Positions 1-42,085 of a stretch of DNA of 42,085 bases are shown here, piece after piece; the first letter of the stretch is position 1; every line of letters starts with the position of its first letter. This DNA is from Okamejei kenojei. Taxonomy: Eukaryota. The stretch spans positions 9,693,916 to 9,736,000 of the forward strand of contig CM069169.1 of assembly GCA_035221665.1 (NCBI GenBank). Reading direction: 5' to 3'. The translations under genes were made by a program, and so were the position numbers. Under the pieces are notes generated by a model that saw only the letters and a program-made list of their open reading frames with translations, was not told where the DNA came from and made no database searches.

Positions 1-116
1 TATCACCACCAACAAAATGCTGCCCACTGTTCACCTCCTCTGAGGTCTGCAACAGAACTGTGACAACTCAAGTTCAAGTAGTGAAACATAGTCAAAGTTT
101 GGTTTATGACATGCAG

Positions 117-280
117 GGAGGCAGTATCGCAACGTTTAAGAATCAATTAGACACCGACATGGATAGGACAGGTTTGGAGGGATGGCAAGTGGGTCAAACA
201 CAGGCAGGTGGGACTAGTATAGATGGTTGGTGTGGGCAAGTTGGACCAAAGGTCCTGTTTCCACACTGTAAGACTATTCC
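117..280 (+). mobile_element. CR1/HER1-type LINE 3' end
   Basis: catggataggacaggtttggagggat...gggcaagttggaccaaaggtcctgtttccacactgta; same tail recurs at ~9955, 26050, 33365, 38120. Confidence 0.75.
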
Positions 281-393
281 TTAAGATAGATGAATGACAA
301 ATAAGATGAGCAGAGAAATGATTATGGAATTAACATCATTGTTATTCCACTCTGAGTTAATCCTGCTTTAGGCCATCTCCTGCAAGTTGTCCA

Positions 394-440
394 CAGTGAT
401 CCATGCGGATCCTGCTAGCTTGGATCCGCATGTATCACTG
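394..440. repeat. 47-bp inverted repeat
   Basis: cagtgatccatgcggatcc / ggatccgcatgtatcactg, 18/19 complementary, 9-nt loop. Confidence 0.85.
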
Positions 441-552
441 GCCCATGCTCATCTAACATTAAAATCTCTGTTGTTACAGTGCAGGGGATCTGATTCATGA
501 GCCACACCTTGATATCCAAAGCTGAGATTAGTGCTGACTCACTGAGACTGTA

Positions 553-683
553 GGAAAGGTTTCGGCCCGAAACATTGCCTATTTAAGTCTGAAAAAGGGT
601 TTCGGCCCGAAACGTTGCCTATTTCCTTCGCTCCATAGATGCTGCTGCACCCGCTGAGTTTCTCCGGCACTTTTGTCTACCTT
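553..683 (+). mobile_element. PLE terminal fragment (UUCG variant) with partial tandem hammerhead region
   Basis: ggtttcggcccgaaac occurs twice, followed by gcctatttccttcgctccatagatgctgc. Confidence 0.7.
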
Positions 684-952
684 AGACTTTACAGAGACAG
701 TGTGTAAACAGGCCCACCGGTGACCACCTCGTACACTAACACGCATACGAGGGACAATTTTACATTTTGATGAAATCAAACTAACCTATAAGTCATTGGA
801 AGTGTGTAAGGAAACCGGAGAACCCGCAGGAAACTCACGCGGTCACAGGGAGAGCGTACAAACCTCATACAGACAGCACCCGTAGTCAGGAACGAACCTG
901 GGTCTCTCGCGCTGTAAGGAAGCAACTCTGCCGCTGCGTCACCGTGCTGCCC
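684..952 (-). mobile_element. HE1/V-SINE-type tRNA-derived SINE
   Basis: Minus strand gggcagcacggtgacgcagcggcagag (A box)...ggttcgttcc (B-like); central domain shared with ten other copies. Confidence 0.8.
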
Positions 953-1044
953 TCGGTGCCGTGACTCAGAATCAGTATCTTAATTTTTGATGGTTTATTC
1001 AGTCTACTTTTCTCATATTTTGTACATTTTATTTAATTTTCTTC

Positions 1045-1400
1045 TCACCCCCCCCTCCCCCATCGGTAGTTTTATTCTCCATCTTTCCTTGATCATCGTT
1101 GCTGGCTTTGATTTGTCCTCTTGCATACCTTTGATTCATTTGTTCTTTGTATCTTTTCATATCTGCCCTTTCCCTCTCGCCCGACTCTCAGTCTAAAGAA
1201 GGGCCTTGACCCAAAACATCGCCTATTCCTTTTCTCCAGAGATGCTGCCTGACCCGCTGAGTTACTCAGTTTTTTTTCCTGTCTATCTTCTGGGTCCTTA
1301 ATTGTCTTCTTGTCTGAAGAAAAGTCCCAACCTAAACCATCACCTATCCTTTTCCAGATGCTGCCTGGCTTGCTGAGTTACTCCAGCACTTTTATGTCCA
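1045..1400 (+). mobile_element. Two adjacent PLE 3' fragments
   Basis: Degenerate ctgaagaaggg...gaccc..aaac motif plus ccagagatgctgcctgacccgctgagttactccag; second piece (1309-1400) flanked by tccttaattgtctt (1295-1308 / 1401-1414). Confidence 0.7.
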
Positions 1401-1929
1401 TCCTTAATTGTCTTTAGTGGGAGAGTGTAATTCAACAGTCATTAGAAATGATTTGAGGCTTTAGTCAAATTAATGTATGCAGCGAAGAAATACTCCATGT
1501 AATTAATTGATAACTTCAGCAAAAAACCATCAGTGATTTACGGTTTGCATTTTGTTAATACATTCCTCACATGGAAAATGCATTAGCTTATCCCTTTATA
1601 CTTCAAGAGCTATCAGGTTTCATTGACCTCGGGAGACACGACATTTAACCTTTCTCCATGCTGAGTAAATTATTTTCACCAAAGCGCCATTTGTATGACA
1701 GTTTTGTGCGGAGCAAAGGAAGTGTTAAATGGTTGAATGCAGACTACTTCTGAATTGTAGCTGAATTTGCAGCTGTATTATCTCGGTATTTGTACTGTGT
1801 TTTCACTGAAAAGCCTTGAGGCAAGGTCCCAAATATTTCAGAACATCAATGAGAAAGAGAAATAATGGCTTTACCTTGTAGTTTCGGAAGTCTGCGGAAA
1901 TAAATCCCATCATCTATTTACCAGTGATA

Positions 1930-2760
1930 GCCACAAACTGCTGGAGTAACTCAGCGGGGCAGGCAGCATCTCTGGAGAGAAGGAACGGGTGACGGTTTGG
2001 GTCGGGACCCTTCTTCAGACTCGAGGCAGGGGAAAGGGAAACGAGAGATATAGACGGTGATGTAGAGAGATAAAGAACAAGTGAATGAAAGATCTGCAAA
2101 AAAGTAACGATGATGAAGGAAACAGGCCATTGTTAGTGTTTGCTAGGTGAGAATGAGAAGTTGGTGCGATTTGGGTGGGGGAGGGATGGAGAGAGGGAGA
2201 GGTTCTGCAGGGGTTACTTGAAGTGAGAGAAATCAGTATTCATACCACTGGGTTGTAAGCTGCCCATGTGAAATATGAGCTGCTGTTCCTCCAATTAGCT
2301 TTTAGCCTCACTTTGGCAATGGAGGAGGCCTAGGACAAAAAGGTCAGTGTGGGAATGGGAAGGAGAATTAAAGTGTTTGGCAACCAGAGATCAGGTAGGT
2401 CCAGGCGGACTGCGCAAAGATGCTCAGCGAAACGATCGGCCAGTCTACGTTTGGTCTCGCCGATATACATGAGTCCAAATCTTGAACAACGGATACAGTA
2501 GATGAGGTTGGAGGAGGTGCAAGTGAACCTCTGCCTAAGTTGAAAGGACAGAGTTGAGGCAGGAGGTATAGGGACATGTGTTTGACCTCATGCGGTTGTA
2601 GGGGAAGACACCTGGGGAGCGGGTGGTTTGGGTGGGAAGGGATGAGTTAACCAGGGAGGTGCGGAAGGAGTGGTCTCTGTGGAAGGCGGAAAGGGTGGGG
2701 ATGGGAAGTTGTGAATAGTGACAGGATACCGATGGAGGTGGCAAAATGTCGGAGGATTAC
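1930..2760 (-). mobile_element. PLE (probably Neptune-type) 3' part with decayed GIY-YIG endonuclease and terminal region
   Basis: Minus frames give PGVFPYNRMRSNTCPYTS (Cys linker remnant), RQRFTCTSSNLIYCIRCSRFGLMYIGETKRRLADRFAEHL and EEQQLIFHMGSLQPSGMNTDFSHFK*. Confidence 0.9.
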
Positions 2761-3096
2761 TGAAAATACCATTTCCTTTCAACTTGACTGCCATTCTCCC
2801 AATGCATCTCCCGGCTACAAAGTTCCACACCTGTGCACCTTTAAAAATCTTTGGTTCTTATTTGCGCTATATTACTGAGAACAAGAAAATCAAGTCAAGA
2901 GTCTCGGTTACTACCTGCAGGACATTGATATTCTTAGTTGCTGCAGCTTAACAGACCAGCTAACACAATAATGCACAAGATCCAAGAACAGGTTTGCAAA
3001 CACATTAATAATACATTAATAACATGGTGATCAATATGACTGTCAATTAATAAAAGTAATATAAGGTAACCATAAAAAGTAATACAAGGCAGCTTT

Positions 3097-3348
3097 GTCA
3101 AAGCTGCCACAGCCAGACGTAAAAACAGCTTTTTTCCACGAGTAGTAGCTCTATTCAATAACCAAAAATCTGTAGCCTCCTTTTGCTCTGGTATTTTTTT
3201 ATTTAATTCACATGTTTAATCGATAATGTTTTATTATTAATGTTTTATTTGTCATTCTTAATTGTCATTATGTCGTGTTGTCACATTTGCGAGCGGAGCG
3301 CCATGGCAAATTCCTTGTATGTGAACACACTTGGCCAATAAACGTATT
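3097..3348 (+). mobile_element. Rex1/Babar-type LINE 3' end
   Basis: VKAATARRKNSFFPRVVALFN C-terminal motif, then tail caaattccttgtatgtg...ggccaataaac. Confidence 0.7.
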
Positions 3349-4403
3349 CGCTCATAATAGTGCAAAAACCGAAGTCCATAGAGGGGTTATCCATTGAATG
3401 TTCTTATCCTTTTCCACAGATTTGGGAGCACTTCATTAGCTAGGCGAGAATTGAAATCTTCTGAAAGCAAAGCTGTACATATTTACGGTGGTGGCTAATT
3501 CACAGATCATTTATGCGCAGCAGTGTTACACCAACAGAAACAACACTATTTTTAGATTGTGTTTCCACAAGGAAAAGGGTGCAGATACATGCATATTTGT
3601 GGGAAGTTTAAAAAAAAAAACCCTCCCTGTATAATTTTCAAAATATTTTTGAGGTTTCGGTCTGCTCTATCAAACCTAGACCTATTTCTGAACGCAAACA
3701 GTTCTATAATATTTCAGCACGTTTCGCAATTGTTGATCATTGCTCTTGCAGGCGCAAGACGCATGTGACCCCAATGACATTTTCTTTGCACATCACTTGG
3801 TCAGAGAAGCTGCAACCAAGTCCCGTAACCAAATTTTCTTGCAATAAAAAAAAAAGGAACACTGTTGTCTTTGCAACTAACACTCAAATCCCTGCAGATT
3901 TCCCACAGCTTTATTTGGAATCTCTCAAAATAGTTGTTGGTTTCTTTACATGGTTACATAACCGGTCCAAAAAAAATTAAAAGCAATGCTGAAGCTGGCC
4001 TTGCCTTTGATGTTCTGCATAGCGTGCATTGATGGAGTGGAAATTGAACTGCGTTATATAAGTCCCCTCCGACCTACAGTTAAACCCTTTTTAGTGGCTT
4101 TTCTTGCTACTTGTTTTTTTTTTCCTTTAAAAACCAACCTTCTCTTCCCCTCCCCATTCCTTCTTCACCTTGTTTTTTTTTCCTCTTGCCATCTTGACAA
4201 GGTTGAAGCAGGATTTGTTGATGATGCCAACTTGGGACAAGTGGTCATGCGTTTGGGCAAGACTTTAATCAGGTGCAAATACATGCAGGTTGCGATTGAA
4301 TCCCAGCCCAAAGGATGTTTTGCGTCGTGATTTGTATTATTAAATGCCGGATATTCATCTGCACAAGATGCCTGCAGCAAGTCGGTGCATGCGTCAGCAG
4401 CCT

Positions 4404-4490
4404 GTTAACTCTCTCCCTGCTCCCTGTTCCTCCCTCCCGCTCCTGATCTAGGAGAGGCCAAGGAGGGTGGGGAGCAGGGAGGGTGTTAAC
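4404..4490. repeat. Imperfect palindrome bounded by GTTAAC
   Basis: gttaactctctccctgctccc ... gggagcagggagggtgttaac (19/21 complementary); inner ctcct/aggag stem. Confidence 0.75.
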
Positions 4491-4551
4491 TCCAAGAGGC
4501 CTCTCTAATCGTACAATAATAAAATGAAGATTTTTTTTAAACAGTGTGAAT

Positions 4552-4802
4552 CACAGTATTCCCCACTCATCAGGCAAGGGGTACGAGAGTATGTAAATGC
4601 CTACCTCCAGATTTAGGGACAGTTTCTTCCCAGCTGTTGTCAGGCAACTGAACCATTCCACCAACAAATAGAGAACAGTTCCGAGTTGCCATCTACCTCA
4701 TTGGAGACCCTTGAACAATAGGACTTCACTGAACTTTATCTTGCACTAAACTTTATTCCCTTTATCCTGTACTTATACATAGTGGATGGCTCTATTGCAA
4801 TC
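4552..4802 (+). mobile_element. Rex1/Babar-type LINE 3' fragment
   Basis: Decayed SGKGY...TSRFRDSFFPAVVRQLN. Confidence 0.7.
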
Positions 4803-4944
4803 AGATTGGATTCCCCTCTGCCTTCAGAAGCAGAGGACAGGGTAAGATTCAATGCATAATTCAAATATAGACCGACAGACGTAATGATCTTTCCTGTAAC
4901 CTGATTGTCATTATTTGAAAAAAGATGCTGAATACTTTTCCTTA

Positions 4945-5140
4945 AAGTGCTGGAGTAACTCAGTGGGTCAGGCAGCATCCCTGGAGAACGTGGATGGGTG
5001 AAATTGCGGGTTAAGACAGAAGGGTCCCAATCCGTCACTACGTCACCATTTCCATGTTCTCCAGGGATACTACCTGGACCAGCTGAGTTACTCCAGCACT
5101 TTGATTTATTTTTTAAAGCGGCATGTGCAGTTCCTTGTTT
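4945..5140. mobile_element. PLE inverted terminal pair (older)
   Basis: aaagtgctggagtaactcag ... ctgagttactccagcacttt arms. Confidence 0.75.
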
Positions 5141-5486
5141 TTTACTTTTCTTTGTTGGTTTGCGTGTGCAATTAATTACATTTGGCCCCTGGTGATTTGC
5201 AGTTTGCCGCACCAGAAGATTAAAGATGCCATACTTCACAGAAGTGTGTCAGGGTTGACAGAACACGCATATAAAATCCCAAAAGCTGTGTACTTTAGCA
5301 GTTCGATTGTCTTGGCGTGTCGCTGGTACTTCAGATAATAATTGAGTGTAATTGAGATGTAACAAGTTATCTCTTTTGATTGCAACGTTTTAAGACTTGC
5401 TGGGATCTGAAAAAAAAGTTTTATTTGGATGCTGACCAACCAATACATGAAGTGTGTTCATCAGTGGAATTTATGTTTGTGCATAG

Positions 5487-5682
5487 AAGATAGACACAAA
5501 AAGCTGGAGTAACTCGGCGGATCAGGCAGCATCTCTGGAGAAAAGGATTAGGTGACATTTCGGGTTGACCCTTCTTCAGACTCTCCTTTTTCTCCAGAGA
5601 TGCTGCCTGACCTGCCGAGCTACTCCAGCTTTTTGTGTCTATGTTTGGTTTAAACCAGCAACTGCAGTTGCATCCTATACAC
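5487..5682. mobile_element. PLE inverted terminal pair
   Basis: atagacacaaaaagctggagta...cccttcttcagact...tactccagctttttgtgtctat. Confidence 0.8.
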
Positions 5683-5744
5683 TGTGTTCATGCAATGCGT
5701 GTATAGCAAAGAAACATTTGGCCACGTTGGAATCCATAACCTTC

Positions 5745-6050
5745 GGGCGATACGGTGGTGCAGTGGTAGACTTGCTGCCTTACAGCGCTTGCAGCCCCGG
5801 AGACACGGGGTCGATCCCGACTCCGGGCGCTTGTCTGTCCGAAGTTTATGCTTTCACCCCGTGACTGCGGTGGTGTTCTCCAAGATCTTTAGTTTCCTCC
5901 CACACTCCAAAGACGTACAGGTATATAGGTAAATTAGCTTGGTCTGAATGCAAATTGTACCTAGTGTGTGTCGGATAGTGTTAATGTGCGGGGGTCGCTG
6001 GTCAGTACGGACTCGGTGGGCCAAATGGCCGGTTTCCGCTGTGTATCTCT
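5745..6050 (+). mobile_element. HE1/V-SINE-type SINE, near full length
   Basis: tggtgcagtgg A box, gggtcgatcc B box, CR1-like tail ggccggtttccgctgtgtatctct. Confidence 0.85.
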
Positions 6051-6164
6051 TTGCCCTACACCATCTAACCTCTTGTTGTAAATCTGCAGTTAAATATTCT
6101 ATCATGTTCACCAATACATTGCCAGTACCCAGACCCCAGGTAGTGTAGCAAACATACCTCCAGA

Positions 6165-6362
6165 TGATAGACGCAAAGTGCTGGAGTAATCCAGCGGGAC
6201 AGGCAGCATCTCTGGAGAGAAGGAATGGGTGGCATTTTGGATCGAGACCCTTCCTCAGACTCGACCCAAAACGTCACCCATTCCTTCTCTCCAGAGATGC
6301 TGCCTGTCACTCCAGCATTTTATGTCTATCTTCGATGTAAACCAGCACCTGCTTCCTATGCG
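6165..6362. mobile_element. PLE inverted terminal pair
   Basis: aggcagcatctctggagagaaggaatgggtg / cacccattccttctctccagagatgctgcct. Confidence 0.8.
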
Positions 6363-6794
6363 TACCCCTTTATGATCTCTGTTTTATTGTGCATGCAGTT
6401 TTCTTCAGAGCTTCACTTTTAACCATGTGGGAAATGGAGTAAGCTGAAGAATTGATGGTGGTTGTAAAGAGGAGCAGTAAATTGCTGGTAACCATGGCAT
6501 AAAGCGGTTCCTCTGCTGTCAGGCCCATTGCTCACTGAGAAGGTCTTTGGCAATTAAAATATCCATGACATTGACTTTATGCCATGTAGCCTGTAAATGA
6601 TCCAGGCTCAGCCCCCGACACAGCACTCATAAGTGTTCTTTTTTTCCAGCCCGTAACAATATTTGCAAAACGATACCACTATCAATTTGCTGGCATTGTT
6701 CAATATCGTTCTCTGACAGTAAACGTTTGTAATGCGACCCTGAAAACATAGACAACTTTACGTCTCGGGAGCCATCTCTCAGTTAAAGCAAATG

Positions 6795-7025
6795 CATCTA
6801 TTTACCCCACACATCTCCTTGAAACCTTTCCCCACTCACCTTAATGTTATGCCTCTAGTCTTTGACATTGCCACCCTGGGGTGGGGGAATACTTCTGACT
6901 GTCTGCCCTATCTAACTTTACAAACTTCTACCAGGCCTCCCAACCTGCGAAGCTGCAGAGAAAACAATTCCAAGTTTGTCCAAGCTCTCTCTCCTTAGAG
7001 CTAATACCCACTAATCCAGGCGTAA
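6795..7025 (-). mobile_element. Old CR1 3' fragment
   Basis: Diverged similarity to the CR1 copies at 8665 and 9955. Confidence 0.5.
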
Positions 7026-7555
7026 ATGCATTCTGGTAAATGCTTTGCTTTGTACTGAAGGATTTCAGCTTGCGGCCTTTGAGAACACTTAAATTGTTTT
7101 CATGTCAGTCCTGAGCTAAGGAAGTTGGAGAGGTGGGGTCCTGTGCGGCTCTCAGCTGCCAACGATCGATCGGGCAGAATTGAAGAGGAATGTGTCTGTG
7201 ACTAATGATAACAAACATTCTGGTAAACGTGTATTCAGGAGTGGACATTGGTCTCAGATGTGACTTGACTTGCATTTTTCTGCGCTTGATCTGGTGATGC
7301 ATGGATCACTTGGAACATCTGACGACACATTCCTACACGGGAGTAGACAGACACAACACCTCATCCCTTCGTATCTATTCAAGCTCTGAACACCTCTTTT
7401 CAAGTAAACCAACGACCTGCACTTTTTCCAGTGATATAACATACAATATCATATCTGGAGTTTCTTCTACATTGGTAAGGTCCATCGCTCTGGGAACGCC
7501 ACAACATTAACTAAAACTGTGAGCCGAGGTTTCTGTTTAGCTGTTACTTTCATTC

Positions 7556-7854
7556 TTTAGACTTTGGAGATACAGCGCGGAATTGGGCACTTCTGCCCCC
7601 CGCGTCCTGTGCCAACCAGTGATCACCCCGTTCACTAGCACTATCCTACGTACTAGGAGCAGTTTTACCGAAGCCAATTAGCCTACAAACCTGTACGTCA
7701 TTGCAGTGTGGGAGGAAACCGGAGCACCCGGAGCAAACCCACGCAGTCACAGGGAGAACTCACAAACTCCATACAGACAGCACCCGTGGTCAGGATCGAA
7801 CCCGGGTCTCTGGCGCTGTAAGGCAGCAGCTCCATCGCTGCGCCACCGTGCCGC
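7556..7854 (-). mobile_element. HE1/V-SINE-type SINE
   Basis: Minus strand gcggcacggtggcgcagcga...gggttcgatcc (A/B boxes) and full tail. Confidence 0.85.
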
Positions 7855-8269
7855 ACAGTTCTGTCCTGTTTCATTTTCACTTGCCTTCTGTGCTGGCTCA
7901 ATGATGTTCAGTGTGAATATGAATACTTCCCCTTTCACTTAACACATCAATTTGTAGAATCAAGTTTAAATGTAGCATTTTCACTTTTTATAGCTCCCCG
8001 TGGCATTTCAGTTTCTGTATTTGTCCCTGAACAATCTTTTTCCAACTTGCAACCTTTTTTTTTTCCCCCTTTATTTGTATCCTCCTTTCATTCTGGCTCA
8101 TCTCCTATTTGTTTCTTTCTCCCCATCCTCGTTCCCTGTATTTTAAATTTCATATTTCTGATGAAAATATATGTGCCTGAATCGTTAACATGCTCTGTAC
8201 AAATAGTTTAATAAGGTAGAATTTCCTTCTTTTTAATTTCATATTTACACCCCATCTGAAATATTTCTC

Positions 8270-8395
8270 AAGGTTTTTTAAGACCATTGAAGGAGAGGAG
8301 GGTTGAGAGGGAAAGATATATCAGCCATGAATGAATGATGGAGTAGACTTGATGGGCCGAAGGGCCTAATTCTGCTCCAAGGACATAAGAATTTA
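8270..8395 (+). mobile_element. CR1 3' tail
   Basis: agacttgatgggccgaagggcctaattctgctcc. Confidence 0.65.
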
Positions 8396-8403
8396 TGAAG
8401 ATA

Positions 8404-8655
8404 TTGACACTGGGTGAGGGCAGAAATGTATTACTCATCCTTGCCCCCCAGAAGGAGCGATGAGCTGTCACCTTTAACCATTGCGGTCCTGATGAAAGTA
8501 CTCTTTGTGTCTTTGAGTTGGAATCACCCAGGTTTACACCCAGTGATGGTGAAGGACCAGTGTGTAACTTGGAGGTGGACCGTCGAGTGTTTCCATGTGC
8601 CTGTTCCCTTTGCACTTGTTGATAGAGGCTGCTCCCAGTGGAGAAGTGCGTTGGG
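8404..8655 (-). mobile_element. Highly diverged elasmobranch CR1-like 3' region
   Basis: Weak recalled similarity to shark CR1 3' UTRs; related short piece at ~33310-33350. Confidence 0.4.
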
Positions 8656-8664
8656 ATAGCATTC

Positions 8665-9168
8665 AATACATATAAAATATGTGCGGGAGTAGGCCATTCA
8701 GCCCTTCGAGCCAGCACCGCCATTCAACATGATCATGGCTGATTATCCTAAATCAGTACCACGTGCCGGCTTTCTCCCCATAACCCTTGATTCCGGTGGC
8801 CTTAAGAGCTATATCTAACTCTCTCATGAAAACATCCAGTGAATTAGCCTCCGCTGCCTTCTGTGGTAGAGAATTCCACAGATTTACAACTCTCTTGGTG
8901 AAAAAGCTTTTCCTCATCTCAGTCCTAAATGCCCTACCCCTTATTCTTAAACTGTGATCCCTGGTTCTGGACTTCCCCCATCTTCAGGAACATGTTTCCT
9001 GCATCTTGCTTATCCAATCCCTTAAGAATTGTATGTGTTCCTATAAGATCCCATCTCATCCTTCTAAATTCCAATGAAAATAAGCCCAGTCTTTCATCAT
9101 TTGTCAATATCGCCTTCCCGGGAATTAACCTGGTGAACCTACACTGCACTCCCTCTATAGCAAGAATA
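8665..9168 (-). mobile_element. CR1 LINE, ORF2 C-terminus + 3' UTR
   Basis: LAIEGVQCRFTRLIPG...LGLFSLEFRRMRWDLIGTHTILKGLDK. Confidence 0.9.
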
Positions 9169-9461
9169 TTAGTGAGCAACTGCACTTCATTTGGATGGTG
9201 CTTGCGGTGAAGAGAATGAACAGATTGAATGGTGGAGCGGGTGCCAATAAAATGGTCTGTTTTTTTTACCTTGGACATTGTTGGTAGCCTATTGCTTCGA
9301 TTCGTGGTTTGTGCCTTAAATCAAGAATTACTTTGTGTTTGGGAATAATTTGCTTGGTTCCTTTAAATTTTAAGTGAGCTTTTTCATTATTGCACTGGCT
9401 CAGCTTAAAATTGGCTGGAGTGTAGCCTGTAACACAAGTAGGCCTGCTGTAGTGCGTGAGT

Positions 9462-9521
9462 ACATAATGCAAATAGGTTATAATGTGGTTGATGGATTAG
9501 GGCACACTATTTGCATTATGT
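9462..9521. repeat. 15-bp perfect inverted repeat with an octamer (ATGCAAAT) in each arm
   Basis: acataatgcaaatag (9462-9476) / ctatttgcattatgt (9507-9521). Confidence 0.85.
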
Positions 9522-9547
9522 GGGCCTCATTGCTTATAGCATGAGCG

Positions 9548-9685
9548 CTTCTTCTTGCGTATGGCGTGCACAGCCTAAAGTTGTAGGACAACTTGTTCTA
9601 TTTGATCTTACTTGTTTGTGCACGCCAGGTTGATTGCATTCGTCGAAACAGGGCGGACCACGTGAAGGTTACAATCTTCCACCCC
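9548..9685 (-). mobile_element. Short non-autonomous retroelement with 5' HDV-like ribozyme, structured 3' half and (GAA)n tail
   Basis: TSD agcatgagc (9538-9546 / 9687-9695); minus strand starts GGGGUGG and ends ...gcaagaagaag; second copy at 33682-33804. Confidence 0.85.
9632..9685 (-). ncRNA. Minimal HDV-like self-cleaving ribozyme (54 nt, predicted)
   Basis: GGGGUGG(P1) AA GAUUGUA(P2) ACC(P3) UUCACGU(L3) GGU(P3') CCGCCCU(P1') GU UUCG A CGAA(J4/2) UGCAAUC(P2'); G1.U wobble, C22-G38 P1.1, catalytic C position all present. Confidence 0.85.
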
Positions 9686-9739
9686 AAGCATGAGCACGGT
9701 TGGGGAAAACTTGTTTAACTCTGTGCTGTGAAGGCATGT

Positions 9740-10402
9740 TTTAGTTCAGTGCAGAGATACAGCATGGAAACAAGCCCGACCCTCGAGTCCACACGGACCA
9801 TTAATCAACCATTCAAACTAGTTTTACATTTTCTCACTTTCTCATCCACTCCCTACACACTAGGGTCAATTTCAGAGGCCACTTAACCTACAAACCTGCA
9901 CGTCTTTGGGACGTGGGAGGAAACCAGAGCACCCGGAGGAAATCTGTGCAGTCATTGTCATACAGCGTAGAACCAGGCACTTCAGCCCAACTTGCCCTCA
10001 CTGACCAACATGTCCCATCTAAACTAGTGCCACCTGCCTGCATTTGGTCCATATTCCTCTAAACCTATCTTATTCACGTACCTATTTAAATGCTTCTTAA
10101 ACATTGCGTTAGTACCTGCCTCAACTACATCCTCCAGCAGCTCGTTCCATACACCCACCACCCTTTGTGCAAAAAAAAGTTAACCCTTGGGTTTCTATTA
10201 AATCTTTCCCCCCTCACCTTAAACCTTATTCCTCTGGTTCTAGATTCCCTTGCTCTGTTCAAGAGAGTCTGTGCATTTACCCGATCTGTTCCTCTCGCAA
10301 TTCTGTACACAAAGTCACAGGGAGAACGTGCAAACTCCACACAGACAGCCCCTGAGGTCAAGATGGTACCTGGGTGAAACAATTGCGCTAGCAGCTGCCC
10401 CA
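9740..10402 (-). mobile_element. SINE split by a CR1 3' end (CR1 ~9955-10310)
   Basis: SINE stops at gtgcagtca and resumes at agtcacagggagaacg; insert encodes ESRTRGIRFKVRGERFNRNPR. Confidence 0.75.
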
Positions 10403-11630
10403 CTAGGCTGCTCTCATTCAACTTTGTATAACGTGAGGTTTCTTAGGAGCGTAACCATCACGTTCTAGCAGAACCGCCTGTACTCCTTCCAATGTTATAT
10501 ATTAATAGAGATATTTCTGAGTAAAGAAAATGAACTCGTTCATGGCTGCATCAAAAGATGGAGGAGGTATATTTGTCATGTTAAATATGCATTTGCAGCG
10601 TAATTGACTTTGTGGTCCGAACTTTGTGTCCAAACTAATAAATACCTGAGACGTGAAAAGTAAATGTTAGTAATTTTTCTGTTAACGTTTCATTTATTTG
10701 TTAGTACTAACGCTGGTTTCCACTTGCGATTGATAAGAATTATCATCGGGCGCGGGGATTTTGCTGTGTAAACCCACGAGTACAGTTTGAAAGGTCAATC
10801 CTCACTTGGCTTTCACGTGGTTTTAAAAAGAATTAAACTGAATTCTTTTAGTGTGTATATTAGAGAGTCTTTGAAACCATTTGAACATTTTGTCTGCAGG
10901 GGAATATCGGATTCCTTAACTGGTCTTTTGTAGTACAATAGCTGTTGTGTATTTAAGGATTGAAGCAGTTTGTTTAGGTGTGAGGTCTTGCGTTTATTTG
11001 AGTCAAGGGAATGGAGAGGTTTTGTTTAACCAGTGTAGTGGAGTGCATGTCTGAACTGCACTACTGTAAAACATTCTTACGATTTTTAGAAAAATCACTA
11101 TTGGAAGCCTTGCTTTCCATTAGAACTTCTCTCTTGATGCTTGTGATGCCCTGTTATCAGATCCAGGCTTCCACTGGGAATGTTCCTCCTTTCACTTGAA
11201 CTGAAAAGTGCTGTTAAATTGGAATCTAGTTTCAGTGGTTTATTATCACATGTACCAAGGTACAGTGAAAAGCTTTTTTTTGGCTTACAGATCAGCAAGA
11301 CTATCACCTTACGTAAGCACAATTCCCCCACAGAATGTACAGAACAGCCCACTGAGTCCATATGCAGGAGTCATCATTTTGGCGCCATTTTACAGTCCCA
11401 GATGTATCTGTCCACAAAGTCCTGTTGCAGCCACCACCTCCGTTCTGGTCGTCTGATGAACTGTCGTCCCTCTCCTTGCACGGCCCTCTTCAGCCCATGT
11501 TCCCCGGGGAGAGGGATGTCACCCTCAGCTGATCTTGAGGACGTGCAAGGTAAGAACCACTGGTTCTTCTAAATGCACCTTTTGTCAATGCATCAATGGA
11601 GTTAACCCCGCCAGTGAAAGGAATATATAG

Positions 11631-11774
11631 GAAAGAACTGCAGGTGCTGGTTTCAATCAAAGGTAGACACAAACTGCTGGAGTAACTCAGCGGGACAGGC
11701 GGCATCTCTGGAGAGAAGGAATGGGTGACGTTTTGGGTGGAGATCCTTTTTCAGACCCTTCTTCATATATTCAT
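11631..11774 (-). mobile_element. PLE terminal fragment
   Basis: TSD aaggaatatatag (11618-11630 / 11775-11787). Confidence 0.8.
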
Positions 11775-12140
11775 AAGGAATATATAGTTATAGGAATGTG
11801 TCTTAATGGAATTTGTAATATTGTATGTAGTACAACCTCTGGAGAGGGTTAGGAGGAAAGAAAAGGAATTAAATATTTGTGCATTGCAGCAGCTATTTTG
11901 TGCTGTTGCTACCAGCCCAGTCCCTTCTCCTCCACCACCTCCTCCTCCTCTACCACCACCTTCACCTCCTCTCAACCTCAAATGGAAACATTCAATCAGG
12001 TCACGCAGAAATACAATGTAAAACCATGGAAAGGAGACGGGAGTAAAATATAATGTCAATTAATTACAGCAGCATCAAATCATTTGATCGTTCATTAATG
12101 TTGGACAATTCTAACAATGCCATTTTGGATGTGATACCAT

Positions 12141-12622
12141 GATCAAGACAAGACAAGAGAGTTTATTGTCGTGTGTCCCTGACAGGACAATGACATTCTT
12201 GCGTTGCTTCAGCACAACAGAACATAGCAGGCATTGACTACAAAACAGATCAGTGTGTCCATATACCATTATATTCGTAAATACACACATGAATAAATAA
12301 ACTGATAAAGTGCAAATAACAGATAAAGGGGTATTAATGTTCAGAGTTTTGTCCGAGCCAAGTTTAATAGCCTGATGGCGGTGAGGAAGTAGCTATTCCT
12401 GAACCTGGTCGTCGCAGTCTTCAGGCTCCTGTACCTTCTACCTGAAGGTAGCAGGGAGATGAGTGTGTGGCCAGGATGGTGTGGGTCCTTACTGATATTG
12501 CCAGCCTTTTTGAGGCAGCGACTGCGATAGATCCCCTTGATAGAAGGGAGGTCAGAGCTGATGATGGACTGGGCAGTGTTTACTACTTTTTGTAGTCTTT
12601 TCCTCTCCAGGGCGAGAGCAGT
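12141..12622 (-). mobile_element. Rex1/Babar-type LINE 3' end
   Basis: RKRLQKVVNTAQSII...DPHHPGHTLISLLPSGRRYRSLKTATTRFRNSYFLTAIRLLN; (cttgt)n tail. Confidence 0.9.
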
Positions 12623-13148
12623 ATTGGGAACGGATATTCCAAACACACTTTCTCTCAGCAGTTTTTTTTCCCCTTCCCCTGTTTTGTTCTCCCAGAGGTT
12701 ATACAGGAGAATAGTTCCAGGAGTCCCAGAAGCATCCATCTCGTATTGGAATTTGCATCCTTGTGATCATGTTGTGCTGTGAATGCTGATTTTCTCTGGA
12801 AATTAGAGTCCAATAGGTGAAGAGGAAAATAAATTCATCTCACAGCTGTGGTCTTGTTATCGCTGATTATGCAAATATCACCAATTGCCGTGATGACATT
12901 GGCAAGGAAGTTCTGATGTTTTTCCACAAGGAAACAAGTGGAATTATGAATGATCAAATCATGCTCAAAAAGGTGGGTGTTGGAGATAGGAAAGTGAAAG
13001 GATCATGAGATTCTAGAATAAAATTCACAAATTATAGTCTCAAACTGGGGCAAGGAGTGTAATAGACTTGGGAACATTTTGTTTTGGAAGGCTATTGGTC
13101 TGGAGGAGGCTGTAGAGAGTTAAATGTGAGCGTTTTAAAGGCTGATAA

Positions 13149-13430
13149 GTGGCACAGCGGTAGAGCTGCTGCCTTACAGCATCAGAGATCTGGGTTTGAT
13201 CCAGGCTACTGGTGCTGTCTGTATGATATTTGTACGTTCTCCCTGTGGCTGTGTGGGTTTTCTCCGGGTACTCCAGTTTCCTCCACACTACAAAGACGTA
13301 CAGGTTTGTAGGTTAATTGGCCTTGATAAAAATTGTAAAACGTGTATAGGATAGTGCACGCATCGCTGAGTCGGCACGGACTCGGAGGGGCCGAAGGGCC
13401 TGTTTCCACGCTGTATTGCTAAAGTCTAAA
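13149..13430 (+). mobile_element. HE1/V-SINE-type SINE
   Basis: tggcacagcgg A box; tail gggccgaagggcctgtttccacgctgta. Confidence 0.85.
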
Positions 13431-13478
13431 TGAAAGGATTTTAAACAAAAATGTGAGAATTCTAGATTTGGAACTTAA

Positions 13479-13784
13479 AGGGCCTGTCCCACTTTCCCGA
13501 GTTATTCACGAATTCTCCCGAGTCCGTGGATATATCGTAGAGGCTGGTTATGCTAGCCGTAGGTAATCGGGGCATCGGGTAAGTCGGGACATTTTTTTCC
13601 AGCCTGATTTTTTTTTAAATGTCCGCGAGTAAAAAAAATAGCCCCGAGTACCTAGGCTGGCTTACCGAGCCGCTACGATATATCCACGGACTCCTACGGC
13701 CTCGTTACGAACATTCTGCGAGTTTGAATCAAGGGGAAAGCTCGGGAGAATTCGTGAATAACTCGGGAAAGTGGGACAGGCCCT
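13479..13784. mobile_element. PIF/Harbinger-type MITE
   Basis: ~44-bp perfect TIR agggcctgtcccactttcccgagttattcacgaattctcccgag; TAA TSD; no coding capacity. Confidence 0.85.
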
Positions 13785-14129
13785 TAAGGGATCTAGAAAC
13801 AATATGTTGCAAGGTGAGATTGATGGAGTGAAACTTGGGATGAGAGGGAAAGGCTGAAATTGTTAAGATGCGCAAAAGCACATTGAGAATAAGGGATGAA
13901 AGGCAGACCAACAAGGTTGTAGCCTGCAGATGCCAGCAGTCTCCTGGAAGCATCCGTGTAATCTAGGAGTGCTACAGCAGCAGGCATGGCCTTTCTCCTT
14001 TTATGCGATTATATAGCTTAAAGGCTTCACGTGAGGTCAAATTACAAGCAATTTTGCAAACTGAGCTGGCTAAGACTTGGATGTACGGATCAGATTCAGA
14101 AACCCTGCCAAAAATCCCAACTTTTCCTG

Positions 14130-14557
14130 AGCAAGATTGAAAGGACTAGGCTTGTACTCGAGTTTAGAAGGATGAGGGGGATCTTATAGAAACATATAAA
14201 ATTATAAAAGGACTGGACAAGCTGGATGCAGGAAAAATGTTCCCAATGTTGGACGAGTCCAGAACCAGGGGCCAAAGTCTGAGAATAAAGGGGAAGCCAT
14301 TTAAGACTGAGGTGAGAAAAAACGTTTTCACCCAGAGAGTGGAATTTGTGGAATTCCCTGCCACAGAGGGTAGTGGAGGCCAAATCACTGGATGGATTTA
14401 AGCGAGAGTGAGATAGAGCTCGAGGGGCTAGTGGAATCAAGGGATATGGGGAGAAGGCAGGCATGGGTTATTGATTGGGGACGATCAACCATGATTGCAA
14501 TGAATGGCGGTGCTGGGTCGAAGGGCTGAATGGCCTCCTTGATATTTCTATGTTTCT
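14130..14557 (+). mobile_element. CR1 LINE 3' end
   Basis: FRRMRGDLIETYKIIKGLDKLDAGKMFP; ttctatgtttcta tail. Confidence 0.9.
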
Positions 14558-15391
14558 AATTGGCTGTTGTGCCTAACAGATGGACTTTTTTTGCAATACA
14601 AATAAACTCAAATTTATTAAAGAATGTGCAATTTCTAGAAATGTAAAAATGGTTGAAATGTGGGTGCCTTCACTGCTGAAGGTGCTCCACGGATTTTCTT
14701 GTTCCTTTCCGTTCCCCTGTTTCTTGGCCTTCCCCTTGCCTGTCTTTTAATTTTCTTCCCACTCATTTAATTTTCTTTTATGCAAGCTGCCAAATAGGAA
14801 AACTACTGGACTCCGAAAGCCTCGAATCAGCGGAATCTTTCTTCATCATTTTTCTGAACATGAACTGTCGTCCGTCATTAAGTTGAGTTCTTTCAGCAAG
14901 AATTTAAAAAAGAACATCCAGTTTGTTGATAAATGAGCTATCCTTTTGGTTGGTTAGATTAATGAAGCCAGCAAAAAAACTTCAACCACTGGCACAGTGT
15001 TTGTACAGTCCATCGAGCGTCAGTGAGAACTAAACAAAGCAAATAATCTATGTATTGCACCACTGACTTGCACGAAACAAAAGCCTTGATGTGTCCACTG
15101 AGTTTTCTCTATCTTGTGCCTCTACTTAAAATCACATTTGGCATGGTACTAATTCCCCTAAGAGCAAGATAGTTACAACTTCCAGTGTGAGGAATTGGAA
15201 TGAGGGAAGTTATCATGACATAGGCTGAGTGGAACCGATAGTTTGACCAGGGATGTTTGCCATAACCTCCCCTTCCCCCCCCCCAAATAGATATTTTCAT
15301 TCCAAATCATTTTATATCATAAATGTAATGAGGCAAGAAGTCAATAAATTAAAATGTGAGTTCTGCAACTCAATACCATTTTGCAAAAGAA

Positions 15392-15618
15392 TAGCAACAC
15401 AAAGTGCTGGAGTAACACAGCGGTCTGGTAGCATCTCTGGGGAAAAAAGGACAACGGGATGTTTTGAGTAGGGACCCAAAGTCGTCTGAAGAAGGGTCCT
15501 GACTCGAAACGTCGCCCATCCTTTTTCTCCAGAGATACTGCCTGCACTTGCTTGAGTTACTCCAGCACTTTGTGTCTAGCTTCAGTATAAACCAGCATCT
15601 GCAGTTCCTTTCTACACA
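15392..15618. mobile_element. PLE inverted terminal pair
   Basis: acacaaagtgctggagtaac arms; ctgaagaagggtcctgactcgaaacgtc. Confidence 0.8.
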
Positions 15619-15808
15619 TTCTGTAAAATGCAGGAATGGTAAATCTTGCAGAATTTTGTTTCATCATTCACATTCACTGGCGATCTCTGGAACTCGAGGT
15701 TGCCCTTGAGGGGAAGCTTTAATGGAGATGTGTGGGACAAGTTTTTTGTTTTTTTTACACACAGTGATGGGATCCTGGAAAGCATTGCCTGGGATGGTGG
15801 TGGAGGCA

Positions 15809-15831
15809 GGTGTGTGTGTGTGTGTGTGTGT
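15809..15831. repeat. (GT)n microsatellite after a short CR1 fragment (~15705-15808)
   Basis: gtgtgtgtgtgtgtgtgtgtgt. Confidence 0.9.
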
Positions 15832-15875
15832 TGATTTTAATAAGCAAAGTACAAAAGGATTGTGAATAAGTTGAA

Positions 15876-15960
15876 GTCTGAAGAAACGTCACCCATTCCT
15901 TCTCTCCAGCGATGCTGCCTGTCCCGCTGAGTTACTCCAGCATTTTGTGTCTACCTTTGA
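15876..15960 (+). mobile_element. PLE terminal fragment with hammerhead stem II deleted
   Basis: agtctgaagaaacgtcacccattccttctctcc. Confidence 0.75.
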
Positions 15961-16509
15961 TGTAGGTGATGTATGTGTGGCCCCCATGTTAAGAAGGGAA
16001 TGGAGGCCACATTGGTGATTTGTTCGTAATACGAAGCTACATCGTCTGCACATATACGTCACAAAATACGAGTTGTAAAGCAAAATATGTTTATAGATAC
16101 TTTATCACAAATTATTTAATGAATTTTTGTGAAATTGCCGTAATTTGAACAGCCATAATGCGGTGGTCACTTACAGTTAAATATGAGGTGGCTGGAAGCT
16201 GGTGCGTGCAATAATTGGGGGAAATGAAATGCAGCTATGTACATGTGCATACAATTGGATGTTTGAGTTTTGTTGGGACATTCAGTTCCTGGAGTTCAGG
16301 GCCTGGAATGTTTATCTAGTACGTTCCAAGAGAAACAACCCTGTGTGAACGACCTTTTGGTTACCATAGTGATCGGAGTTCAAGGGACACTGGAGGTCCT
16401 TGCACTGCGCAGCATTGACGCCTGAAATTGTCCATGAAAATGTCCGATCACCAGACTGCTGTAAGATGTTTGCGTGTGACTTGTACTTGAGAGGATTAAG
16501 AATTTGCTG

Positions 16510-16719
16510 GGTACACAAAAGGCTGGAGAAACTCAGCGGGTGCAGCAGCATCTAAGGAGCGAAGGAGATAGGCGACGTTTCGGGTCGAGACCCTTCTCCA
16601 GTCTGAAGAAGAAACGTTGCCTATCTCCTTCGGTCCTTAGATGCTGCTGCACCCGCTGAGTTTCTCCAGCCTTTTGTGTACCCTCGATTCTCCAGCATCT
16701 GCAGTTCCTTCTTTAAAAC
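16510..16719. mobile_element. PLE inverted terminal pair (young)
   Basis: ~70-bp near-perfect arms; TSD attaagaatttgctg (16495-16509 / 16720-16734). Confidence 0.85.
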
Positions 16720-16803
16720 ATTAAGAATTTGCTGTCTAGCCAGAAGTGTGACGATGGCGATCTAGTTTTGGGTACAGACATTGATTGTTGCACATAGTAT
16801 TAA

Positions 16804-17064
16804 AGGCCCTGTCCCACGAGTTTACCCAAGAGCTCTCCCGAGTTTAAAAAAAAATCTAACTCGTGGTAAGTACGTAGCGGGTACGTCGGAGCTCGTAATG
16901 CTAACGGCAGGTACTTGGGGAAACGCGGAAACTCGTGAAGTTTTTTTCAACAGTGTGAAAAATTTCCAAGAGTAAAAAAATACTCGTGATGAAGTACCAC
17001 GAGTTTAAATTTTTTTTTTACTCAGGAGAGCTCTTGGGTAAACTCGCATCGTGGGACAGGGGCT
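16804..17064. mobile_element. PIF/Harbinger-type MITE
   Basis: aggccctgtcccacgagtttacccaagagctctcc ... ggagagctcttgggtaaactcg..gtgggacaggggct; TAA/TTA flanks. Confidence 0.8.
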
Positions 17065-17109
17065 TTACTCTAAAGTAGTTGATCACATATACAAAATACT
17101 TGGTTTATA

Positions 17110-17200
17110 CAGATCCACCACCGATTTTCCGGCAATCTTGGTACCACAGCCTATCCGGATTATCCGTTTTGCCGGAACAACGGGATTCACGGCCTTGGGG
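17110..17200. mobile_element. Possible Tigger/mariner-like left end
   Basis: TA-CAG...ccgattttccggca...ccggattatccg; partner TIR not found. Confidence 0.3.
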
Positions 17201-17564
17201 TCCGTGATACCGACCCACAAGGTCGGCCATGGAAGTTGGCTGTGGGAAAGGATTGTGTTTGAAGTCCTCCGTAATATATATATATCTTGTTAAAGAAATG
17301 TGCTAATTGGTGATTCTTGTTTTAATAGTGCTAAATGTCTTACTTTAGCATAAAAGCACTAAGAAAATAAGGATCAACAATTAACACATTCCTTTAACAA
17401 GTTATTTTAACGAGTTAAAATGCACTGCGCCTAATACTTTCTTACAGGAGTGGCAATTTTATAGCGCAGAAGAATGGTGGTACTGTATTTGTATATCACC
17501 TTATGAGAAACGTCATCCTCAAGAAAACACAGCAGCAAAGTGTCCCGACCCAGTGAGCTCCTGG

Positions 17565-17882
17565 TTTAATTTAGTTTAGAGATCCAGGGTGGAAACAGGC
17601 CCTACGGCCCACTGAGTCCATGCCAATCAGCGATCCCCGCATGCCAACACTATCCCCTACACTACACACACTAGGGACAATTTACACTTGTACCAAGCCA
17701 ATTAGCCTACAAACCTGCACGTCTTTGGAATGTGGGGGGAAGCCGGAGATCCCGGAGAAAACTCACGCAGGTCACGGGGAGAACGTGCAAACTCCGTACA
17801 CGCCGCGCCCGTGGTCAGGATCGAACCCGGGGTCTCTGGCGCCGTAAGGCAGCAACTCTACCGCTGCGCCACCGTGCCGCCC
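17565..17882 (-). mobile_element. HE1/V-SINE-type SINE (young)
   Basis: gggcggcacggtggcgcagcggtagag...gggttcgatcc; (ctaaa)n tail. Confidence 0.9.
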
Positions 17883-18257
17883 TTTTTTTGTTGTTGCAAT
17901 GGGTGGCAAAGTGGCAAAAATAGTGGTCGAATGTGTATTTGATTGTGCACCATCTTTGTTGTAACTGTTTGGAACAATCCGAATAGATTTAGCACAAGAT
18001 CCACCTGGCAGACTGCTAATTAATGCTAGATCCCTGAATAAGTACATCTGATACGTTTCAGGTTTCAACCTGTAAAGTTGAGTTCATGTTTTGGGTCATT
18101 AAAACTTGGAAAGCCCTGTAATCCAAAACATTGTTGTATTAATTCTTAAGGACGTGACAAAGAGAGTGAATCTGTCTTCTTACCTGATACTACAGGCTCG
18201 TGTGTTAAGATAACGTGATATCTTAATAGATGATTTCGAACAATTTGCAATAAATAT

Positions 18258-18472
18258 GTGTAGGAAAGAACTGCAGATGCTGTTTTATACTAAAGATAGA
18301 TACAAAGTACTGGAATCAGCGGGCCAGGCAGCATTTCTGGAGGAAAAGGATGGATGACATTTCGGATCGGAACAGTCTGAAGAAGGATCCCGACCCAAAA
18401 TGTCGCCCATCCTTTTTCTGCAGAGATGCTGCCTGACCCGCTGAGTAACTCCAGCACTTTGTGTCTATCTTT
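18258..18472. mobile_element. PLE inverted terminal pair
   Basis: Same terminal sequence in both orientations. Confidence 0.8.
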
Positions 18473-19808
18473 TGCAAAGAATATGCCTCCGCTGCCTTTG
18501 GGTGCAAACTTGACATTGCGTGTAACTTTGCAAAGCTGGCGTACAGAGGGCCTACCTTTGACATTGTGAAAATATTTCAACCGTGTATTTGCAGTGCATC
18601 TTGTGTTATGCAAGATCAGCATTGGTTTCATGGCATTATCTTTGCACACATCACGCCAACCCTGCAGCCGCACGCGTAGTATTTTCACTTGCTCGCAATG
18701 CACCGGAACGAATAGATTCCTGAAATGAATGGAGCACAAGGTTGAAATGGTATCAGGCACAATAACTAAATAGTGCTTCTATTTTCCCCTTTAGTTTCAT
18801 ATATCGTAACTCACAAATGTTTGACGTCATCTTTTGTAATTAGCCATAATCAGCGAATTGTTCAAACTTTGATGTGGAAACTTAATGTCGCCTCTCATGT
18901 CTTTTGTGATTTAATGTTACCTGTAAATCAGTAGGAATTGTGGTTTTCCTTCTTGAATTGCTATCTAGACTTAAAATCCACCAAAGGTGCAATTAAAGTA
19001 CTTTATTACCCGTTTAACAGTTGAATTTGAGGATAAAACTTTATTTTTGCTTGTTTTATATCAAGGATACGAATTACAATATAAAAATCCAGTAGCAACT
19101 TGGTCGAATTTATTTTTGTAAAAGCTCATGTTACGGAATGGCTGCACTTCAAACAGCTGCGAATGTTTTTGAGTCTCTAAGGTCTTCAAATGCTGTGTGA
19201 ATACAAGTCATTTTTTCTTTGACCAAGATAATAGGAGTCTCCACTTCAAGTCTGTGACTTTTGAGGGGACAACTTGTAGACCAACAAGTATAATTGGACA
19301 AGAGTTCCAATAGTTCACAACTGCCTTCCACCAGAATTTTGGGTTCTGGTTATTGAACCAAGAATTGGTTATTTTCACGGGAGTTTCTTCTCAAGTCGCG
19401 ATTTGATAGAGCCATGGTTCCTTTCATGCAGATATGACTGCTTACCTTGTCACCTGTTACTAGGTTAGATGGGAGGAGAGGGGAAGGAACAAGAGGAGGG
19501 AAGAGTTACCTGAATTTGGAGAATTTAGTGTTCACGCCATTGGGTTGTGGGCCGCCCAGGTGAGTATGAGGTGTTGGAAGAACACATGAGATGGGGCAAC
19601 GTGTTCTGGTTCCGCGTGGTCCGGTAGCTTGTTGGGGTGATTGACGAAGCTCGCGATGGTGAGTTTAGGGAAAGGAAGGGAGCAGTCTGGGGGAAATACA
19701 TTTTAAATTGCTTTGCAAGTTGTTTCCCAGGTTGGAAAGTTCTTTGGGTGACATGAGATAAAATGGTGATCTTCGTGCAAGTCGTTCAACGCTTACTTTT
19801 TAAACGCC

Positions 19809-20087
19809 GTTTAGTTTAGAGATACAATGCGGAAACAGGCCCTTCAGCCCACAGAGTCCACGCCGATTTCCCCATACACTAGCACTATCCTACATACTAG
19901 GGACAATTTACAATTTTACCGAAACCAATTAGCCACCAAACCTGTGTTTGGAGCATGGGAGGAAACTGGAGCACCGGGAGAAAACCCTCGCGCTCATGGG
20001 GAGAATGTACAAACTCCATACACACAAAAAACCCGTGTCTCTGGTGCTGTAAGGCAGCAACTCTATCACTATGCCACCATGCTGCCC
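19809..20087 (-). mobile_element. HE1/V-SINE-type SINE with internal deletion
   Basis: Homology to the other copies. Confidence 0.8.
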
Positions 20088-20664
20088 AACATGTTTCCAT
20101 AACATGCCTGATACTTGGGTTTTTTTGTTCATCTTCCTTGTATGATATTCACCCTTATACAGTAAGAGGAATTATCCTTAGTTGCAGATGGACTTAAAGA
20201 TGCTAAATCTGTTTCTGTTTCCATTGGGCTGCTGAATACCGAAACTTGTTATTAAAACAGATTTCTCCAAAATTGTATTCACTTTTGTATTAGATTTTTT
20301 AAATCCTGTGAAGCTCTTTCCGCCCGCAGTGTACTTATCAAAATGAGTTTTGATTAGTGAATCAGAGTGAAGTCCGTTCAAATTTCAGTTTGTAAAATTG
20401 GAGATTGATGCCAGGCAGTTGCTGAATCAAAGATCTATTTGAGCCAAGATTATTTTCATCAAAAATCAAAATTCCACATTTTAATCTTGTACCTGGAATT
20501 AATACATTCTGACATTTGCATCTGATGCTAAAGTTATTTATATCAATTAATCTCTAATTTGGACAAATATAGTTTTCAATGGTAAGTTAGTGTTAAGGTT
20601 ATTATTTAACTCTAATTCTGTTACTAGATATAGTTTCAGCTAAAATACTTCTAAATTTGCAAAA

Positions 20665-20878
20665 TAACACAAATTGCTGGGGTATCTCAGCAGGTCAGGC
20701 AGCATAACTGGAGAATGTGGATAGGTGGTGTTTTGAGTCCTGACATGAAATGTCACCCATCCATGTCCCCCAGAAATGCTGCCTGACCTGCTGAGTTACT
20801 CCAGCAGGTCAGGCAGCATTTGCTTGAGTTACTTTGCGTACTTTTGTGTATTAACCAGCATCTGCAGTTCTTTGTTTT
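20665..20878. mobile_element. Older PLE inverted terminal pair with local duplication
   Basis: cagcaggtcaggcagcat twice forward and once inverted. Confidence 0.7.
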
Positions 20879-20943
20879 TAAGTAATTTGCACCTGATTTA
20901 ACAATTTCAGATCTTGATTACTCATCTTAAACAACAGTCTCTG

Positions 20944-21303
20944 CATCCTCTGGGCTTGAACATTGAATTTTCTCAATTCTGTTAACCCTTGCTGTCTCCT
21001 CCCCTTCCCACCTCTCCCTCAGCCCTCGGGCCCTGGCATTCCCTCTCTCTCTATCTCTCTCCCCCACCCTAGTCGCACTAGCTTCTCATTTTCACACTAC
21101 AAACAGCTCACAATGGCTTGTTCCCTTTATCATCGATACTTTTTTGCATATCTTTCATTCATTGTTCTTTATCTCTCCACATCACCGTCTATATCTCTCG
21201 TTTCCCTGACCAGTCTGAAGAAGGGTCTCGACCCGAAACGTCTCCTATCTCCTTCGCTCCTTAGATGCTGCTGCACCCGCTGAGTTTCTCCAGCCTTTTG
21301 TGT
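20944..21303 (+). mobile_element. PLE 3' fragment with intact hammerhead core
   Basis: HPLGLNIEF endonuclease C-terminus; ctgaagaagggtctcgacccgaaacgtc; TSD agtctctg (20936-20943 / 21304-21311). Confidence 0.8.
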
Positions 21304-21454
21304 AGTCTCTGTTGCTAATTATTTTCATGGGACGACAGGAAAATTTATTCTCAAGGCTAATTGAAAGTGATATGGTTCCTTTCATGCAGATATCTGCTTA
21401 CCTTATCACTGAGTCAGCTGTTACCAGGTTAGATGTGGGGAGAGAGGAAGGAAC

Positions 21455-21640
21455 AAGATTACCTGAATTTGGAGAATTTATAGTTGGCGTCATCGGGTTG
21501 CAGACCACCCAGGTGTGTATGAGGTACTGTCCCTCCAGTTTCCATTTGGCCTCGACCTGACGGGGGAGTTCGTATAATGCAGAAGGATCAGTGTAGGAAT
21601 GGGAAAGGGATTTAAAATGGCAGGCATCCGAGCAATGAGT
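21455..21640 (-). mobile_element. Old PLE endonuclease C-terminal fragment
   Basis: Diverged similarity to 2215-2400; related piece at ~19505-19575. Confidence 0.55.
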
Positions 21641-21934
21641 GCTTTAATACACAGACTCGGTGTGAAGCACTTGTTTAATGTCAAGGCTGGAAAAATCAGC
21701 AAGATTGCACTCCATTTATCTTAGTTAGGTCATCGTAACCAGGATATCAAGGACAGGAAAGGAAACAAGAAGGAGAAAATAAACTCTGACTGCAGGCTGG
21801 GTTTTAATGGGACGTAACAGCAAGGTGCACTGAATCCATACAGCATACCTGGCGATTAAAGATAGCTACCTGGCAATTGCAGATACCGCCTACCTGGCAA
21901 TTGGGAAATGGGCATGATTTAACCATGGGTAATG

Positions 21935-22065
21935 TTTAAGAAGGAACTGCAGATGCTGGAAAATGAAAGGTAGACAAAAACACTGGAGAAACTCAGCGTG
22001 TGAGGCAGCATCTATGGAGTGAAGGAAATGGGCAACGTTTCGGGCCCTTCTTTTGTCTACCTGTA
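21935..22065 (-). mobile_element. PLE terminal fragment
   Basis: TSD taaccatgggtaatg (21920-21934 / 22066-22080). Confidence 0.8.
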
Positions 22066-22154
22066 TAACCATGGGTAATGGTATTATTTCCCATTGCTGT
22101 ATCGTGCATATCAAAGTGTAATAAACATCAACTAAACATCAACTAAATGAACAA

Positions 22155-22530
22155 GGCTCTGGTATTTTTTTTTATATATTTTTTAAAAAAATTTTTTTAT
22201 TGTAAAGATGAGAGGATGGGGGCCTGGAGAATGGAATGCACGGAGCCGACGGAGAGTGTCTGAGGTTTGTCTTGAACATAGGTGGGGAGGGATTTAACAA
22301 AGGGGGATAGGATGGCGTCAAGATATGTAGAAATGTGTTCGGTGGGGCACGAACAGGCAGAGACAATGGGTCTGCCAGGGCAGTCGGGTTTGTGGATTTT
22401 GGGGAGAAGGTAAAAGGGGAGTGGAGAAGTTGAGACGGTTGAAGAAGGGTCTCGACCCGAAACGTCGCCTATCTCCTTCGCTCCTTAGATGCTGCTGCAC
22501 CCGCTGGGTTTCTCCAGCTTTTTGTGTAAC
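22155..22530. mobile_element. Composite PLE insertion: inverted RT fragment (~22200-22415, minus) joined to a plus-strand terminus
   Basis: FYLLPKIHKPDCPGRPIVSACSCPTEHISTYLDAILSPFVKSLPTYVQD; TSD caactaaatgaacaa (22140-22154 / 22531-22545). Confidence 0.85.
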
Positions 22531-22850
22531 CAACTAAATGAACAAATCCACTTGAAGAGTTTGCAGTACAATTTAGAGTACAATCCCAAGAAAGTGAGAT
22601 TTATTGCCTCTTAAACTAAAACTGTGTGACAGCAAGAGTAATTGCATTAAAATCTAAATAGAAGTGATCCAGCTAATCTCTTTCAGAACTGTACAAAGTT
22701 TTTGCGGTTAGTGTATGAGGAGTTTGCTGTGCGTCCAATGTGACCTGCGGCCTGTATGTTCACATGCTGATGTGTCAACTCCATTCCACAAAGGGTGATT
22801 GAGACAGTCAAATGAACTGCAACTCTTTGCCGAATGTGTTCTCTGTGCTA

Positions 22851-23024
22851 GACGCACAAAGCTGGAGTAACTCAGCGGGACAGGCAGCATCTCTGGAAAG
22901 AAGGAATGGGTGACGTTTCGGGTCAAGAGCATCTCACATTCCGTCTCTCCAGAGATGCTGCCTGAGTTACATCAGCTTTTTGTGGCTACGGTTTAAACCA
23001 GCATCTGCAGTAAATTCCCTACAC
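22851..23024. mobile_element. PLE inverted terminal pair
   Basis: TSD gtgttctctgtgcta (22836-22850 / 23025-23039). Confidence 0.8.
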
Positions 23025-23245
23025 GTGTTCTCTGTGCTATTCACTTTTAACGTGGATTTGACCTGATCCTTGAATGTACTATCTAACATAAAGTGAATCA
23101 GCTTTTTTAATACTAAGCTAAGCGCAGCCATATTTTTTTTTTTAAGTTGCAGTTAGAGGGTATCAAGGTACTGGTGAATAAAGTGCATGTGAATTAGACA
23201 CACGGCAAATTAGAGTAAAAGATTTGTTATAATTCAAATAATTCA

Positions 23246-23656
23246 TCATCGGCGGTCACTCGAATATGACTGTCCTCTCATGGAGGACGCCTGTGCGTGA
23301 CTTTGTTTAACGTGGGGAGACTGGTGCACAGACAGCCACCCCACGGTCCTTGACAGATCTGGGTCAGGATCCAGTGGCATGGGGTCCAAGACGACCGGAG
23401 ACCCTTTTCTGCCACAGCCTTCATCCGCCTTCCCAGCCGTTGTGACGCTCCATTAAGGACAGCCGTCGTCCTCCGCCTGTTCCACTGTTGAGGTCTTGGT
23501 TGGGTCGCTCTTTGTCAGAGACCTCCCCCTCGACCTTACCGCCATGGGTGACCCGACCAGGAGCGTAGCTCCAGACGGCATCGCGCTCAGGATCTCAGGA
23601 TCTCAGGACCACACAAGCTTCTCCACCACGACAAGGTGGCAATCCACGGAGAAGAC
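23246..23656 (-). mobile_element. Non-autonomous RTE-type element (5' UTR-like part + GAT-repeat tail)
   Basis: Minus strand begins gtcttctccgtggattgccaccttgtcgtggtggagaagcttgtg, resembling RTE/BovB/Expander 5' ends; ends gatgatgaa; possible TSD aattca (23240-23245 / 23657-23662). Confidence 0.7.
23538..23654 (-). ncRNA. Candidate HDV-like ribozyme of the RTE-type element
   Basis: CUUCUCC/GGAGAAG P1; AUUGCC/GGCGGU P2; ACC-UUGUCGU-GGU P3/L3; G22-C38 P1.1; long P4 region with GGAGC-UAC-GCUCC hairpin; non-canonical C at +1 and J4/2 CCAU. Confidence 0.55.
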
Positions 23657-23894
23657 AATTCACTCAATCAACAATGCATAAATCATTTTTTTTATAACTT
23701 TGGAAATTAACTTTGTGCTTAGCATATTTCCTGTTCGTGAAACATTGTGAAGCACTTCGGTTCTCCACAAAAACAGTATTATTTCTGACAAAACTTCCAC
23801 CGTGAACCTGCTGTATAAAATTTCAAACACCAAGATGTTTTACAGCAGAGGATCGTGGGGAAAATGTGTGCACATGGGGGAGGGGGGCAGGGGA

Positions 23895-24070
23895 AAGATG
23901 GACCCTTTGGGCCAGAATGTATATGCCAAACATGATGCCTAGTGATCTCATCTGCCTGCACATGATCAATATTCCCTGCACTTCCATGTGCCTATCCCAA
24001 AGCTTCTTAAAAGCCTCCACTGTGTGTAAAATATAAACTCTTGCCCTGCAAGCCTCCTTTAAAATCCCCC
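23895..24070 (-). mobile_element. Old CR1 3' fragment
   Basis: MEAFKKLWDRHM and tail similarity. Confidence 0.55.
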
Positions 24071-24268
24071 CTCTGTCATCTTAGGGTCATGTAGCTGTCA
24101 TCTGAGGTAAAGCTGAGGTGTCAGGCTTGGAGGATGTGGTTCCTGCCAGGGAAGTCATTTTGCTATTTAAAAAAAAACTGGTTGATTTCGCAAATACAAA
24201 TGTTTCCATCTTCAACTAGTCTAGATTTACCACTGCAGAAATTCAACTCCAAAGCCCGATTCAAATGA

Positions 24269-24442
24269 CAAGTGCCCCTCCATAATGTTTGGGACAAAGA
24301 CCCAGCATTTATTCATTTGCCTCTGTACTCCACCATTTGAGATTTGTAATAGAAAAAAATCACATGTGGCTGAAGTGCACATTGTCAGATTTTAATAAAG
24401 GCCATTTTTATATATTTTGGTTTCACCATGTAAAAATTACAG
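24269..24442. mobile_element. Tc1-like transposon terminal fragment
   Basis: agtgcccctccataatgtttgggaca resembles fish Tc1 TIR starts; single end only. Confidence 0.55.
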
Positions 24443-25286
24443 GTTTTGGCCCACCAGTGCAACATTGCTCAGTGTTTTACAATTTGCTTAATGCATGGAT
24501 TAAAGAACCAAGGTTACATGGAAAGTAGGAAAAAAACAGAATTTAAAGCGGTAAATCTATCCCTGTTGCTGCATATGTTAATATCGAAATTAGAGTGCAC
24601 CCCTTCACTCTAACCTAGCCAGTCCTTGAGAAATTTCTGCATTAATTGTAAGAAATGATATTTTGTGTCCAAAGTTAAATGAGCAGAAACTATTTTCTGG
24701 CGATCTGCAGGCCAAATGTCAATGTAGGAGAATTTGTTGGAAGTGACATTGTATCCTTGGATGGTGAAATATTGTTTGCTTGCTTGAGGCCGTAATTGAA
24801 GTATTTGAATTGAGCTGGTGATGAGTAATGAGTCTAGGAATGGTTCATCTGCTTCCAGCCTCCACCTTCCACCAGGCGCAGCATCGAAGCTTTTAATGTC
24901 AGTGTGTGTGACTTCTGCGCATTACAGTTTTCCACAAGAGAATAATTAAAATTTCTGGTGTGGTACTGCTCTTCCAATTAATTAGCATGTGCTATTTGAG
25001 TCACCACATCATAACTGATTCTGATGAGCAGACGAACGCAGATCTTGCTTGACGTAGGCTTTCCTTTTATAGTTGCTGGCTAGGCATCATGAGCAGGAGT
25101 CTTTAATGATGTCCTTCCCTGAGGCCAATTGCAGCAACATTGCACCATGCTGCCTGAGATGGGAAAGCTTAACATGCAATCGGGTTTGAACCTTGAAATG
25201 TGTATGTGAGTTAATCTGTTGAGGTAAACTTGGAGGATTTGTAGTGTTGCTTTAATATTCCACTTCAGTGACACTGACGATTACTT

Positions 25287-25385
25287 TGAAGGTCGACACA
25301 AAATGCTGGAGTAACTCAGCGGGACAGGCAACATCTCTGGGGGAAAAGGAATGGGTGACGTTTCGGATCGAGACCCTCCTTCCGA
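25287..25385 (-). mobile_element. PLE terminal fragment
   Basis: gacacaaaatgctggagtaactcagcgggacagg...gtttcggatcgagaccc. Confidence 0.8.
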
Positions 25386-25420
25386 CATCACAGCTTAATA
25401 ATGACAAAGAGTGAGCCTTT

Positions 25421-25737
25421 AGGGCCTGTCCCACTGTACGAGCTAATTCAAGAGTTCTCCCGAGTTTCCCCTGATTCGCACTCGGAGAATTACAGTAATA
25501 GCCGCTCGCAGGTACTCGGGGCTCTCGTGGACATTTTTCAACATGTTGAAAAAACTTCCCGAGTCTTCACGAGCTTACCCCGTTTCCCGAGTACCTGCCG
25601 TTAGCGTTACGAGCTGCTAAGAGACGTCCCGAGCTCCGACGTACCCGCTACGTATATTCTACGCACTTACCACGAGTTTGATTTTATTTTAAACTTGGGA
25701 GAGCTCTTGGGTAAACTCGTACAGTGGGACAGGCCCT
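25421..25737. mobile_element. PIF/Harbinger-type MITE
   Basis: TIR agggcctgtcccactgtacgag / ctcgtacagtgggacaggccct; TTT 3-bp duplication. Confidence 0.85.
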
Positions 25738-25759
25738 TTTGTATATTACATTTCTATAT

Positions 25760-25910
25760 AAAGAGACTCAAAGGCGCACCTTTGTCGCACCTGACCATCA
25801 AGGCTGGGCAGGTGAGGAAAGAGCTGAGCAGACTAAGATGCAGCACAAAACACCACAACACAGTAGATCATTTTTCCCTGTGGCCATCAAACTGTACAAT
25901 TCTTCCCCTG
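25760..25910 (+). mobile_element. Internally deleted Rex1-like remnant
   Basis: LTIKAGQVRKELSRL joined to a C-terminal RSFFPVAIKLYNSS. Confidence 0.5.
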
Positions 25911-26049
25911 GTGCAGTGGGGTAGACTCACTTGCCACTCACAGAATTACATTGGCAGTGCCGTTGTGAAGCATTCAATTGTTCCGGTTGAATCCCGGTCC
26001 CTTCGACTAGTGCTGTATAAAATGTTTCTTGGGGATAGTCTCGTATTTA

Positions 26050-26547
26050 TTGTAGAGTCATACAGTGTGGAAACAGGCCCTTCGGCCCAACTTGCCCACA
26101 CCGGCCGACATGTCCCAGCGACCCTAGTCCCACCTGCCTGCGCTTGGTCCATAATCTCCAAACCTGCGTAAGATAGAACTGCAGATACTGGTTTAAATCG
26201 AAGGTAGACACAAAATGCTGGAGTAACACGGCGGGTGAGGCACCATCTCTGGAGTGAAGGAATGGGTGACGTTTCAGTCTGAAGAAGGGTCTCGACCCGA
26301 AACCTCACCCATTCCTTCTCTCCAGTGATGCTGCCTGTCAACCTTCAAACCTTCCTATCCATGTACCTGTCTAGCTGTTTCTTAAATGTTGGAGATAGTC
26401 CCAGCCTCAACCTCATCGGGCAGCTTGTTCCATACACCCACAGTCTGAAGAAGGGTTTCGGCCCGAAACGTTGCCTATTTCCTTCGCTCCATAGATGCTG
26501 CCGCGCCCGCTGAGTTTCTCCAGCACTTTTGTCTACCATACACCCAC
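26050..26547. mobile_element. CR1 3' end (minus) carrying two PLE insertions (~26168-26340 inverted pair; 26442-26535)
   Basis: Second insertion has TSD ccatacacccac (26430-26441 / 26536-26547). Confidence 0.8.
26442..26475 (+). ncRNA. Minimal PLE-type hammerhead ribozyme motif (representative)
   Basis: GU CUGAAGA A GGGU-UUCG-GCCC GAAA CGUU GC; extra A after the core; palindromic AACGUU replaces stem III. Confidence 0.65.
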
Positions 26548-27529
26548 CCTACTTTTATTGTTTGCTGTGAGCTCCATGTGAACTAGGAAGTTGGTGGCAC
26601 GCTGTGTACATGACACTAAATTCATCTGAACTGAATCAGTTGGAGGAGCCTGGTACGATGGAGGGATACCAGGCGTTGCTGCATCTTCTGTTGCTGGGTA
26701 ACAGTGGAGCCATCGACCAGCTCTCTATCAGGTTTGTTCAGGTGCTGGCCATCTGAACCAGGAGGATATGGGTCCCGCGTCATGAAACATCTGATTTGTT
26801 CCCTTTCCTGAATAATTCTTGTCATGCTTTTGCTGTAATCAATAGGCCCTTATTTAAGTTGTCGTCTCGGATAGCAAGACTTCTGTAGTCTGTGTCTCTG
26901 GTTTGATGTCTAAATAATGGGTGACTTTGAATCCACAGCCAAGCCAGATGTCACGCCAACTGATTGCAACGCAAGTCAACGCAGTTTTCAGAGTCCATGA
27001 ACTCTCTCTTCATGCTTTGTTTGTCTTTTCCTTTGAAGTTTCTGTGATCAATGCAACTGCAGCCCGTGGCCAGCTTTCAATGCACACAAGACACTGATCG
27101 CACCAGAGTGGGTCTGACTCCAAAGTTTGAACTGTGACTGAGTTCCTACTAAGTATGATTGATGTATTTGGTGGGCAGGTGCGGTTTTTTAAACTGCATT
27201 ATCACAACAACCTCAATGAGACGTGGCCTTTTTCTGTGTGCCATTTTGTCATGTTAATGTATTCCATGTCAACACAAGGCTCAAGTATTAAGAGCATATC
27301 AGGAAGCATGATTCTTGTCAATATTGTTATTGGCAGTTTATTCTGAGCCCAGAAGCTATTTACTTGTGTAATGCTAAACCCATTCTGTATGTTTGGTTCG
27401 GTGTGATATGCAGACGACCTTTTTTCCTCTCAGCTTGTCATCTGGAATCAAAATGGTGGATTTAAGAAAAGTATTATTGTACATGCCTAGAAATTAGAGT
27501 CTACATCTCTAAACAAAACTTAAACTTAA

Positions 27530-27670
27530 AAATCTTAACCCGAAACGTCACCTAGAAACGTTTCTTCTCTCCATAGATGCTGCCTCACCCGCTGAGTTCC
27601 TCCAGCATTTTTGTCTACCTTTAAACTTATACTTTTGTTTGAACCAGTATCTGCAGGTCCCTCCTTCACA
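27530..27670 (+). mobile_element. Nested PLE terminal fragments
   Basis: acccgaaacgtcacc ... atagatgctgcctcacccgctgag ... aaccagtatctgcag. Confidence 0.65.
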
Positions 27671-28195
27671 AACTTATATGGTGTTAAATAACCAGGAAAT
27701 GCTTCCATGGGCAAAATTAATCTTTTTTAACGTGCAGACCGTATTCTTGGTCATGCAAACACAAATTTGTCACACATATCAAATCAGCTAAATTATGTCC
27801 AGTTTTGGGACCAATGATTTGAATTTTTTATTATTTTTTGAAGGAACATGAGCAGAATTTTTCAGCTTCCCTTGGAAAAGTTTAATTGGGAAGTTAATAT
27901 TACTCTGATTTAATGATAGTTCCTTGATCAGTGCAAACATTTCTTTGGTCTTCTACTGAGTTACCAGCCGAGATGCTCTAGTCCTGGTTTGAAGTCAATT
28001 GAGGTCTTCGATTGAATTGAATAGAAGGTTTCTGACCCAAAACGGCCTATCCATGTTTCCAATGCGTGGCCCACTGTGTAACACCAGCAGTGTGTGTTCT
28101 ACGCAAGATTCCAGCATCTGCAGTTGCTTGTGTCTTCAATTATGTTGTGCCAAGTCAATTTTTAATTCCTGGACATTTTGTTCATTTAATTTTTT

Positions 28196-28408
28196 CAAGA
28201 AGGAACTGCAGATGCTGGAAAATCAAAGGTCGACAAAAATGCTGGAGAAACTCAGCGGGTGAGGCAGCATCTATGGATGGAAGGAAATAGGCAATGTTTC
28301 AGGCCGAAACCCTTCTTCAGACTGATCAGTTTGAAACGTTGCCTATTTCCTTCGCTCCATAGATGCTGCCGCACCCGCTGAGTTTCTCCAGCATTTTTGT
28401 CTATCTTT
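28196..28408. mobile_element. PLE inverted terminal pair
   Basis: UUCG variant in both orientations; flanked by tttgtt(c/t)atttaatt. Confidence 0.8.
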
Positions 28409-28519
28409 GTTTATTTAATTAACTGGTGAATGAGGCTGAGCAGTCAGATTTGAAGGTAAACCTGAAAAAAACATTGATGTAAAATGGCATTTTCAATTTC
28501 TATATTGACTAACAGATTA

Positions 28520-28650
28520 GTCTGAAGAAGGGTCTCGACCCGAAATGTTGCCTATTTCCTTCGCTCCATAGATGCTGCCTCACCCGCTGAGTTTCTCCGG
28601 CATTTTTGTCTACCTTCGATTTTCCAGCATCTGCAGTTCCTTCTTAAACA
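28520..28650 (+). mobile_element. PLE terminal fragment
   Basis: TSD aacagattagt (28511-28521 / 28647-28657). Confidence 0.8.
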
Positions 28651-28734
28651 GATTAGTTCAGGTTGTTGTTGAAAGCTTACAATCCTCAGGGCATTGAGCA
28701 CTGTCACATCACCTAAAATTAACAGTAATATAGA

Positions 28735-28920
28735 GAAACAAGAAACTGCAGATGCTGGTGTACAAATCAACTCACAAATGGTCCACGCTTGGTCTCCCTG
28801 ATGTAGCGAAGACCGCATCAAGAACGCTGGAGGCAGTGGATGAGGTTAGAAGAGGTGTATGTGAACCTCTGTCTCACCTGGAAAGAGATGCTGCCTGAGC
28901 TTCTTAGTCACTCCAGCATT
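28735..28920. mobile_element. Decayed PLE mosaic with a GIY-YIG piece
   Basis: gtggatgaggttagaagaggtgtatgtgaacctctgtctcacc matches ~2498-2537. Confidence 0.55.
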
Positions 28921-29015
28921 CCCACAATATTCAGCATTTCCTAATCATTTGTTCAGGCTCATCTATTTTGTCAATTTCAGTGCGAAGATTTGCTCCTATT
29001 TCAATTCCTATATTG

Positions 29016-29309
29016 GTTTAGTTCAGAGATACAACACGGAAACAGGCACCCACCGAGTCAACGCCAACCAGCGATCCCCGCATATTAACACTACGCTGCA
29101 CACACTAGGGACAATTTTACATTCATACTAAGCTAATTAACCTACAAACATGTACGTCTTTGCAGTGTAGGAGGAAACCAAAGATCTTGGAGAAAACCCA
29201 CGTAGGTCACGGGGAGAAAATGCAAACACCGCACAGACAGCACCCATAGTCAGAACCCGGGTCTCTGGCACTAAGGCAGTAGCTCTAGCACTACGCCACC
29301 GTGCTGCCC
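29016..29309 (-). mobile_element. HE1/V-SINE-type SINE
   Basis: Homology to the other copies. Confidence 0.85.
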
Positions 29310-29610
29310 TCAAGTCTGACAACACCTCAAACACTGTTTTGTGCAAATCAGTGGAAATGTTTATTTAAACATTGAATTCTGCAGTACAGTTCCACAAGCC
29401 TAATCCCCACTGTTGAATCTGACTTACACAGAAAGACTTGTCAGCAAGGCAAGAGTTTTCTACTTGTATATGAGGATATATCAGGCGCAAGTGAAATGCA
29501 GAAGATATTCTTGAAATATACAGTAGTTGGGATGCTCCAACGTGGTACATTTGGGATACAAATGTTTGGTTTAAACAACTGATAAAAAATACATCTATTG
29601 ATGCTCCTAT

Positions 29611-29801
29611 ACACATCATCAGTGGTGTAACCTGGGGTCATTGGGTGTTTCGGGTCTTTCAACATCAGCCACCCTCACCCAGGCGACCCAGCCGTGGTTG
29701 ATCAGACCACGACTTGTGTTCAGGTGGCATTCGCTCCTCCCCATGGACCTTCTCTCCTGATCCAGAGCCATCTCAAGGCCTTCTCCACTGCCTCTGTGGT
29801 G
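29611..29801 (-). mobile_element. HERO-like (restriction-like endonuclease) non-LTR retrotransposon 3' end
   Basis: 29800-29720 encodes TTEAVEKALRWLWIRREGPWGGANAT*, resembling the recalled EAAEKASRWLW C-terminus; 3' UTR ends ctgatgatgtgt. Confidence 0.65.
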
Positions 29802-29944
29802 AAAGTCTAACCAGATTTTGCAGGATTATCTAACTCGATCTAACCAGACGCAGACGCTGAAACAGAGATTTAGAAACTGGATGAACTGAAATGGGACAAA
29901 CTGTCTTCATTTTTCACCTTGTAGAAATTGTTGCCTAATTATGC

Positions 29945-30165
29945 ACCATTCTTTAGCCAGAGGGTGGTGAATCCATATAATTAATTGCCACAGACTGATG
30001 TGAGGGCCTAGTCACTGAGTATTTTTAAAGCAGAGATTAATAGGTTCTTAATTAATAAGGGCGTCAAAGGTTACGGGGAGAAGGCAGGAGAATTGGTCAG
30101 TCATGATCAAACGGCGGAGCAGACTTGATGGGCTGAATGGCCTAATTCTGCTCCTATGTCTTATG
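29945..30165 (+). mobile_element. CR1 3' end
   Basis: cagagggtggtgaat...gggctgaatggcctaattctgctcctatgtcttatg. Confidence 0.8.
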
Positions 30166-30450
30166 GGCTTAGCAAGAGAAGATTTCGTGGCTCCCTAAAT
30201 TCAAGATATTGTCGACTTGACTGATTTTATTTTGTATGTTTACATTTCTAGTTCCTTTACGCCGCAAATTTAGTCATCTTTTTATGAATCTAAACTTAAT
30301 TACGTGGCCTAATAATATTTGTAGAAATCATTTTTACCCATGAACTGGCCCAGATTTGCTTAAAAATGCACCAATTCAGATAAGGTCATGTTCTGTGTGT
30401 TCTGCTCCAAAGTGTCTTGCGAATGGGAAGCATATTCCTCAAGAAGTTTA

Positions 30451-30521
30451 AGAAAGTCTGAAGAAGGGTTTTGGGCCCGAAACGTTGCCTATTTCCTTCG
30501 CTCCATAGATGCTGCCTGCAC
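30451..30521 (+). mobile_element. Very short PLE fragment (hammerhead + ~35 nt)
   Basis: TSD ttcctcaagaagttta (30435-30450 / 30522-30537). Confidence 0.8.
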
Positions 30522-31662
30522 TTCCTCAAGAAGTTTATTGTTTTTGGAGGATTGTCAATAATCTGTTCAGTTCTTTTAATATTGCCAATATTTAATTTGT
30601 GTTGATCTACTTTATCCATAATTGAAGTTTTGCTGAAAGCTCAAAGTTGAACCCAAGTGGTGGTGTGCGCTTTAAAAATGGCATCTCCAATCAGCAGAGA
30701 AACCTTTCACGCCTGTTTTAAAGCTGAAGAATAAAAGTCTCTTGCAGGCTTTGCAGGATGTTGTATTAATATTATTTAGTAATAATTTACAGCCATTAAC
30801 AAGTGCTTTACTTTTGGGAGACGCATATGGTCCAAGATAAACCAGTCTTGGTTGTTGGTGGGAGTTGTTCCAGTCTATTGCCCATGGCTGGTAGTCAGTG
30901 CGAATCCCAAATGAATGGAATGACTCACTTTCATTCACAGGCCCGCTTGCTTCCCTGCCCCCTCATTTTCCCTGAAGGCAGAGTCAAGCTGGTGTATATA
31001 TATATATGCCTTGGGTGTTGATTCTTCATACAGGGAAAAGTTTTGATCAGCCAAGTTGGCGCAAGCCTGACAGCACATATTGCCTGCGGTCGTCGCACGT
31101 ATATATGCCAACATTGCATCTAATAATCCTGCAAAATGGTCACGCAGGTTTGAGGGCTTTTTGGTTTACTGTTTGCCTTGTGTTCTTGACCAATGGTAGG
31201 GAAAAAACCTGGGTGTGGTATCAGATGCCGACCTTAATGGAAATGGATAGTCAGCTGTGGTTCCCCTTCATGGTGGAATAACTCATCCACACTTGCTACG
31301 GTGTAGACGGATCACTGGAACAAGGCAAACCGGTATGTGTTTGATGCTGATCTCACCAGGAAAGACGGGGAACAATTAATATCAATGCCATAAAAAAGCA
31401 CCTTTGCCATTTGATGACCTGGCCTTCTATTAGTTAAATGTTGAGGCAGTTAATCATTTGTAAAATACACAACATACAGAAACTGAAGCAGATTGAATGA
31501 AGACATGTCAAGTTTGTGTTGTTGGTTATTCGTCTGGTTATCTTGACTGGTATCAGCCACTAAAATAGTTCTGTCTTGCGTAATTCTCTGTGGCATCAAG
31601 GCTATGGCTGGGTTTTTTCAATATTAAATTTATAATGTTTGAATATTATGTATGTCCTGCAG

Positions 31663-31761
31663 ATTTTCGATGATTACCATCATTTTCGGCATCAAGGAGT
31701 AGTGAAACGATCATTGAATGCCCATGTTCACCATCACATGAGACTGCGGCGGGCACCCCAG
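31663..31761 (+). CDS. FURIN: Internal coding exon of furin / furin-like proprotein convertase (propeptide region)
   Basis: gtcctgcag|ATTTTC...CCCCAG|gtacgt; 99 nt, phase 0/0; encodes IFDDYHHFRHQGVVKRSLNAHVHHHMRLRRAPQ, gap-free with the human furin propeptide segment as recalled (IFGDYYHFWHRGVTKRSLSPHRPRHSRLQREPQ). A PCSK4-like paralogue is not excluded. Confidence 0.85.
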
Positions 31762-31904
31762 GTACGTCTCAACCACATTTGGTCCTTTCTGTTGTTGTTT
31801 CTAATAACCTGTGAATTAGTTTATTATATGGGACGATATTCCCAGGTAAGTGCATGGATTTCGATACATTTACACATTAGTGGGACTACAATCATGCTCT
31901 TCAT

Positions 31905-32450
31905 TTTAGTTTAGTTTGGCGATACAACGCGGAAACTGTCCCTTCGGCCCATCGAGTCCGTGCCGACCAATGATCCCTGCACACTAACGCTGTCCTAAAT
32001 ACACTAGAGACAGTTTACAATTATACCAAGCCTGCGCATCTTTGAAATGTGGGAATAAACCAGAGATCCCAGAGAAAACCCACGCAGGTCACGGGGAGAA
32101 CGTACAAACTCCGTACAGACAAGCACCCACAGTCAGCCCGGGTCTCTGGCCCCGCTGTAAGGCAGCAACTCCACTGCTGCGCCACTGTGTAATTCTATTG
32201 AAAATATTGAGTCCCATTGATCACCAGCTCAGCCTAGTTGTATGTTATTCCGCTTTTCCATCCACCCCCCTGCGCACTAGGGACAATTTACAGAGGCCGA
32301 TTAACCTATAAGTCCGAATGTCACCAGGACGTAGGAAACCGGAGCACCCGGATGAATCTTGCACAGTCAGAGGAAGAACGTGCAAACCCCACCCAGACAG
32401 CGCCCGGGGTCAGGATCGAATCTGAGACAGCAGCTCTATCCGCTACACCA
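31905..32450 (-). mobile_element. Two tandem HE1-type SINEs (31905-32189; older ~32210-32450)
   Basis: Homology to the other copies. Confidence 0.8.
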
Positions 32451-32779
32451 CTATTCTGCATATCCAGTAATGCAACCATCAGATTTTTTTAACCAAGCCT
32501 TGGGTCGTATTTGCAGAAAGTGCATTAAGTTGTTTACCATTTGAGAATTACTGCAGATTATACCAGTGGTGCAATGAATTTAGACGCACGGAAACCCAAT
32601 GAATAATTACCGAGTGACCAGAATATTCTACCGTGGTATTTTGAGTACGCGCTTTAGTTTCAACACACCTCCTGATTGGGAAACTATTCCTGAGGAATTT
32701 GAGAGTTTCATAATTGGATTTGCTTGCTCTAATGTTCCTATGCTGGGTTGGGTGGTTGTAACTTGTTTGCTGTTACTTA

Positions 32780-33197
32780 AGGGCCGGTCCCACCAGCATG
32801 CGACTGCATGTGGCGAGCGCGACATGACGAGGTCGCTTGAGCCGTACGGCCTCGCGGGGCCGGTCCCACTTCGATCGCCGGAGTTGTGCAGGGCTGGTCC
32901 CGACATCACGCGGGGCTCCGAAAAACTGACCGTTCAAAAATCCCGCGCAGTTGAGGACGTACGCAGCGTCTCGACGCCGTATGCAGTGTCTCGACGCCAT
33001 GCACTGTGTCTTGACGGCGTACGCCTAGTGCATGCCGTTGCGTGATGACGTAACCGTTCGACGCCTTGCGACGTCCAAATTCACTCGGCCTGCCAAACGG
33101 CTCCAAGGTTGGAAGTGGGACCGGCCCCGCGAGGACTCAAGCCACCACGTTTGGTCGCGCTCACCGCATGCAGTTGCATGCTGGTGGGACAGGCCCT
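32780..33197. mobile_element. PIF/Harbinger-type MITE, CpG-rich, with an internal second TIR-like pair
   Basis: agggccggtcccaccagcatgc / gcatgctggtgggacaggccct; TTA TSD. Confidence 0.85.
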
Positions 33198-33364
33198 TTA
33201 GTTCCCATGTTCAAAAAAACAAAAACAAATTTTCAACTGGGAAACAAGCAGAAGCATCTTTCCATTGAATCGAATCGATTAAGTGCATATAAAAACGTTT
33301 GATTTTGAGGTGCAGCGTCTTGCAGGCAAGGCCAGGCATTATCGCTCACTTATAAGATAGTGTC

Positions 33365-33945
33365 AGATATCATAGAGCCATACAGCATGGAAACAGGCCC
33401 GTCGGCTCAACTTGCCCCATCTACACTAGTGTTTAAGAAGGAACTGCAGATGCTGGAAAATCGAAGGTAGACAAAAGTGCTGGAGAAACTCAGCGGGTGC
33501 AGCAGCATCTATGGAGCGAAGGAAATAGGCAACGTTTCGGCTCGAAACGTTGCCTATTTCCTTCGCTCCATAGATGCTGCTGCATCCGCTGAGTTTCTCC
33601 ATCTACACTAGTCTCACCTGCCTGCGTTTGGCCCGTATCCCTATAAACCTATCCTATCCATGTACCTGTCCAAATGTTTTTCTTCTTCTTCTTGCGTACG
33701 ACGTGCACAGCCTAAAGTTGTAGGACAACTTGTTCTATTTGATTGTGCACGCCAGGTTGATTGCATTCGTCGAAACAGTGAAGGTTGCAATCTTCCACCA
33801 CCCCAAATGTTTTTTAAACATTGTGATAGGACGCGCCTCCTCTGGCAGCTCATTCCATATACCTATCACCTTTGTATGTTAAAAAAAAAAGTTGCCCCTC
33901 AGGATCCTGTCTTTCCTCCCTCACCTCAAACCTATGTCTTCTCTA
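33365..33945 (-). mobile_element. CR1 3' end hosting a PLE inverted pair (33431-33598) and the ribozyme-headed element
   Basis: PLE TSD ccatctacactagt (33417-33430 / 33599-33612). Confidence 0.8.
33682..33804 (-). mobile_element. Second copy of the ribozyme-headed (GAA)n element; ribozyme disrupted
   Basis: Near-identical to 9548-9685; TSD aaatgttttt (33672-33681 / 33805-33814); ~11-nt deletion removes P3' and most of P1'; inserted into a CR1 3' end. Confidence 0.85.
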
Positions 33946-34254
33946 TAAATAATGGTGAATGTACGGCCCCTGGAGCAGATCCCATTATTCATATCTAGGA
34001 TGGATCCTGTTGTGCTACTTAGTTGGATTAAATAACTTTTGGAAGCAACACTTAAACCAGCTGTGTCCCAATGACATTGAGAACACAGTGAATAATGCTG
34101 TTGGGAGGAACTGCTACAAGGGCTCGTACAAATTGCATGGACTCACAAAGTGCTGTTAAACCTATCGTCTGTTCAAAACTGAACGATGTTTTGTTGCACT
34201 TTATTGAGAGGCGTTAATTCCTTGAAGCCTCCACTACCCGAGTAAATAGAATAA

Positions 34255-34979
34255 AGGGCCTGTCCCACTTAGGTGTTTTATTTAGGCGACTACGGGTGTC
34301 GCCTGTATGGTCATGAGGAATCTCCTCAGTCGCCCACAGAGTCGTAGCGACTTTCTGGTCGCCGCTGGATTTTTAACATGTTCAAATATTTTCGGAGACA
34401 GTTGGCGACTGTGGGTTTGACGCCAATGAGCGTAGTTTGACTTCTCCTGACGTAGGTGCTGTCGTAGGTTGTCGCCAGGCGGCATAGGTTGTCGCCAGTG
34501 CTGACTACATTTTTTTTGTTGCTGTTGTTAAAGTATTTATTCTATGTCGACGGGGAGCTCCAGTCGCTGTTTTTTCGGTGACCTGCTACGACTATAACAG
34601 TCGCCGGCAGTCGCCTAAAAATAGCCTAATGGCCCTGTCCCACGGTACAAGTTCATTCCAAGAGCTCTCCAAAGTTTAAAAAAAAAATCAAACTCGGTGG
34701 TAAGCATGGAGAATGAACGTAGCGGGTACGTCGGAGCTCGGGGACGTCTCTTAGCGGCTCGCAACGCTAACGGCAGGTACTCGGGAAGACTCGCTAACGG
34801 CAGGTAAGCTCGGGAAGACGCGTGAAGATTTTTCAACATGTTGAAAAATGTCCACGAGAACCGCGAGTACCGACGAGCGGCCATTACCATAAATCTCCGA
34901 GTTCGAATCAGGCCAAACTCGTGAGAACTCTTGGAATGAACTCGTACCGTGGGACAGGGCCATAAGTGGGACAGGCCCT
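34255..34979. mobile_element. PIF/Harbinger-type MITE (outer)
   Basis: agggcctgtcccacttagg ... cc[insert]taagtgggacaggccct; TAA TSD (34252-34254 / 34980-34982). Confidence 0.85.
34630..34962. mobile_element. PIF/Harbinger-type MITE (inner), related to 25421-25737 in opposite orientation
   Basis: tggccctgtcccacggtac / gtaccgtgggacagggcca; TAA TSD (34627-34629 / 34963-34965). Confidence 0.85.
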
Positions 34980-35202
34980 TAATGCAACTTGATTTGGAGG
35001 CTGCGTATGTGCTTTTTTACTTTCCCACTCACCATCCTGGAACCCAACACACTCCACAGTGAAGCAGTGATTACGATGCACTTATCTAGTTTATTGCAGT
35101 TGGCGATCAGAACATGATTTTCTCTGTATTGGGGAAAGGAAACGTTGATTGACCATCTTGTAAAATGCCCATCATCTATTCGCCTAAACCTTTAGTTCAC
35201 CA

Positions 35203-35313
35203 CTCGACCCGAAACGTCACCCATTCCTTCTCTCCAGAGATGCTGCCTGCCCCGCTGAGTTACTCTAGCTTTTTGTGTCTATCTTCGGTTTAAACCAGCA
35301 GTTCCTTCTCACG
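35203..35313 (+). mobile_element. PLE terminal fragment
   Basis: ctcgacccgaaacgtcacccattccttctctccagagatgc. Confidence 0.8.
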
Positions 35314-35914
35314 CATTTCTCCGTCGCTTATCTTACCCCAGAGTGCACATAGAAGTTTTGAGGTGGGCCGAGGGTTCAACTTGGCCGTGGCACGTCAAGA
35401 GTAATTGGTGCAGAGACCTCTCTGAACTGAGAGTCGGGAGGGGTGGAGATTCCAGAAAGCTTCCTGAATGTTTATTATTTGTGTTTGCTGCCTCTGCTAT
35501 GTTGCCATAACTATCCCCATTCAGCGAGACGCTGAGGTAAATTAGCCAGTTAAGGAAACAATAGCGGGGATGGGTGGATTTTGAAGTACAAAGGCTTTAT
35601 TATTAAGTTTATTTCCCCGTGAACGTACCCAGCAGGAAGCAGCTGGCAAAGGCAAACAATGCACGCCAAACATGCAACCTGAGATTTGCATGCGAAGAGA
35701 GCAAAGCTGCAACTTGCTTTGTACTTAATCCACACTTTGTCTGGCGATCACTGTGAAAGCTGTTCACCTTCCTCTATAGTCTTCTCATTGTGTGTAAACT
35801 GCCTTGTAATTAAAGACCCACCCTGTATGCTGACATTCTGTCAGATCAAAATAGAAACGCCAAGTGTAGCTGTCACAGGACAAACCATCCACCCTGCCAG
35901 GTGTGCAGAGATCA

Positions 35915-36508
35915 TCATCAGATCATAAATGATAGGAGCAGAATTCGGCCATTCGGCCCATCAAGTCTACTCCGCCATTCAATCACGGCTGATCTATCTC
36001 CCTCCCAACCCCGTTTTTAGTTTAGAAATACAGCGCGGAAACAGGCCCTTCGGCCCACCGAGTCCGTGCCGGCCATCGATCCCCGCACATTCACACTATC
36101 CTACACACACTAGGGACAATTTACACTTACACCGAGCCAATTAACCTACATACCCATACGTCTTTGGAGTGTGGGAGGAAACCGAAGATCTCGGAGAAAA
36201 CCCACGCGGTCACGGGGAGAAAGTACAAACTCCGTACAGACAGCACCCGTAGTCGGGATCGAACCCGGGTCTCTGGCGCAGCAAGCACTGTAAGGCAACA
36301 ACTGCGCCACCGTGGCTTCTCCCAGTAACCTCTGACACCCATTTAGCTCCCTCTCCCTAAATTTTCCCTCTCCGTCTGAAGAAGGGTCTCCACCCGAAAC
36401 GTCACCCATTCCTTCTCTCCAGAGATGCTGCCTGTCCCATTGAGTTCCTCCAGCATTTTGTGTCTCTCTTTGTTGTTAACCAGCATCTGCAGTTCTTTCC
36501 TACACACA
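35915..36508. mobile_element. Cluster: CR1 tail (minus) interrupted by a SINE (36014-36314, minus), then a PLE terminus (~36345-36508, plus)
   Basis: Homology to the families above. Confidence 0.8.
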
Positions 36509-36983
36509 CTGTAGCTCTGCTCACTTGCTGTGGTGGGTCTGGATAAGGAAGTTATTTGTGATTTTCGTTGCCACAGGCACACAATTATCCTGAGGAGCTT
36601 CACGTGGAAGTATTTGTTCACTCCCTCTCTACTCCAGTCCATTGTTTCAACAGTGTTCAATCAATGCCCCTTGCTTCCAATAACATTGCGCAGGCACACT
36701 CTTATCTTTTTCTGTCTTTTAATATATTAAAACTAACAAGCAAGTCTTTGAAGTAAATTACTTGCGAATGTTCATTTGATTATGAATGTTCCTGGATTAC
36801 TCATTGCAGAACCAGGAAGTTACTCTTCAATTGCTGAAGACTTTTCCGACATTTGAATTGCCAAAAGGAAATTATTTTGGCTAAGAAACTACTATTAAAT
36901 ATATTAAAACCAGCAAGCAGTGATCTGTTTTGAAATGGCGAGGGGTGCAACTGCTCAACACACAACAGAGCCTCTTCATCCAA

Positions 36984-37362
36984 GTGTTTAAGAAGGAACT
37001 GCAGATGCTGGAAAAATCTGAAGAAGGGTCTCGACCCGAAACGTCAGCTTTTCCTTCGCTTCATAGATGCTGCCTCACCCGCTGAGTATCTACCTCTTGA
37101 TCCAAGTGGTCTTGTAATGGATCACCACATTCATAACAAAAATAATTGGTCATAGACACAAAATGCTGGAGTAACTCAGCGGGACAGGCAGCATCTCTGG
37201 AGAGAAGGAATGGGTGACATTTCGGGTCAAGTCTGAAGAAGGGTCTCGACCCGAAATGTCACCCATTCCTTCCCTCCAGAGATACTGCCTGTCCCGCTGA
37301 GTTACTCCAGCATTTTGTGCCTATCTTCAGTTTAAACCAGCATCTGCAGTTCCTTGCTACAC
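36984..37362. mobile_element. Two PLE inverted pairs (~36984-37093; ~37152-37362)
   Basis: Flanking duplications tctt(c/g)atccaagtg and aataattggt. Confidence 0.8.
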
Positions 37363-38119
37363 AAGAATAATTGGTTCCCTGATGAGGACATGTATGTAGA
37401 TGCACCTGTTTGGGGGAAAATTTGACCTGTTTGGCATAATAAGATTGCCAATCTATAAATAATAAATTAACAGGAAACAAGTGTGAGCTTGGATTTTAAT
37501 TGCTATAATAATTTGTGCATGAGACTGTTCAACCAAGCATCTTCAGGTTTATCATATGTGCTGATTAGATGCAGTCTTCCTCGAGAAGTGTGCATATTCC
37601 TGGCATCCGCCTCTGCAAGGCTGAAGAGTGAAGAATGGGTCGGGGCTTGAACAAGACTCCTGTCCTGGGAAGGTCTTCCAAAGGGGAAGTGTCCTATGCC
37701 CATGGGGGGGAATGCTGTACATTACCCTTCTCTGGTCTCACGGTCTTCTATTGCTCATTGCTGCTGGCATAACTCATAACCCTGGCAATCACCCTCACTT
37801 TAAGTTGACCAGTTAAGCAGCGCATTGGCACTTGCTCAGGTTCCTCAATCACTGGAACAAGTAGTCCTTGGGGCATGTTGCAATCTGCCATGTGTTTGAA
37901 GTGCAGCAGCAGGTGGGTGCAAAGTGTTTTCCAATAATAGCAGTTGAAATGAACACCATCTCATTTGCTTCCAAACAGCTGGTTGCTGCGGGAAGGAAGA
38001 ATTGGGACATACTGGCTGCTATAATGCCAATGGAATGATCTGCAGCAGAGATTTTGGGTGTTGGTCTGTCCCTCAACAAGTCTTGGCATGAACTACAGTT
38101 CCTTTTCTTTTATGGGTCT

Positions 38120-38410
38120 TAATCATGGAGTTATACAGCACGGAAACAGTCCACTAGTCCACTGTTTCCAAGATGCCCCATCTAAACTAGTTCCACTTGC
38201 CTGCGTTTGGCTCATGTCCTTCTAGTCAAGTCAAGTCAAGTCAATTTTATTTCTATAGCACAACTAAAAACAACTCTCGTTGACCAAAGTGCTTTACATC
38301 AGTGCAGGTACTAACGTGCTTCATACAGTGGTACATAGATCTAACAATACATACATAAATACATACATACAGCGCTCCCTCAGAGGACCTAAACCTTTCC
38401 TATCCATGAA
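38120..38410 (-). mobile_element. CR1 tail interrupted by an L2-type 3' tail (~38225-38386)
   Basis: Minus strand tgtaaagcactttggtcaac...gtgctatagaaataaaa(ttgac)n. Confidence 0.65.
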
Positions 38411-38457
38411 GTCCATGGTCTTTCTTGCTTGCGACTTCAAGTTGAGGCTGCACTCTG

Positions 38458-38960
38458 ATAGACACAAAATGCTTGAGCAGCTCAACGGGACAGGCAGCAT
38501 CTCTGGAGAGAAGAAATGGGTGGCGTTTCGGGTCGAGACCCGTCTTCAGACTGAAAGGCACAGGAAAGGGAAACGGGAGATATAATCGATGATGCAGAGA
38601 GAGCGAGAGAACAATGAATGAAAGATATGCAGAAAAGTAACGATGATACAGGAAACGGGCCATTTTTAACAGGTCGCTGGGTGAGAACGAGAAGCTGGTG
38701 CGACTTGAGTGGGGGAGGGATGGAGAGAGAGAGTGAGTGAGTGCACAGGTTACTTGAAGTTAGAGGAATCAATATTCATACCACTGGGTTGTAAGGTGCC
38801 CAAGTGAAATAAGAGATACTGCTCCTCCAATCACTCTCACAATGGAGGAGGCCTAGGACAGAAAGGTTAGTATGGGAAGCGGAATTAAAGTGTTTGGCAA
38901 TCGGAGGATCAGGTAGGTCCAGGCAGACTGAACGCAGGTGTTCAGCGACACGATCGCCCT
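38458..38960 (-). mobile_element. PLE 3' part with GIY-YIG C-terminus
   Basis: Colinear with 1930-2440; EEQYLLFHLGTLQPSGMNIDSSNFK*. Confidence 0.85.
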
Positions 38961-39810
38961 CTACTGCAGTTTATACCATGGGAATATGATACATGGTCCC
39001 TGAATGGGTGCTTTGTATATTTTACCATTTTCAAGCACCAATTTATATTCGACCGGGATTATTCAAATCTGTTTTCTCTTGCAGAGAATTGATCTCTTGT
39101 GTTTGTGCCGAAAAGCAATGACAGAAAATATCTGACTTATTTAATGAAGCCAAGATGGCCTTCTAAATTAATAGAGGACAGGGAGAGGAATCTTCTATCT
39201 TGGAGGCAAATGTTTTTATTTGACTGCAGAAAGCAGTCAGCAGTTAGGCAGACCCTTTGTTATAGTCCTTGCAATGTCCTCAAACAATTGGCCTCTTGTT
39301 ATGAATTAGTCCAGATTAGATTTCTTTGTAGACCAAATCATCACTCCCGGCACCAAAATAAAATGATTTATCAAGTAATGCACGCTAGATGCCCATCGTG
39401 GGTTTGTAAAACTTGCTGGGTTTTGAATGACCTCGAAATTAAAGGAAAAGGAGCAAACGCTGAAAGCGGACAATGTAACTAGTCAAAATGAACCCTTGGA
39501 CTCAAGACACGTCAAGTCAAGAGAGTTTATTGTCATGTGTCCCAGATAGGACAATGAAATTCTTGCATTGCTGCAGCACGACAGAATATTGTAGTCATAA
39601 ATACAGATAAAAATAAAATATACACGCACACACATAAATACACAGATAAAGTGCAATAGGTTGTTATAGTTCATAGTTTGTTTGAAGTTGTGTTTAATAG
39701 CTGATGGCTGTGGGGAAGCAGCTATTCCTGAACCTGGATGTTTCAGATTTCAGGCTCCTGTACCTTCTACCTGATGGCAGCGGAGAGATGAGTGTGTGGC
39801 CAGGATTTTT

Positions 39811-39975
39811 TTAAATTTTTATGGCAATCTGTTCGATGATGTTGAGCTTGGCGGTGGTCAGGCCTTCAACATTGAGCTGCAGTAGCGCTAAACCTCGACA
39901 GTTGGCGGCATTTAACGGTGCAGCCTGGCCTGGGGAGGCATGGCTTTTAGCGGTCTGCAGACGCGGTAAAGACAT
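39811..39975 (-). pseudogene. Truncated 54-aa ORF: N-terminus of a retrotransposon AP-endonuclease
   Basis: MSLPRLQTAKSHASPGQAAPLNAANCRGLALLQLNVEGLTTAKLNIIEQIAIKI*; LLQLNVEGL..K resembles the first APE motif; below the length cutoff of the ORF track. Confidence 0.65.
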
Positions 39976-40052
39976 TGGTTTCGCTTTGTGGGCTTATGAG
40001 CCTGTAAGCTACTCGTGGAGGAGGCCGCGTAGAGGCTGTCTTTGTCTCCTCC
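39968..40052 (-). ncRNA. HDV-like ribozyme (85 nt, predicted)
   Basis: GGAGGAG(P1) AC AAAGACA(P2) GCC(P3) UCUACGC(L3) GGC CUCCUCC(P1') A(P1.1 with U22) ...GCUUA/UAAGC hairpin in P4 region... CCAA(J4/2) UGUCUUU(P2'); +1 G abuts the TSD. Confidence 0.85.
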
Positions 40053-40186
40053 GGCCAGGATGGTGTGGGTCCTCGATGATGCTGGCAGCCTTTTTGAGGC
40101 AGCGACTGTGATAGATCCCCTTGATGGTAGGGAGGTCAGAGCCGATGATGCACTGGGCAGTGTTTACAACTTTTACAGGCACCACA

Positions 40187-40436
40187 AAATGCTGAAAATC
40201 CAGCGGCCACCAGGAAAAGGTACGACTCTTTTGGCGACTACTCACGACCAAACAGGAGTCACCCCGCGACATGTCGACACGTGATGCCTGTATGGTCGTG
40301 AGAAGTCGCCCAAAGAGTCGTACCTTTTTCTGGTCGTCGCTGGATTTTCAACATGTCAAAAATTTTCGGAGACCTGCTGCGACTATGACGGGTGCCAGCA
40401 ATCGCCGAAAAAAATTGCGTAAGTGAGACAGGCCCA
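40187..40436. mobile_element. Harbinger-type MITE lacking its left TIR
   Basis: Palindromic interior like 34255-34626; ends taagtgagacaggccca-TAA. Confidence 0.65.
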
Positions 40437-40954
40437 TAAAGGCTCTCCTCTGCTAAGTATTGCTGTTGAATCAATGAAATCTTCGACAAGTGGCATTTCT
40501 TTGCACCAACACAATGGAGCTCGAGCATTTTGTTCACTCTTGTTTTCTCTCCCCACACTATCGCTTGATAACTGTTTAGTACACATGACCATAATCAAAA
40601 GAGCAGACACCCGGGAAAATATGTGTTGTATCATCCACGCCTTCCCAGTTTCAGGAATGGATGTCCCTGGAACTAGAATTTTAGTTACAGTTTAAAAGCG
40701 AATTTACAGTGCGTGAGGATCAAAGAATTGAATCACTGGCAGATGAAACTTCTATCTGTTATAACCTTAGCAAAGCATGGACCATGAGATCAAAGTATGA
40801 AGCTTTAAATGTAATTATGATAAAAGAAAAATGATGTAAATTGTTTTTATTAATAGCTGATTTATTCCACTTGGATGTTTCTAAGTTAGCGTGGAAATCA
40901 CATCAGTTTTTTTGCTCATGTCTTCAAATTTAATTAAATTATGCCTTTGTTCAC

Positions 40955-41095
40955 CTATATAAATATGTATTTATATAGTATTATATAGCAATATATATAT
41001 ATTTATATTGTACTATATAAATATATATTTATATCGTACTAGGTACAATAGTATGTAATAGATAGTATTGTAGTAAATATTTATATTGTACTAGG
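40955..41095. repeat. AT-rich low-complexity degenerate tandem repeat
   Basis: Repeated atatttatattgtacta-like units. Confidence 0.75.
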
Positions 41096-41096
41096 T

Positions 41097-42085
41097 ATGA
41101 TTAACGAGTTTATAGATGATACTAAAGCGGGTGGTAGCGTAGATAGTAAAAATGATTGTCGGGATCTTGATTGGTTGGGCAGGTGGGCTGAGGATTGGTT
41201 GATGAAATTTATGATCATAAGTTCTAGGAGAGGAATTTGGCCATTCGGCCCATCAAGCTTACTCCGCCATTCAATTACGGCCAAACTATCTTTCCTTCTC
41301 AACCCCATTCTCCTGCCTTCTCTCCATTAACGCTCGACATCCACACTAATCAGGAATCTGCCAATCTCGGTCTTAAAGTTCCCCATTGACGGTTTCCACA
41401 GCCTTCTGTGGCAATGAATTCCACAGATTCACCGCCCTCTGACTAAAGATATTCCTCCTCGTCTTTCTAACGGTACATCCTTTTATTCTGAGGCTATGGC
41501 TTCTGGTCCTAGACCCTCCCACTAGTGGAAACATCAACTCTATTCAGGCCTTTCACTGTTTCTTAAGTTTCAATGTGGTCCCTCATATCCTTCTAAAACG
41601 TAATACGGAGAAATGTGAGCTGTGGCATTTTGGGAAGTCTACCAAGGGCAGGACCTACACAGTGAATGGTAGGCTCTGGGGAGTGTTGTAGAGCAGAGGA
41701 ATCTAGGAGTTCCTTGAAAATGGCATCACAGATAGATGGGGTGGTCAAGAAAGGTCTCAGCACATTGTTCTTCAGCAGTCAGAGTATTCTAGAAGTTGGG
41801 AGGTCATATATAGGAAGGAACTGCAGATGCTGGTTTAAACCGAAGATAGAAGAAGGGTCTCAACCCAAAACGTCACCCATTCCTTCTACAGAGATGCTGC
41901 CTGTCCTGAGTTACTCCAGCTTTTTGTGTCTTTCTTTGGGAGGTCATGTTGCAATTATGTAAGCTGTTGGTGAGGTCACATGTAGAGTATTGTGTTCATT
42001 TTTGGTCACCATGTTATAGGAAAGATGTTACCAGGCTCGAAAGGGTTGCAGAAATTATTTACATGGTTGCTGGGACTCGAGGACC
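41097..42085 (+). mobile_element. Decayed CR1 RT region, interrupted by an antisense CR1 tail (~41212-41597) and a PLE pair (41808-41935)
   Basis: FIDDTK...DLDWLGRWAEDWLMKF, resuming NTEKCELWHFGKS; PLE TSD ttgggaggtcat (41796-41807 / 41936-41947). Confidence 0.8.

Follow-up and report, generated by a model that had tools for sequence, protein, structure and literature searches.

Second-priming sites cluster just behind a predicted 5' HDV-like ribozyme in inverted copies of a Vingi-type LINE from Okamejei kenojei

In a Vingi-type LINE of the Okamejei kenojei genome, most 5'-intact inverted insertions carry a second cDNA that was primed just behind a predicted HDV-like ribozyme at the element 5' end, far from the point where the first cDNA stopped. 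Among 30 such inversions, the gap between the two cDNAs exceeds 300 nt in 25; 24 of these 25 are primed at element nt 94-282, 12 of them at nt 215-245. The clustering of large-gap inversions behind the ribozyme suggests, by analogy with R2, that the ribozyme-bearing 5' RNA domain is held at the integration site, so that DNA ends prime just behind it, a reading that we consider probable. The window (the whole 42,085-nt stretch analyzed, contig CM069169.1, positions 9,693,916 to 9,736,000 of assembly GCA_035221665.1) contains a dead fragment of this family, which is a by-product of the LINE.

A 5'-intact copy in the window

Positions 40052-39807 of the window (minus strand) correspond to nt 1-237 of a 3.16-kb single-ORF LINE with APE and RT, followed by 9 nt of filler. 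The target-site duplication (TSD), ATCCTGGCC, is found at 40061-40053 and 39806-39798. The features of the locus are as follows.

40053..40061, minus strand: 5' copy of the TSD, 9 bp, identified by comparison with uninterrupted sites in further copies of the target repeat
39968..40052, minus strand: predicted HDV-like ribozyme, element nt 1-85, by descriptor scan, covariation and a weak Rfam match
40052-40046/40023-40017, minus strand: P1, 7 bp
40043-40037/39974-39968, minus strand: P2, 7 bp
40036-40034/40026-40024, minus strand: P3, 3 bp
40033-40027, minus strand: L3, UCUACGC
within 39968..40052, minus strand: P1.1, one pair, U22-A37
about 40014-39979, minus strand: P4, long
39978-39975, minus strand: J4/2, CCAA, with the predicted catalytic C at 39978
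39973..39975, minus strand: AUG, formed by the final A of J4/2 together with the two nt that open P2'
39811..39975, minus strand: N-terminus of the APE endonuclease, an ORF remnant of 54 codons plus stop (TAA)
39816..39820, minus strand: 3' breakpoint, element nt 233-237, an A-run in the family priming hot spot (nt 215-245)
39807..39815, minus strand: non-element filler, 9 nt, separating the breakpoint from the TSD
39798..39806, minus strand: 3' copy of the TSD, by empty-site comparison
39640..40170 (bounds approximate), minus strand: target repeat, older and abundant, which reads like the 3' end of another LINE

The initial annotation had described perfect P1, P2 and P3 helices on this strand, the L3 and J4/2 sequences with G1 at 40052, and an AUG across J4/2-P2' that opens 54 codons before a stop; all of these agree with the coordinates above. 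The 9-bp TSD that it proposed is genuine, as other copies of the target repeat carry the site once: nine of ten are continuous across the insertion site, and the exact 9-mer is found once in six. What it had taken for an A-rich tail consists of four As of the element itself (nt 234-237) and then the 9 nt of filler, the real family tail being (GAA)n. The filler supplies the final codons of the ORF remnant and its stop. Both ends of the copy fit, by eye, the pyrimidine/purine nick pattern and are compatible with a first or a second nick. The target repeat may be Rex1/Babar-like; a Pfam search of both its halves gave no match. Near-perfect long hairpin repeats are also present in the window (6189-6316, 28252-28381, 33487-33595, 37170-37305), with sub-threshold Rfam miRNA matches, and are most likely of MITE or SINE type.

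The parent element

A search of the 2.76-Gb genome placed the 246-nt copy at at least 40 other sites at 90-96% identity (93 candidates). Long copies define an element of 3160 nt with precise 5' ends, TSDs of 10-13 nt and a (GAA)n tail about 20 nt past the stop codon. The single ORF opens with the ATG at nt 78 and extends as far as nt 3134, with one stop interrupting the frame in the majority sequence, and family copies contain Pfam APE and RVT_1 domains. No match to RNase H was found in the C-terminal 471 aa of one copy or in two intact relatives; the latter (1002 and 1019 aa, 73% and 67% identity) have the same domains. The 54-aa peptide of the window copy gave no Pfam match on its own and aligns from residue 1 to the intact 1019-aa APE-RT protein (25 of 51 residues identical), which supports the APE homology first suggested for it. 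The AUG is the start of the long ORF of the 3160-nt element.

The Ingi/Vingi-type parentage suggested earlier is likewise borne out by a single ORF with APE then RT, no RNase H and a length of ~3.16 kb. We use the clade name Vingi on the basis of this architecture, and the assignment is putative to that extent; none of 114 protein matches is a named Vingi or Ingi protein. Members of the Vingi clade (Vingi-1_EE, Vingi-1_Acar, Vingi-2_Gav) resemble the parent in being ~3.1 kb long, with one ORF encoding APE then RT, short UTRs and, in the descriptions drawn on here, no RNase H, and the clade also yields 5'+3' bipartite derivatives (PMC13708176, PMC5786205).

Family copies are ~5% diverged, and some have later insertions. 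A tandem duplication of element nt ~2431-2507 common to L005, L010, L197, L265 and L134 marks a subfamily. Two other Vingi-like families, with protein identities of ~48-50% and ~30-32%, are present in the genome, for example at C7:73335086-73335838, C9:48069093-48069872 and C4:54276974-54277726. Of the words sampled from one full copy, 33-38% occur in sequencing runs X1-X16 (DNA or unlabelled, nine organisms), which points to a near-identical family in several organisms; no RNA run is among those listed, which says nothing about expression.

The predicted ribozyme

A loose HDV descriptor applied to both strands of the 42 kb found only two sites, at 40052 and 9685. The fold at 40052 is a nested double pseudoknot in the HDV order (P1 of 7 bp, P2, P3 of 3 bp, L3). 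An Rfam scan of 141 nt placed HDV-F-prausnitzii (RF02682) exactly at 40052; its score of 21.6 bits (E 0.026) falls short of the gathering threshold (44 bits), and the relative L326 similarly reaches 32.9 of 35 bits on RF00622 (CPEB3). The scan of the whole window did not report the ribozyme at 40052 and gave only sub-threshold miRNA-hairpin matches to other repeats.

The predicted HDV-like fold is backed by covariation. Across 12 aligned sequences, 95% of cells are paired, as compared with 43-49% in slid alignments, and 14 of 18 pairs have changed on both sides; most of the 12 rows were chosen by the fold descriptor and trimmed to the helices, so these values somewhat overstate the support, P1.1 lying outside the filter. 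Throughout the family, P1.1 consists of one U-A pair next to a C-C mismatch, which is weaker than a two-pair P1.1; among the 12 sequences this pair is U-A in the window family and L315, C-G in nine and unpaired in one. The J4/2 pattern C-N-A-A before P2' is well conserved (C75 in 66, A77 in 69 and A78 in 70 of 70 copies), and relatives are alike. Sixteen of 50 metagenome-contig loci with sufficient upstream DNA pass the descriptor and fold at the same place, and the HDV-like fold was recognized by eye in L315, L306 and L294. MFE folding gave no stable boundary of the 5' domain, as two folds disagree.

Position 40052 is the family 5' end, as had been predicted: nt 1 is the first position in 30 of the 40 direct copies and in 16 of the 30 inverted ones (46/70), the remaining copies begin at nt 2-7, and no direct copy extends upstream in shared sequence. 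A start at G1 fits ribozyme cleavage, although a precise promoter start would give an identical picture; judging from the family as a whole, the RNA 5' end is probably produced by cleavage at the predicted ribozyme. In the sister clade, trypanosome L1Tc/ingi elements have an HDV-like ribozyme, Pr77 (L1TcRz), likewise in the first ~80 nt, which cleaves just before nt +1 and for which refolding has been proposed to serve translation (PMC3383444, PMC4035085). L1Tc differs in its RNase H and its demonstrated promoter activity, whereas the window family is known from sequence and has a start codon inside the predicted ribozyme. Six clades are given with a 5' ribozyme in the 2018 list of PMC5786205, Ingi present and Vingi absent among them; the ribozyme predicted here would extend a known kind to a clade not given one there. 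Our literature search found no Vingi ribozyme, no AUG inside one and no Vingi inversions; the founding Vingi paper (Kojima 2011), Ruminski 2011 and Repbase lay outside its coverage and may describe part of this.

The printed 5' end of Vingi-2_Gav also shows an HDV-like fold by eye (PMC5786205 supplement). Nucleotides 2-74 of this gharial element agree, by eye, almost letter for letter with the mammalian CPEB3 ribozyme consensus (RF00622), except in P4. Ancient Vingi traces are present in the human genome (X12_LINE, PMC5753468), and the CPEB3 ribozyme may derive from the 5' terminus of an old Vingi copy, a derivation that the literature search did not find proposed. The second HDV-like ribozyme of the window heads a ~140-nt element (9546-9685, minus strand) with a TSD, an (AAG)n end and a short terminal motif common to the Vingi tail. 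It has 11 more matches in the sequence examined, one of them at window 33685-33799, and is likely an abundant non-autonomous partner of a Vingi-type LINE. One inverted copy of the family, L087 (C2:158597390-158601890), sits in the L3 loop of a ribozyme element of this type.

A start codon within the ribozyme

The AUG at nt 78 is the sole ATG in nt 1-80, opens the long ORF of the family, aligns with Met1 of an intact relative and is kept in 64 of 70 copies. Its frame is observed, and the ORF would start at this AUG spanning J4/2-P2'. In four of the six families looked at, the ribozyme contains an AUG in frame, namely at J4/2-P2' (the window family, L315, L298/L308) or in the 3' strand of P4 (L294/L326/L343). 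In L367 the AUG is out of frame, L305 starts ~30 nt downstream of the ribozyme, and the short HDV element at window 9685 has the same AUG.

It can be speculated, though we hold it doubtful, that ribozyme folding and initiation at this AUG are mutually exclusive and form a switch between mRNA and template. The recurrence of the in-frame AUG within the ribozyme in several families argues for such gating, as do database relatives that start MS- or MT- or have K-[LP]-M-S in the corresponding position, the downstream-induced refolding that breaks P2 in L1Tc (PMC3383444), and one copy in which P2' and the AUG pair in an alternative long-range helix (z -2.3). However, folding of the family majority sequence gives a different helix, and Vingi-2_Gav, as printed, has no AUG at that place. 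The counter-reading is that the AUG is a harmless by-product of the ribozyme consensus, which a highly compact 5' end took into use. P2' is preceded by an almost invariant A, and A-U and C-G are the commonest forms of the two uppermost P2 pairs (7/12 each), so an AUG arises at J4/2-P2' by bias, and its position may be partly such a by-product. Because the ribozyme consensus favours A-U-G there and the 9685 element has one, gating is possible rather than established; the out-of-frame AUG of L367 and the downstream start of L305 also speak against it.

Distribution and structure of family copies

Candidates counted per 246-nt tile, as lower bounds, number 93 (nt 1-246), 49 (nt 400-645), 62 (nt 1000-1245), 239 (nt 2000-2245) and 951 (3' end). 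The family is thus 5'-truncated as usual, with about ten times more 3' than 5' ends; the counts are U-shaped, and what is anomalous is their increase at the 5' end. We classified 70 5'-intact copies into four groups: (i) 27 direct copies that reach the tail, (ii) 5 long copies without a tail, (iii) 8 solo 5' pieces, and (iv) 30 inverted copies. Four members of the first group are short 5'+3' copies, with junctions at 144/3117, 178/3107, 181/2338 and 238/3081. The solo pieces are 174-281 nt long, and a clear TSD was found in four of the eight (the window copy, L016, L026 and L061).

The initial annotation had proposed a short non-autonomous derivative with its own tail; this is not supported, as each short copy has separate breakpoints and the four bipartite copies have four junctions. 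An amplified short family with a poly(A) tail, or with a bipartite master, was also considered and rejected, the short copies having no common tail or junction. Compared with bipartite non-autonomous families of the RIME/NARTc/Vingi-N type, the window copy is without a 3' part.

L020 and L053 were rejected as short 5' pieces because their apparent breakpoints are later insertions; L020 is scored at nt 824 and L053 is excluded from the breakpoint counts. L263, with an ambiguous 12-nt inverted match, is uncounted. The pairs L055/L056, L068/L069, L235/L236 and L242/L243 resemble duplicated loci and are kept as separate entries. In contigs from four other sequencing runs mapped on a full copy, summed depth is higher over nt 1-208 than over nt 209-620, a measure by which parts of the element cannot be ranked. 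Among the joints listed from these contigs (15 of 40) are an opposite-strand joint at ~nt 134/2556 and joints of nt 88, 170 and 219 to the 3' part, which give a weak hint.

Second priming in inverted copies

In the 30 inverted copies, which include L114 (199/199), the 3' part lies upstream, inverted and head-to-head with nt 1-6. A TSD of 10-14 nt encloses the whole inverted structure in 18 of 29 testable copies (L086 was excluded from this test for its short flank), as compared with 3 of 168 in a mismatched-flank control; no TSD above threshold was found in the other 11. These 18 sisters have the inverted-plus-direct arrangement, and the window copy itself is without the 3' piece. Microhomology of at least 2 nt occurs at 9 of 19 outer junctions without filler, where chance predicts 1 in 16.

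The same combination of an inverted 5' piece, a direct 3' piece, a long TSD and outer-junction microhomology characterizes twin priming by human L1 (PMC2912911, PMC4245944), and by this analogy the inverted sister copies were presumably made by twin priming. The position of the second primer differs. In L1 it adjoins the first-strand stop near the 3' end, with a median deletion of 14.5 bp and breakpoints clustered at the 3' end (bioRxiv 10.1101/2024.08.27.596794), whereas most 5'-intact inversions here are primed in the 5' zone across a kilobase gap and run to the first nucleotides. Only 5 of the 30 are classical, with a gap below 300 nt, so that the L1-like closeness of priming site to first-strand stop is generally absent. 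The 15 large-gap inversions with a TSD are primed at nt 94-252 and have a median gap of 2585 nt. Six further inversions that are not 5'-anchored were found among mid-element copies, five of them classical and one (L118) a large-gap inversion from nt 1385. A classical inversion was also seen in a relative from another organism (L330). In PMC4245944, inversions in human cells were almost only those of L1, with none for an L2 and one for a Nimb element. Our literature search, whose coverage did not extend to Ostertag and Kazazian 2001, returned no report of the kilobase-gap, 5'-anchored pattern, which may represent a new variant of a known mechanism.

Ascertainment was controlled with a sample selected by the 3' end, comprising 99 of the first 100 of 434 exact matches to a 3'-end motif. 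It contains eight inversions, primed at nt 109, 112, 189, 189, 1410, 1826, 2811 and 2873. Four of the five large-gap inversions in it are primed at nt 109-189 (p ~0.002 against uniform priming, on five events, one of which, L266, is a 12-nt match), and three of these four stop at nt 92-132 and hence are invisible to a 5' search.

First-strand stops do not distinguish large-gap inversions from ordinary truncated copies (medians 2764 and 2702, p 0.56). In both inverted and ordinary truncated copies, stops pile up at nt 3026-3030 (L084, L085, L087, L231, L235, L236, L261), which suggests an RT pause site. The inner junction falls at nt 4, without the first three G, in 9 of 30 inverted copies and in 2 of 40 direct copies; these junctions probably reflect microhomology joining of two cDNA ends. 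Within nt 28-340 the spread of breakpoints, mapped in this one family, is not clearly non-uniform (KS p 0.055).

Origin of the 5'-anchored inversions

We propose the following course of events. The HDV-like ribozyme (nt 1-85) would set the exact RNA 5' end by the cleavage predicted from its covarying fold, and the APE-RT protein would start at the AUG inside the last ribozyme helix, where the frame is observed. Integration normally begins at the (GAA)n tail and usually stops early, as the copies show. In ~4% of insertions, the other end of the target DNA would prime a second cDNA at nt ~90-280, that is, 1.4-2.8 kb upstream of the first-cDNA stop, with 0-4 nt of microhomology. The second cDNA would often reach nt 1-6 and be joined head-to-head to the first, leaving an inverted 5' piece and a large gap between TSDs. 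A protein complex would keep both the 5' RNA domain and the 3' end beside the target DNA, such that the open, A-rich stretch that first follows the 5' domain is what a free DNA end encounters. The window copy would be the limiting case: its priming in the A-run at nt 233-237 involved slippage or fill-in and left nt 237 as its last position, and it has no tail-primed partner; either the first nick was primed there or the tail-primed strand was lost. Template jumping into this zone could account for the short direct 5'+3' copies and may be a route to the bipartite non-autonomous elements of the clade.

For R2 there is biochemical proof that the protein binds both RNA ends (PMC6895275, PMC6765202); R2 is a site-specific RLE element, whereas the window family is an APE element known from genomic footprints. 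Counting against a 5' hold, second-strand cutting by R2Tg is independent of the 5' UTR (PMC12222951), five of the 30 inversions are classical, and L118 is a large-gap inversion primed mid-element. The earlier suggestion that the 5' structure may be the mobilization signal gains indirect support from the way in which second-priming sites gather behind the ribozyme, although priming normally still takes place at the 3' tail. The window copy also resembles the tailless retropseudogenes made by L1 in mammals and the anole, which are 5'-intact and 3'-truncated between TSDs and arise by internal priming at A-rich single-stranded sites (PMC5322556). Those, however, are host RNAs copied in trans, whereas here the LINE copies its own RNA, mostly with an inverted tail-primed half.

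The strongest alternative, which we nevertheless think unlikely, is that the RNA is cut in the middle by small-RNA slicing or decay and trimmed, and that a ribozyme-protected 5' fragment of ~100-280 nt survives in the particle, on whose free 3' end the RT primes. This would account for the missing middle, for solo 5' copies with TSDs (4/8) and for filler, which in the window copy could have been appended as an oligo(U)/oligo(A) tail, and a protective role for uncapped RNA is ascribed to HDV-like ribozymes (PMC12222951). Filler, however, is found at a minority of junctions, and the outer-junction microhomology indicates annealing. For mammalian tailless retrocopies, internal priming was favoured over truncated RNAs (PMC5322556), and something must still keep the 5' fragment at the site.

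Less probable still is an explanation without any tether, in which DNA primers ending in T meet the A-rich, unpaired nt 215-245 and general RNA compaction brings the ends near. Of the 29 breakpoints, 11 fall in bin 221-240, which has more A than any other bin in the first 400 nt (10 of 20 positions) and is one of the least paired, with a mean unpaired probability of 0.58, so sequence alone does contribute; TSDs end in T in 18 of 30 full-start direct copies. Yet bins 261-280 and 321-340 are equally open and nearly as A-rich and hold no breakpoints, and A-rich open sites are expected across the other 2.8 kb, where only three large-gap events (L020, L118, L204) were found.

That the pattern is an artefact of 5'-end ascertainment, or of inversions and deletions after insertion, is largely refuted and now very improbable. 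The first set was gathered with 5' queries, and the copies have had time to diverge and acquire insertions; however, the bias is also seen where no 5' query was used, in the 3'-selected sample and the tile counts, the rearranged structures lie within TSDs and have microhomology at the outer junction, and breakpoints are not exponentially distributed from the 5' end (KS p 0.003-0.01). Finally, a short non-autonomous family that keeps the 5' end and an A-tail and is mobilized by its 5' structure has precedents in the bipartite non-autonomous LINEs of Vingi, Ingi, RTE and R2 (PMC5786205) and could explain why several copies end at nt 235-241, but with dissimilar short copies, as described above, and no direct 5'-zone piece in the 3'-selected sample, we give it next to no credence.

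Implications

Retention of the 5' RNA at the integration site, the reading preferred here, may be part of a larger, closed loop, which we put forward as a tentative idea. A Vingi-type protein would hold both the ribozyme domain (~nt 1-200, AUG included) and the 3' tail, with the 5' end serving the second nick. The same 85 nt would then set the 5' end, switch the RNA from mRNA to template and position second-strand joining, and mis-priming would produce kilobase-gap inversions, solo heads and bipartite SINE-like seeds.

With a priming hot spot immediately downstream of the ribozyme as its genomic footprint, a hold on both RNA ends becomes open to direct testing. The hot spot bears on how APE-type LINEs complete their 5' junction and on why only RTE, Ingi, Vingi and R2 give rise to 5'+3' bipartite parasites, a question posed in PMC5786205. 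Donor RNAs of Vingi-based gene writers carry the Vingi 5' UTR (PMC13708176), and the pattern described here predicts that some gene-writer insertions would have an inverted 5' piece and lack most of the payload.
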